This document shows, piece after piece, positions 1 to 47,232 of a DNA stretch of 47,232 nucleotides. This stretch comes from Chthonomonadaceae bacterium (GTDB lineage Bacteria > Armatimonadota > Chthonomonadetes > Chthonomonadales > Chthonomonadaceae): NCBI GenBank assembly GCA_035650735.1, contig DASRGZ010000082.1, positions 1-47,232 of the forward strand, read 5' to 3'. How positions within the stretch are numbered: the first letter of the stretch is position 1; every line of letters begins with the position of its first letter. The translations under genes and the position numbers were made by a program. The notes under the pieces were generated by a model. The model was not told where the DNA came from and ran no database searches. It saw only the letters and a list, made by a program, of their open reading frames with translations.

Positions 1-187
1 TTCTTCGGTTCTGCCTTCTCTCCCCTCCTCCCCGGCCCTTCTCCCTGCAAGGCAGAAGGGAGAGCAGAAGCCGGATCATCCGCTTCCCCCTCTCCCGCAG
101 CGTGGGAGAGGGGCGGGGGGTGAGGGCGACCCTACACCCTACACCCTATCCCCTACACCCTACACACGGGGCCGGGGGTGAGGGCCG
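1..187. repeat. Modular palindromic intergenic repeat (REP/MITE-like) with CCCTACA heptamer array at 130-164
   Basis: 1-135 is the exact reverse complement of 47069-47203. Contains CCCCTCTCCC..GGGAGAGGGG hairpin modules also seen at ~8640, 35330-35660, 40405 and 42090-42390. Confidence 0.85.
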
Positions 188-553
188 CTAGGCCGCCCGC
201 AGTCGCAGGAACCAGGGATGACGGCGAATTTCCGCCGTCTCGGTAAATTGCACCCCGTACTCAAAGAGCGCCTGTTCTGCTCCCTCGATCAGTTGCTGGC
301 GCATGATCCGCGCGCGTATCGGAGGCAGTTCGCTGTCGTTCGGGGCATACAACAGTACGTAGCTCCCACACGGAAGGCATACCTCCGCGCGAAACCGCAG
401 GCCCCTGCGGCTGATATCCTGAAGGATGCCCATGTGCTTGCCGCACTCGGAATGCTCAATTCCAATCGGTTGCGCTTTGGCCGGCAGGCGCAGCGCCGAC
501 CGGCGATCATCGGGGGCGATAACCGGCTCGAACGATGTGTCCACGCGCGTCAT
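188..553 (-). CDS. Single-domain PilZ protein (predicted c-di-GMP receptor)
   Basis: RxxxR motif (DRRSALR), D-x-S-x-x-G motif (DISRRG) and C-terminal YGVQF strand. Start placed at ATG 553 after AGAGAGGAA; the ORF extends to ATG 604. Confidence 0.85.
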   Translation of the reverse strand: MTRVDTSFEPVIAPDDRRSALRLPAKAQPIGIEHSECGKHMGILQDISRRGLRFRAEVCLPCGSYVLLYAPNDSELPPIRARIMRQQLIEGAEQALFEYGVQFTETAEIRRHPWFLRLRAA

Positions 554-923
554 TTCCTCTCTTCTGAACGGAAGGATCCTTGTAATAGGCTTCACCTTCC
601 GCATTATCGGCAGCCTGCCCGGCAGGATTAGGGGAGGGCTGCCCAGCCATCCTACCGGTTTGCAGGGGCCGAGCGGGTGTTCCGTGCCCGGCTTTGGCCT
701 CTTATTTCCCGCTTCTTATGACTACTGACCACTGAGCACGGACGTTCTGCGCTCGACTCTGGCCCTTTCTTCTCCGCTGCCTCTGCCGGCAGCCCGTATG
801 GGTTCCTCCGAGTTGTCCCGCTCTCCAGCGCTAACATCGCTCTTCTTTCCGGCTGCGGCTGGAGACCCGCATGACCTCTGCCGCAGTTCTAGCACTTCCT
901 ACAGCCAGCTTTCTCTTCCCGAA

Positions 924-932
924 TGGCATAAT
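924..932 (+). promoter_or_regulatory. Putative extended -10 promoter element for the riboswitch leader
   Basis: TGgCATAAT about 20 nt upstream of riboswitch 1; no clear -35. Confidence 0.4.
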
Positions 933-952
933 CCCTCTTGGTGGGCTAACTC

Positions 953-1046
953 CGCCCCCGACAAGGGCAAACCTGCCGTAAGGCAGGGACGCAAAGCCGA
1001 CGGGTCTCCGCTGATAAGCCGAGACGGCCGGGCCGCCGAACGGGCG
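953..1046 (+). ncRNA. c-di-GMP-I (GEMM) riboswitch, copy 1
   Basis: GGCAAA-CCTGCC-GTAA-GGCAGG-GACGCAAAGCC...GGCCGCCGAA. GNRA-capped P2; P1 formed by CGCCC/GGGCG. Confidence 0.92.
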
Positions 1047-1056
1047 ATCACCACAG

Positions 1057-1096
1057 AGATAGATACATTCTGGTTGGATGCCTCTATCTATATTTT
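1057..1096 (+). terminator. Possible weak intrinsic terminator between the tandem riboswitches
   Basis: AGATAGA-ta-CATTC-tggtt-GGATG-cc-TCTATCT hairpin followed by ATATTTT. Confidence 0.35.
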
Positions 1097-1189
1097 CCGC
1101 GTCGGGCAGGAGCCACCTCAGGGATAGTCTCCTATTCTCCAGCGCAAGCCAGAGGATAGGAGGCTGCCCGCACCACCAGCAGTTCCTTC

Positions 1190-1294
1190 GCAATCGAAAA
1201 CGGCAAACCTGGCGAAAGCCAGGGACGCAAAGCCACGGACCTACCCTGGCTTGCCTGTAGGGCAAGCAGTATGGCCGCCGGGCTGCCGAATTGC
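1190..1294 (+). ncRNA. c-di-GMP-I (GEMM) riboswitch, copy 2
   Basis: GGCAAA-CCTGGC-GAAA-GCCAGG-GACGCAAAGCC...GGCTGCCGAA; P1 GCAAT/ATTGC. Ends ~10 nt before the SD AAGGAG (1304-1309). Confidence 0.93.
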
Positions 1295-1316
1295 AGGATT
1301 ACGAAGGAGAGAAGAT

Positions 1317-3074
1317 ATGGTTGCTTTCAGTAAAAAATGCTGCTTGCAGCCCAAAAAGGTCCGGTTGGGTCTCCGCCAACGCGCAGGCCGGCGCCTCTCA
1401 GGACTCCTGATGGCCGCGCTGGCCGGCTGCCTGCTCACAGGCAGCCAATGGCCTGTCCGAGCGAAGGATGCTATCAGTGCAAAATGCGATGGCTTTCTTC
1501 AGGAGAAGCTCGCTAATCGGAAGCCCAGCGATTGGGTCTCCGCCATTGTCCGTGTCAATGGAACAGGGCAGGCCGCCCTGGAACAAGAGCTTAAATCGCT
1601 GGGCGGAAGCGTCTATTGTCGCCTGCCGTTGATTAACTCCGTCGCCGTGCGCGTACCGATCAACCGCCTGGCGCATCTGACCAACATGGCCTTCGTGGAC
1701 CATCTGTCCGAAGATACGCAGGTAACGAAACGCGACGAATTCACCGTTGGCTCCAGCGGGGCCGATGTGGCTTTCCAGCAGTACGGCCTGACCGGCTCCG
1801 GCGTGAGCGTGGCCGTGCTGGATACGGGCGTCAAAGACGCCACCGATCTCGATGACGCCAGCGGCAACAGCCGCATCGCCGCCAACGTCAGCTTCGTGCC
1901 CAGCACGACCTCGGCCGATGACGGCAACGGGCATGGCACCCATGTGGCCGGCATTATCGCCGGTAACGGCGCCGCCTCCACCGGCAGCGCCTTTTACCGA
2001 ACGTTCTACGGTATCGCCCGGCAAACCCGGATCGTCAACGTCCGGGTGCTGGATGCCAACGGCCAGGGCGACGTCAGCTCGGTCATCGCCGGCATTCAGT
2101 GGGTTGTGGATAACAGGGCAAGGTACAACATCCGGGTGATCAACCTGTCGCTGGGCCATCCTGTGGGCGAAAGCTATACGACGGACCCACTCTGCCAGGC
2201 CGTCGAGCAAGCCTGGAAGGCCGGTATCGTCGTCGTCTGCGCTGCCGGCAACGAAGGCCGACTCAACGACACGGCCACCCAGGGAGCGGACAACGAGGGC
2301 TACGGCACGGCCTACGGCTCGATCAACTCACCGGGCAACGACCCCTATGTGATCACCGTCGGGGCCATGAAGTCGGTGGATGGGATTCGCGCTAACGATA
2401 CCATCGCTACCTACTCCAGCCGGGGGCCCTCCCTGGTCGACTTTGTGCTCAAGCCCGATATTGTGGCGCCCGGCAATAAGGTCGTCTCGCTTGAAGCGCC
2501 TAGCAGCACACTGGTCAACGCCTACCCGGCCAACTGCCTGAAGTGGGCGGATTATAAAGTCCGAGGCAATACCAGCTACTCGTCCAAGTACTTCGTCCTG
2601 TCGGGCACCTCGATGGCGACGCCGGTCGTCTCGGGAGCCGCCGCCCTGCTGTTGCAGAAGGATCCGACGCTTTCTCCGGACACGGTGAAGGCCCGCCTGA
2701 TGGTTTCCGCCGATAAGTGGAGCTTCCCAGACGGCACCTATGATGCCTGCACCTTTGGCGCCGGTTACCTGAATATTCCGGCGGCCCTCAACTGCACGGT
2801 CACGGCCACGCAGTCGGCCCTGAGTCCGTCCCTCTACCAGGATGCGCAGGGCAACGTGCTGATCGACAATGCGATCTGGGGCAATAACGCCATCTGGGGA
2901 TCCGGCATTACCGACCTGCGCGCTATCTGGGGAAGTAATGCGATCTGGGGCAAAGACATGCTCTCTTCCAGCAATGCGATCTGGGGAAAGAGCGTCTGGA
3001 CCGACCGGGCCATCTGGGGAAGCAGCACCAGTCAAATAGACGGGTTAGCCGTAACCGTTCAAGGGGATAACTGA
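1317..3074 (+). CDS. Secreted S8 (subtilisin-like) serine peptidase with propeptide and C-terminal AIWG repeats (paralog 1)
   Basis: Catalytic motifs VAVLDTG, HGTHVAG and GTSMATP; oxyanion AAGN; signal peptide ending PVRA; six AIWG repeats. ATG 1317 lies 7 nt after AAGGAG; the listed 1251 start falls inside the riboswitch. Confidence 0.93.
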   Translation: MVAFSKKCCLQPKKVRLGLRQRAGRRLSGLLMAALAGCLLTGSQWPVRAKDAISAKCDGFLQEKLANRKPSDWVSAIVRVNGTGQAALEQELKSLGGSVYCRLPLINSVAVRVPINRLAHLTNMAFVDHLSEDTQVTKRDEFTVGSSGADVAFQQYGLTGSGVSVAVLDTGVKDATDLDDASGNSRIAANVSFVPSTTSADDGNGHGTHVAGIIAGNGAASTGSAFYRTFYGIARQTRIVNVRVLDANGQGDVSSVIAGIQWVVDNRARYNIRVINLSLGHPVGESYTTDPLCQAVEQAWKAGIVVVCAAGNEGRLNDTATQGADNEGYGTAYGSINSPGNDPYVITVGAMKSVDGIRANDTIATYSSRGPSLVDFVLKPDIVAPGNKVVSLEAPSSTLVNAYPANCLKWADYKVRGNTSYSSKYFVLSGTSMATPVVSGAAALLLQKDPTLSPDTVKARLMVSADKWSFPDGTYDACTFGAGYLNIPAALNCTVTATQSALSPSLYQDAQGNVLIDNAIWGNNAIWGSGITDLRAIWGSNAIWGKDMLSSSNAIWGKSVWTDRAIWGSSTSQIDGLAVTVQGDN

Positions 3075-3075
3075 G

Positions 3076-3098
3076 AGGGGCCGCTTCGAGCCCCCCTT
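3076..3098 (+). terminator. GC hairpin after protease 1
   Basis: GGGGC-cgcttcga-GCCCC stem-loop directly after the stop codon; poor U-tract. Confidence 0.3.
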
Positions 3099-3182
3099 AA
3101 GCATCGCCTTTGGCACGGTTCTCCACGCAGAAGACCTTTACTAAGCGTAGAGCGAACACATTTCACGCGACGATTTACGGAT

Positions 3183-3276
3183 GCTCCCGAAACGGCAAAC
3201 TGTCCGAAAGGGCGGGACGCAAAGCTAGAGGGCCTTCCCTCCGCTAAGGAGGATGGCAGCCTGGCCACCGAAGAGC
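3183..3276 (+). ncRNA. c-di-GMP-I (GEMM) riboswitch, copy 3
   Basis: GGCAAA-CTGTCC-GAAA-GGGCGG-GACGCAAAGCT...GGCCACCGAA; P1 GCTC/GAGC. Ends 27 nt upstream of ATG 3304. Confidence 0.9.
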
Positions 3277-3303
3277 TTCTTGAGATACTGAGAGCATCCA
3301 ACC

Positions 3304-5073
3304 ATGACGACACAAACTCGCGGCAAAAAGAATACGAAAGTTTTCAAGCAGTTCTCGCTGCTATCCACCCTGAGTCTGATGGGCCTGTTGCTGACCGGCG
3401 TGCGTCTGCCGGCCCGCGCAGATGCCTTCGCAGATAAGAGCGACAAGTTCCTCAAAAACAAGCTGGCTACGCTGCCGGCTGCCAATTATGTCTCTGCCAT
3501 CGTTCAGGTGAAGGGCGACTTCACCGATACGTATAACACCCAGTTCCAACTGATCGGCGCCTCGGTCTACCAGCGCCTGCCGCTTGTCCATGCGGTGGCG
3601 TTACGGGTGCCGGTCAGCGCCCTGAAGCTCCTGGCCAGCCTGTCGTTTGTCACCCGTGTCTCGGAAGATGTCCCGGTACAGAAACATGACGAGTTTACCG
3701 TCGCTTCCAGTGGCGCCGATACGGCTTTCCAGCAGTACGGCCTGAACGGTACCGGCGTTACCGTCGCAGTCGTGGATAGCGGCATTCGCTCGCATCCCGA
3801 CCTGAACACTTCCACGAGCGGAGGCTCGCGCGTTCTGGCCAGCACCAGCTTTGTCAACGATGGCTACGGTGCCGACGACCCCTGCGGCCACGGCACCCAT
3901 GTCGCCGGCATCGTCGCGGGCAACGGCCAGGCTTCTTCTGGAGGGAACTGCTACCGCACGTTCTATGGCATCGCCCGCAACACCAATCTCGTCAATGTTC
4001 GGGTGCTGGATGCTAACGGCCAGGCCAGCGTCAGCACGGTCATCTCCGGCATCCAGTGGGTGATTAACAACAAGGCCACATACAACATCCGGGTGATGAA
4101 CCTGTCGCTGGGCCATCCTGTGGGCGAGAGCTATACCACCGACCCGCTCTGTCAGGCCGTGGAGAGCGCCTGGAAAGCCGGCATTGTCGTCGTCTGCGCC
4201 GCCGGCAACAATGGCCGGCTCAACGCCTCGGCCACCCAGGGATCGGATAACGAGGGCTATGGCACCAACTACGGCTCCATCGTCTCGCCGGGCAACGACC
4301 CCTATGTGATCACCGTGGGGGCTATGAAATCGGTAGATGGCGTGCGCGCCCATGATACGATCTCGACCTACTCTGGACGCGGGCCTACGCTGGGCGACAT
4401 TGTTCTTAAGCCGGATATCGTGGCGCCGGGCAACAAAATCATCTCGATGCGCTGCCCGAACACCTATGTGGATGTCACTTACGCCAACACGAACCTGATC
4501 CCGTTGAACTACTATAAGACGGTGGCCTCGACCTCCGACTCGCCGCAGTACTTCCGGCTCTCGGGCACTTCGATGGCCGCTCCGGTCGTCTCCGGCGCCG
4601 CCGCTCTGATGCTGCAGAAGGATCCGACGCTTTCCCCGGACACGGTGAAGGCCCGCCTGATGGTCTCCGCCGATAAGTGGGGCTTTTCCAACGGGCTTTA
4701 CGATCCCTGCACCTTCGGGGCCGGATACCTCAACATCCCGGCGGCCCTCAACTGCACCGTCACGGCTACGCAGCCGGCGTTGAGCCCGACCCTGGTCTCC
4801 GATGGCGCGGGCAATATCTGCCTCAATAACGTAATCTGGGGCACCAACGTCATCTGGGGAACCGGCATCAACAATCTCAATGTTATCTGGGGCACCAATG
4901 TTATCTGGGGTACCAATATCATCTGGGGAACCAACGTGATCTGGGGCACCAATGTCATTTGGGGCACGAACGTTATCTGGGGAACCAACGTGATCTGGGG
5001 CACCAATATCATCTGGGGCACAGGCGGCAATGGCACTGATCTGTCCATGGCCAGCATCTTCGGAGACGACTGA
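3304..5073 (+). CDS. Secreted S8 serine peptidase with C-terminal (TNVIWG)n repeats (paralog 2)
   Basis: VAVVDSG, HGTHVAG and GTSMAAP motifs; signal peptide ending PARA; ten IWG repeats; colinear with paralog 1. Confidence 0.95.
   Translation: MTTQTRGKKNTKVFKQFSLLSTLSLMGLLLTGVRLPARADAFADKSDKFLKNKLATLPAANYVSAIVQVKGDFTDTYNTQFQLIGASVYQRLPLVHAVALRVPVSALKLLASLSFVTRVSEDVPVQKHDEFTVASSGADTAFQQYGLNGTGVTVAVVDSGIRSHPDLNTSTSGGSRVLASTSFVNDGYGADDPCGHGTHVAGIVAGNGQASSGGNCYRTFYGIARNTNLVNVRVLDANGQASVSTVISGIQWVINNKATYNIRVMNLSLGHPVGESYTTDPLCQAVESAWKAGIVVVCAAGNNGRLNASATQGSDNEGYGTNYGSIVSPGNDPYVITVGAMKSVDGVRAHDTISTYSGRGPTLGDIVLKPDIVAPGNKIISMRCPNTYVDVTYANTNLIPLNYYKTVASTSDSPQYFRLSGTSMAAPVVSGAAALMLQKDPTLSPDTVKARLMVSADKWGFSNGLYDPCTFGAGYLNIPAALNCTVTATQPALSPTLVSDGAGNICLNNVIWGTNVIWGTGINNLNVIWGTNVIWGTNIIWGTNVIWGTNVIWGTNVIWGTNVIWGTNIIWGTGGNGTDLSMASIFGDD
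4828..5019 (+). repeat. 18-bp coding tandem repeat encoding TN(V/I)IWG
   Basis: Ten IWG units. Codons vary synonymously (GTA/GTC/GTT/GTG; GGC/GGA/GGT) while the amino acids are conserved. Confidence 0.95.
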
Positions 5074-5131
5074 TCGGATGTGAGGATGCCGCGCGGAACA
5101 GCACGCGCGGGATGCTGAGACGGAAACTAAT

Positions 5132-5161
5132 CAGGGCGTGGGGCAATTGCCCCACGCCCTG
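5132..5161. terminator. Perfect 13-bp stem hairpin between convergent protease 2 and tRNA; likely terminator
   Basis: CAGGGCGTGGGGC-aatt-GCCCCACGCCCTG followed by TTCCTTT. Confidence 0.7.
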
Positions 5162-5269
5162 TTCCTTTGGGATTGTGTCCAGAAAAGCGTGCGAACTCGG
5201 CCTGCGCCGTGATAACGAGGCAAATGCCGCATCACCTTCTGGATGCAATCTTCTTTGGTGCTGGATGTC

Positions 5270-5340
5270 CTGGGGGACGTGGATTCGAACCACGGTTAAC
5301 GGCTCCAAAGACCGCTGTCCTGCCACTGGACGATCCCCCA
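5270..5340 (-). tRNA. tRNA-Gln (anticodon TTG), CCA not encoded
   Basis: Minus strand reads TGGGGGA-TC-GTCC-AGTGGCA-GGAC-A-GCGGT-CTTTGGA-GCCGT-TAAC-CGTGG-TTCGAAT-CCACG-TCCCCCA-G: a full cloverleaf with the T1-A72 pair typical of Gln. Confidence 0.96.
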
Positions 5341-5369
5341 CCGTTGGTCCCCGCGTTGTCGTCAGGGAC

Positions 5370-5399
5370 AGTATACTCTGCCCCTCCTGCCCCTGTCAA
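5370..5399 (-). promoter_or_regulatory. Sigma70-type promoter of tRNA-Gln
   Basis: Minus strand TTGACA-N18-TATACT, 29 nt upstream of the tRNA. Confidence 0.75.
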
Positions 5400-5734
5400 G
5401 CCGAGCGGAAAACCCCGGCCTATCCCCTCTGCGATGCCCTTCCAGGCCAGGACTGCTTCTTCGGCAGGCTTGTCCCCAGACAAAAAAAGAGACCGCAGAG
5501 GCCCTCGTTCGCTCTGCGGTCCCATAGTGTGGAAAGGAAGCACCACCGCAGTGAATCCTCACTTACAGCAGAACCTCACAATATCGTTATACGATATTTT
5601 GGCCGATTTTGGGGCTCGTCAGGCTACGGGATTTCCTACCCCTACCGAAAACTCCAGGGCCAATCACCAGGAAATCCCTATTCAGGCGTTAACGCAGGGT
5701 CCTTCCGTTTTCCCTGCGGCTCTCACCCTAGAAG

Positions 5735-5772
5735 ACCTCACCCCCGGCCCTTCTCCCTCTAAGGGTGAAGGG
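5735..5772. repeat. Short copy of the palindromic repeat family
   Basis: ACCTCACCCCCGGCCCTTCTCCCT-cta-AGGGTGAAGGG, the same module as 30-60. Confidence 0.6.
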
Positions 5773-5807
5773 AGACGAAAAGCCGAAGTTAAAGAGAGGA
5801 TAACGGC

Positions 5808-7022
5808 TCAGCGGACGACTTTGGGGGCCTTTGAGCGGCGCTGGCTTTTCAGGCTCTTAATGATCTCGCGCAGGTCGTCCCGGCGCGCGACGGCGCGCGG
5901 GTACTTATTCGGATCGAAGGGCTGGTAGAGAAGCGCGCCGGCAGGAATCGCGAAGGCAAACTCCTGCGGGCCGAAGGCCGGATGCGCCACGATGAGGTTA
6001 TCGTAGGTGATGCGCGTCTTGACCGGCAGGATGGAATCCGAGAGAGTATCGCTATCGTCGGCGGCAGGCAGACCGCCCGGCCCTGGCAGTTTGGGCGTGG
6101 GCGGCTCGGCGGGCAGGGGGGCGTCGTCCAGCAGTTCATCCAGCGGGTCGCCGATTTTGCCGGGTGTGTTGTAGGTCAGGATCGGCGTGGTTTCAGTGAC
6201 GAGGCGGCGCAGCAGGAGGTCCTGTTTGCCGATATAGAGACGGGTTTCCGTGACCGAGCCCGGCGCGGCGATCCGCAGCGCTACTACCTCGGTCGGCACG
6301 CCGCGCACCTCTTCCTCGCCCTCGTAGCGGGCGCTGTCCACCTTGCTTTGCAGATCGGCAAAGGGGTTCAGGCCCAGGATCATGAGCAGTTCCAGGCTGC
6401 CGCTGTTGAGATTGGGCAGCCGCAGAAAGTCGCGCAGCTGCCCCGGCGCCTTCTCCTTCGTGTAGGCGTTTTTCTCCTCGCTATACGTCCAGAACGTCTT
6501 GCCGTCGCTCACCCATTGCGTGATCATTGGCTTGCGGGTTGTCGGGTCCACCTGGCGCAGCTCCAGCAGCAGACGGTTGGGCCTCTGGACAAGCAGGCGC
6601 AGGCGCCGTGGGTCTTCCTGAGTTTTGGTCGCCGGGAGCGCAGCCGCCGTCCCTTTTGCCTCGGACGCGGCGTTTCCCCCTGTCGGGGCGGCGGGCGGCG
6701 CCTTCCCCCCCGGCGGAGGCGGCGGCGTAACCGGCGTGATGGAAGAGGTGAAGACCGTCTCCTGGCTGAGCGCGGGCAGATGGGCATAGGTGTCCGCCAT
6801 CTGCTGTAGCAATTGCAGTGCGCGCGGCTCAAAGTCGGGGCGCGTGCCGGACGGCGCTCCTTGTTCCTCCGCCGAGGCCGCCCACGCGCCCTGCCCCATC
6901 AGCCCAACGGCGATCCAGAGGGCGAGAAGGCCTTTTGAGAACGCCTTCGCTGGCCTGCGCGTATTTTGCGACAGCGCGCCTGCCAAGCGGCGCTGCGCGG
7001 CAATGACATGCCTGGCTATCAT
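5808..7022 (-). CDS. Exported LolA-like / DUF2092-like protein with Pro-rich inserts
   Basis: Signal-like hydrophobic stretch ending AWA; QRPNRL..., VSDGKTFWTY..KNAY and C-terminal FAFAIPAGA motifs of LolA-fold proteins. Start moved to ATG 7022 (GAGG SD) to avoid overlapping the upstream gene. Confidence 0.7.
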   Translation of the reverse strand: MIARHVIAAQRRLAGALSQNTRRPAKAFSKGLLALWIAVGLMGQGAWAASAEEQGAPSGTRPDFEPRALQLLQQMADTYAHLPALSQETVFTSSITPVTPPPPPGGKAPPAAPTGGNAASEAKGTAAALPATKTQEDPRRLRLLVQRPNRLLLELRQVDPTTRKPMITQWVSDGKTFWTYSEEKNAYTKEKAPGQLRDFLRLPNLNSGSLELLMILGLNPFADLQSKVDSARYEGEEEVRGVPTEVVALRIAAPGSVTETRLYIGKQDLLLRRLVTETTPILTYNTPGKIGDPLDELLDDAPLPAEPPTPKLPGPGGLPAADDSDTLSDSILPVKTRITYDNLIVAHPAFGPQEFAFAIPAGALLYQPFDPNKYPRAVARRDDLREIIKSLKSQRRSKAPKVVR

Positions 7023-7086
7023 TCTGAAGTTCCTCGGCAATGGAAAGCGGGATGCGGGCGGGGCAGGCAAGCGGGCCGGGGCGAGA

Positions 7087-7941
7087 TCACTTCGCCTGCG
7101 GCGCGGCACCTGTCTCCCTGGCATCGGCGGGCGGCGTGAAGGCAAAATCGGCGTCCGTCAGGCGCGGATTCGCCTCCACCTGGGTATATTCGACCTCGAC
7201 CGTTGCCTTCTCCTCCGCCTCTAAAAACGGGCTAACCGTGCCGGGATCGGGAAGAATGCGCAGCGTAAAGCCGCGCAGCAGGTTACTTTCGGGATCGAGA
7301 CGGTAGCGCAGCGTGCGCCGTGCGCCCTCCTGCTGCGCCTCTACCTGCAATACGTTCACGGCCTCCTGCGCCTGCTGCTCGAACCCGGCTGTATAGTGGA
7401 CGGGGGCGGTCTTCTCCAGAGCCGCAAACGGATCGGCGTCCCGCAGCAACAGGTCGAACTCCGGGCCGCGCAGCGAGCCCGCCAGGATCAGCTTGTCCAG
7501 CTTCACGGGCGCTTTGATCCGCTGGAACGTATGACGCGCGCTGTTGTAGAAGGTCAGCGTCTTGCCGTCGCAGGCCCAGGTCAGATGCCAGCGGCCCGGC
7601 TGCGCTATCTGCGGATAGTCCACCTGAAGATAAAGACGGTTCGGCTTCTGGAAACGAAATTCGATTTCGATGACGGAAGCCTGATCGGGCGCGGATTTCC
7701 ATTGGCGCTGTATGACGTGGGCCCGATAGGAGCGCAAACTGCGGTACGCCCGCACCATCTTCTCGCGCAGCGCCATCGCCGCCGGTTCCCGAGCAATAGC
7801 CGAAGGGCTGCCCGGCGTGCCGGGCGACGCCTGCGCACCGCTAGGAGAGACGGCCCAGGCCAGCCAACAGCCCGCCAGCAGCAGCCACATAGCACGAAGG
7901 CGTAGGGGTAAGACAGGGCGGTGAGAAACGAGCAGTGCCAT
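7087..7941 (-). CDS. Exported LolA-like / DUF2092-like protein
   Basis: Signal peptide; FQKPNRL, CDGKTLTFYN and terminal DADFAFTPPADA motifs. Confidence 0.75.
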   Translation of the reverse strand: MALLVSHRPVLPLRLRAMWLLLAGCWLAWAVSPSGAQASPGTPGSPSAIAREPAAMALREKMVRAYRSLRSYRAHVIQRQWKSAPDQASVIEIEFRFQKPNRLYLQVDYPQIAQPGRWHLTWACDGKTLTFYNSARHTFQRIKAPVKLDKLILAGSLRGPEFDLLLRDADPFAALEKTAPVHYTAGFEQQAQEAVNVLQVEAQQEGARRTLRYRLDPESNLLRGFTLRILPDPGTVSPFLEAEEKATVEVEYTQVEANPRLTDADFAFTPPADARETGAAPQAK

Positions 7942-8031
7942 GCGGGAATATCTCCCTCGTATCCACCGGAGGCTCCGGCTTCCGCGTTAGGCGCAAGCCT
8001 GCGTCTTAGGGCGTAGATAGTTGACCCAGCC

Positions 8032-8616
8032 TCAAGGCTGCGGATTCCAGATCACATCCGGCAGGCCGCTGCGGTGGTTGGCGGCGCGCGCCAGCACAAA
8101 TAGCAGATCGGAGAGGCGGTTGAGGTAGCGGAGGGTCTCCGGGTTCAGCGGCGGCTGGCCCGCTTCCGCCTCCGCCTGCGCCAGGGCGACGCAGCGGCGC
8201 TCCGCCCGCCGACAGATCGTGCGCGCCAGATGCAGCGCCGCCGCAAGCGGGCTGCCACCGGGTAAAATAAACTGGCGCAAGGGCGGCAGTTCCGCCTCGT
8301 AGCCATCAATCCAGGTTTCCAGTTGCGTCACGCGGTCCGACCGGACACGCTCGATGGTCACGCGCCCTTTCTGGGTTTCGCTCGTCTCCGGAGTCGCCAG
8401 GTCGGACCCGAGCGTGAAGAGGTCGTTTTGCAGGGCGGAGAGGACGCCGTCCAACTCGGCATCTGCTCCCTGCGCGCGGGCTACTCCGAGGGCCGCGTTC
8501 AGCTCATCCACGGTGCCGTAGGCTTCGACGCGCAAGTCATCCTTGCGCACGCTGATCCCGCCGAAAAGTCGGGTTATGCCGGCATCGCCGGTCCGGGTAT
8601 AGATACGTGAGGCCAT
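8032..8616 (-). CDS. ATP:cob(I)alamin adenosyltransferase, PduO/MMAB type
   Basis: IYTRTGDAG, EAYGTVDELN, FILPGG, RTICRRAER and YLNRLSDLLF motifs. Confidence 0.95.
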   Translation of the reverse strand: MASRIYTRTGDAGITRLFGGISVRKDDLRVEAYGTVDELNAALGVARAQGADAELDGVLSALQNDLFTLGSDLATPETSETQKGRVTIERVRSDRVTQLETWIDGYEAELPPLRQFILPGGSPLAAALHLARTICRRAERRCVALAQAEAEAGQPPLNPETLRYLNRLSDLLFVLARAANHRSGLPDVIWNPQP

Positions 8617-8637
8617 GGATTAGAGAAAGAGGAAGCC

Positions 8638-8854
8638 ACCTCACCCCCATCCCCTCTCCTTCTAAAGGAGAGGGAGAAGCCCTCACCCCTCTCCCGACGC
8701 TGCGGGAGAGGGGAGAGCAGAAGCTGGGGTTTGTCTCTTCCTGCGCAGGCAGAGCGTTTCGCCCACGTAGGTGGGCGACGGGCGCTCTGCGCCCCACAGC
8801 GGCAGGGTTTAGCCTGCCGCGAACAGGAGGGAGAGGGCAGGGTGAGGAGAAGGG
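8638..8854. repeat. Composite palindromic intergenic repeat
   Basis: Several CCCCTCTCC/GGAGAGGG hairpins. The 29-bp block GCCCCACAGCGGCAGGGTTTAGCCTGCCG (8791-8819) is identical to 39169-39197. Confidence 0.75.
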
Positions 8855-8866
8855 CATATACGCCGT

Positions 8867-9130
8867 CTACTTGCTGTGGAAGAAGTCGGCGTTGAGGGAG
8901 ATATAGTCCTCGTACTGCTTGGGCACGTCGCTATCGGCAAAGATGGCAGTTACGGGGCACTCCGGCTCGCACAGCCCGCAGTCAATGCACTCATCGGGAT
9001 TGATGAAGAGCATATCGTAGGTCTGGCCGTCTTTCTCTAGGATACCCTCATGGATGCAGTCCACCGGGCAGACGGTCACGCACGATTTATCTTTGACCCC
9101 GATGCAGGGCTCGGTAATTATGTAGGCCAT
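8867..9130 (-). CDS. Dicluster ferredoxin (7Fe/FdxA-like)
   Basis: YIITEPCIGVKDKSCVTVCPVDCI and CIDCGLCEPECP motifs; GAGGAGG SD. Confidence 0.93.
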   Translation of the reverse strand: MAYIITEPCIGVKDKSCVTVCPVDCIHEGILEKDGQTYDMLFINPDECIDCGLCEPECPVTAIFADSDVPKQYEDYISLNADFFHSK

Positions 9131-9414
9131 AGTGCAGGTACCTCCTCGGCGATATAGGTAGTGTTCGTTGCTTTTTGTCTGCTGTCAGGCGCAATCCTCC
9201 GTTCCATTGATGCATGCCCTGAGGAGCCCTTTTGCAGATAGAGCGATTTTTCCAGCGTTAGTATACCCCAATTGAACGCAAACCGCGTCCATTTTTGCGT
9301 AAGGAACATGCGGCAGGTTTCCCGCAAGGAAGGAGCCGGATCTTAGACCTAAGGTTCTAGGGGATTAGGGTTCTAAGTCCTTAACGCGGCAGGTTTTCCG
9401 TAAGGAGCCGAATC

Positions 9415-10212
9415 TTGGAGCCGGAAGGCGACGTTCTGGAAAAGCTGATCGATCACGACGCCCGCTACTTTACGATGGTGGCGTCTCTGGAGAAGACGCC
9501 CTGCGCCTGGTTTCTCTACGGCCCGGAGTTGCCGGAGTATGGCGACGCCAACCGCGCCCTCCGCCTGCGCGACGATGGGCGCGGCCCGGAGGCGGTGTCG
9601 CGCGAAGTCATCGCCTACTTCCGGTCGCGCGGCCTGCCGGCGGTAGCTGACGTGGACGCTGTGGCGGAGGCGCAGGGCATCGGGTCGGCGCTGCGGCGCA
9701 TGGGCATTGTGCCTGTCCTCGGCGATACCCTCTGGATGCGCTACCCGCTGCCGGAGCCGCCCAACGTCAACGCGCCCGGCGCTCGCGTTGACGTGGTTCC
9801 CAACGAGACGGGCGCCGGTGAGGCGCGCGTCTGGATCGAGACCACGCTGAGCGATGTCGAAGGGACCGAAAGTGCGGCCCTGTGGCGTGCCGTCGCCGAG
9901 CGCGAAGCGCGCTATCTAGCCTGCCGCCTCTACCTGGGTCTGCTCTCCGGGCAGCCTGCCGGGACGTGCGACCTGTTCGCGGCGGAGGGCTGGGGGCGCG
10001 TGGAGAGCGTAGCCACGCGCCCGGAGTTCCGGCGGCGCGGCGTGGCCTCGGCGGTGGTGGCGCGGGCGGTCGCCGACTCGCTTCAGATGGGCAACACCGT
10101 CACCTACCTGCTCACCGAACCGGGCGGGGCCGGCGAGCAGGTCTATCGGCGCCTGGGATTCGTCCCCTGGGGCCTCAATATCCTGCGCCGCCATCGGACA
10201 GCCCAGAGCTAA
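9415..10212 (+). CDS. GNAT-family N-acetyltransferase
   Basis: C-terminal motif A VATRPEFRRRGVA and YRRLGF. TTG start is uncertain. Confidence 0.85.
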   Translation: MEPEGDVLEKLIDHDARYFTMVASLEKTPCAWFLYGPELPEYGDANRALRLRDDGRGPEAVSREVIAYFRSRGLPAVADVDAVAEAQGIGSALRRMGIVPVLGDTLWMRYPLPEPPNVNAPGARVDVVPNETGAGEARVWIETTLSDVEGTESAALWRAVAEREARYLACRLYLGLLSGQPAGTCDLFAAEGWGRVESVATRPEFRRRGVASAVVARAVADSLQMGNTVTYLLTEPGGAGEQVYRRLGFVPWGLNILRRHRTAQS

Positions 10213-10455
10213 GCAGGCTTACGCTTAAAGCTGGACGCGCGGGACGCTGGCGCACGCGATGCAGGCGCCCAGAGCTAAGCAGGCTTACGCTTAAAGTCCA
10301 CAGCTTTCCGAGAGGTCGTTGCTACGCTCTTTGGCTTCAGGGCGACTTAGCGCAGAAAGAGATCTTGCGCTCTGGTCGCAACGACGAGCAGCAGGCGAGG
10401 GCGGAAGCCCTGCTCAGTTAGCGCAGAAAGAGGTTTTTGTGCTCTGGTCGCAACG
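10201..10455. repeat. Two pairs of direct repeats
   Basis: A 30-bp exact repeat at 10201-10230 and 10267-10296, and an imperfect ~37-bp repeat at 10347-10383 and 10418-10455. Confidence 0.8.
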
Positions 10456-10513
10456 GCCAGGCCGAACCGAGAAAAGAGGAAGAGACGCCCGTCCTGCGAA
10501 CGGCCCCTCCGGC

Positions 10514-10543
10514 TTGACAGGCCGACCGATTTTCTTCTACAAT
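10514..10543 (+). promoter_or_regulatory. Sigma70-type promoter
   Basis: TTGACA-N18-TACAAT, 49 nt upstream of ATG 10593. Confidence 0.7.
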
Positions 10544-10592
10544 GGCGCATAGACGCCAGACGATCTGGCGTGCGGGCGCACAGGAGGTAGGG

Positions 10593-11546
10593 ATGAAGCG
10601 CGTCGTCAGCATCAGCCTGGGCTCTTCGCAGCGGAACAAGAAAGTCCACGCCAGTTTCTTCGGGACCAAGTTTGAAATAGAGCGCATCGGCACGGACGGC
10701 GATAAGCAGAAGTTCCGGCAATTGGTGGCCGAGCTCGACGGCAAGGTGGACGCCTTCGGCGTGGGCGGCACCGACATCTACGTCTACGCGGGCAACCGGC
10801 GCTACGTGCTGCGCGACAGCCTGGCGCTGATGTCGGGAGCTAAACAGACACCCTATGTAGACGGCAGTGGCCTCAAGCACACGCTGGAGCGGGAGACGGT
10901 CGCCTATCTCCAGGATCAGGGCATCGTGGACTTTGCGCAGAAGAGGGTGCTGCTGGTCTGCGCGGTGGACCGCTTCGGCATGGCGGAGGCGCTGGCCTCT
11001 CGCGCCCGATCTATCGTCTTTGGCGACCTGATGTTTAACCTCGGCATTCCCATCGCGCTGCATTCGCTGGAACTCGCCAAGAAGCTAGGCTATCTGCTAT
11101 TGCCGCTGCTGGTGCGCCTGCCTATCGAATGGCTTTATCCGACGGGCGAGAAGCAGGAGCGCAACACGCCCAAGTATCAGCGCTACTTCGCCGAGGCCGA
11201 TGTGATCGCCGGGGATTTCCTGCTCATCTACAAGTATATGCCCGAAGACCTGCGCGGCAAGATCATCCTCACCAACACAACGACGGAGGCCAACGTCGAG
11301 GAGCTAAAGCGGCGCGGCGTCCACCAGTTGATTACCACCACGCCGGTCTTCGAGGGGCGCTCGTTCGGAACGAACGTGATGGAGGCGGTGCTGGTGGCGC
11401 TGCTTGGCAAGCGCCCGGAAGAGTTGACGCCGGAGGATTACCTGAGCAAACTAAAAGCGCTGGGCTGGACGCCGCAGATACGCCAGCTCAATCCCGCCAT
11501 CTGGAGCGACGATGCAGCGATTCGCCTTTGTCATTCACCCCATTGA
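10593..11546 (+). CDS. Conserved uncharacterised protein (family often labelled 'quinate 5-dehydrogenase')
   Basis: MKRVVSISLGSS, IERIGTDGD, VDGSGLK, VDRFGMA, TNTTT and GRSFGTNVMEA motifs; AGGAGG SD before ATG 10593. Confidence 0.75.
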   Translation: MKRVVSISLGSSQRNKKVHASFFGTKFEIERIGTDGDKQKFRQLVAELDGKVDAFGVGGTDIYVYAGNRRYVLRDSLALMSGAKQTPYVDGSGLKHTLERETVAYLQDQGIVDFAQKRVLLVCAVDRFGMAEALASRARSIVFGDLMFNLGIPIALHSLELAKKLGYLLLPLLVRLPIEWLYPTGEKQERNTPKYQRYFAEADVIAGDFLLIYKYMPEDLRGKIILTNTTTEANVEELKRRGVHQLITTTPVFEGRSFGTNVMEAVLVALLGKRPEELTPEDYLSKLKALGWTPQIRQLNPAIWSDDAAIRLCHSPH

Positions 11547-12669
11547 TGTCCGGCGCGACGTGGGGCGCAAATACCCCATCGCCAGATACCTCCCGGAACG
11601 CCTGATCGAATGGTATATCCGGCGGCGCGATCCGCTGGTCGTGTCGGAGGTGGTGGGCGTGCGCTCGCGCACCGGCGAGGAGGCGCACGGGTGGTTTATC
11701 GCCTGCCCGCTGACGCCGCGCCAGATGCTCTCCCTGCCGCTGGATTTCGTGTGGGAGAAGCTGGAGGCGTGCGGCCAGATCGCGAAGGAACTAGGTGCGG
11801 GCATCATGGGGCTGGGCGCCTTCACGTCGGTCGTCGGGGATGGGGGCGTCACGCTGGCAAGGCGCCTTTCCAACCTCGCCATCACGACCGGCAACTCCTA
11901 CACGGTCGCGACGGCCATTGAGGGCGCCAAGCGGGCCGGTGAGCTCATGGGCTACCATCTGCCGGACGCGCGCGTGGCGGTCGTCGGGGCGACCGGGTCC
12001 ATCGGGGCGACGTGCGCCGAGATATTGGCGCGGGAGGCGGCGGAGATCGCGCTCGTGGGCCGCGACCAGAGGCGCCTGGAGGCGCTCGCGCAGGCGCTCC
12101 AGCCGAAGAGCCGGGCCGAGGTCAACGTCTATGCCGACGTGGCGGCTGGTTTGAAGGAGGCAGATATTATTATCACGGTGACCAGTTCTGTGGATGCCGT
12201 GATCCTGCCGGAGCACATCAAGCGCGGAGCGGTGGTCTGCGATGTGGCCCGCCCACGCGACGTATCGGTGCGCGTGGCCCGTGAGCGCGACGACGTGCTG
12301 GTCATCGAGGGCGGCGTGGTGGCCGTGCCGGGCCAGATGCGCCTGCCCAGGCCGGATAAGCCCGACAGCCAGTTCAGCTTCGGCTTCCCGCCCGGCACGG
12401 CTTACGCCTGCATGTCCGAGACGATGATCCTGGCGCTGGAGGGCCGCTACGAGAACTTCACGCTGGGCAAGAGCGTCTCCGTGGCGCAAGTGGACGTGAT
12501 CTCCGGCCTGGCGGCAAAGCATGGCTTCCACCTGGCCGGCTTCCGTTCCTTCGAGCACGCGGTAGATGAGGAGACCATCGCCCGCATCCGCCGCAACGCC
12601 TTCGGCGTCGGCTCTCCGCCCGCGACCTCCCTCACCGTCGGGGGGGCGCAGCAGGAGCGCTCCGTCTGA
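11512..12669 (+). CDS. Acyl-ACP reductase-like NAD(P)-dependent oxidoreductase (COG5322-like)
   Basis: FAFVIHP N-terminus, GLGAFTSVVGDGG, TTGNSYT, Rossmann VVGATGSIG, DVARPRD and YACMSETMIL (conserved Cys). Overlaps the upstream gene by 35 nt. Confidence 0.8.
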   Translation: MQRFAFVIHPIDVRRDVGRKYPIARYLPERLIEWYIRRRDPLVVSEVVGVRSRTGEEAHGWFIACPLTPRQMLSLPLDFVWEKLEACGQIAKELGAGIMGLGAFTSVVGDGGVTLARRLSNLAITTGNSYTVATAIEGAKRAGELMGYHLPDARVAVVGATGSIGATCAEILAREAAEIALVGRDQRRLEALAQALQPKSRAEVNVYADVAAGLKEADIIITVTSSVDAVILPEHIKRGAVVCDVARPRDVSVRVARERDDVLVIEGGVVAVPGQMRLPRPDKPDSQFSFGFPPGTAYACMSETMILALEGRYENFTLGKSVSVAQVDVISGLAAKHGFHLAGFRSFEHAVDEETIARIRRNAFGVGSPPATSLTVGGAQQERSV

Positions 12670-12695
12670 TCGGCCCGAAAGCCATTCAGTTTCAG

Positions 12696-13297
12696 GTTGC
12701 GGGCGAATCCATTGAGGCCCGGTCCTACATAGATGACCGTGCTCGCTTGCTTCAAGCGCGGCCAGCCCCGTATCCTTAAGTGGCCCACTTTCCAACACGG
12801 AGGCGCCTTCTAGGATACACCAGGAGCCCCGGCTTGTCCGCCTGGCCAACGCCCCGACCCACTACCCCAACCGCCCCCCAAGCCAACCCCCGGACACCCG
12901 CTGGCCTCCCAGACGCCCCTGTGGGTCCAGGCGCTCCGGATGAGGCACGGGCGTCCCTGGCACCCGGTGGGCACCCGGCTTGCGGGCCGGCACCAACCGA
13001 CCCCGCAGAGGCAGAGGGGCCCCTGCTCCACCCCTCCGGTGCCTTTCCCGCCCTGGCCCAGAGCGTGCCCGACGGGAGCGGTGCCGGGGGCCGGTAGCGT
13101 TGGAACCTGCTTGGTCTGTGGCCGTCCCAGGGATGCGCGCGCCCGCGACAGCCCGCTCTTTTGGGCGCGCGTGTGCTCGACCCAGGGGCTTTGCTGTATG
13201 GTCAGCCACCCCCGTTGGGCCTGCGGGCAGGCTGGAAACCGTGGTTGAGAGCGGCCTAAATCCTTGAGGAGCGGGCCTCAATGCATTCGCCCGCAAC
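12696..13297. mobile_element. Putative non-autonomous element bounded by 31-bp inverted repeats
   Basis: GTTGCGGGCGAATCCATTGAGGCCCGGTCCT (12696-12726) matches the reverse complement of 13267-13297 with 2 mismatches. No credible gene inside. Confidence 0.55.
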
Positions 13298-13418
13298 AGC
13301 GCAGGAATCAGGGCGCGGCGGGGTGAAGACCAAGGAAGATAGACGCTCAAGCACTTGCGTTCTATGCTACACACTCTTTATCGCCGCCCCGAGTGAGAGG
13401 ATAATAACAGGAGAGGAA

Positions 13419-14189
13419 ATGGCTGGACTGACGCCCGACCAGATCGCCTTCTTTCAGGAAAACGGGTATCTGCTCGTCGGGGAGGTACTCACCGATGAGG
13501 AACTGGAGATACTGCGCGAGCGCGCCGAGTGGATCGCTTCGGGAGAGGCAGCGCACATTCCGAGGGAGTGCCTGCAAGTCGAGCCTCGGATCGCACGGGG
13601 CGAATTGACGGCGGACAACTTCATCCTCTCGCTGCGAAAAATATCCCATCTGGCCTGGCACGATGACGTCATGCTGGCACACGCTTGCCGACCATCAATC
13701 GCCGAGAAGATCGTGTCGCTGCTGGGCCACGATGTGAGGCTCTATCAGGACCAACTCTTCATGAAGCCGCCGCGCGTCGGCTCACGCCAGCCGTATCATC
13801 AGGATCAGCCTCTGGGGTTCTACATCGATCCCCCAGATCGGATGGTGACGTGCTGGACCGCTCTCGATGACGTCACGCTGGAGAACGGCTGCCTGCGCGT
13901 CATTCCTGGAACCCACAAAAGCGGGGTGCTGCCGCCGGAGGTGATTCAGGAATATGAGCAGAAGGCTCAGAACGGGCAACTGGACGGAGAGGTGCCGCTG
14001 GTCATGAAGGCTGGGGAGTGCAGTCTTCATCATGGGCACCTGCTGCACAGCAGTCACCCTAACCTCTCCGGCAAGCGGCGACGCGGCTATGCCACGCATT
14101 ACGTAAGCGCACGCTGCCGGTATACGGGGCCAGGACCGCGACCTTCCTTCCCCCTTGTTCGGGGCGAGGCCATTCCAGGCTGTTTATGA
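13419..14189 (+). CDS. Phytanoyl-CoA dioxygenase (PhyH) family Fe(II)/2OG oxygenase
   Basis: FFQENGYL, HQD motif, WTALDDVTLENGCLRVIPGTH and distal His (LLHSSHPN). ATG 13419 follows AGGAGAGG. Confidence 0.9.
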   Translation: MAGLTPDQIAFFQENGYLLVGEVLTDEELEILRERAEWIASGEAAHIPRECLQVEPRIARGELTADNFILSLRKISHLAWHDDVMLAHACRPSIAEKIVSLLGHDVRLYQDQLFMKPPRVGSRQPYHQDQPLGFYIDPPDRMVTCWTALDDVTLENGCLRVIPGTHKSGVLPPEVIQEYEQKAQNGQLDGEVPLVMKAGECSLHHGHLLHSSHPNLSGKRRRGYATHYVSARCRYTGPGPRPSFPLVRGEAIPGCL

Positions 14190-14295
14190 GACGGCACAGG
14201 TCGGTAGGGGCACCTGATGCCGGTAGGAACTATCCCGATCTCCACCACGAGGTGCGCTCGGCGGCTTGCGCCCGCATTTTCGCTTCTGCGACCTC

Positions 14296-14324
14296 TTGAC
14301 GGTTTGCCCCGAATTCTGTATACT
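14296..14324 (+). promoter_or_regulatory. Sigma70-type promoter of mutS
   Basis: TTGACG-N17-TATACT ending 8 nt before the ATG. Confidence 0.75.
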
Positions 14325-14332
14325 TCCTCATC

Positions 14333-17017
14333 ATGGCAGACACGACTTCCACCACTCCTTCCGGGCGTCCGATTCCTACGTCGGTACCTCCTGGCTACGA
14401 AGGCAACACGCCGCTGCTCAAGCTCTACTTCGCTACGCGCAACGAACACCCCGGCATAATCCTGCTGATGCGCGTGGGCGACTTCTTTGAAGCCTACGGC
14501 GACGATGCCGAAACCATTGCCCGCGATCTCCACCTCACCCTGACCGGGCGCGAGGACGGCGGCGTGCGCGTGCCGATGGCGGGCGTGCCACACCATGCCT
14601 GCGAGCGCTACGTCGCACGTCTGATCGCTAAAGGGCGGCGCGTCGCCATCATGGATCAGATCGAGGACCCCAAGTACGCTAAGGGACTGGTCAAGCGTAA
14701 GGTCACGCGCGTGGTCACGCCGGGCACCGTCCTGGAAGACAACATGCTCGACGCCAAGAGCAACAACTACCTGGTCGCCGCCGTCGTGGGCGAGCCGGTG
14801 GCGGGCCTGGGCGTCGTGGACGTCTCCACGGGCGAGTTTCTGACGACCGAGATCGAGGGCGAGCGGCGCGTGGAGAAGTTGCTGGACGAGATCACGCGGC
14901 TGGAGCCGGCGGAGATTCTGATTCCGGAGGACGTTTCCGAGGAGTTTATCGAGGCTCTGCGCGCCTCCTGCGCCGCCACCCTCACGCCCTTCGCGCCGCG
15001 CGAGGGGATGCACGGCCACCGGGCGCGCAACAGCCGGGAAGTGCTGCTGGCGCACTTTAAGACGCAGTCGCTGCGCGGCTTCGGCTGCGAGGAGTACACG
15101 GCGGGCCTGGACGCCTGCGCGCTGGTGCTGGGCTACCTGCAAGAGACGCAGGTGAACGCCCTGCCCCACATCCGCACCCTCAGCACCTACGCTACGCACG
15201 AATTTATGGTGCTGGACGGCCCCGCGCGCCGCAATCTGGAGCTGACGAGCGCGTTGGGCGAGGGTGGCAAGAGCCGCACGCTGCTGGGCGTCCTCGACGA
15301 GACCCTGACGCCGATGGGCGGGCGCCTGCTGCGCCGCTGGCTGGAGGAGCCGCTGCTGGATGTGGGCCGCATTCAGAGACGGCATGAGGCCGTGGAGGAA
15401 TTGGCGCAGGACCTAATCCGGCGCGGCGACCTGCGCGACCTGCTGCGCGGCATGGGCGACATGGAGCGGCTGGTCAGCCGGGCGGCGGCGGGACTGGCGA
15501 ACGCCCGCGACCTGGTGGCCCTCAAGAGCGCGCTGCTGCGCCTGCCGGAACTGGCCGCCGCGCTCTCCGGCGTCCGCTCCGAGCAGCTTAACGACCTGGC
15601 GCGGCGGATGGCCTGCCCGCCCGACATCGCCGAGCGCATCGCCTGTGCTATTACGGATGACCCGCCCGCAGGCTTACGGGAGGGCGGCCTGATCCGCCCC
15701 GGCTACAACGCGGAACTGGATAAGCTGCTCACCGCCTCCGCCGACGCCAAAACCTGGATCGCCAACCTGGAGGCGTCGGAGCGGGAGCGCACCGGCATCG
15801 CCTCGCTCAAGGTCGGCTACAACGCCGTCTTTGGCTACTATATCGAGGTGACGAAAGCCAACCTGAGCAAGGTGCCCGCCAACTATATCCGCAAGCAGAC
15901 GACAGCGGGCGGCGAGCGCTACATCACACCGGAGCTAAAGGAGTACGAGGCGTTGGTGCTGGGCGCCGACGAGAAGGCGGTCGAGCTGGAGTATGAGCTA
16001 TTCCTGGGCGTGCGGGAGCGGGTGGCGGAGGCGTCCGGCGAGGTGCTGGCGGTAGCGCGGGCCGTGGCGGAACTGGATGTGCTGGCCGGGTTCGCCGAAA
16101 CCGCCGTCCGCAGCCACTATGCGCGTCCGGTCGTCAACGAGGAGGACCTAATCGCGATCCAGGGCGGGCGGCACCCGGTCATCGAGCGCATTCAAGCGGA
16201 GACGCCCTATATCCCCAACGACTGCCGCCTCGACGCCGACTGCCGGATGGCCATCATCACCGGCCCGAACATGAGCGGCAAATCCTCCTACCTGCGGCAG
16301 GTGGCGATCATCACGCTGCTGGCCCAGATCGGTTCCTTCGTTCCGGCAGACAGCGCGACTATCGGCGTGGTGGATCGCATCTTTACGCGCGTCGGCGCCC
16401 ACGATGAGCTGACCAGCGGCCAATCCACTTTCATGGTGGAGATGAACGAGACCGCCAATATCCTCAACAACGCCACGCCGCGCAGCCTGGTCATCCTGGA
16501 CGAGATCGGGCGGGGCACCAGCACCTACGACGGTCTCTCCATCGCCTGGGCCGTCGCGGAGTATCTGACGCGCGTGGGCTGCAAGACGCTCTTCGCCACG
16601 CACTACCACTATTTGAACGAGCTTGCCAAGCACTTCCCGACCGTCCACAACTTCCGCGTGGCGGTCAAGGAGCAGGGCGACCATATTGTCTGGCTGCGTA
16701 AGCTGGTGCCCGGCGGCACCGACCGCAGCTACGGCATCCAGGTAGCGCGGATGGCGGGCGTGCCCGCAGAGGTGCTGGATCGGGCCAGGGAAGTGCTCAA
16801 GAGCCTGGAGCGCGGCGGCGCGGGCGCGGCGCGAGATCTGATTACCGGCGCTGAGGATGTGGCTCCACGCAGGCAGAAGGTGCAGTTGACCCTGTTTGAG
16901 GCGGAGAAGCATCCCATTCTGGAGGATCTGGAGACCCTGGACGTCACCGCCATGACGCCCATTGAGGCCCTGATGAAACTCGACGCTTGGAAGCGTATGC
17001 TGCGCCAGCCCTCATGA
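14333..17017 (+). CDS. mutS: DNA mismatch repair protein MutS
   Basis: GDFFE mismatch-binding motif, Walker A GPNMSGKS, STFMVEM, DEIGRGT, ATHYH and SYGIQVA. Confidence 0.98.
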   Translation: MADTTSTTPSGRPIPTSVPPGYEGNTPLLKLYFATRNEHPGIILLMRVGDFFEAYGDDAETIARDLHLTLTGREDGGVRVPMAGVPHHACERYVARLIAKGRRVAIMDQIEDPKYAKGLVKRKVTRVVTPGTVLEDNMLDAKSNNYLVAAVVGEPVAGLGVVDVSTGEFLTTEIEGERRVEKLLDEITRLEPAEILIPEDVSEEFIEALRASCAATLTPFAPREGMHGHRARNSREVLLAHFKTQSLRGFGCEEYTAGLDACALVLGYLQETQVNALPHIRTLSTYATHEFMVLDGPARRNLELTSALGEGGKSRTLLGVLDETLTPMGGRLLRRWLEEPLLDVGRIQRRHEAVEELAQDLIRRGDLRDLLRGMGDMERLVSRAAAGLANARDLVALKSALLRLPELAAALSGVRSEQLNDLARRMACPPDIAERIACAITDDPPAGLREGGLIRPGYNAELDKLLTASADAKTWIANLEASERERTGIASLKVGYNAVFGYYIEVTKANLSKVPANYIRKQTTAGGERYITPELKEYEALVLGADEKAVELEYELFLGVRERVAEASGEVLAVARAVAELDVLAGFAETAVRSHYARPVVNEEDLIAIQGGRHPVIERIQAETPYIPNDCRLDADCRMAIITGPNMSGKSSYLRQVAIITLLAQIGSFVPADSATIGVVDRIFTRVGAHDELTSGQSTFMVEMNETANILNNATPRSLVILDEIGRGTSTYDGLSIAWAVAEYLTRVGCKTLFATHYHYLNELAKHFPTVHNFRVAVKEQGDHIVWLRKLVPGGTDRSYGIQVARMAGVPAEVLDRAREVLKSLERGGAGAARDLITGAEDVAPRRQKVQLTLFEAEKHPILEDLETLDVTAMTPIEALMKLDAWKRMLRQPS

Positions 17018-17175
17018 TCGCCTCTATCGCTGTTATCTCAATTTTGGGGTAGGGAAAGGACTCTTGGGCCTTGGGCGCGAATGTGTAAGCATCGTAAGTT
17101 TATGGGCAGGAGCGTTTCGGCGAGGGATTGCCAGGCGGAAGGCGTTTAGATTGAAAAGAGATCAGGAGAGGGAAT

Positions 17176-17922
17176 ATGCGACTGGAAATAGATCCCCAGG
17201 ATGCCCGTGAGTCGCCGCAGCCGGCATTGGTCTGGATTACGGAAGAGGAGGCGCAGGCGATGTCGGGCGCTTCCGGCTGCGATGTCGCGACGCTCAATCA
17301 GGCGCTCATCCGCGCCTATAACCCGGCGGGGTGGGTGGTGGAGGGCGGCGCCGAGACCCTGCGGCGGGTCGGGTTGGAGGAGTGGGCCGTCAAGGCCGAG
17401 CAGGAGGTGGCACGGCTCTACGCGGCAAGGTCCTCGCGGCGTCCTGTTCCCGCCCTGCAAGTGGAGTTGCAAACTGACGTGACAGGGGAGCTGCTGACGC
17501 GGGACTACGCCCCGGTGCGCGAATATGCCGAGCACATCGAGAAGCTGCGCGCCGCTCAGAAGGCGCGGGAGCGGATGGCCGAGGCCGCCCACCCCAATCG
17601 GCTCTTGATGCAAGCTATGCAGCCGGTGAAGCATTTTGCAGAAGTCCTGGAGCAGGCCGGGGTCATCAAATGCGCCCTCTCCCGCCCGGACATCCTGTGG
17701 CCCAACTGCGCCTTAGAGATTCAGCGGCCTAACATCGGCTTTAGCTCCCCGATGGTGATCGTCTATTGCGTGAGGGCGGGGGCCCGACGTGGAGGAGGGT
17801 CGCTCACCTGGCAGATCAACGTCTGGTCGGATGCGGTGACGCGAGGCAGCCGCCGGTTTACCCATCGGGATGGCTATGATGCGCTCTTTCACTATGTGAC
17901 CGATTGCCTGGCGCGGCTGTAG
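17176..17922 (+). CDS. Hypothetical protein
   Basis: 248-aa ORF with AGGAGAGGG SD and GC3-biased codons; no family recognised. Confidence 0.7.
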   Translation: MRLEIDPQDARESPQPALVWITEEEAQAMSGASGCDVATLNQALIRAYNPAGWVVEGGAETLRRVGLEEWAVKAEQEVARLYAARSSRRPVPALQVELQTDVTGELLTRDYAPVREYAEHIEKLRAAQKARERMAEAAHPNRLLMQAMQPVKHFAEVLEQAGVIKCALSRPDILWPNCALEIQRPNIGFSSPMVIVYCVRAGARRGGGSLTWQINVWSDAVTRGSRRFTHRDGYDALFHYVTDCLARL

Positions 17923-17946
17923 ACGTGGCTTGCCTCCCAGATGGTT

Positions 17947-18390
17947 TCAAGGAGCGTGCAGGAAGCGAGTTGCCCTGGCTCTTCGGCTGGTTACAGGCCG
18001 CCGTCTGCGAATGTGCGGCACAGCCCGCAAGGCTATTTTTGTATGACCTTTCGGCGCAGGCAAACTCTCTTTCTGCTCGTTCAAATGGATGCCCTGCTCG
18101 GCTAACATCTTCACCAGATTGAGCAGGTAGGGCGAGAACGGATTGGTTCGAGCCTGCTTCCGAAGCGTATCAATGGCGTGCTTGGCCCGGTGGCGCACCA
18201 GGTCTGTGTCATCTGTGCGGCTGTCGTAAGTGCGGAAGATCGCCATCCAGACCTCCACATCGTAGACGCGGTTGCGGCAGGGACACAGGAGGCGAAGTAC
18301 GCGCTGTTGCGCGTTCTCGGTACCGCAGCCCAACGTTGCTAACAGATGCGGTATATCTTCGACGTCAATTTGGTGGTCTCGTTTCGCCAT
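17947..18390 (-). CDS. Hypothetical protein, possibly HEAT-like helical with an LCPC motif
   Basis: AAAGGA SD before ATG 18390; IPHLL..LRLLCPCR..VRHRAKHAIDTL pattern. Confidence 0.55.
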   Translation of the reverse strand: MAKRDHQIDVEDIPHLLATLGCGTENAQQRVLRLLCPCRNRVYDVEVWMAIFRTYDSRTDDTDLVRHRAKHAIDTLRKQARTNPFSPYLLNLVKMLAEQGIHLNEQKESLPAPKGHTKIALRAVPHIRRRRPVTSRRARATRFLHAP

Positions 18391-18661
18391 CGTTACTTCC
18401 TTTCCCCCAAGCGAGACGTAGTTTCCCTTCTTTATCGTTCGAGAATAGGCGGCGGTTAAACACACCGCTGCGCCTTCTCTCTGCCCCGACTATCCCTCGG
18501 CTACCTATCTGTCGTCCAACAAACGACTTGATACAGAGACCAAATGCAAAGTTGCACAGAGGACCGCGCTATTGACAGGGCAGGAACCGGGCGTGGGGTC
18601 GTCGAACCTTTCTGGCGTTCCGGAAATCCACTTCCTCGTTAGAAAGAACTGCTGTATTCTC

Positions 18662-20149
18662 ATGAGCGATGCGCCTACAGCTTACGCTAAGCTTGCTACC
18701 TTCCCGGATGTCGCCGCCTTCCGCGCCTATCTGAAAACGCTGGGCCGCGACCTGCCGTGCGACACGTCACTGGAAACCGGTAGCGCTGCGCCGCTGGCCC
18801 AGCCGCTGAGCGCCGCAGGCTTTACCATCGGCAACCGCTTCGCCATTCAGCCGATGGAAGGCTGGGACGGCAATCCCGACGGTACGCCCTCCGAGAAAAC
18901 GCGCCGCCGCTGGCACCGATTCGGCCTGAGCGGCGCAAAATTAATCTGGGGCGGCGAGGCCGTCGCCGTGCGCCCGGACGGGCGGGCCAATCCCAATCAA
19001 CTGATGCTCAACGCGCACACGCAGGCGGGGCTGGCCGAACTGCGCGACCTGCTGATCGCCGGGCATAGGGAGGCGATGGGCAGCGCGGAGGGGTTGGTGA
19101 TCGGGCTGCAACTGACCCACTCCGGGCGCTACTGCCGCCCCAACCGCAAGGATGCGCCCGAGCCGCAAATTGCCTTCCACCACCCCCTTCTCGACCGCCG
19201 CCTCAACCTGCCGCCTGACTTCCCGCTGCTCTCGGACGGTGACCTGCGCGCCCTCGTCGCCGACTACGCCCGCACCGCCCGGCTGGCCCGCGACGTCGGC
19301 TTTGATTTCGTAGACATCAAGCACTGTCACGGGTATCTGGCCCACGAGCTGCTGGGCGCGCACACCCGGCCCGGCGACTATGGCGGCTCGTTCACAAACC
19401 GTACCCGCTTCCTGCGCGAGATCGTCGAAGCCATTCGCGCGGAGGCGCCGGGGCTGGCGATGGGCGTGCGCCTGTCCGCCTTCGACCTGATCCCCTTTCG
19501 GCCCGATCCGGCCCGCTCCACTCCGGATCGGCCTGGCCCCGGCATCCCAGAACCATTCGCCATCTGCCTGCCCTACCGCTACGGCTTCGGCGTCAGCCAG
19601 GACAACCCCACGCAATACGACCTGACGGAAACGTTCCAGTTTTTCGACCTGCTGCGCGCGCTCGGCATTGCCCTGGTCAACGTGACTGCCGGCAGTCCCT
19701 ACTACAACCCGCACATTCAGCGCCCGGCGCTCTATCCGCCCTCCGATGGCTACCAGCCGCCCGAAGATCCGCTGGTGGGCGTGGCGCGGCAGATGCAGGT
19801 CTGCCGGGAACTGAAGGCGCGCTACCCGGAGATGGCGGTTGTCGGCTCAGCCTATACTTATTTGCAAGAGTTCCTGCCCTACGTGGCGCAGGCGTCGGTG
19901 CGGGAAGGCTGGACAGATTGCGTGGGGCTGGGGCGCATGGTGCTGGCCTATCCCGAGCTGCCCCATGATGTGCTGGTCGCCGGGCAGATACAGAAGAAGC
20001 GGCTCTGCCGCACCTTCAGCGATTGCACCTCCGGCCCGCGCAATGGCCTCGTCTCCGGCTGCTATCCCCTCGATCCCTATTACAAGCAAAGCCCCGAACA
20101 CGTGCGCCTGCTCGAAACCAAGCGCGCTGCCCGCGCCCGCTCGCGGTAA
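18662..20149 (+). CDS. NADH:flavin oxidoreductase (Old Yellow Enzyme-like family)
   Basis: [44 protein letters not shown] and GLGRM motifs. Start at MSDAP. Confidence 0.9.
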
Positions 20150-20284
20150 TGGATTCCCCCCCATCCCCTGCCGAAAAATTGCCTGGAAACTTGTGAGAAA
20201 TCACTTCCCTGCCGCATCTGAATAAGTAGAGGGCGCATGCATTGCCGCCCACAAGCGCTATGAACCGGTCAGCAAGGTGGCCCT

Positions 20285-20842
20285 GTGGATAACCTCATCA
20301 CCGTGCGGTACTTTCCGCGAATGGATGTGCCCGACGAAACAAGCTGGCTTGCGGCTGCCCGATGTGGCGAGCGGTGGGCGCTGGAGCAGTTTTACGCCTG
20401 CTACCAGCCTCAGATCTACACGCTCTGCCAGCGGATGCTGGCCCATTCCGAGGATGCCGAGGATGCTATGCAGGCGGCGTTCGTCAAGGCGTTCCGCGCG
20501 CTGCCGCATTTCCGGGGCGAGAGCAGCCTGAAGACCTGGCTGTACCGTATCGCCATGAACGAAGCCCTGAGTGTACTGCGCAAGCGGCGGGGAGAGACGG
20601 CTCCATTGGGCGAGAGCGTAGCCGTCGCCGATGGCACGCTGCCGGTAGCGCAGCGGGTGGCGGTACAGACGGCCCTGGCGCGTATGAAGCCCGACCATCG
20701 GGCCATTCTGATCCTGCGGTTCTGGGAGGAACTCAGTTACGAAGAGATCGCCGCTGTGCTGGGCATCTCCCTGCCCGCCGTCACCATGCGGCTGCGGCGG
20801 GCGCGGGAGGAGTTCCAGAAGCGGTATGAGGGAGCCCCATGA
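20285..20842 (+). CDS. ECF RNA polymerase sigma factor
   Basis: Region 2 DAEDAMQAAF..FRGESSLKTWLYRIAMN and region 4 LSYEEIAAVLGISLPAVTMRLRRAR. Start is GTG 20285 or ATG 20321. Confidence 0.95.
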   Translation: MDNLITVRYFPRMDVPDETSWLAAARCGERWALEQFYACYQPQIYTLCQRMLAHSEDAEDAMQAAFVKAFRALPHFRGESSLKTWLYRIAMNEALSVLRKRRGETAPLGESVAVADGTLPVAQRVAVQTALARMKPDHRAILILRFWEELSYEEIAAVLGISLPAVTMRLRRAREEFQKRYEGAP

Positions 20843-21843
20843 CACACCGATGGCGTATGCGGGCCGCGCTGCTGGCGTTCCACGAAGGCACGCTGCCGGA
20901 GAGTGAGCGCAGGGCGCTGGCCCATCATATAGAAGGTTGTCCGGCGTGTGCCGGGGAGTTGCGGCGGCTTGCGGAGGCCGATCGCCTGTTAAGGGGAGCG
21001 CAACCCGAACCCCGCGCGCTAGGGCCGGAAGCGGCATGCGCCCTCTTTGAACGCGCTTACCTGGCCTCCGCCGTTGCAGAGCGGCCCACACAGCCGGGGT
21101 TTTGGCGTCCTCTGCTCGGCCTGGCGGTAGCGGCATCGCTGGTGTTCCTGCTGTGGAGCCTGGGGCAACGCACGTACCTTTCCCACAACAAGACCGGAAC
21201 TACCATTATAACTCGAAAATCTAACCCCGTCCCACCCATACGGATAGTCCGAATAACCCCTCCGTCTAAAGCGAGCGATAGGCACGGCCCGCGCACGACA
21301 GCGCCACCTCCCAAACGCTATGTAATACGTTGGAAGCCGCGCTTGTGGAGACGCTACCTTGCGCTGGGGAGGCACTGGCACAGACGCCATTCCCTCCCGA
21401 CAGAAAACAGGCCGGAGATACGGTTTGCCCAAAATCGGTGCGCTGCCGGGACGCGATTTGCCGAGGCGCTGGCGCTGGCACTGGTGCCGCGCTATGGGGA
21501 AATGCCTGTTCCGGCACGGGAGGAAGCGCCTGCGCCGGTCGAGAGCCGCCCCCCTGCGCATCTGTTCGTGATGGTGACCAACGCGCCGGAAAAGCCGGAA
21601 GCGCTCCACGTGGCGGTGACGCAGGCGGCGGAGAAAGAGGCGGGCACGGCGCGCGTGGCGGCCTACCAGATGGATAGAATGGGCGGCAGGGCCGTGACGG
21701 AATATACCGTCGCGACCGAAAAAAACGGAATGACTTCCACGCGTTATACGCTTGCGGCCATTGGCCCCGATCTGAAAATGACGTACCTGGCGGTGCAGAC
21801 GGCCTCGGCCAGCGAGGAAGGAGCCAAGGAGATTAAACAATGA
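20839..21843 (+). CDS. Membrane-anchored zinc-finger (zf-HC2) anti-sigma factor
   Basis: HxxxCxxC (HIEGCPAC), one TM helix (LLGLAVAASLVFLLW), ATGA overlap with the sigma gene. Confidence 0.85.
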   Translation: MTHRWRMRAALLAFHEGTLPESERRALAHHIEGCPACAGELRRLAEADRLLRGAQPEPRALGPEAACALFERAYLASAVAERPTQPGFWRPLLGLAVAASLVFLLWSLGQRTYLSHNKTGTTIITRKSNPVPPIRIVRITPPSKASDRHGPRTTAPPPKRYVIRWKPRLWRRYLALGRHWHRRHSLPTENRPEIRFAQNRCAAGTRFAEALALALVPRYGEMPVPAREEAPAPVESRPPAHLFVMVTNAPEKPEALHVAVTQAAEKEAGTARVAAYQMDRMGGRAVTEYTVATEKNGMTSTRYTLAAIGPDLKMTYLAVQTASASEEGAKEIKQ

Positions 21844-22871
21844 GATGGATAGCCAATAAGGTGGGCCTGGCAGCGCTGACGCTGGTGATCGGGGGCGGGA
21901 CGGCGCTCTCTCAGGAGGCAAGCACCACGGCGCCGCCCGCAGCGGTGGAGAAACCTGCTGGCACCCCATCAACGCCGGCTCCCGACCAGGCGACAACTAA
22001 TCCCCTCGTCGCGGGACAGCCTCCATCTGCCGCCACAAGCGTGATGCAGCTTGGCAGGTTCTTTAGTGGGATGCCGAGCGCGCCGATATTGCAGCGCCCG
22101 GTGGATGTTCAGATGGATCGTGCGACCGTGCGGCAACTGGCGGAGGCGCTCTCGCGGGCGTCGGGCGTGTCCGTTCGGGTGGATAAACTCGTCCCGGACC
22201 AAACGCGCATTACCGTAGATGCGCGGGGCGTGGCGCTGGGAACTGTGCTGGAAGCGGTAGCGCGGCAGGCTAACCTGATGATTGCGCCGGATTTCGAAGA
22301 GAAAGAAATTGTGCCTGAGAACGAAATGGCGCCGAATCCGAATGCGTCTAATGCGAAGGGCGCCGCGCTGAAAGGCATCGTGCTGAAGACCTGGCCCTTA
22401 CTCAAGGTTAGCGGCCAGCCGGAACAGACATTTGTTGGTCCCAATGCTCCCTGGAGCGATGGCTGGTTCCGGCCCGACTTCCTGGTGCGATGGAGCAACC
22501 CGGGACCATACACCGGTAGAGTCCTGGACGGCCAGACTGCTCTCCTTAGCCCAACCAGCCCGTTCGGATCGGCCCCCACCTCTTTTTTTGCGGAAGCCGG
22601 GTTCAGTCCCTTTGCGCTGGCCTCCCTGACCAATAACACGGTGGTCGTGGCGGAACCGGGGCAGGACGAACGCGGCGAGGCTGGCCTCTGGCTAACCGTC
22701 TACCGATGGGACGGCGCTCAGCTCAGGAAGGTCAGCGCCACATTCCACAGGTTGGCGGCGAGGGCGAAAGCGAAGCCCGGCGCGGCTATGGGCGGTCTGG
22801 GGGGCTTCGGAGGGGGCGGCCTAGGCGGGGGAGGCTCTGAAGGCATTTTCGGGGGCGGGGAGAAACGGTGA
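21840..22871 (+). CDS. Exported protein with a secretin/TonB N-terminal (STN-like) domain and Gly-rich tail
   Basis: Signal peptide; VDVQMDRATVRQLAEALSRASGVSVRVD..ITVDARGVALGTVLEAVARQANL fits the STN/N0 pattern; ATGA overlap. Confidence 0.6.
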   Translation: MRWIANKVGLAALTLVIGGGTALSQEASTTAPPAAVEKPAGTPSTPAPDQATTNPLVAGQPPSAATSVMQLGRFFSGMPSAPILQRPVDVQMDRATVRQLAEALSRASGVSVRVDKLVPDQTRITVDARGVALGTVLEAVARQANLMIAPDFEEKEIVPENEMAPNPNASNAKGAALKGIVLKTWPLLKVSGQPEQTFVGPNAPWSDGWFRPDFLVRWSNPGPYTGRVLDGQTALLSPTSPFGSAPTSFFAEAGFSPFALASLTNNTVVVAEPGQDERGEAGLWLTVYRWDGAQLRKVSATFHRLAARAKAKPGAAMGGLGGFGGGGLGGGGSEGIFGGGEKR

Positions 22872-22929
22872 TAAAGGCCGCCTCTCCCCGATGCGCCCGG
22901 TACCTTAGACGGGATTTCCCTGCGCGCTC

Positions 22930-24042
22930 TTAGAGCGGGAGAGCCTTGGAAACGGAGGACTCCTTGACCTCGTCGGCTGTAACCTCCCGCCCTTGCTTCT
23001 CAGAAAGATAGATGCCTTCCGAAATGAGCATCGTGTTCAGGGCGATCTCGGCGGTGGGCCGCAGTTTTACTTTGCCTTGCAGGGCGGCGATCCAGTGCTG
23101 CTGGGAATTGCCGTAGAGCGGTGCCTCGCCCCGGATGCTGTTCCAGCGGAAGCGGGCGGCGTTCAGGTCCACCGTAGCGTTCAGATCCAGATCGCCGACG
23201 CTGCGGTGGAAGCTGAACGGACTCAGGCAGACGCCGCCCTTCGCGCCCAGGATGCAGGAGCCTTCAAACCCGCCGAGATTGACCGCCCACGCCTCCATGA
23301 TGTCCATCGTTAGCTCGCCCTCGAAGCGGACGAAACCGAGGCCGAGTTCCTCTACGTTGTAGCCGGAACTCTGGCGTCGTTCGGCGTCCATGTCCAGCTT
23401 CTGGTAGGTCTTGCCGCTGACGCGGGAGACCGTAGGATTGTCCAGCAGGTAGAGCAGCTCGGAAATGTGATAGACGCCCATATCGTAGAGCGCGCCGCCG
23501 CCAGAGGTCTGCTTGTTGACAAAGGGTGGCTTGCCGTAGCCATCCACGTAGGGCCGACCGCGACGGCGGAAGCCGGTGGAGCGAGCGTGGTAGAGCTCGC
23601 CGAGCTCCCCGGCGTCGATCAGTTCTTTTGCAGCGCGCGTTTCGTCTCGATAGAGGCCCGCAAGCTGGATATGGAGCTTGAGGCCGCGCGCACGGGCGGT
23701 CTCCAGCATGGTCTGCGCGTCGCGATAGGTGCCGGCCATCGGCTTCTCGCAGTAGACGTGCCTGCCGGATTCCAGGGCCGCGACGGTGGCGGGCATGTGC
23801 AGGTTGTTGTGGACGCAGACATCAATGGCGTCGAGGTCGTCGCGCTTGAGCATCTCCTGCGCCGTATAGTAGATGTTGGGGATGCCGAAGGTCTGCGCGG
23901 TCGTGTCGGCGGCGACGGGGTCTATGTCGGCACAGGCGACCACCTGCGCATCCGGGATTTTGGCGTAGGTGGAGAGGTGATGCTGGGCGATCTGGCCGCA
24001 GCCGATGATGCCGATACGGATCGGTGGGGTTAGGTTTGCCAT
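22930..24042 (-). CDS. Gfo/Idh/MocA family oxidoreductase
   Basis: IGIIGCGQIA, HVYCEKPM and GGGALYDMGVYH motifs. Confidence 0.93.
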   Translation of the reverse strand: MANLTPPIRIGIIGCGQIAQHHLSTYAKIPDAQVVACADIDPVAADTTAQTFGIPNIYYTAQEMLKRDDLDAIDVCVHNNLHMPATVAALESGRHVYCEKPMAGTYRDAQTMLETARARGLKLHIQLAGLYRDETRAAKELIDAGELGELYHARSTGFRRRGRPYVDGYGKPPFVNKQTSGGGALYDMGVYHISELLYLLDNPTVSRVSGKTYQKLDMDAERRQSSGYNVEELGLGFVRFEGELTMDIMEAWAVNLGGFEGSCILGAKGGVCLSPFSFHRSVGDLDLNATVDLNAARFRWNSIRGEAPLYGNSQQHWIAALQGKVKLRPTAEIALNTMLISEGIYLSEKQGREVTADEVKESSVSKALPL

Positions 24043-24155
24043 AGGATGCTCCGTGGATTAAGATAGCGCCCCTCTCAAACCCCTCTCGCGCTGGGAAAGG
24101 GAATAAACCTTTTCCCTGCTGGCATGGAAGGGAGAGGAGAGGGACGGAAAAGCTC

Positions 24156-24938
24156 TCAATAGCCGTTCTGGCGTAGCGTTGCCAGGGCTGCGGCCAGGTG
24201 CGCGTTGGTCTTCTGACCGGTTTCCTCTACAGGATCAATTTCGGTGGCGGCGCGGCCCCGAAAACCTGCGGCCTCGAAGATCACTTTGACCTCCCGCAGC
24301 GGCATCGCCTCCAGAGGCCGCTCCTTGCGGTAGCCCTTGACGTGGAATTGGACGACGCGCGGGGCGACCGTGCGCGCCGACTCGATAGGGTCATCGCCAA
24401 TGTAGAGGCCGTTGGCGATGTCGAAATAGACGCCGACGTTTTCCGCGTTGACCCGCTCCGCAAGCTCGAAGACCTGAGCAGCGGTGTTGCGGTACTTGCT
24501 GCCGGGAATGTGCTCGATCCCCAGCTTGACTCCCAGGCGCGCGGCCCGTTCCCCGGCCTCCTGAAGAAACGCGGTATAGAGCGCATCGTAGTCGGTCGCA
24601 TTCTCTCCGGCCCAGTTGGGCAGCAGGAGGACATCGCCCCCGGCAGCGGCGAGCGTTTCGCAGGCGCGCGTCAGGATGTCGAGTTCTTGCCGGCGCGCTT
24701 CGGAGGTACGCAGCCGCTTGCCGAGGTCGGGGAAAGTGCCCAGGATGGCCGAGCGTACCGGGCAGCCCGTGCGCTCTCCCAACTTTCGAAGCTCCGCACC
24801 GAAGGCTTCGCCCAGACGCGGTAAGTCCTCCTCTCTCCAGGCCGGCTCGATAAAGTCGAAGCCGAGCGACCGGAGCGCGGTCATTTTCGCTTCCAGGTCC
24901 GCGCCGACGACCTGGCCCGCGCAGGAACCGATTTCCAT
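24156..24938 (-). CDS. Sugar phosphate isomerase/epimerase (xylose isomerase-like TIM barrel)
   Basis: LGFDFIE, LGIEH, YFDIAN and QFHVK motifs. ATG 24938 follows GAGGAG. Confidence 0.85.
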   Translation of the reverse strand: MEIGSCAGQVVGADLEAKMTALRSLGFDFIEPAWREEDLPRLGEAFGAELRKLGERTGCPVRSAILGTFPDLGKRLRTSEARRQELDILTRACETLAAAGGDVLLLPNWAGENATDYDALYTAFLQEAGERAARLGVKLGIEHIPGSKYRNTAAQVFELAERVNAENVGVYFDIANGLYIGDDPIESARTVAPRVVQFHVKGYRKERPLEAMPLREVKVIFEAAGFRGRAATEIDPVEETGQKTNAHLAAALATLRQNGY

Positions 24939-24951
24939 TTCTGCTCCTCTC

Positions 24952-25950
24952 TTAAGCCAGTGGGCCAAGCACTTCCTCGACTTTGACCAGCCGCCCGCCG
25001 TTCTCTGCCGAGAGGTTCGCCGCAAGCGTCACCGCGCAGGATTTCAATCCATCGTCGTAGGGACTGAGCAGGAGGTCGCGATTGCCGGTGGCGACGGCGC
25101 GCACGAACGCCTCGTCTGCGCTCATGGTTTCTGTCGGCAGCGGCGGGATGGGGTAGCTGCCCTCCGGCTCGACCTTGACCCCGTCGCTCTGCAAGCTCAC
25201 CCGCCCATCCTTGATGACGAACTCCGTGTCGCCTTTCCAGCCTTTGCCGGCGGCGCAGGAGGTATTGAGGGTGGCGGAAGCGCCGGAAGCAAAGCGCAGC
25301 AGGACGGCCTGGCTGTCGGGCACGGTCAGGCCCGGCTGTCCCCGGAACAGGCGGTCAAAGGAGTAGCCTGCGGCCACCGCCTCAATCTCGCCCATGACCC
25401 AGCGCAGGATGTCCACCTGATGCGTGGTCATCTCGACCAACTGGCCGCCGCCCTGGTCATAACGGTGCCACCAGTCCTTCTCCGGCGTGCCCGACCAGCG
25501 ATAGACATGGGCCGTGCCCACCATCTTATCGGCCAGAAAGGCCCGAAGCTGCTGCACGTTGGGCTGATAGCGTAGCTGATAGCCGACCTGGCTCATCACG
25601 CCCGCCTTGCGGATCGCTTCCCACGCCTTGCGCGCCCGGTCTATATAGAGGTTGACGGGCTTTTCGACGTACAGATGCAGGCCCTTCTCGGCGGCACGGA
25701 TCTCGAGGTCCTCGTGCGTGTGCGGGGGCACGCAGATATAGAGCGCGTCTAGATCCGCGTTGGCGATCATCTTGGCGCCATCCGTATAGACTGCCGCGCC
25801 CAGCGGCTCGGCTACCGACCGAACCTTCTGTTCGTCCCAATCGCACAGGGCAACCAGTCGGGCCTGGGGGATTTCGGCCAGACGGCGGATGTGCGCCTGC
25901 CCCATGCCGCCCGTTCCTACCACACCGATCCGAACTTCTTTCTCGGCCAC
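24952..25950 (-). CDS. Gfo/Idh/MocA family oxidoreductase
   Basis: IGVVGTGGMG, HLYVEKP and GGGQLVEMTTHQVD motifs. GTG 25950 follows GAGGAGGAG. Confidence 0.92.
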   Translation of the reverse strand: MAEKEVRIGVVGTGGMGQAHIRRLAEIPQARLVALCDWDEQKVRSVAEPLGAAVYTDGAKMIANADLDALYICVPPHTHEDLEIRAAEKGLHLYVEKPVNLYIDRARKAWEAIRKAGVMSQVGYQLRYQPNVQQLRAFLADKMVGTAHVYRWSGTPEKDWWHRYDQGGGQLVEMTTHQVDILRWVMGEIEAVAAGYSFDRLFRGQPGLTVPDSQAVLLRFASGASATLNTSCAAGKGWKGDTEFVIKDGRVSLQSDGVKVEPEGSYPIPPLPTETMSADEAFVRAVATGNRDLLLSPYDDGLKSCAVTLAANLSAENGGRLVKVEEVLGPLA

Positions 25951-26193
25951 GATTCTTCTCCTCCTCATATCCTCTCCCATCGGCGGGCTGCCGCTTCGAC
26001 GCTGGCGCCAGGGGTATCCTGCCGATTGAGAACGGCTTGACAGGGATGTTATTCGCTCTTCTGGACCGCATCCCCTGCCCGAAAGCCGACAGCCCTTGGC
26101 CCTGAGAAGGATTCCTGGCCTCCGCTGTGCAAATCCCTCCGGTAAATACCGGCTTCGGCGGGGCTACCACCGGAGGCGTTGGCGGAAGACTCA

Positions 26194-28080
26194 ATGACAG
26201 AAACCCAAAATCAAGAGTGGCAAGCGTTGGTCAGAGCATGGGATGCGGGCGGCTCCCTCCCAGAGACGGAGGCGCTCCGGCAAAACGTCGAGTGGCTGCA
26301 ATTGGCTCTGGACGCCGCGGAGATAGGCGCCTGGGATTGGGATGTCCGAACCGGCGCGGTGTGCTGGTCGGGCAATCTGGAGGCCGTGCATGGTTTCTCT
26401 CCTGGCGCCTTCGACGGCACCTTCGAGGGCTACCTGAACACCATCCATCCCGAAGACCGCGAGCGCGTGCAACAAGCCCTTACAGAGGCCCTGGCGGGAC
26501 GCGCGGACTATAACGTCGAGTTCCGCACGCTCCGGCCCGACGGCACGACCCATTGGACGGGCGCGCGCGGCAAGGTGCTGTGGGACGAGGCAGGGCAGCC
26601 CGTGCGCATGTTCGGCGTCTGCATGGACATCTCTGAGCGCAAGCGGATGCAGCAGGCGATGAAGGAAAGCGAGGAGCGGTTCCGCGCACTGGTGGAGAAT
26701 AGCTCCGACGCTATTGCGGTCATCAGTGCCGAGGGCATCTTGCTCTACGCCAGCCCCGCCACCCATCGGATACTCGGCTATGCGAAGGGAGAATATATCG
26801 GCAAAAACCCCTTCGCTCTGATTCATCCGGAGGATGTGGCCCGCATCTCCGCCGCGTTCGCCAGGCTGGTTGCCCAGCCCGGCAGCAAGGTCTCCGAGCA
26901 GTACCGGGTTCAGCATCAGGACGGCTCGTGGGTGTGGGTGGAAGGCGTGGGAACCAACCTGATCCATGAGCCGGGCATCCGGGGCATTGTCGTTAATTAT
27001 CGGGACATCACCGAGCGCAAACGCCTCGAAGAAGAGCGGCGCTACATCATGGCGAGCGCGCGCTGCCTGCTCTGGTGGGCCGAGATCGAGGATCACGGCC
27101 ATCCTGATTATCTCCACTGGGAGATGCGGCTTGCCGACCCCGAAGCGGCCCAGCGTTTCCTGCCGCTTGATATTCAGCCTGGAGAGGACTATCTGACGGC
27201 CTGGTATCGCTGCCGCCTGCCGGAAGACCGCGCGGCGTGTGATCGCTTGGGTACGGCCTCCGTCCGCGCCGGCCAGAGCTACCAGCAGGAGTTTCGCTGC
27301 TGCTGCGTGGATGGGGAGATACGCTGGCTGCATGAGGATGTGCATATCGAGGTCGTGGAAGCGGGACGGCGCTGGCGGGCCGTGGGCGTCGCCACCGACA
27401 TCACGGAACGCAAGCGGCGCGAGCAAGAGATCCAGGATTTGAACGCCCGACTCCGGCGCGCGATGGCGGAGACGCACCATCGCGTGAAGAACAACCTACA
27501 GGTGATCGCGGCCCTGGCCGAGATACAGGCTGCTGGAGCCCGTGAGACCGTGCCGGTGAGCGCGCTCCAGCGGGTCGGGCAGCACGCCGGCACGTTGGCG
27601 AGCATTCATGACCTGCTGACGCACGGCGCCAAGACCGAAGGAGACGCCCAAAGCCTCTCGGTGAAGGCGGCCCTGGAGAAGCTGCTGCCGATGATGGAGA
27701 CGACGCTGGGCTCAAAGCGCATCCGCTATCAACTGGACGAGGTGAGCCTGCCGGTACAAAAGGCCGCGGCACTGGCCCTGATGGTCAACGAGCTGCTGAG
27801 CAACGCCGCGAAACACGGCCAGGGCGATATCGAGTTGACGCTGACGGCAGACGGAACCGAGGCTCGATTGGCCGTCTGCGATGACGGCCCTGGATTTCCG
27901 CCCGATTTTGATCCCTCCAGGGCGGCTCATACCGGGCTGGAGATCGTCGAATCGGTGGGCCGGTGGGATTTACAGGGCCAGATCACCTACGAGAACCGGG
28001 AATCGGGCGGGGCGTGCGTGAGCCTACGGTTTCCTCTGCCGGAAGGCGATTCAAAGCCCCCGTCTGAAGGCATCTCCTAG
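26194..28080 (+). CDS. Cytoplasmic multi-PAS sensor histidine kinase (HisKA_2/HWE type)
   Basis: Three PAS/PAC units ending DISERK/DITERK; H-box ETHHRVKNNLQ, N-box NELLSNAAKH, DDGPG and GLEIV. Confidence 0.93.
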   Translation: MTETQNQEWQALVRAWDAGGSLPETEALRQNVEWLQLALDAAEIGAWDWDVRTGAVCWSGNLEAVHGFSPGAFDGTFEGYLNTIHPEDRERVQQALTEALAGRADYNVEFRTLRPDGTTHWTGARGKVLWDEAGQPVRMFGVCMDISERKRMQQAMKESEERFRALVENSSDAIAVISAEGILLYASPATHRILGYAKGEYIGKNPFALIHPEDVARISAAFARLVAQPGSKVSEQYRVQHQDGSWVWVEGVGTNLIHEPGIRGIVVNYRDITERKRLEEERRYIMASARCLLWWAEIEDHGHPDYLHWEMRLADPEAAQRFLPLDIQPGEDYLTAWYRCRLPEDRAACDRLGTASVRAGQSYQQEFRCCCVDGEIRWLHEDVHIEVVEAGRRWRAVGVATDITERKRREQEIQDLNARLRRAMAETHHRVKNNLQVIAALAEIQAAGARETVPVSALQRVGQHAGTLASIHDLLTHGAKTEGDAQSLSVKAALEKLLPMMETTLGSKRIRYQLDEVSLPVQKAAALALMVNELLSNAAKHGQGDIELTLTADGTEARLAVCDDGPGFPPDFDPSRAAHTGLEIVESVGRWDLQGQITYENRESGGACVSLRFPLPEGDSKPPSEGIS

Positions 28081-28177
28081 ATTCTTCTCCCTTAGAGATG
28101 CTGGAACGCCTCAATCAAGTCATGCTGAAATGGGAGGAAGATGCGTAGGATAGACGTATCCCAACGGAGGAAGCTCC

Positions 28178-28441
28178 ATGCCCCTAACGATAGACCTAAC
28201 GCCCGAAGAGGAAGCCCGTCTCAAAGCATTGGCCCAGGCCGAGGGGGTGGACGTTGCCGAGTATGTCCGCCGGCAGCTACTCACCAGCGCGCCGAAGCGC
28301 CCCATGACGCCTGCCGAAATGCTGGACTACTGGCAACAGATCGGCGTGCTCGGCGCGTGGGCCGATAGAGAGGACATTGGCGACACGGAGGAGTTCGCCG
28401 AAGAACTGCGCCGCCAGGCCAATACACGCGATTGGGAGTGA
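28178..28441 (+). CDS. Putative type II antitoxin (RHH/CopG-like, VapB-like)
   Basis: LTIDLTPEEEARLKALAQAEGVDVAEYVR N-terminus, acidic C-terminus and GGAGG SD; followed by a PIN remnant. Confidence 0.75.
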   Translation: MPLTIDLTPEEEARLKALAQAEGVDVAEYVRRQLLTSAPKRPMTPAEMLDYWQQIGVLGAWADREDIGDTEEFAEELRRQANTRDWE

Positions 28442-28445
28442 GGGC

Positions 28446-28523
28446 ATGCGGCTGCTAGATACCGACTCAAGCACTTTGCGGCCATTCCGGGTCTGCTGCT
28501 GGAACAGCCCTACAAAAACCATG
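28446..28523 (+). pseudogene. vapC-like PIN toxin remnant with a large internal deletion
   Basis: ATG 28446 gives MRLLDTD (PIN N-terminal motif). It is joined out of frame at 28469 to KHFAAIPGLLLEQPY (PIN C-terminal motif). Confidence 0.75.
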
Positions 28524-28575
28524 AGCGAGCGCAACGGCCAGTAAGGATGGCGGACTGACCGGCTCAGGCACATCC

Positions 28576-29577
28576 CTAACGCTGAATAGGGCCGACGTAG
28601 GCCGTGCTGACCACAATATCATCAAACCAGACGGTGTTGGTGCGCTTCGGATGGGCGACGCGGTTCTGACGGGCGGAGTTCTCTGTCACATAGTGGAGCA
28701 GCCAGAAGAAGTTGATTTTCAGATTGTTGCTGGTGCGCCAGCGAAAGCCCTCAAAAGGTTCTCCGTCCTGAGCCACCAGGCGGAAGCCCATGCCGCTCCA
28801 GGGGCCGCGCCGCACGCCCGGCGCAAAATGGGCGACAAGCTTCCCATCCAGCCATAACGCCAACTCGCCGTCGCGCCGGTCGGGAGCGGAATTGCACTTC
28901 ATCATGATCTCGACGCACTGCCAGCGGTTGCGCGGCACCGGCTGATCCCGCACCGGGCGCAGGCTATTGCCCCAATATTTGCCGTCGGCGGAGATCTTCA
29001 TCTCGGGCCAATAGGCGTAAAAGTTCCAGATGCCCGGCGCAGGGTAGCGCCCGTAATCCCCATACGGCTCGATGCCCGCCGTCATGCGGTCGTCGCCGCG
29101 CGGGCGCTCCCCAGCACCGCCCTGCGGGTAGGAGGTCGCCGGAAAGTAGCCGCCCAGCGTAACGAAATGATGAATATAGTCGGCTTCGGGCGCGAACTTG
29201 ACATAGAACCGCGCGAAGGCGGTATCCACGCCGCGCGGCAGGCGCGCATAGAGATGGCCGCCCGTGTTCTCGTCCAGAGTCGCCGTCATCTGCAGGGAGC
29301 GCTTCCCGGCGCTCTCTGCGGGCCTGTCCGGGCTGAACGCAAGCACTTTGCCGCCCGCATTGCTGACATCACTCCAGCGCTTGCCGAGATCTGCTATCGG
29401 ACCGGATTCAAAATTTTCCGCGAAGAGGACGTGCGGATCGTGCGCGATTCCTTGATCTCCGGGGTATTTAGCGGCCAATCCCGGCCCCTCCGGCAACCTG
29501 TGCTGCGCTGGCGCCACCTGCACCGCCAGAGCAAAGAGAGCGCAAATCCCCATCCATGCTAAGCCCCCAATAGCCAT
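28576..29577 (-). CDS. Secreted hypothetical protein, probable beta-jelly-roll (polysaccharide-lyase/ConA-like)
   Basis: Signal peptide; LFAENFE, RFYVKF, RNRWQCVEIM, DGELALWLDG and VWFDDIVVS pattern. Confidence 0.65.
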   Translation of the reverse strand: MAIGGLAWMGICALFALAVQVAPAQHRLPEGPGLAAKYPGDQGIAHDPHVLFAENFESGPIADLGKRWSDVSNAGGKVLAFSPDRPAESAGKRSLQMTATLDENTGGHLYARLPRGVDTAFARFYVKFAPEADYIHHFVTLGGYFPATSYPQGGAGERPRGDDRMTAGIEPYGDYGRYPAPGIWNFYAYWPEMKISADGKYWGNSLRPVRDQPVPRNRWQCVEIMMKCNSAPDRRDGELALWLDGKLVAHFAPGVRRGPWSGMGFRLVAQDGEPFEGFRWRTSNNLKINFFWLLHYVTENSARQNRVAHPKRTNTVWFDDIVVSTAYVGPIQR

Positions 29578-29653
29578 GTTCTGAACCTCGCTTAAGTTAT
29601 CTGCTTACCACGTGCTGCTTCCCGCTTGCCAACCGGTATGCCCTTTAAGGCGC

Positions 29654-30625
29654 CTATTCCTTATCCTCCCCTGAATCCTCCCCTGACACTCTCTTCTTGA
29701 GGATGGCATCTATCTGGGCCAGGTCTTCGGAGGAAAGTTTGACGCCGGAGGCTTTGGCGTTCTCCCGTACCTGCTCGGGGCGGGTGGCGCCGATGATGGG
29801 CGCCGTCACGGTCGGCTGATGCAGCAGCCAGGCCAGAGCCAGTTGCGAGAGAGTCAGGTCGCGTGCGTGGGCGAAATCGCCGAGCGCTTGCAGGGTCGGC
29901 AGGGATTCGCGCAGACGCTTTTCCATGCCTTCGTTGCCTGCGGCGCGCGTTCCCTCCGGGATAGCGCCGCTCAAATATTTCTCCGAGAGCAATCCCTGTG
30001 CTAGAGGGGAGTAGGGAATAAGGCCTAATCCCTCCTTCGCGCAGCGCGGAACATCCCGCTCCTCAATGCCCCGATCGAGCATGTTATAGTAGGGCTGGGA
30101 GGAGATGAACTTATTCAAGTTGTGCTGCTCGCAGAAGCGGGCCGCTTCGCCGATCAGTTCACTGCCAAAGTTCGAGCAGCCGATGTAGCGCACTTTGCCC
30201 GCCTGGACGAGCTCATCGAGGGCGCGCAGGGTTTCCTCCAGCGGCGTTGCGGGATCGGGCCAGTGTATCTGGTAGAGGTCAATATAGTCGGTCTGGAGGC
30301 GTCGCAGGCTGTCATGGCAGGCGTCTAGAATATGCTTGCGGCTCGCGCCCTCCCCATTGGGGCCGGGCCACATCCGTCCGCGGCATTTGGTGGCGATGGT
30401 CAGCGTGCGCCGATCCTTGCCCTTCATCCAGCGGCCCATCACCTCCTCGGCTTTGCCGCCTGCATAGACATCGGCGGTATCGAAGAAATCAATACCTTCT
30501 TCCACCGCGGCTTCCAGCACCGCGAACGTCTGTGCGTCCTCAATCCGTCCGCCGAAATTGATCCAGGCGCCCAGACAGATTTCCGATACCTTCAGGCCGG
30601 ATCGGCCCAACTGCCGGTAGTTCAT
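29654..30625 (-). CDS. Aldo/keto reductase
   Basis: LGRSGLKVSEICLG, FDTADVY, SLRRLQTDYIDLYQIH, GKVRYIGCSN, YSPLAQGLL and PIIGA motifs. Confidence 0.95.
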   Translation of the reverse strand: MNYRQLGRSGLKVSEICLGAWINFGGRIEDAQTFAVLEAAVEEGIDFFDTADVYAGGKAEEVMGRWMKGKDRRTLTIATKCRGRMWPGPNGEGASRKHILDACHDSLRRLQTDYIDLYQIHWPDPATPLEETLRALDELVQAGKVRYIGCSNFGSELIGEAARFCEQHNLNKFISSQPYYNMLDRGIEERDVPRCAKEGLGLIPYSPLAQGLLSEKYLSGAIPEGTRAAGNEGMEKRLRESLPTLQALGDFAHARDLTLSQLALAWLLHQPTVTAPIIGATRPEQVRENAKASGVKLSSEDLAQIDAILKKRVSGEDSGEDKE

Positions 30626-30630
30626 AATCC

Positions 30631-33600
30631 CTATCCTCCTTCCATGCCCTCGGCAGGCGGCGAGGGCGTCGTTGATGGCGTTAAGAGGGTGCGCAACGCG
30701 GCAATCAGCGCCGCCACCGTCACAGGTTTGGAGAGCATCAATTCCGCGGCGGAGGTATCCGCGCCGCCTGGCGGCGTTGCGCCCCAGCCGGACAGCAGCA
30801 CGCGCCGCACGTGCGGATACAGTTGCCGGATATGGGCCAGAAGCTCCAGCCCCGTCATGCCGACCATGCCATGATCGGCGATCACCACGTCGCAGATGCC
30901 GTCGGCCTCCTGCAGCCAGGCGAGGGCCTGTGCCGCGCTGTCCACTGCCTGTACCGTCGCGCCCGACTGCGCCAGGCTGCGCGCCACCGCCTCCCGAACG
31001 GACTCTTCATCCTCCACCAGCAGGACGCGGGCCTGCAAGGGCATCCGACCTGTCGGCGGCGCGGGCGCGGAAGCAGAGGGACGGCGGGAAAGGCGCACGC
31101 GCATGGTCGTGCCGCATCCTGGCGCGCTCTGGACTTCGATCCGCCCGCCATGCCGGTCTACGAGGCTCCAGGCGATAGAGAGACCCAGGCCCGTTCCGCG
31201 CTCCACGCCTTTGGTCGTAAAGAACGGCTCGAAGACGCGGCCCGCCGTCGCCGCATCCATCCCCACGCCAGTATCGGCCACCTCTGCGAGGGCTTCCTGG
31301 CCCGAGGCGGCACAGCGCACGATGAGGATACCGCCCTGCGGCATGGCGTCACAGGCATTGCGGATCAGATTCACAAAGACTTCCCGCAGCTCGGTAGGAT
31401 GTCCCGCCACGATCAGGCCGGGCCGCAGATCGCGCACCACCTCGATAGGCGTGCCGTTGGCCAGCGCCTCGTTATGCCAGCGGGCGCGCGTCAGCTCCAG
31501 GGCCTCGGCCAGGATGGCGGCCAGGTCGGTTGGCTGGCGGGCCTCCTCGCCGGACTGCCGCGCAAAGCGCTGCAGCCGCCGAACGATCTCGGAGCCATCC
31601 AGCGCCGCCTTCTCGATGATCTGGGCGTCCCGCGTCACCGCTTCCGGGACATCGGTTTCGCTCTGGATCAGTTCCGCATAACCGAGAATCGCCGCCAGCA
31701 GGTTGTTGATATTGTGGGCGACGCCGCTGGCCAGCTCACCCACGGCGCGCAGCGTTTCGGCGCGCACCAACGCTTCCTGCGTCTGCTTGAGCGAGCGATA
31801 GAGGTCGGCGTTGTGCAGCGCCAGCGCCAGCGAAGGAGCCAGCACTTCCAGGGTCGCCTGCTCCTCGGCAGAGAAGGCATCGCGCCCGGCGCGCGCCAGA
31901 TTCAGCACGCCCAGGCAGCGCCCATCCATCCACAACTCGATGTGCAGCATCGAGCCAATACCCAGCGCCCTTATCTGATCAGAGAGGGGACCGCCATCAT
32001 TGGCGGCATTGGGCCGGTAGTAGAGGATCGGGCTGAGGCGGGCGCGCTGCAGCGCGCCCGGCGTGCTCCGCTGGATGGCGCCGACAGGAGGCCAGAGGGG
32101 GGAATCGGTCGCATTCCAGGCGGCGGCGACGCGCCATTCGCCCGGCGCCTCGCCCGGGCGCGTGATGCTCACCCGCAGATACGCGCCCAGCCGGCGTACC
32201 TCTGTGATCACGCGCTCCAGCACCGCGTCAGGGTCGAGCGTGGAGCCGACCGCCCGGGAAACGGCATTGACCAGGGCTTCGCGGTGCGCCTGCCGTTCCG
32301 CCTGGATGAGCGCCTGATCCCGCTCGGCCTGTAACTGCGCTCGGTGAATGGCCGCTGCTGCCTGCTCGCAGAAGGGCAGCAGCGCCTCGGCATCCGCTGC
32401 TTCGATAGGGCGGCCCGAACGCAGATTATCCATCGAGATCATGCCGAGCACCTGGCCCCGAGCGCGCAGGGTAATCTCGATATGGTCGCCGACGGCGCGC
32501 AGCGGATGGTCCTCCGGCAGGCTCTCGCCCAGGCTGTGGCACAATAAGTATGGGGTTTCGCCCCGCAGCATGCGCGCGGTCTCGGCGATGGCGCCCGTCT
32601 CTTCTCGCAGCGTCAGCGGCCAGGCGGTTCCCGAGAGATCCTTAAGCCGCCCTTCCGCATCCGTCCCGAACACGCCACGCATCTGCTGCGCCTCGGCATC
32701 GTAGAGGAACAGGGCCGCGCGGTCGAAGCCGCTGGTCTGCGCGATGGCCTCATACACCAGGCGGAGGATGGCCTGCAAGTCCTGGCTGGCGTTGATGGCG
32801 TTGCCAATTTCCAGCAGGCGGCGCTGCCGGTCCAGCAGACGCTGCCGCTCGGCGGAGAGGGCCGTATTGTGCAGGGCGAGGGCGGCATGCGTGCCGATCT
32901 GCTCGAAGAAGGCGATGTCCTCCGGCGAGAACGAATCGGCTGCGGCCCGCAGGAGCATCAGCACGCCCTGCGCCTGTCCCTCGAAGACCAGCGGAATATA
33001 CAGCGCCGTGCGGCAGCCTTCGGCCAGGATACGGCCACGCCAGGACGATTCGGTCTGCTCTATATCCGGCACGTAGCAAACCTGACGCTCCTGCATGGCC
33101 CGGCGAACGAACGCTCCCATCAGCCCAACCGGGCCGTCCGCAGGATAGAACCCGGAGATCGGTCGGTTGGCCCGCAGTATCTGGAAGCTGGCGCTGCGGG
33201 CATCGTAGCCGGCAATGGCGGCGATCTTGCAGGGACGCCGACGCTGTATCTGGGCGATCAGGGTATCCAGGCAAGCGTCCCAATCGCGGGCGGAATGGAT
33301 GGCGCGGGCTACCTCGTTGAGCGCTTCGAGGTCGCGCACGCGCTGTTCGGCGGCGGCGGCTTTCCAGGCGCGCACCCGCTCGGTGACATCCACCGATATC
33401 ACCAGCAGGCGCGCGATCTGGCCGGAGGGGTCGCGGAGGGGAAGCGCGCACCAGTCGTAGTTGCGCACTTCCCCGTTGCGCAGGCGAAACTCCACGCCAA
33501 GGGCATGAAGCGGCTGGCCCGTCTGTGCTGCCGATTCCAGATCGGCGCGCAGCCAGCCGGCATCGCTGGCCTCGCCGATCCAATAGAGCGGCTGGCCGAT

Positions 33601-33801
33601 CATCTCTCCCTCCGCCTCGGCCTGCCCCGCCAGGGCGCGGCGCCAGACCGCGCGGGCGGCGGCGTTGGCGCGCAGCACGCGCAGGCTGTGTGCCTCCAGC
33701 AGCGCGATAATGAAGGGAACGGCCTCAAAGACGGCGGCATTGTGTTCCTGCTCGTCCAGCAGATGCCGCAGCAGGCTCTCCTGTGTTTCCGTCTCTTCCA
33801 T
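30631..33801 (-). CDS. Soluble hybrid histidine kinase (PAS, three GAF, HisKA, HATPase, REC)
   Basis: H-box GVAHNINN, NLIRNACDA, DTGVG, FEPFFTTK, GTGLGL; receiver LLVEDE..IADHGM..LSKP. Start at ATG 33801, just after the upstream stop. Confidence 0.92.
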   Translation of the reverse strand: MEETETQESLLRHLLDEQEHNAAVFEAVPFIIALLEAHSLRVLRANAAARAVWRRALAGQAEAEGEMIGQPLYWIGEASDAGWLRADLESAAQTGQPLHALGVEFRLRNGEVRNYDWCALPLRDPSGQIARLLVISVDVTERVRAWKAAAAEQRVRDLEALNEVARAIHSARDWDACLDTLIAQIQRRRPCKIAAIAGYDARSASFQILRANRPISGFYPADGPVGLMGAFVRRAMQERQVCYVPDIEQTESSWRGRILAEGCRTALYIPLVFEGQAQGVLMLLRAAADSFSPEDIAFFEQIGTHAALALHNTALSAERQRLLDRQRRLLEIGNAINASQDLQAILRLVYEAIAQTSGFDRAALFLYDAEAQQMRGVFGTDAEGRLKDLSGTAWPLTLREETGAIAETARMLRGETPYLLCHSLGESLPEDHPLRAVGDHIEITLRARGQVLGMISMDNLRSGRPIEAADAEALLPFCEQAAAAIHRAQLQAERDQALIQAERQAHREALVNAVSRAVGSTLDPDAVLERVITEVRRLGAYLRVSITRPGEAPGEWRVAAAWNATDSPLWPPVGAIQRSTPGALQRARLSPILYYRPNAANDGGPLSDQIRALGIGSMLHIELWMDGRCLGVLNLARAGRDAFSAEEQATLEVLAPSLALALHNADLYRSLKQTQEALVRAETLRAVGELASGVAHNINNLLAAILGYAELIQSETDVPEAVTRDAQIIEKAALDGSEIVRRLQRFARQSGEEARQPTDLAAILAEALELTRARWHNEALANGTPIEVVRDLRPGLIVAGHPTELREVFVNLIRNACDAMPQGGILIVRCAASGQEALAEVADTGVGMDAATAGRVFEPFFTTKGVERGTGLGLSIAWSLVDRHGGRIEVQSAPGCGTTMRVRLSRRPSASAPAPPTGRMPLQARVLLVEDEESVREAVARSLAQSGATVQAVDSAAQALAWLQEADGICDVVIADHGMVGMTGLELLAHIRQLYPHVRRVLLSGWGATPPGGADTSAAELMLSKPVTVAALIAALRTLLTPSTTPSPPAEGMEGG

Positions 33802-33809
33802 GTGGGCGT

Positions 33810-35186
33810 TTACAGCTTGGGCAGCTTCCAGGGCGCGCGGTATTCGGGCGTTATCAGGTGATTGGCCTCCCGGTCGCCGACGACTTCCCACTTCTCCGCG
33901 TCCCAGTGGAGCTTGCGCCCAACATGCAGGGAGAGATGCGCCAGGTTCATGGCGGTATGCAGGGGAAGATGGTTGGCGAAGCTGCAGGAGCACTCCTGGC
34001 GCGATTTGACGCCATCAATGAACTCGCGCTCGTGGCCCGGCGAATCCGGCACCGACTTGGGATAGTTAACCCCTTCCACTTCCTTGCCGTCCTTGTCGGT
34101 CACCTGCGGCGTGCCGTAGTTGACAATGGCGAGGGTGCCCTCTTTGCCGTGGAAGACGATCCCATTGTGGCGGCCCGGTCCCGGAGCGCCTACGCCGAAG
34201 TGGAAGGCGTTGTGCTGCATCAGATTCCAGGTCATGGTCATATCGGGAAATTCCCAGAGAACCTGGAGGGTATCGGGCACGTCGGCGATGCTGGTGGTGG
34301 CGTACCGTCCGCCGGAGGCGGCGATGCCGGTCGGATGGCCCAGCTCCAGCGCCCAGAACGGCAGGTCCACGATATGGGGACCCAGCTCATGCAGCCAGGA
34401 ATCCACGTAATCCTTGAAGTAGCGGTGCATGCCGTCGCGGAACCGCCCGATGTTAAACGGGACTTTGGGCGCGGGTCCCAGCCACATGTCCCAGTCCAGG
34501 CCAGGCAACGGCTCGGAGTCGGGCGGGTTGCCCAGGCCCTCGGAGTTATCGTTCATGGTGCAGAAGTTGGTGACGGAGGTGATCTTGCCTAAGGCGCCGG
34601 AGCGCACCACGTCCACGCACTTATGGTAGTTGGGGGTGGCGTGTATCTGCGTGCCGACCTGGGTGATCCGCTTATACCGCTTGGCGAACTCCGCCATCAC
34701 GCGCCCCTCGGCGGGAAAGCGGCACATCGGCTTCTCGCAATAGACGTCCTTGCCGGCCTGAAGCGCCTCCGCCGCGATAATCGCGTGCCAGTGCGGGGGC
34801 GTGGCGATGGTGACCGCGTCAATATCTTTGTTCTCGAGCAGTTGGCGGTAATCGTGGTAAGCTTTGGCCTTGCCCTCTGTAGCGGCTACCGCGCGGTCAA
34901 GGTGGGTCTGGTAGACATCGCAGACGGCCCCGATCTCGACGTCCGGGAACCCGCCGAACGCTTTCATGTGCGCCCCGTAGCCGCGCCCGGCCACGCCGAT
35001 CACTCCGATGACAACCTTATCGTTTGCTGCTGTCGCCATGTTGCGTTTTGCCTCCCTTTGCGGTTCCGTCGTCGCTGCGGAAGCCGCCTGTCCTGTTGTG
35101 GCCGCCAGGATGCCCAGCGTCGCCACCGCTGCGCCGGAAGAAGCCTGGAAAAACTCCCGCCGCGTCATCTGCGTCTCTTCGCTCAT
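33810..35186 (-). CDS. Gfo/Idh/MocA family oxidoreductase with Tat signal
   Basis: TRREFFQ twin-arginine motif; IGVIGVAGRG, ATPPHWH, DVYCEKP and LDWDMWLGPAP. ATG 35186 follows AGGAG. Confidence 0.92.
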   Translation of the reverse strand: MSEETQMTRREFFQASSGAAVATLGILAATTGQAASAATTEPQREAKRNMATAANDKVVIGVIGVAGRGYGAHMKAFGGFPDVEIGAVCDVYQTHLDRAVAATEGKAKAYHDYRQLLENKDIDAVTIATPPHWHAIIAAEALQAGKDVYCEKPMCRFPAEGRVMAEFAKRYKRITQVGTQIHATPNYHKCVDVVRSGALGKITSVTNFCTMNDNSEGLGNPPDSEPLPGLDWDMWLGPAPKVPFNIGRFRDGMHRYFKDYVDSWLHELGPHIVDLPFWALELGHPTGIAASGGRYATTSIADVPDTLQVLWEFPDMTMTWNLMQHNAFHFGVGAPGPGRHNGIVFHGKEGTLAIVNYGTPQVTDKDGKEVEGVNYPKSVPDSPGHEREFIDGVKSRQECSCSFANHLPLHTAMNLAHLSLHVGRKLHWDAEKWEVVGDREANHLITPEYRAPWKLPKL

Positions 35187-35323
35187 GTTCCATCTCCTGT
35201 TCGCCGTCGGGGGAATGCTATGGGCTTGCTTACAGGCTGGCCGCGCCCTGAAGCCCGGCGTCACGCCCTGCGAATTCACCGTAGCCTTGCCGAACTCCTC
35301 CCTCACTGTTTTTTTCTATGCGG

Positions 35324-35786
35324 CCCTTCTTGACCTAACCCCCCAGCCCCCTTCCCTGCGAGGGAAGGGGGGACCCGACTTGAGAGGGTTTAAGGCCCCC
35401 CACCTCCATCCCCTCCCCCTGTTCTTGGGGGGAGGGGAGAGTCAGGGTTGGCTTCTGCTCTCCCTTCTCCCTTGTAGGGAGAAGGGCCGGGGAGGAGGGG
35501 AGATAAAAGAGAACCGAAGAACCTGGCAGTGAGAGAGTCTCCCCTCCCCTAGAATTGGGGGACAGGGGGTGGGGGCCGCAGCCATCCCAGGTTGGGTCCC
35601 CCCCTTCCCTGTGAGCGAAGCGAACGCATCAGGGAAGGGGGACGGGGGGTTAGGTCAAGAAGGGTCAGAGGTGAGGGATCCCCTACCCCCTACCCCCTAC
35701 ACCCTACCCCCTACACCCTAAACCCTACCCCCTACCCCCTACCCCCTAAACCCTAGGGTTAGGTCAAGAAGGGTCAGAGGTGAGGG
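35324..35786. repeat. Composite repeat: 21-bp TIR-bounded palindromic element plus heptamer array between 31-bp direct repeats
   Basis: CCCTTCTTGACCTAACCCCCC (35324-35344) is perfectly inverted at 35644-35664. About 10.7 copies of CCCTA(CC/CA/AA) at 35681-35755 are flanked by identical 31-mers at 35647-35677 and 35756-35786. Confidence 0.85.
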
Positions 35787-35923
35787 CCAGAATACCCGGC
35801 TGCTGGGAGGGTATAATTCTTCCTGGCCCCATGCGGGGATTTTTCGGGCCGTTTGGCAGTATATATGAGGAGGAGAAATAGATCCCTATTTCCGCTTTTA
35901 TCCTCAAGAAGGGAGTCCGGCTT

Positions 35924-37294
35924 ATGTCCCGTCCTCTGGTTGCCATCGTCGGCAGGCCCAACGTCGGCAAATCCACGCTGTTTAACCGGCTTATCGGGCA
36001 GCGGGTCGCCATCGTGCAAGATACCCCCGGCATTACGCGCGACCGGCTCTATCACGATGTAGAGTGGCGCGGCAAGGAATTTACGGTCGTGGATACAGGC
36101 GGCATCATCCTCAACGAGTCGGACCCGCTGACCGTGCAGGTGCGCACGCAGGCCGAGATCGCCATGGCCGAGGCGGACGTCATTCTCTTTACTGTGGACG
36201 CCGCCGACGGCATGACCAGCACCGACCAGGACATCGCCGACGTGCTGCGCGCCTCCAGCCAGCCCGTCCTGCTGGTGGTCAATAAGGCCGACAATCCCCG
36301 TCTGGAGCAGGAGGCCGCCGAGTTCTACAGTCTCGGATTGGGCGAGGTCTACATTATCTCCGCCATGCATGGCAGGGGCATCGCCGACGTGCTGGACCGG
36401 GTCGTCTCCCTGTTCCCACCGGGGGCGGACACCGAGCCGGAGGAGGAGGATGAGGTCCGGCTGGCTATCGTCGGGCGGCCCAACGTCGGCAAGTCCTCGC
36501 TCCTGAACGCCATCCTGGGCGAGGAGCGCGCCATCGTCAGCCCGCTGCCCGGCACCACCCGCGATGCGATTGATACGTCGTTCGCGTGGGATGGGCAAAA
36601 GCTGGTACTGGTGGACACGGCGGGCATCCGGCGCAGCGGCAAGATCCAGGGAACGGTGGAGTATTACATGGTGCTGCGCGCGCGCTCGGCTCTGGAGCGC
36701 AGCAACGTCGGCATGGTCGTCATTGATGGCTCGGCGGGCATTCTGGACGGCGACAAGCGGGTCGCCGGCATGGCCCACGAGGCGGGCCGCGCCTGCATCA
36801 TCGTCGTCAACAAATGGGACCTGGTGGACCCTGGCATTCTGCCCGAGCCCGGCAGGCGCCCGCACGCCAGCCGCGCGGCAATGGAAGCCTTTACCGCTGA
36901 GTTCCGCAAGGAGTGTCCGTTCCTGCACTATGCCCCGCTCGTGTTTGTCTCCGCGAAGGAGCGCTTCAGCGTCCGGGCGGCGGTGGAGACCGCCATCACC
37001 GCCGCCCAAAACCACGCGCACCGCATCCCGACCGGCGAGCTCAACCGCCTGATCCGCGACGCTATAGAGCGCCGCCCGCTGCTGGAACATGGCCGCCAGT
37101 TCAAGGTCTACTACGCAACAATGCCGCGCGTCCAGCCGCCGACCATCCTTCTGTTCTGCAACGACGCGGAGATGCTGCATTTCTCCTACCGGCGCTACCT
37201 GGAAAACCAGCTGCGCGCTACCTATCCGCTGGAGGGCACGCCCATCCGCATCGAGGCCCGCAAAGCCGAAAGCCGGGAAAGAGAGCAGGGCTAG
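35924..37294 (+). CDS. der: Ribosome biogenesis GTPase Der (EngA)
   Basis: Two tandem G domains (GRPNVGKS twice; DTGG/DTAG; NKAD/NKWD) and a KH-like C-terminus (SYRRYLENQLR..GTPIRI). Confidence 0.97.
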   Translation: MSRPLVAIVGRPNVGKSTLFNRLIGQRVAIVQDTPGITRDRLYHDVEWRGKEFTVVDTGGIILNESDPLTVQVRTQAEIAMAEADVILFTVDAADGMTSTDQDIADVLRASSQPVLLVVNKADNPRLEQEAAEFYSLGLGEVYIISAMHGRGIADVLDRVVSLFPPGADTEPEEEDEVRLAIVGRPNVGKSSLLNAILGEERAIVSPLPGTTRDAIDTSFAWDGQKLVLVDTAGIRRSGKIQGTVEYYMVLRARSALERSNVGMVVIDGSAGILDGDKRVAGMAHEAGRACIIVVNKWDLVDPGILPEPGRRPHASRAAMEAFTAEFRKECPFLHYAPLVFVSAKERFSVRAAVETAITAAQNHAHRIPTGELNRLIRDAIERRPLLEHGRQFKVYYATMPRVQPPTILLFCNDAEMLHFSYRRYLENQLRATYPLEGTPIRIEARKAESREREQG

Positions 37295-37390
37295 CGCATC
37301 AACCGATTTTTCTGTCTCATCATGCCAACGGAGCCTATTCGCCATGAGAGGAAGAGGCGCTGGCCCTGAGAAAGAGAGCGAGTTTCGTAG

Positions 37391-38839
37391 ATGGCGAGAT
37401 TACAGACGCGATATATCTGTCAGGAGTGCGGCTACGACACGGCCAAATGGATGGGCAAGTGCCCGGAGTGCGACGCCTGGGACTCCTTTCTCGAGGAGGT
37501 GACGCTCAAGGAGAAGCCGGGCGCGGTCGGCAAGGGAGGCGGCCTGGGCGTCAGCGCCGCCGTGAGTGGGCGGGCTATCGTGCCCAGCGGCACGGGGCCG
37601 GTGCCGATCACCCAGGTGGAGGCGGTGGCCCAGGAGCGGCTGTCCACCGGCATCGGCGAGTTTGATCGCGTGCTGGGCGGAGGCATCGTGCCGGGAGGGC
37701 TTATCCTGGTCGGCGGTGACCCCGGCATCGGCAAGTCCACCCTGCTCACCCAGGTCGCGGCGTGCGTGGCCGGCGCTCCGGCGCCCGAAGGCGTGGAGGC
37801 GCACACCGTCCTCTATATCTCCGGCGAGGAGAGTGCCCAGCAGATCAAGCTGCGCAGCGCGCGGCTGAATGCCGAGACGCCTCAGTTCATGGTCAGCGTG
37901 GAGACCGAGATCGGGATTATCCTGCACCATCTGGACGCGCTGCGCCCCAGCCTGGCGGTGATAGATAGCATCCAGACCATGTCCGACTCCGCGCTCGAAT
38001 CGGCGCCGGGCACGGTGAGCCAGGTGCGCGCCTGCGCCACGCATCTGGCCCGGTTCGCCAAGGCCACCGGCGTTCCGGTCGTGCTGATCGGCCACGTCAC
38101 CAAAGAGGGGAGCCTGGCCGGGCCGCGCGTGCTGGAGCATATCGTGGACACCGTCCTCTATTTTGAGGGCGACCGCCATCACGCCTACCGCCTGCTGCGC
38201 GCCGCCAAGAACCGTTTCGGCTCGACCGATGAGCTAGGTATTTTCGAGATGCACGAGACCGGGCTGGTCGGCGTGGATAACCCGTCCGCCGTGCTGCTTG
38301 CGGAGCGGGCGGAGGGCGGCACCGGCTCCGCCGTCGCCTCCACGCTGGAGGGCTCGCGCGCGCTGCTGGTGGAGGTACAGGCGCTCGTCTCGCGATCCAA
38401 CCTGGCAAGCCCGCGCCGCGCGGTCACCGGCATGGATCCCAACCGCGTCAATATGATCCTGGCGGTGCTGGAGAAGCGCGCCGGGCTGAAGATCGCCGAG
38501 CAGGATGTCTTTGTCAACGTGGCGGGCGGCATCCGCATCCTGGAACCGGCGGCAGACCTGGCAACGACCATTGCCATCGCCTCCAATTTCCGCGAGCAGC
38601 CGGTGGACCCGACGACGATCCTGCTGGGCGAGGTCGGGCTGGCGGGCGAGGTGCGCGCCGTGTCGCAGGTGGAAAAGCGGCTGCGGGAGGCGGCGCGGCA
38701 GGGCTTTACGCGCGCCGTGCTCTCCAAGCACAACGCGGCCAGGCTGCCCAAGAACCTGGGCCTGCAAGTCATCGGCATTGCCACCGTCCATGACGCCATC
38801 AAGGTCGCTCTGCTCCCCACGCCTCGCTCAGAAGCCTAG
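37391..38839 (+). CDS. radA: DNA repair protein RadA/Sms
   Basis: C4 zinc finger CQECG..CPEC, Walker A GDPGIGKST, KNRFG motif and Lon-like C-terminus GEVGLAGEVR. Confidence 0.97.
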   Translation: MARLQTRYICQECGYDTAKWMGKCPECDAWDSFLEEVTLKEKPGAVGKGGGLGVSAAVSGRAIVPSGTGPVPITQVEAVAQERLSTGIGEFDRVLGGGIVPGGLILVGGDPGIGKSTLLTQVAACVAGAPAPEGVEAHTVLYISGEESAQQIKLRSARLNAETPQFMVSVETEIGIILHHLDALRPSLAVIDSIQTMSDSALESAPGTVSQVRACATHLARFAKATGVPVVLIGHVTKEGSLAGPRVLEHIVDTVLYFEGDRHHAYRLLRAAKNRFGSTDELGIFEMHETGLVGVDNPSAVLLAERAEGGTGSAVASTLEGSRALLVEVQALVSRSNLASPRRAVTGMDPNRVNMILAVLEKRAGLKIAEQDVFVNVAGGIRILEPAADLATTIAIASNFREQPVDPTTILLGEVGLAGEVRAVSQVEKRLREAARQGFTRAVLSKHNAARLPKNLGLQVIGIATVHDAIKVALLPTPRSEA

Positions 38840-38983
38840 AGCGTGTGATGCACTTGGGTCCTCTTGAGGAGATAGGCCAGCCGCTCATTAGAGGCTTTGG
38901 GCTCGCTTTTTAGTGAGCACAAAGCGGTCATCAGCCTCAAGGTCCTCTCTCGAAGCAGGCAAAAAAGGGCATAGCACCCTCTA
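38837..38983. mobile_element. Degenerate MITE, same TIR family as 46536-46709, opposite orientation
   Basis: TAGAGCGTGTGATGCACTT ... AAGGGCATAGCACCCTCTA imperfect TIRs; the left TA overlaps the radA stop codon. Confidence 0.65.
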
Positions 38984-38999
38984 GAGTGAAAACCGCCTG

Positions 39000-39215
39000 T
39001 CCCCCTGCCCCTGCTGCTAGGGTCGGACCTGCAATGAATGGTTCGGGCCTCCGCCTTGCGATCCCCAAGAACAGAGGAGGGGAGAGGCCCCCACCCCCAA
39101 GAACAGGGGAGGGGAAACGGAGAAGCCAGGATTTACCTCTGCCTGCGTAGGCAGGCAGCGGGCCATAGGCCCCACAGCGGCAGGGTTTAGCCTGCCGGAA
39201 CGGGGGGTTAGGTCT
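39000..39215. repeat. Composite palindromic intergenic repeat
   Basis: Shares the 29-bp block with 8791-8819 and the GGGGGGTTAGGTC end with 35644 and ~42376. Confidence 0.65.
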
Positions 39216-39238
39216 CCCCGATTTTCGCAATATTTCCG

Positions 39239-39267
39239 GGAACACCCTCGATTTGGTTTGCGTCCAA
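39239..39267 (+). promoter_or_regulatory. Putative ECF-sigma promoter
   Basis: GGAAC-N17-CGTCCAA, matching the GGAAC/CGT pattern of many ECF promoters. Confidence 0.5.
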
Positions 39268-39270
39268 TGG

Positions 39271-39421
39271 GCAATGCACGTACCCGGAACGGGAAAGACG
39301 ACAGGCAAGTTCGTTCCGGAAAGGACGGTGACGGCCCGACGCATTCCGTTCGCGGGTTACGTGCAGTCCAATCGGTAATCTAGAAGCCACAGGCGCACTC
39401 GCAGTGACCTGTGGCTTTTTC
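39271..39421 (+). ncRNA. Candidate structured sRNA or attenuator leader
   Basis: Long irregular hairpin 39275-39365 (TGCACGTA/TACGTGCA, CCCG/CGGG, GAACGGGA/TTCCGTTC) between the putative promoter and a terminator. Confidence 0.5.
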
Positions 39422-39423
39422 TT
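39382..39423 (+). terminator. Rho-independent terminator
   Basis: AGCCACAGG...CCTGTGGCT stem followed by TTTTCTT. Confidence 0.8.
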
Positions 39424-39484
39424 CAGCGCGATGGCCGGCGTGCCCTCTGCACCCTTCCGGCCATCCTGAGCAGGCGAGAGGACC

Positions 39485-40333
39485 ATGGCAGAGCAGAAAG
39501 ACGCATTGGAGACAACCTCGACGACCGTTCGTATCGAGTCCCCCGCGCTCAACCGCGCGGCCCGGCGCGGACATCCGACTGAAGATGAGAAATTGTTGGC
39601 GGCCCCGCGCCCGGAAGAGGCGGCGTTTACGCATACCGATCCCTGGCGGGTGCTGCGGATAGAGAGCGAATTTGTGGAGGGTTTTGATGCCCTGGCCGGG
39701 CTGGGGCCCGCCGTTACCATCTTTGGCTCCGCCCGGGTCGCGGAGAAAGACCCCATGTATCAGGCTGCCCAAAAAGCTGCCCAACTGCTTGGCAATGCGG
39801 GCTTTGCCATTATCACCGGGGGCGGGCCGGGCATTATGGAGGCGGCCAATCGGGGCGCACGGGAGGCCGAGGCGAAATCGGTCGGCCTGAATATCGAGCT
39901 GCCCTTTGAGCAGGCGATCAACCCTTATGTAGACATCTCCGTCGAATTTCACTACTTTTTCGTGCGCAAGACGATGCTCGTCAAGTACGCACAGGCGTTC
40001 GTGATCTTTCCGGGCGGTTTTGGCACCCTGGACGAGCTATTTGAGTCGCTGACGCTCATCCAGACAGGCAAGGTGCAGAACTTCCCGATCATTCTCTTTT
40101 GCTCGGCTTACTGGCGCGGACTGCTCGACTGGCTGAACGGGCAGATGCTGGCCGAAGAGAAGATCTGCCCGGAAGATTTGGATTTGCTGCTCATCACCGA
40201 CTCCCCCGAAGAGGTACGCGACCTGGTGGTGCGCTCGATGGAGGACGCCGAGTGGCGGCTGGCGCAGGAGCACCCGGCACGCCAGAAGACACGGCAAGTT
40301 CTGGGGTTGGGAGAGGCACGTAACTGCCCATAA
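39485..40333 (+). CDS. LOG family protein (TIGR00730-like nucleotide phosphoribohydrolase)
   Basis: VTIFGSAR, TGGGPGIMEAANRGA, FFVRK and PGGFGTLDE motifs; GAGAGGA SD. Confidence 0.93.
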   Translation: MAEQKDALETTSTTVRIESPALNRAARRGHPTEDEKLLAAPRPEEAAFTHTDPWRVLRIESEFVEGFDALAGLGPAVTIFGSARVAEKDPMYQAAQKAAQLLGNAGFAIITGGGPGIMEAANRGAREAEAKSVGLNIELPFEQAINPYVDISVEFHYFFVRKTMLVKYAQAFVIFPGGFGTLDELFESLTLIQTGKVQNFPIILFCSAYWRGLLDWLNGQMLAEEKICPEDLDLLLITDSPEEVRDLVVRSMEDAEWRLAQEHPARQKTRQVLGLGEARNCP

Positions 40334-40404
40334 CCGCGCGGTGGGGCCGGTTTGCGTCTCCTCTCAGTCCTCCCTGTGTCGGGCGCACCACCGAGCATGA
40401 AACC

Positions 40405-40450
40405 ACCTCTCCCCTCTCCCGCAGCGTGGGAGAGGGGAGAGGGTGAGGGC
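40405..40450. repeat. Short copy of the palindromic repeat family
   Basis: CCCCTCTCCCGCAGCGTGGGAGAGGGG..GGGGTGAGGG, nearly identical to 87-126. Confidence 0.75.
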
Positions 40451-40493
40451 CATTGTCACCTCGGCCCGTTGGGAAGGCATGCGGGAGGAGCCT

Positions 40494-41681
40494 ATGCAGG
40501 CCCGTTACGATCTGATCCTGCGGGGCGGGCGCATTCTGGATCCGGCCCAGAATCGCGACGAACGCTGCGATGTGGCGCTGGCCGAGGGCCGAGTGGCGGC
40601 GGTCGCGCCGGAATTGCCGCCGGGGCAGGCGGCGCGCGAGCTAGACTGCGTCGGCAAGCTGGTCACGCCCGGCTTGATTGACCTGCACGGCCACGCCTAC
40701 TGGGGCGGCACGATGCTGGGCATCCTGCCGGACCCGCTCTGTAACCACACCGGCGTCACCACCTTTGTGGACGCCGGCAGCGCGGGGGCGGATAACTTCC
40801 TGGGTCTGCGCCACTTTATCCTGGAGCCGGCGCGTGTGCGTGTCCTCCCGTTCCTGCATATTTGCAGCATCGGACTGGTCAACCAGGGCGTCGGGGAGCT
40901 GCTGGATAACCGCTATGCCAGCATCGAGAAGGTAGTGCGAACGGTGGAGGCGCACCGGGACGTCATCGGCGGGCTGAAGGTGCGCCTGGGCGGGTGGATC
41001 TCCGGGGCCAACACGGAGGCCGGTTTTGCGGCGGCCTGCCAGGCGCGCGATACGGTGGGCCTCCCGCTGATGGTGCATGTGGGCGGACAACCGCTGCCGC
41101 TGGAGGCCATCCTGGATCGCCTGAAGCCGGGAGATATTCTGACTCACGCCTTCCACGGCCATGCCAACGGGCTCCTCGGCCCGCTCGGCCCAGCAGCCCG
41201 GCCTGACTGGCTGGAAGATGGCCGCTCCGGCGCGGTGATCCCGGCGGCGCGGGCGGCCCGCGAGCACGGCGTCCTGATAGATGTCGGGCACGGCTCCGGC
41301 TCGTTCTCGTTCGCGGTGGCCCGGCGCGCGCTGGAGCAGGGGTTTCCCCCGGACACGATCAGCACGGACATCTATAACGCCAACGTCAACGGCCCCGTGT
41401 TCGACCTACCCACCACTCTGACCAAGTTCCTGGCGCTGGGCATGGCGCTGCCGGAGGTTATTCGCTGTGTGACGGCCAACTCGGCGGCGGCGCTGGCCCA
41501 TTGCCCGCGCGCAGCCGGCATCGGCATGCTCCAGCCGGGCGCGCCGGCGGATGTCGCCGTGCTAGAGTGGGAAGAGGGCGAGTTCACGCTGGTGGACGCG
41601 CACCGACAGACGCTGCCGACGAATCGCCGCCTGGTAGTGCGCTACACCATCCAGGGCGGCCAGATTGTCGGCGGCGCCTAA
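40494..41681 (+). CDS. Amidohydrolase/deacetylase family metallohydrolase (dihydroorotase-like)
   Basis: PGLIDLHGH, GVTTFVDAGSAG, MVH, GDILTH, DVGHGSGSFSF and TISTD motifs. ATG 40494 follows GGAGGAG. Confidence 0.9.
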   Translation: MQARYDLILRGGRILDPAQNRDERCDVALAEGRVAAVAPELPPGQAARELDCVGKLVTPGLIDLHGHAYWGGTMLGILPDPLCNHTGVTTFVDAGSAGADNFLGLRHFILEPARVRVLPFLHICSIGLVNQGVGELLDNRYASIEKVVRTVEAHRDVIGGLKVRLGGWISGANTEAGFAAACQARDTVGLPLMVHVGGQPLPLEAILDRLKPGDILTHAFHGHANGLLGPLGPAARPDWLEDGRSGAVIPAARAAREHGVLIDVGHGSGSFSFAVARRALEQGFPPDTISTDIYNANVNGPVFDLPTTLTKFLALGMALPEVIRCVTANSAAALAHCPRAAGIGMLQPGAPADVAVLEWEEGEFTLVDAHRQTLPTNRRLVVRYTIQGGQIVGGA

Positions 41682-41790
41682 GTCGGTGCTCCTCCGTGCT
41701 TGCCCTCTCTGACGCTTCTTTCGAGAGAGGGCGCCGCACAGACTTTGGATGACCTACTTAACCGGAGATTGTTGCAAGCGCTGCCGGCGC

Positions 41791-41985
41791 TCAGGAGGTG
41801 GGCGCTTGCTGGGCGGGGCGGTAGGTGTGGACGATGGTAGGGAGCGGTTCCTGCGACTTTTCGTAGTCGGCAGCCGGCATCACGAAATAGTCCTGCCCGA
41901 TCATCACCACATGCACCGGCTGATGAATGCGCTCGGCCAGAGCCTGCGCGTGCTCTCTGGCCTGGTCCCAGGTGAAAGCTTGCAT
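41791..41985 (-). CDS. Small hypothetical protein (64 aa)
   Basis: Strong AAAGGAG SD, GC3-biased codons, intergenic position. Confidence 0.6.
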   Translation of the reverse strand: MQAFTWDQAREHAQALAERIHQPVHVVMIGQDYFVMPAADYEKSQEPLPTIVHTYRPAQQAPTS

Positions 41986-42085
41986 CGTCTTCTGTCTCCT
42001 TTTCTGCCGTGATACTCTTTAAACGCGCTGCCTTGGAAACCTGTTCCCGTTGTGGGCAAATGAATTTGCAGCAACAAAGGCAGGA

Positions 42086-42392
42086 AGCCCTCACCCCCTT
42101 CTCCTCTCCCACGCTGTGGGAGAGGGGAGCGGACCCCCACCCCTTTATCCCACTGCAAGGGTCGGCCCTACAATGGTTGGGGCCTCTGCCTTGCGACACC
42201 CCTCCGCCTAGCGATTCCCAACAACAGGGGCGGGGAGAGCACCTTACTCCCAAGTGCTTCTGTCCTCTCTTATCTCCCCTCCTCCCCGGCCCTTCTCCCT
42301 GCAAGGGAGAAGGGGGAGCAGAAGCCGGGTCCCCCCTTCCCTGCGAACGCAGTGAGCGCATTAGGGAAGGGGGATGGGGGGTTAGGTCAAGG
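42086..42392. repeat. Composite palindromic intergenic repeat
   Basis: 42274-42328 is nearly identical to 19-74, and 42330-42390 resembles 35598-35660. It supplies the TAA stop of the adjacent gene. Confidence 0.8.
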
Positions 42393-43209
42393 AAGAGCCT
42401 TCCACCATCGGCGCGAGTTTCCGGTAGCAATCGGCCACAAGCTCATCTATCTGGGCGACGCTGTAGCCGCTCTGCGTGCCCACGATCTCCAGAACGAGGT
42501 AATTCAAATCCGGTTTCTGCTTAAAGGCGGCGATAATCGCCGGCAGATTCATCGCGCCGTTTCCCGGCATCTGGTCTTCTGGCGAGCCGATGGCCGGTTC
42601 CCGGCTTTGGGTGTCCCGGATGCGCGCGGTCAGCAGATAGGGCAGGAGGCGGGGGATCGACTCTTCCGGCGTCTCCTGATCCGGGGTGCGCCATAGATGC
42701 GAGGGGTCCACGTTCAGGCCGATGACGCTGGTATCCACCTGCTGCATCAGGCGCAGGGCCGTCTCCGTATTGTAGACTGCCTGACCGACGTGGGGTTTGA
42801 TGCTGATCTTGACGCCGGTTTCCACGGCGATGGGGGCCAGGCCGCTGAGGACGGCCACGACGGTTTGAAAGGAAACCTCGTCGTTGGGGGCGCCGCCCGC
42901 GCCGGTGGTGATGGCGGGCGCGCCCAGCTTCTGGCCGGCCTGCATCAGCCGGATAAAGCGGGCGCGCGCCTCCGGGGCCAGCAGGTCGGTGCTGGCCCCG
43001 ATGGACTCAATGGCCAGGCCGTAATCGGCTATCTGCTGCTTGCGCTGGGCCAGCAGGGTATCCGAGTCGTAGATCTCTACGGGCAGATGGTCGGCCATGC
43101 CGGGAATGGCCGCCAACTCAATCGCCTTATAGCCTGCGGCCTGAATACCGCTGAGCGCGGCTTCCAACGGGTGGCCGCCGTAGAGCAGGGTGCTGCATCC
43201 AAGTTGCAT
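42382..43209 (-). CDS. Sugar phosphate isomerase/epimerase (TIM barrel)
   Basis: AGYKAIEL, ISIKPH, GLNVDPSH, PGNGAMNL and LVLEI motifs. ATG 43209 follows GGAGAGGAG. Confidence 0.85.
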   Translation of the reverse strand: MQLGCSTLLYGGHPLEAALSGIQAAGYKAIELAAIPGMADHLPVEIYDSDTLLAQRKQQIADYGLAIESIGASTDLLAPEARARFIRLMQAGQKLGAPAITTGAGGAPNDEVSFQTVVAVLSGLAPIAVETGVKISIKPHVGQAVYNTETALRLMQQVDTSVIGLNVDPSHLWRTPDQETPEESIPRLLPYLLTARIRDTQSREPAIGSPEDQMPGNGAMNLPAIIAAFKQKPDLNYLVLEIVGTQSGYSVAQIDELVADCYRKLAPMVEGSSLT

Positions 43210-43332
43210 CCAGGTCGTCTCCTCTCCGTGCAAGGCGGGCGCAGCGCGCCCGAAGTGAGCCGCCAAAGTGCGGATTGATAACACAATTCCCGACGCACGA
43301 CGGCGTCTCCTGCCGCCTCTGCAAGGGCAGCC

Positions 43333-43362
43333 TTGACTTTCCACCCTCAGATTCGTTACAAT
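43333..43362 (+). promoter_or_regulatory. Sigma70-type promoter of the TPR gene
   Basis: TTGACT-N18-TACAAT, 38 nt upstream of ATG 43401. Confidence 0.65.
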
Positions 43363-43400
43363 CACCCCGAAAGACCTCGTGTTGTCAGGGAGAAAGTTTG

Positions 43401-46400
43401 ATGTCCGTTCGATCCGCGCGTCCGGCGGGGTGGTGCCTGGCTGCGCTTGCCTGTATAAACCTGTCTCTGCCTCTGTACGCGCAGGCGCCGAAGCCGGCCC
43501 CTTCGTCCGCTGCTGCCGCGCCCGGCAAGGCTGGGAAGGCCCCGGCTGCCGCGCCGCTGCCGCCCGCCGTCAAAAGGGCCGCCGCCCAGTTCGAGCGGGC
43601 CGTCGCCCTCCATCGCGCCCGGAAGGTGACGGAGGCCATCGCCGCCTATAAGGAATACCTGCGCCTGGTCGCCGCCGCCAAGCTGCCGCCCAATGCCGCG
43701 CTGCCCGCCTACCAGAACCTGGCCGTCCTCTACCAGTTCCGTAATGATCTCAAAGGCGCGGAGGAGTCCTACCGGCAGGTGGTCAAGCTCGATCCGCACA
43801 ACGCCAACGCCTACGCCCAACTCGCTACGATCTATCTCCAACTTCGGCGCTTTGACGAGGCCCGGCAGGCCGCCGATAGGGCGCTCAGCCTCTCGCCGCC
43901 GAAAGCCGCCGCTGCGCCCGCCCACTTCGCGCTCGGCATCGCCGCCTCGGTCCACAACGACCTGCCTGCCGCCGCGAAGGAGCTGGAGGCGGCGGTACGG
44001 CTGGCCCCATCCAATCCGCAGGCCCATCTCAACCTCGGGTTCGTGCTGGCCCGCCAGAAGAAGTATCGGCCCGCGCTCGACGAACTGGAAAAGGCCCGCA
44101 CGCTTCAACCCAAACTGACGCCCGCGCTCTTCTATATCGCCGCCGTCAAGCAGGAGATGGGCGACCTGCGCGGCGCCCTGGCCGCCTATGAGGCCGCGCT
44201 CCAGCAGACGCCCCATGATCCGCTCGCCCTCTTCAATCGTGCGCTGCTGCTCCAGAAGCTGGGCAAGACACAGGAGGCCATCACCGCCTACCTCGCCACG
44301 CTCGAGGCGGCCCCACAAAGCTACGGCGCTCATCTCAACGTCGGCGCGCTCTACTACGACATCGGCAACTACGAGGCCGCCCGGCGTCACTACGCCGCCG
44401 CCCTCAAGCTCAAGCCTGGGGATACGCAGGCGCTCCTCGGCCTGGCCTACGCCGAAACGCAGGCCGCTGCCGGCCAGGTGGAGACCGCCGCCCGCGACGC
44501 CGGGTTTAAGGAGGCGGAGACGCATTTCAAGCAGGCCCTTGCCGGCGCGCCGAAGAACCAGGCGGCGCAGAACGGGCTTGGCTATCTCTACGAGCGCATG
44601 GGCCGCTTCGACGATGCCCTCGCCCTCTATCGCCAGATGCAGGCCGCTGCGCCCGACGACATCGCCTCCTACTATCGGCTGACGCGCGTCTATACCATGC
44701 AGCGAAAGGTGGATGAGGTTGTGACGACCTGGCAGCGGTATCGCGCCCGGAAGCCCGACGACCCGACTTCCTACGAGGAGGCCGCGCACATCCTGGAGGC
44801 TCAATCCCGCCTCGAGCCGGCCATCGCCGAGTGGCGGCAGCTGCTGGACCGAAAGCCCAACCCCGGCGTCACGGCCAACGCGATGGTCTCTATCGGCAAC
44901 GACCTGGCGCTCTTAAAGCGCCCGGAGGAGGCGCGCACCCAGTACAAGGCCGTTCTCGCCCTGGACGCCAGCGGCAAGGGCTTAGACCCCAAGATCAAGG
45001 AATCGGTGCTGGCCACGCTGGAGACGGCGCGCATGGAGGCGCTGCGCGGCCTGGCGAAGGTGGCCGAGTCAGAAGGCAAGGCCGACGAGGCCATTGCCTG
45101 GCTGAATCAGCTTAAGGCTCTGGAGAGGACGCTCGCCGCCAAAACCGGCCAGCCGCCCAACGCCCAGACCTATCTGGCCATCGCCCGCGCCTACGAGCAG
45201 GCCAAAAAGCCGGACATGGCCATCGCCGAGTATCGCGCGCTGGCGGAGGTGGCGTCCCACGACCCGACGCCCTATATGCAGTTGGGACGGCTCTACGACG
45301 CGCAAAACCGACTGGAGGAGGCCGTCGCCGCCTACCGGGAGGCCGCAAGGCGCACCCAAGATCCGGTCGAATACCGCCTGGAGATCGCTGACCTCTACCG
45401 GCGCAAGGGCAAGCTCGATCTCGCGCTGGCCGAGTACGCCGCTTTGCAAACTGAGCATCCTACAGATCGACGTCTCTACGACCCGATGGCCCGCGCCTAC
45501 GAGCAGGCCGGCCAGTACGAGAAGGCGCTGGCGGCCTACGATGCGCTGCTCAAGGTAGACCCGACCGCAACCTGGGTCGAGGACCGCAAGGCCGTGGCGC
45601 TGATTCATTTGAAACGCTACGCCGCCGCGCGCAGTCTGTATGAGCAGATGCTGGACCGCAATCCGAATAGCTACCAGACCTACGCCGACCTGGCGCACGT
45701 CTATAAGCTGGAGGGCAAGCCGGAAGCCTATCTGCCCTGGCTACAGGCCCGGTTTGAGAAGGCGCCCGGGCAGCGCACGCTGATGGCCGCGCTGATCGAT
45801 GAGTACGCGCGGCTGAAGCGGGAGGAGGAGGGCTGGGCCTACCTGCACGGCATCGCGGAGAAGCATAAGACGGATCGGCCCTTCCTGGAGGCGTACGCGG
45901 GCCTCCTGACACAGCGCAATCATGGCGCGCAGGCCCTGGACATCTACCGCCAGATCGCCGACCAGAACCCGGCGGACCTGGCCGCGCAGACCGCGCTGAT
46001 CGATCAGCTTGACCTGGCCGGGAATAAGGCCGAGGCGACCCGGCTGACCGAGAAGCTGGCCGCCCGCGCCGACCTGCCTGCCGCCGAGCGCGCCGTTGTG
46101 CGCCGGCGCCTGGCCCAGCGCTACGCCCAGGAGGGCAAGACCGCCGAGGCGATCTCCCTGTACCAGGAGATCGTCCGGACAGAGCCGAACGATTTTCTTG
46201 CCGCCGCCGCGCTGGCGCGTCTTTTGACGACGGCGGGCCGCGAGGCGGAGGCGATTCCGCTCTATATGAACCTGGCCAATCAGGCGGCCTATCCGCCCGA
46301 GGTGCGCGCCCAGATACGGGTGCGCCTGGGCAGCCTCTATGAAAAGCGGGGCAACAAGGCCGATGCCATCGGGCAGTACCGGGAGGCGCTGAAGATAAGC

Positions 46401-46448
46401 CCGCAGAACGCGGAGGCGGCTGCCGGCCTCAAGCGCCTCGGCGGCTGA
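43401..46448 (+). CDS. Large exported tetratricopeptide-repeat protein
   Basis: Signal peptide ending LYA, Pro/Ala linker, then many 34-aa TPR units (e.g. AHLNLGFVLARQKKYRPALDELEKARTLQP). Confidence 0.92.
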   Translation: MSVRSARPAGWCLAALACINLSLPLYAQAPKPAPSSAAAAPGKAGKAPAAAPLPPAVKRAAAQFERAVALHRARKVTEAIAAYKEYLRLVAAAKLPPNAALPAYQNLAVLYQFRNDLKGAEESYRQVVKLDPHNANAYAQLATIYLQLRRFDEARQAADRALSLSPPKAAAAPAHFALGIAASVHNDLPAAAKELEAAVRLAPSNPQAHLNLGFVLARQKKYRPALDELEKARTLQPKLTPALFYIAAVKQEMGDLRGALAAYEAALQQTPHDPLALFNRALLLQKLGKTQEAITAYLATLEAAPQSYGAHLNVGALYYDIGNYEAARRHYAAALKLKPGDTQALLGLAYAETQAAAGQVETAARDAGFKEAETHFKQALAGAPKNQAAQNGLGYLYERMGRFDDALALYRQMQAAAPDDIASYYRLTRVYTMQRKVDEVVTTWQRYRARKPDDPTSYEEAAHILEAQSRLEPAIAEWRQLLDRKPNPGVTANAMVSIGNDLALLKRPEEARTQYKAVLALDASGKGLDPKIKESVLATLETARMEALRGLAKVAESEGKADEAIAWLNQLKALERTLAAKTGQPPNAQTYLAIARAYEQAKKPDMAIAEYRALAEVASHDPTPYMQLGRLYDAQNRLEEAVAAYREAARRTQDPVEYRLEIADLYRRKGKLDLALAEYAALQTEHPTDRRLYDPMARAYEQAGQYEKALAAYDALLKVDPTATWVEDRKAVALIHLKRYAAARSLYEQMLDRNPNSYQTYADLAHVYKLEGKPEAYLPWLQARFEKAPGQRTLMAALIDEYARLKREEEGWAYLHGIAEKHKTDRPFLEAYAGLLTQRNHGAQALDIYRQIADQNPADLAAQTALIDQLDLAGNKAEATRLTEKLAARADLPAAERAVVRRRLAQRYAQEGKTAEAISLYQEIVRTEPNDFLAAAALARLLTTAGREAEAIPLYMNLANQAAYPPEVRAQIRVRLGSLYEKRGNKADAIGQYREALKISPQNAEAAAGLKRLGG

Positions 46449-46535
46449 GCGCCTCGCCGGGACGTTGCGTTGCTCCTTATGGATCGTTGCGCGCGGTCCC
46501 GGCAAAGGCAGTGCCAAAGGAACGCTTCCCACAAT

Positions 46536-46709
46536 TAGAGCGTGTTATGCACTTTTCACCAGCCTCTAGCGACAACAGCTACCCATAAGGCGAGCAACAA
46601 GTCGGTTCAGCCTGCTTTAGAGGATAGCTCGCTGCTCTATGTAGCACTTTCTGCGCCGCACAGAGCCAAACAGAGCGTCAAACGGTTCCCAAGTGCATAA
46701 CACGCTCTA
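46536..46709. mobile_element. MITE with perfect 19-bp terminal inverted repeats including flanking TA
   Basis: TAGAGCGTGTTATGCACTT (46536-46554) and AAGTGCATAACACGCTCTA (46691-46709); AT-richer non-coding interior. Confidence 0.8.
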
Positions 46710-46763
46710 CGGGAAACGCGCTGGTCATGGAGAGGGAAGCGCATCCGAGGAAGGCAATTTAAA

Positions 46764-46991
46764 ATGAAAGCTTCACACGGCATGTTTAGGGAATTACTCC
46801 TGCGGCTAGCGGGCCGCAAGCCGGTCTGGTATATCGAGCCGGAAGACGAGCATCCCAGCCAGACGCTTTTGCGCGCTGCCAGCGCGCTGACGGCGCCTGC
46901 CTATCTGCTGCTGCGCCCCGCGACGGTGCCCTGTGTGCCCGCCGATGCGCGGCGCCAGTCGGCTCAGGACGCTTCCAAGCCGGCCCTCTAG
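46764..46991 (+). CDS. Small hypothetical protein (75 aa)
   Basis: GAGGAAGG SD upstream; fills the gap between the MITE and the terminal repeat; no family recognised. Confidence 0.45.
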   Translation: MKASHGMFRELLLRLAGRKPVWYIEPEDEHPSQTLLRAASALTAPAYLLLRPATVPCVPADARRQSAQDASKPAL

Positions 46992-46999
46992 AGCCAGAT

Positions 47000-47232
47000 A
47001 CCTAACCCCCCGGCCCTGGTGAGGGGGTAGGGGGTAGGGGATAGGGGATAGGGGGTAGGGTGTAGGGGGTAGGGTCGCCCTCACCCCCCGCCCCTCTCCC
47101 ACGCTGCGGGAGAGGGGGAAGCGGATGATCCGGCTTCTGCTCTCCCTTCTGCCTTGCAGGGAGAAGGGCCGGGGAGGAGGGGAGAGAAGGCAGAACCGAA
47201 GAACCTGGGAGTAAGGCTGCTCCCCTCTCCTT
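47000..47232. repeat. Modular palindromic repeat with seven (G/T)(G/A)TAGGG heptamers at 47026-47074
   Basis: 47069-47203 is the exact reverse complement of 1-135; 47132-47232 resembles 35451-35550. Confidence 0.85.

Follow-up and report, generated by a model that had tools for sequence, protein, structure and literature searches.

What does cyclic di-GMP control when its riboswitches precede genes for predicted secreted proteases that end in Trp-Gly repeats? The question is raised by positions 188–5161 of a 47,232-nucleotide stretch of DNA (the window) from a Chthonomonadaceae bacterium, in which a pilZ gene, three c-di-GMP-I aptamers and two subtilase genes lie together (Table 1). Judging from the sequence, the two protease genes on balance probably provide the sending side of a peptide signalling loop. 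In this loop, the tails would constitute a polyprotein of signal hexapeptides, a membrane sensor would act as the reader, and the riboswitches would provide feedback.

Table 1. Features of the locus, in window coordinates.
Feature	Position	Strand	Basis or remark
pilZ, stand-alone PilZ protein, 121 aa	188..553	-	PF07238, RxxxR and DxSxxG
Predicted sigma-28-type promoter of pilZ, TAAT-N15-GCCGATAA	604..630	-	Consensus match
Probable -10 element of the riboswitch-protease transcript, conserved GGCATAAT box	925..932	+	Recurrence before first aptamer
c-di-GMP-I aptamer 1, upstream half of tandem	957..1041	+	RF03167, 65.8 bits
Aptamer 2 region (aptamer 1193-1291, anti-SD strand 1184-1190, SD strand 1302-1308)	1184..1316	+	Predicted translational ON switch
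S8 protease 1, 585 aa (predicted signal peptide, prodomain, intact triad, tail)	1317..3074	+	
Tail of protease 1, six [N/R]AIWGx units	2868..3023	+	
Aptamer 3 region (aptamer 3184-3272, anti-SD strand 3179-3186, SD-overlapping strand 3292-3299)	3179..3303	+	Predicted translational ON switch
S8 protease 2, 589 aa	3304..5073	+	64% identical to protease 1
Tail of protease 2, ten N[V/I]IWGT units, divergent synonymous codons	4828..5022	+	
Probable bidirectional terminator, 13-bp hairpin between the proteases and a convergent tRNA-Gln	5132..5161		

The preliminary description of the locus had recognized two paralogous S8 proteases. Both products indeed match PF00082 (Pfam, E-values of 4e-54 and 2e-53 for proteases 1 and 2, respectively) and share 64% identity across 549 residues. 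Besides the domain match, both possess an Asp-His-Ser triad, an oxyanion Asn and a prodomain, as S8 subtilases do. The triads, D169/H206/S432 in protease 1 and D158/H196/S423 in protease 2, do not vary among the 119 and 108 sequences aligned, respectively. Candidate signal peptides were recognized by eye from a basic n-region, a hydrophobic stretch and a VRA or ARA site, and the models include an N-terminal helix. An NCBIfam search gave nothing above cut-off. The G+C content of the locus (0.59–0.62) is slightly under that of its flank, and a plasmid search returned generic S8 proteins only, so that a mobile cassette is not indicated.

The three riboswitches of the same description were confirmed with covariance models, each above its Rfam cut-off: aptamers 1 and 2 score 65.8 and 73.0 bits with RF03167 (cut-off 59), and aptamer 3 scores 66.9 bits with RF01051 (cut-off 35), the threshold of the latter model being passed by all three. 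Each protease had been assigned its own aptamer; aptamers do precede both genes, but protease 1 has a tandem pair and protease 2 a single one. In all three aptamers, GGC before AAAC presumably places a G at position 20, which was mapped through the Rfam pairing and the Vc2 numbering. G versus A at this position is reported to separate c-di-GMP from cGAMP aptamers (PMC6140456). With a G at the mapped position throughout, cGAMP specificity is ruled out for the window aptamers.

The gene-proximal aptamers 2 and 3 are predicted to be translational ON switches, a mode of control read purely from RNA folding, in which the rise in Shine-Dalgarno accessibility upon forcing P1 is partly by construction. 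In the unconstrained fold, a hairpin with a weak U tract appears downstream of aptamer 1. The leader of aptamer 1 is 80% identical over 234 nucleotides to that of a REC-HD-GYP gene on contig C191, and in C220, C191, L011, L038, L077 and L100 the GGCATAAT box precedes the first aptamer by a similar distance. Further riboswitch targets in the same genome are a 965-residue beta-propeller/Ig protein and FlgM. The view that protease genes are c-di-GMP riboswitch targets extends beyond the window, as a c-di-GMP riboswitch lies upstream of 22 of the 83 protease-family genes of the phylum sample, where 0.05 was expected, and upstream of 13 of the 30 protease genes in 41 relatives.

The pilZ product likewise agrees with its earlier description, scoring 29.2 bits against PF07238 (Pfam profile search, cut-off 22.5) with both motifs intact (RSALR for RxxxR, DISRRG for DxSxxG). 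The two motifs are retained in 10 of 10 orthologues examined. Translation likely starts at the ATG at 553 rather than at 604, because the latter overlaps the -10 box of the promoter. This upstream element is taken to be of the sigma-28 type by its consensus, and its GCCGATAA part is found upstream of 4 of 12 orthologues. The idea of a self-contained c-di-GMP locus was not supported: pilZ has its own predicted sigma-28-type promoter, and the conserved sensor partner of the proteases lies on another contig (C152). An orthologue adjoins the protease in 3 of the 16 genomes that have it, the protease family is absent from 8 of these 16, and in 28 genomes of other families, compared by eye, 0 of 50 PilZ matches are close to the 73 protease genes. 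The adjacency in 3 of 16 and the 0 of 50 rule out PilZ as a general partner of the protease. pilZ is best seen as accessory to the cluster, to which its linkage is patchy.

The consistent partner of the protease is a MASE9-like membrane sensor, often an HD-GYP-GAF-GGDEF protein. In the phylum sample, the sensor occurs in 33 of 33 protease-bearing genomes versus 17 of 118 protease-free genomes and lies within 6 kb of 31 of the 83 protease genes (0.47 expected), and in 41 relatives a protease lies within 3 kb of 12 of the 18 sensors, counts whose significance is overstated as kin genomes are not independent. Five families with mixed presence have equal counts of sensor and protease. The sensor was also found in 50 of 77 metagenome protease loci (24 of 30 among those of at least 7 kb) and, by eye in five acidobacterial genomes, near 4 of 15 protease genes. 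The sensor of the host itself, the HD-GYP-GAF-GGDEF protein on C152, is unlinked to the locus, which was counted against the proposal. Its sensor domain gave no match to PF20972 (MASE9), hence "MASE9-like". A 51%-identical orthologue passes this profile (24.7, cut-off 24.3), which is matched by 23 of 31 aligned sensor homologues (E 0.01). No solved structure matching the sensor profile was found. The HD, GYP, GGDEF and RxxD motifs of the C152 protein are intact. The GGDEF-enzyme rule sets Asp against Ser/Thr at the Hypr position (PMC6456294); this position, as mapped in the present analysis, is an Asp in the C152 protein (GHQKGD).

The IWG repeat tails noticed at the outset are present on each protease, with 6 and 10 xxxWGx units counted: four NAIWG and two RAIWG in protease 1, eight NVIWGT and two NIIWGT in protease 2. 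The xxxWGx tail has no Pfam match. The unit sequence belongs to the gene and not to the slot position. Among 120 homologues, the identity of units between slots is 65% within a gene versus 10% between genes, the values being 49 and 5% in a metagenome set of 81 genes. In 30 of the 55 scorable genes among the 120, an identical unit occupies three slots split by conserved spacers, versus 1.0 in shuffles. The copies in the window are not recent DNA duplicates, since they share the codon at 50 of 112 positions where 63 are expected. In 37 of 51 genes, copies share more identical codons than codon usage predicts; this counts against the hexapeptide reading, as slippage or conversion accounts for part of the homogeneity of the units.

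The similarity of units tracks the neighbouring sensor (partial rho 0.56–0.62) and not the catalytic domain of the same protein (24 and 18 pairs). With a cruder unit call, the correlation is 0.39. Within a close clade it is 0.20–0.32 and the prodomain control is higher, at 0.60–0.64, which was counted against the proposal. Complex prediction with the C152 sensor domain and a 30-residue piece of the protease 2 tail had a score of 0.01, which counts neither for nor against the proposal.

Relatives have signal-peptide genes of about 43 codons that end in one unit, SAVWGS, and a stop. In 0.93 Mb of protease loci, 8 small ORFs have a hydrophobic leader and a terminal single unit before the stop, the unit being SAVWGS in 7 and RVIWGN in one, from a genome of the same family. 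In five aligned SAVWGS loci, the stop is retained and most of the variation in the last codons falls on third positions. Of 430 database matches, the best 120 all end in ASAVWGx, which is partly built in because the search was seeded with that motif. The SAVWGS genes lie mostly beside proteases with another commonest unit (SVVWG, SVIWG or SIVWG), an observation counted against the proposal. In the 6.5-Mb host genome, no stand-alone precursor ending in the host's own unit was found, the 12 matches being chance-like. One protein, P0128, consists of leader and tail with no catalytic domain; its genomic locus was searched for and not found.

The loop would comprise the following steps. c-di-GMP-I aptamers precede protease genes across the phylum. 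Binding of c-di-GMP is predicted to free the Shine-Dalgarno sequence and raise translation, and the protease is predicted to be exported by Sec and to process its own prodomain. The tail would be cut into xxxWGx hexapeptides, here NVIWGT and [N/R]AIWGx, which would bind the MASE9-like domain of the C152 protein and shift c-di-GMP in either direction. PilZ, presumably transcribed separately from a sigma-28-type promoter, may serve as an accessory reader that was part of the cluster in some Chthonomonadales. With more reserve, we suggest that a widespread undescribed class of peptide signalling may exist, with a self-processing subtilase carrying pherotype-specific Trp-Gly hexapeptides, orphan MASE9-type domains as receptors and, in Armatimonadota, riboswitches closing an autoinduction loop.

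All the linkage of protease and sensor would also be accounted for if the tail, attached or released whole, engaged the MASE9-like sensor as a multivalent ligand or docking arm and no hexapeptide were freed. In the models of both proteases, the first units of the tail pack on the enzyme with pLDDT of 65–85, which counts against hexapeptides. Such order suits an arm, as do a DLSxxAIxG[DE]-type C-terminal end conserved in 102 of 120 homologues and the fact that a processing motif between tandem units is not evident. The pure hexamer array of protease 2, with a pLDDT below 50 (AlphaFold2), was counted in favour of hexapeptides, although such a low score is still compatible with assembly. Against the arm, genes that end in one unit and a stop imply that one short unit is enough, and we regard the arm as unlikely.

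The preliminary description leaned towards surface or matrix proteases, or protease-fused structural proteins. On this view the tail would be a structural repeat (a solenoid, an amyloid-like element or a cell-surface anchor), and the sensor a co-regulated neighbour of c-di-GMP-induced enzymes. This now appears the weaker reading, and somewhat less likely than a docking arm. The other riboswitch targets of the genome are typical sessile-state genes, a unit spacing of 6 is the commonest (235 of the intervals) and Hexapep occurs in 16% of the members of one Atlas look-alike cluster, but spacings of 5, 11 and 12 are also frequent, and the slot says nothing about the unit (9.9% identity in the same slot versus 9.9% in different slots). 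No solenoid was obtained in two AlphaFold2 models, in which the tail was modelled within the whole protein, and the tiny single-unit genes and the 33 of 33 co-occurrence with the sensor also count against a structural element. The least likely of these alternatives, which we consider doubtful, is that the protease controls the sensor directly, through cleavage of the sensor or of a partner, the tail and the small peptides being inhibitors or timers of the protease. The linkage data would suit it as well, and hydrophobic Trp peptides could conceivably occupy a subtilase active site, but in the full set the units follow the sensor more closely than they follow the catalytic domain, and the periplasmic segments of such sensors are reported to be short and poorly conserved (bioRxiv 10.1101/2021.11.05.467447).

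The hexapeptide signalling reading proposes a ligand class for an orphan family of membrane sensors, together with an input to c-di-GMP enzymes from outside the cell, which has long been missing. If true, it would provide poorly studied soil phyla (Armatimonadota, Acidobacteriota) with a cell-to-cell signalling system, in which quorum-like sensing is wired straight into c-di-GMP. Testing the claim is inexpensive, since the proposed ligands are hexapeptides of stated sequence and sensor output is readable in a laboratory strain.

Every component belongs to a known family; the novelty is the wiring, which was not found in print, literature searches (with subscription journals largely missing) having yielded no paper on the pairing of protease and sensor. 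Tandem c-di-GMP-I riboswitches are described, for example, before transglutaminase-like genes of Bacillota (PMC12452182). The window resembles these in that a predicted protease-like gene follows tandem aptamers, and differs from them, as described there, in that the predicted control is translational; Armatimonadota or peptidase targets have 0 occurrences in the main text of that source. MASE9-HD-GYP-GAF-GGDEF proteins, with the same domain architecture as the partner gene, have been proposed to bind their ligand within the membrane (Galperin and Chou, bioRxiv 10.1101/2021.11.05.467447); the main text names no ligand or protease neighbour, and "peptidase" has 0 occurrences in it. With AprX and Tk-SP-like subtilases (PDB 3afg, 9ues), the window proteases have the prodomain and catalytic fold in common, and "serine protease AprX" is the JGI name of their homologues. 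Whole-model fold searches (Foldseek E 1.8e-36; Z 44, r.m.s.d. 2.0–2.4) bear on the enzyme and not on the tail, which sets the window proteases apart as an undescribed addition.

In yeast, the subtilase-family protease Kex2 releases several copies of a short peptide from one secreted polyprotein, the alpha-factor precursor. The proposed polyprotein would likewise give a repeated short peptide via a subtilase, but here a single protein comprises both enzyme and repeats, and the tandem units of the window have no dibasic spacers. No cytoplasmic TPR receptor, as would mark a Phr/RRNPP system, lies beside the peptide within 188–5161, the recurrent neighbour being the membrane sensor. A TPR/BTAD gene precedes one protease paralogue only (C161). 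Bacillus Phr proteins are short Sec-exported pre-peptides that extracellular subtilases mature; the signal consists of the five to six C-terminal residues, with a sequence specific to each paralogue. A small exported pre-peptide with a C-terminal unit would be the point of likeness, with candidates in relatives and none found in the host genome. In contrast to Phr, the units here form a tandem array on the protease itself, the receptor would be a MASE9-like membrane domain and not a cytoplasmic Rap/RRNPP protein, and the proposed output is c-di-GMP, with synthesis gated by riboswitches.

The PilZ gene, three riboswitches and two S8 proteases with WG tails named in the preliminary description are all present, the aptamers and protein domains by Rfam and Pfam scans. 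All three aptamers have G at the specificity position, following a rule for c-di-GMP-I aptamers given within PMC6140456. The proteases share 64% identity, both have a pro-subtilase fold in predicted structures, and their closest homologues bear the name Chthonomonadaceae, which makes the host an armatimonad. A dispersed repeat (1-190 and 5700-5790) matches 143 contigs and is also found at the contig's other end; it probably breaks the assembly downstream of pilZ.

Features located in the window
Feature	Position	Strand	Basis or remark
PilZ domain ORF	188-553	reverse	Pfam; both c-di-GMP binding motifs
pilZ sigma-28-type promoter (predicted)	630-604	reverse	sequence match
GGCATAAT box	925-932		recurs before first aptamers
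c-di-GMP-I aptamer 1	957-1041		Rfam, score above cut-off
c-di-GMP-I aptamer 2	1193-1291		Rfam, score above cut-off
c-di-GMP-I aptamer 3	3184-3272		Rfam, score above cut-off
S8 protease 1	1317-3074	forward	Pfam; catalytic residues invariant
S8 protease 2	3304-5073	forward	Pfam; catalytic residues invariant
Hairpin	5132-5161		end of possible shared protease transcript
tRNA-Gln(TTG)	5270-5340	reverse	convergent with proteases
Two adjacent DUF2092 (LolA-like) genes	5808-7941	reverse

This genome holds five close protease paralogues and eight aptamers, five of which lie upstream of three paralogues. Among 41 genomes, an aptamer was found ≤800 nt from 13 of the 30 protease-family genes with their 5' end on a contig, five being tandem, and 18 of 60 aptamers stand before such a gene. 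In a phylum sample, 33 of 151 genomes contain 83 protease-family genes; 22 are preceded by an aptamer (nine tandem) versus 0.05 expected, and 31 of the 81 aptamers in these 33 genomes precede a protease-family gene. Riboswitch control is a trait of the protease family. This layer looks lineage-restricted, since a regular-expression scan detected the aptamer core in just 2 of 77 mostly more distant metagenome loci.

Gene-proximal aptamers with A at position 20, possibly of the cGAMP type, occur at loci L074 (1958), L075 (3780), L077 (3690), L098 and L099, behind a G20 aptamer in L074 and L077; those of genome G135 have C. In the present genome, an aptamer-2-like riboswitch (C62:312; L035:388-3285) lies upstream of a 965-aa beta-propeller/Ig-repeat protein, and the window promoter and aptamer 1 leader are reused before a REC-HD-GYP gene (C191:31592-31822, L034; 80% over 234 nt), followed by a GCCGATAA box. 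The fifth paralogue (C15:19344-21062, L033) lacks a riboswitch; its tail is degenerate, and its catalytic Ser motif reads GTSL.

In aptamer 2, the 5' strand UCCUUCG can pair either with the Shine-Dalgarno (SD) strand CGAAGGA or within a short closing stem. Aptamer 3 has the equivalent alternative in other letters (GGAUGCUC with GAGCAUCC), and the anti-SD/SD complementarity is kept in homologues. Both are predicted to be translational ON switches, because forcing the closing stem increased SD accessibility in 17 of 17 folded leaders (smallest rise 0.02; from 0.21 to 0.44 and from 0.13 to 0.73 in the window), although a forced competing helix itself biases the test in this direction. The cost was 2.6-9.7 kcal/mol. 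As no GGCATAAT box was seen upstream of aptamer 3, both proteases may share a single transcript ending at the hairpin.

The proposed association with PilZ neighbours held in part. Among the 41 genomes, 16 have a pilZ orthologue, just 8 of them with the protease family; it adjoins a protease in three genomes, including this one, in three different arrangements, and is near a MASE9-like sensor in three. Linkage is above chance within the order. A comparison by eye of 28 genomes from other families, with 50 PilZ matches and 73 protease genes, showed no match close to a protease gene. PilZ is an accessory of the protease cluster, not a defining part. The pilZ promoter call relies on the sigma-28 consensus. 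Elsewhere in the genome, a c-di-GMP-I riboswitch precedes flgM (PF04316; C191:35015-35491, L034), with a similar leader in L023; it could link c-di-GMP to sigma-28 and, indirectly, to the pilZ promoter.

Near the proteases of relatives, one membrane protein recurs that combines HD-GYP, GAF and GGDEF domains. One orthologue and 23 of 31 homologues match MASE9 at the N-terminus. This genome's own copy (C152:26790-29345) is termed MASE9-like, since its motifs are intact yet the Pfam MASE9 model gave no match. Among the 41 genomes, all 14 with the sensor also have the protease, and for 12 of 18 sensors a protease is ≤3 kb away. The phylum sample shows the sensor in 33 of 33 protease genomes versus 17 of 118 others, and ≤6 kb from 31 of 83 protease genes versus 0.47 expected. 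Of 77 metagenome loci, 50 have it close to the protease, and it adjoins 4 of 15 protease genes in five acidobacterial genomes; none was seen within the 4-kb flanks of distant loci L080-L097. All these sensor-protease counts include kin and are not independent. The paper defining MASE9 presents it as a promiscuous sensor whose ligand is probably bound in the membrane, and its main text does not mention peptidases (bioRxiv 10.1101/2021.11.05.467447). At five loci (L129, L134, L137, L164, L186), a pre-peptide gene (SAVWGS-stop) comes first, then the protease, and then a stand-alone MASE9-like protein that has ~250 aa and no output domain.

The tails contain 6 (protease 1) and 10 (protease 2) xxxWGx units. 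Of 120 homologues, 55 allowed the scoring of three slots with conserved, non-repetitive spacers between them. Comparisons of slots within one gene gave the same pre-WG tripeptide in 65% of cases, versus 10% between genes, whether the slots are the same or different. All three slots are identical in 30 genes (shuffles: mean 1.0, maximum 6). Unit identity in 81 metagenome genes is 49% within versus 5% between genes. Copies share more codons than expected in 37 of 51 genes overall; those of the window do not exceed the codon-usage prediction (50/112 vs 63; 14/24 vs 15).

A peptide loop is the candidate that we consider rather probable. Binding of c-di-GMP would likely switch on translation of exported subtilases, which would autoprocess and free xxxWGx hexapeptides. 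These would bind the MASE9-like domain, and the sensor's HD-GYP or GGDEF domain would then alter c-di-GMP turnover, which would close a loop of either sign. The strongest new evidence on the nature of the tail is provided by small stand-alone genes. In 0.93 Mb of protease loci, eight small ORFs encode a hydrophobic leader and finish with a single unit directly before the stop codon, SAVWGS in seven and RVIWGN in one. The RVIWGN ORF comes from a genome of the same family, where it lies downstream of a protease whose units are RAIWG. The leaders of the SAVWGS genes vary while their last seven residues are invariant. A profile search yielded 430 proteins, of which the best 120 all end in ASAVWGx, partly by construction as this ending seeded the search, and belong to Terriglobales wherever a name is given. 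One further protein consists of leader and tail without catalytic domain. When the small-ORF scan was applied to the present 6.5-Mb genome, it returned 12 matches, none ending in the genome's own unit. In L124 (5660-5935), a small ORF directly 3' of the protease combines a hydrophobic leader with two NVVWGS units between basic residues.

Set beside these leader-borne units, a tail that stays attached and serves as ligand in place is unlikely. That the tail is a structural matrix element, akin to the surface or matrix effectors of the preliminary description, is less likely still. No solenoid formed in the model of either protease, and the pure unit array of protease 2 has pLDDT below 50; the first units are modelled as ordered. 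We give least credence to peptides acting as protease inhibitors. Unit similarity tracks the adjacent sensor more than the gene's own catalytic domain (partial rho 0.56-0.62; 24 pairs, 18 after removal of six near kin), the signal within a close clade being weak and no higher than the control.

The component families of the peptide loop are known and their wiring is undescribed; no description of the protease-sensor pairing was found in the literature. The wiring is open to direct test, and would be new in kind if the peptide step is true. Bacillus Phr signalling and Kex2-cut repeat pheromones are among the closest systems in mode of action. The present arrangement departs from Phr signalling in its receptor, its output and the fusion of protease and peptide, and from the Kex2 pheromones in its output and in having protease and peptides fused.
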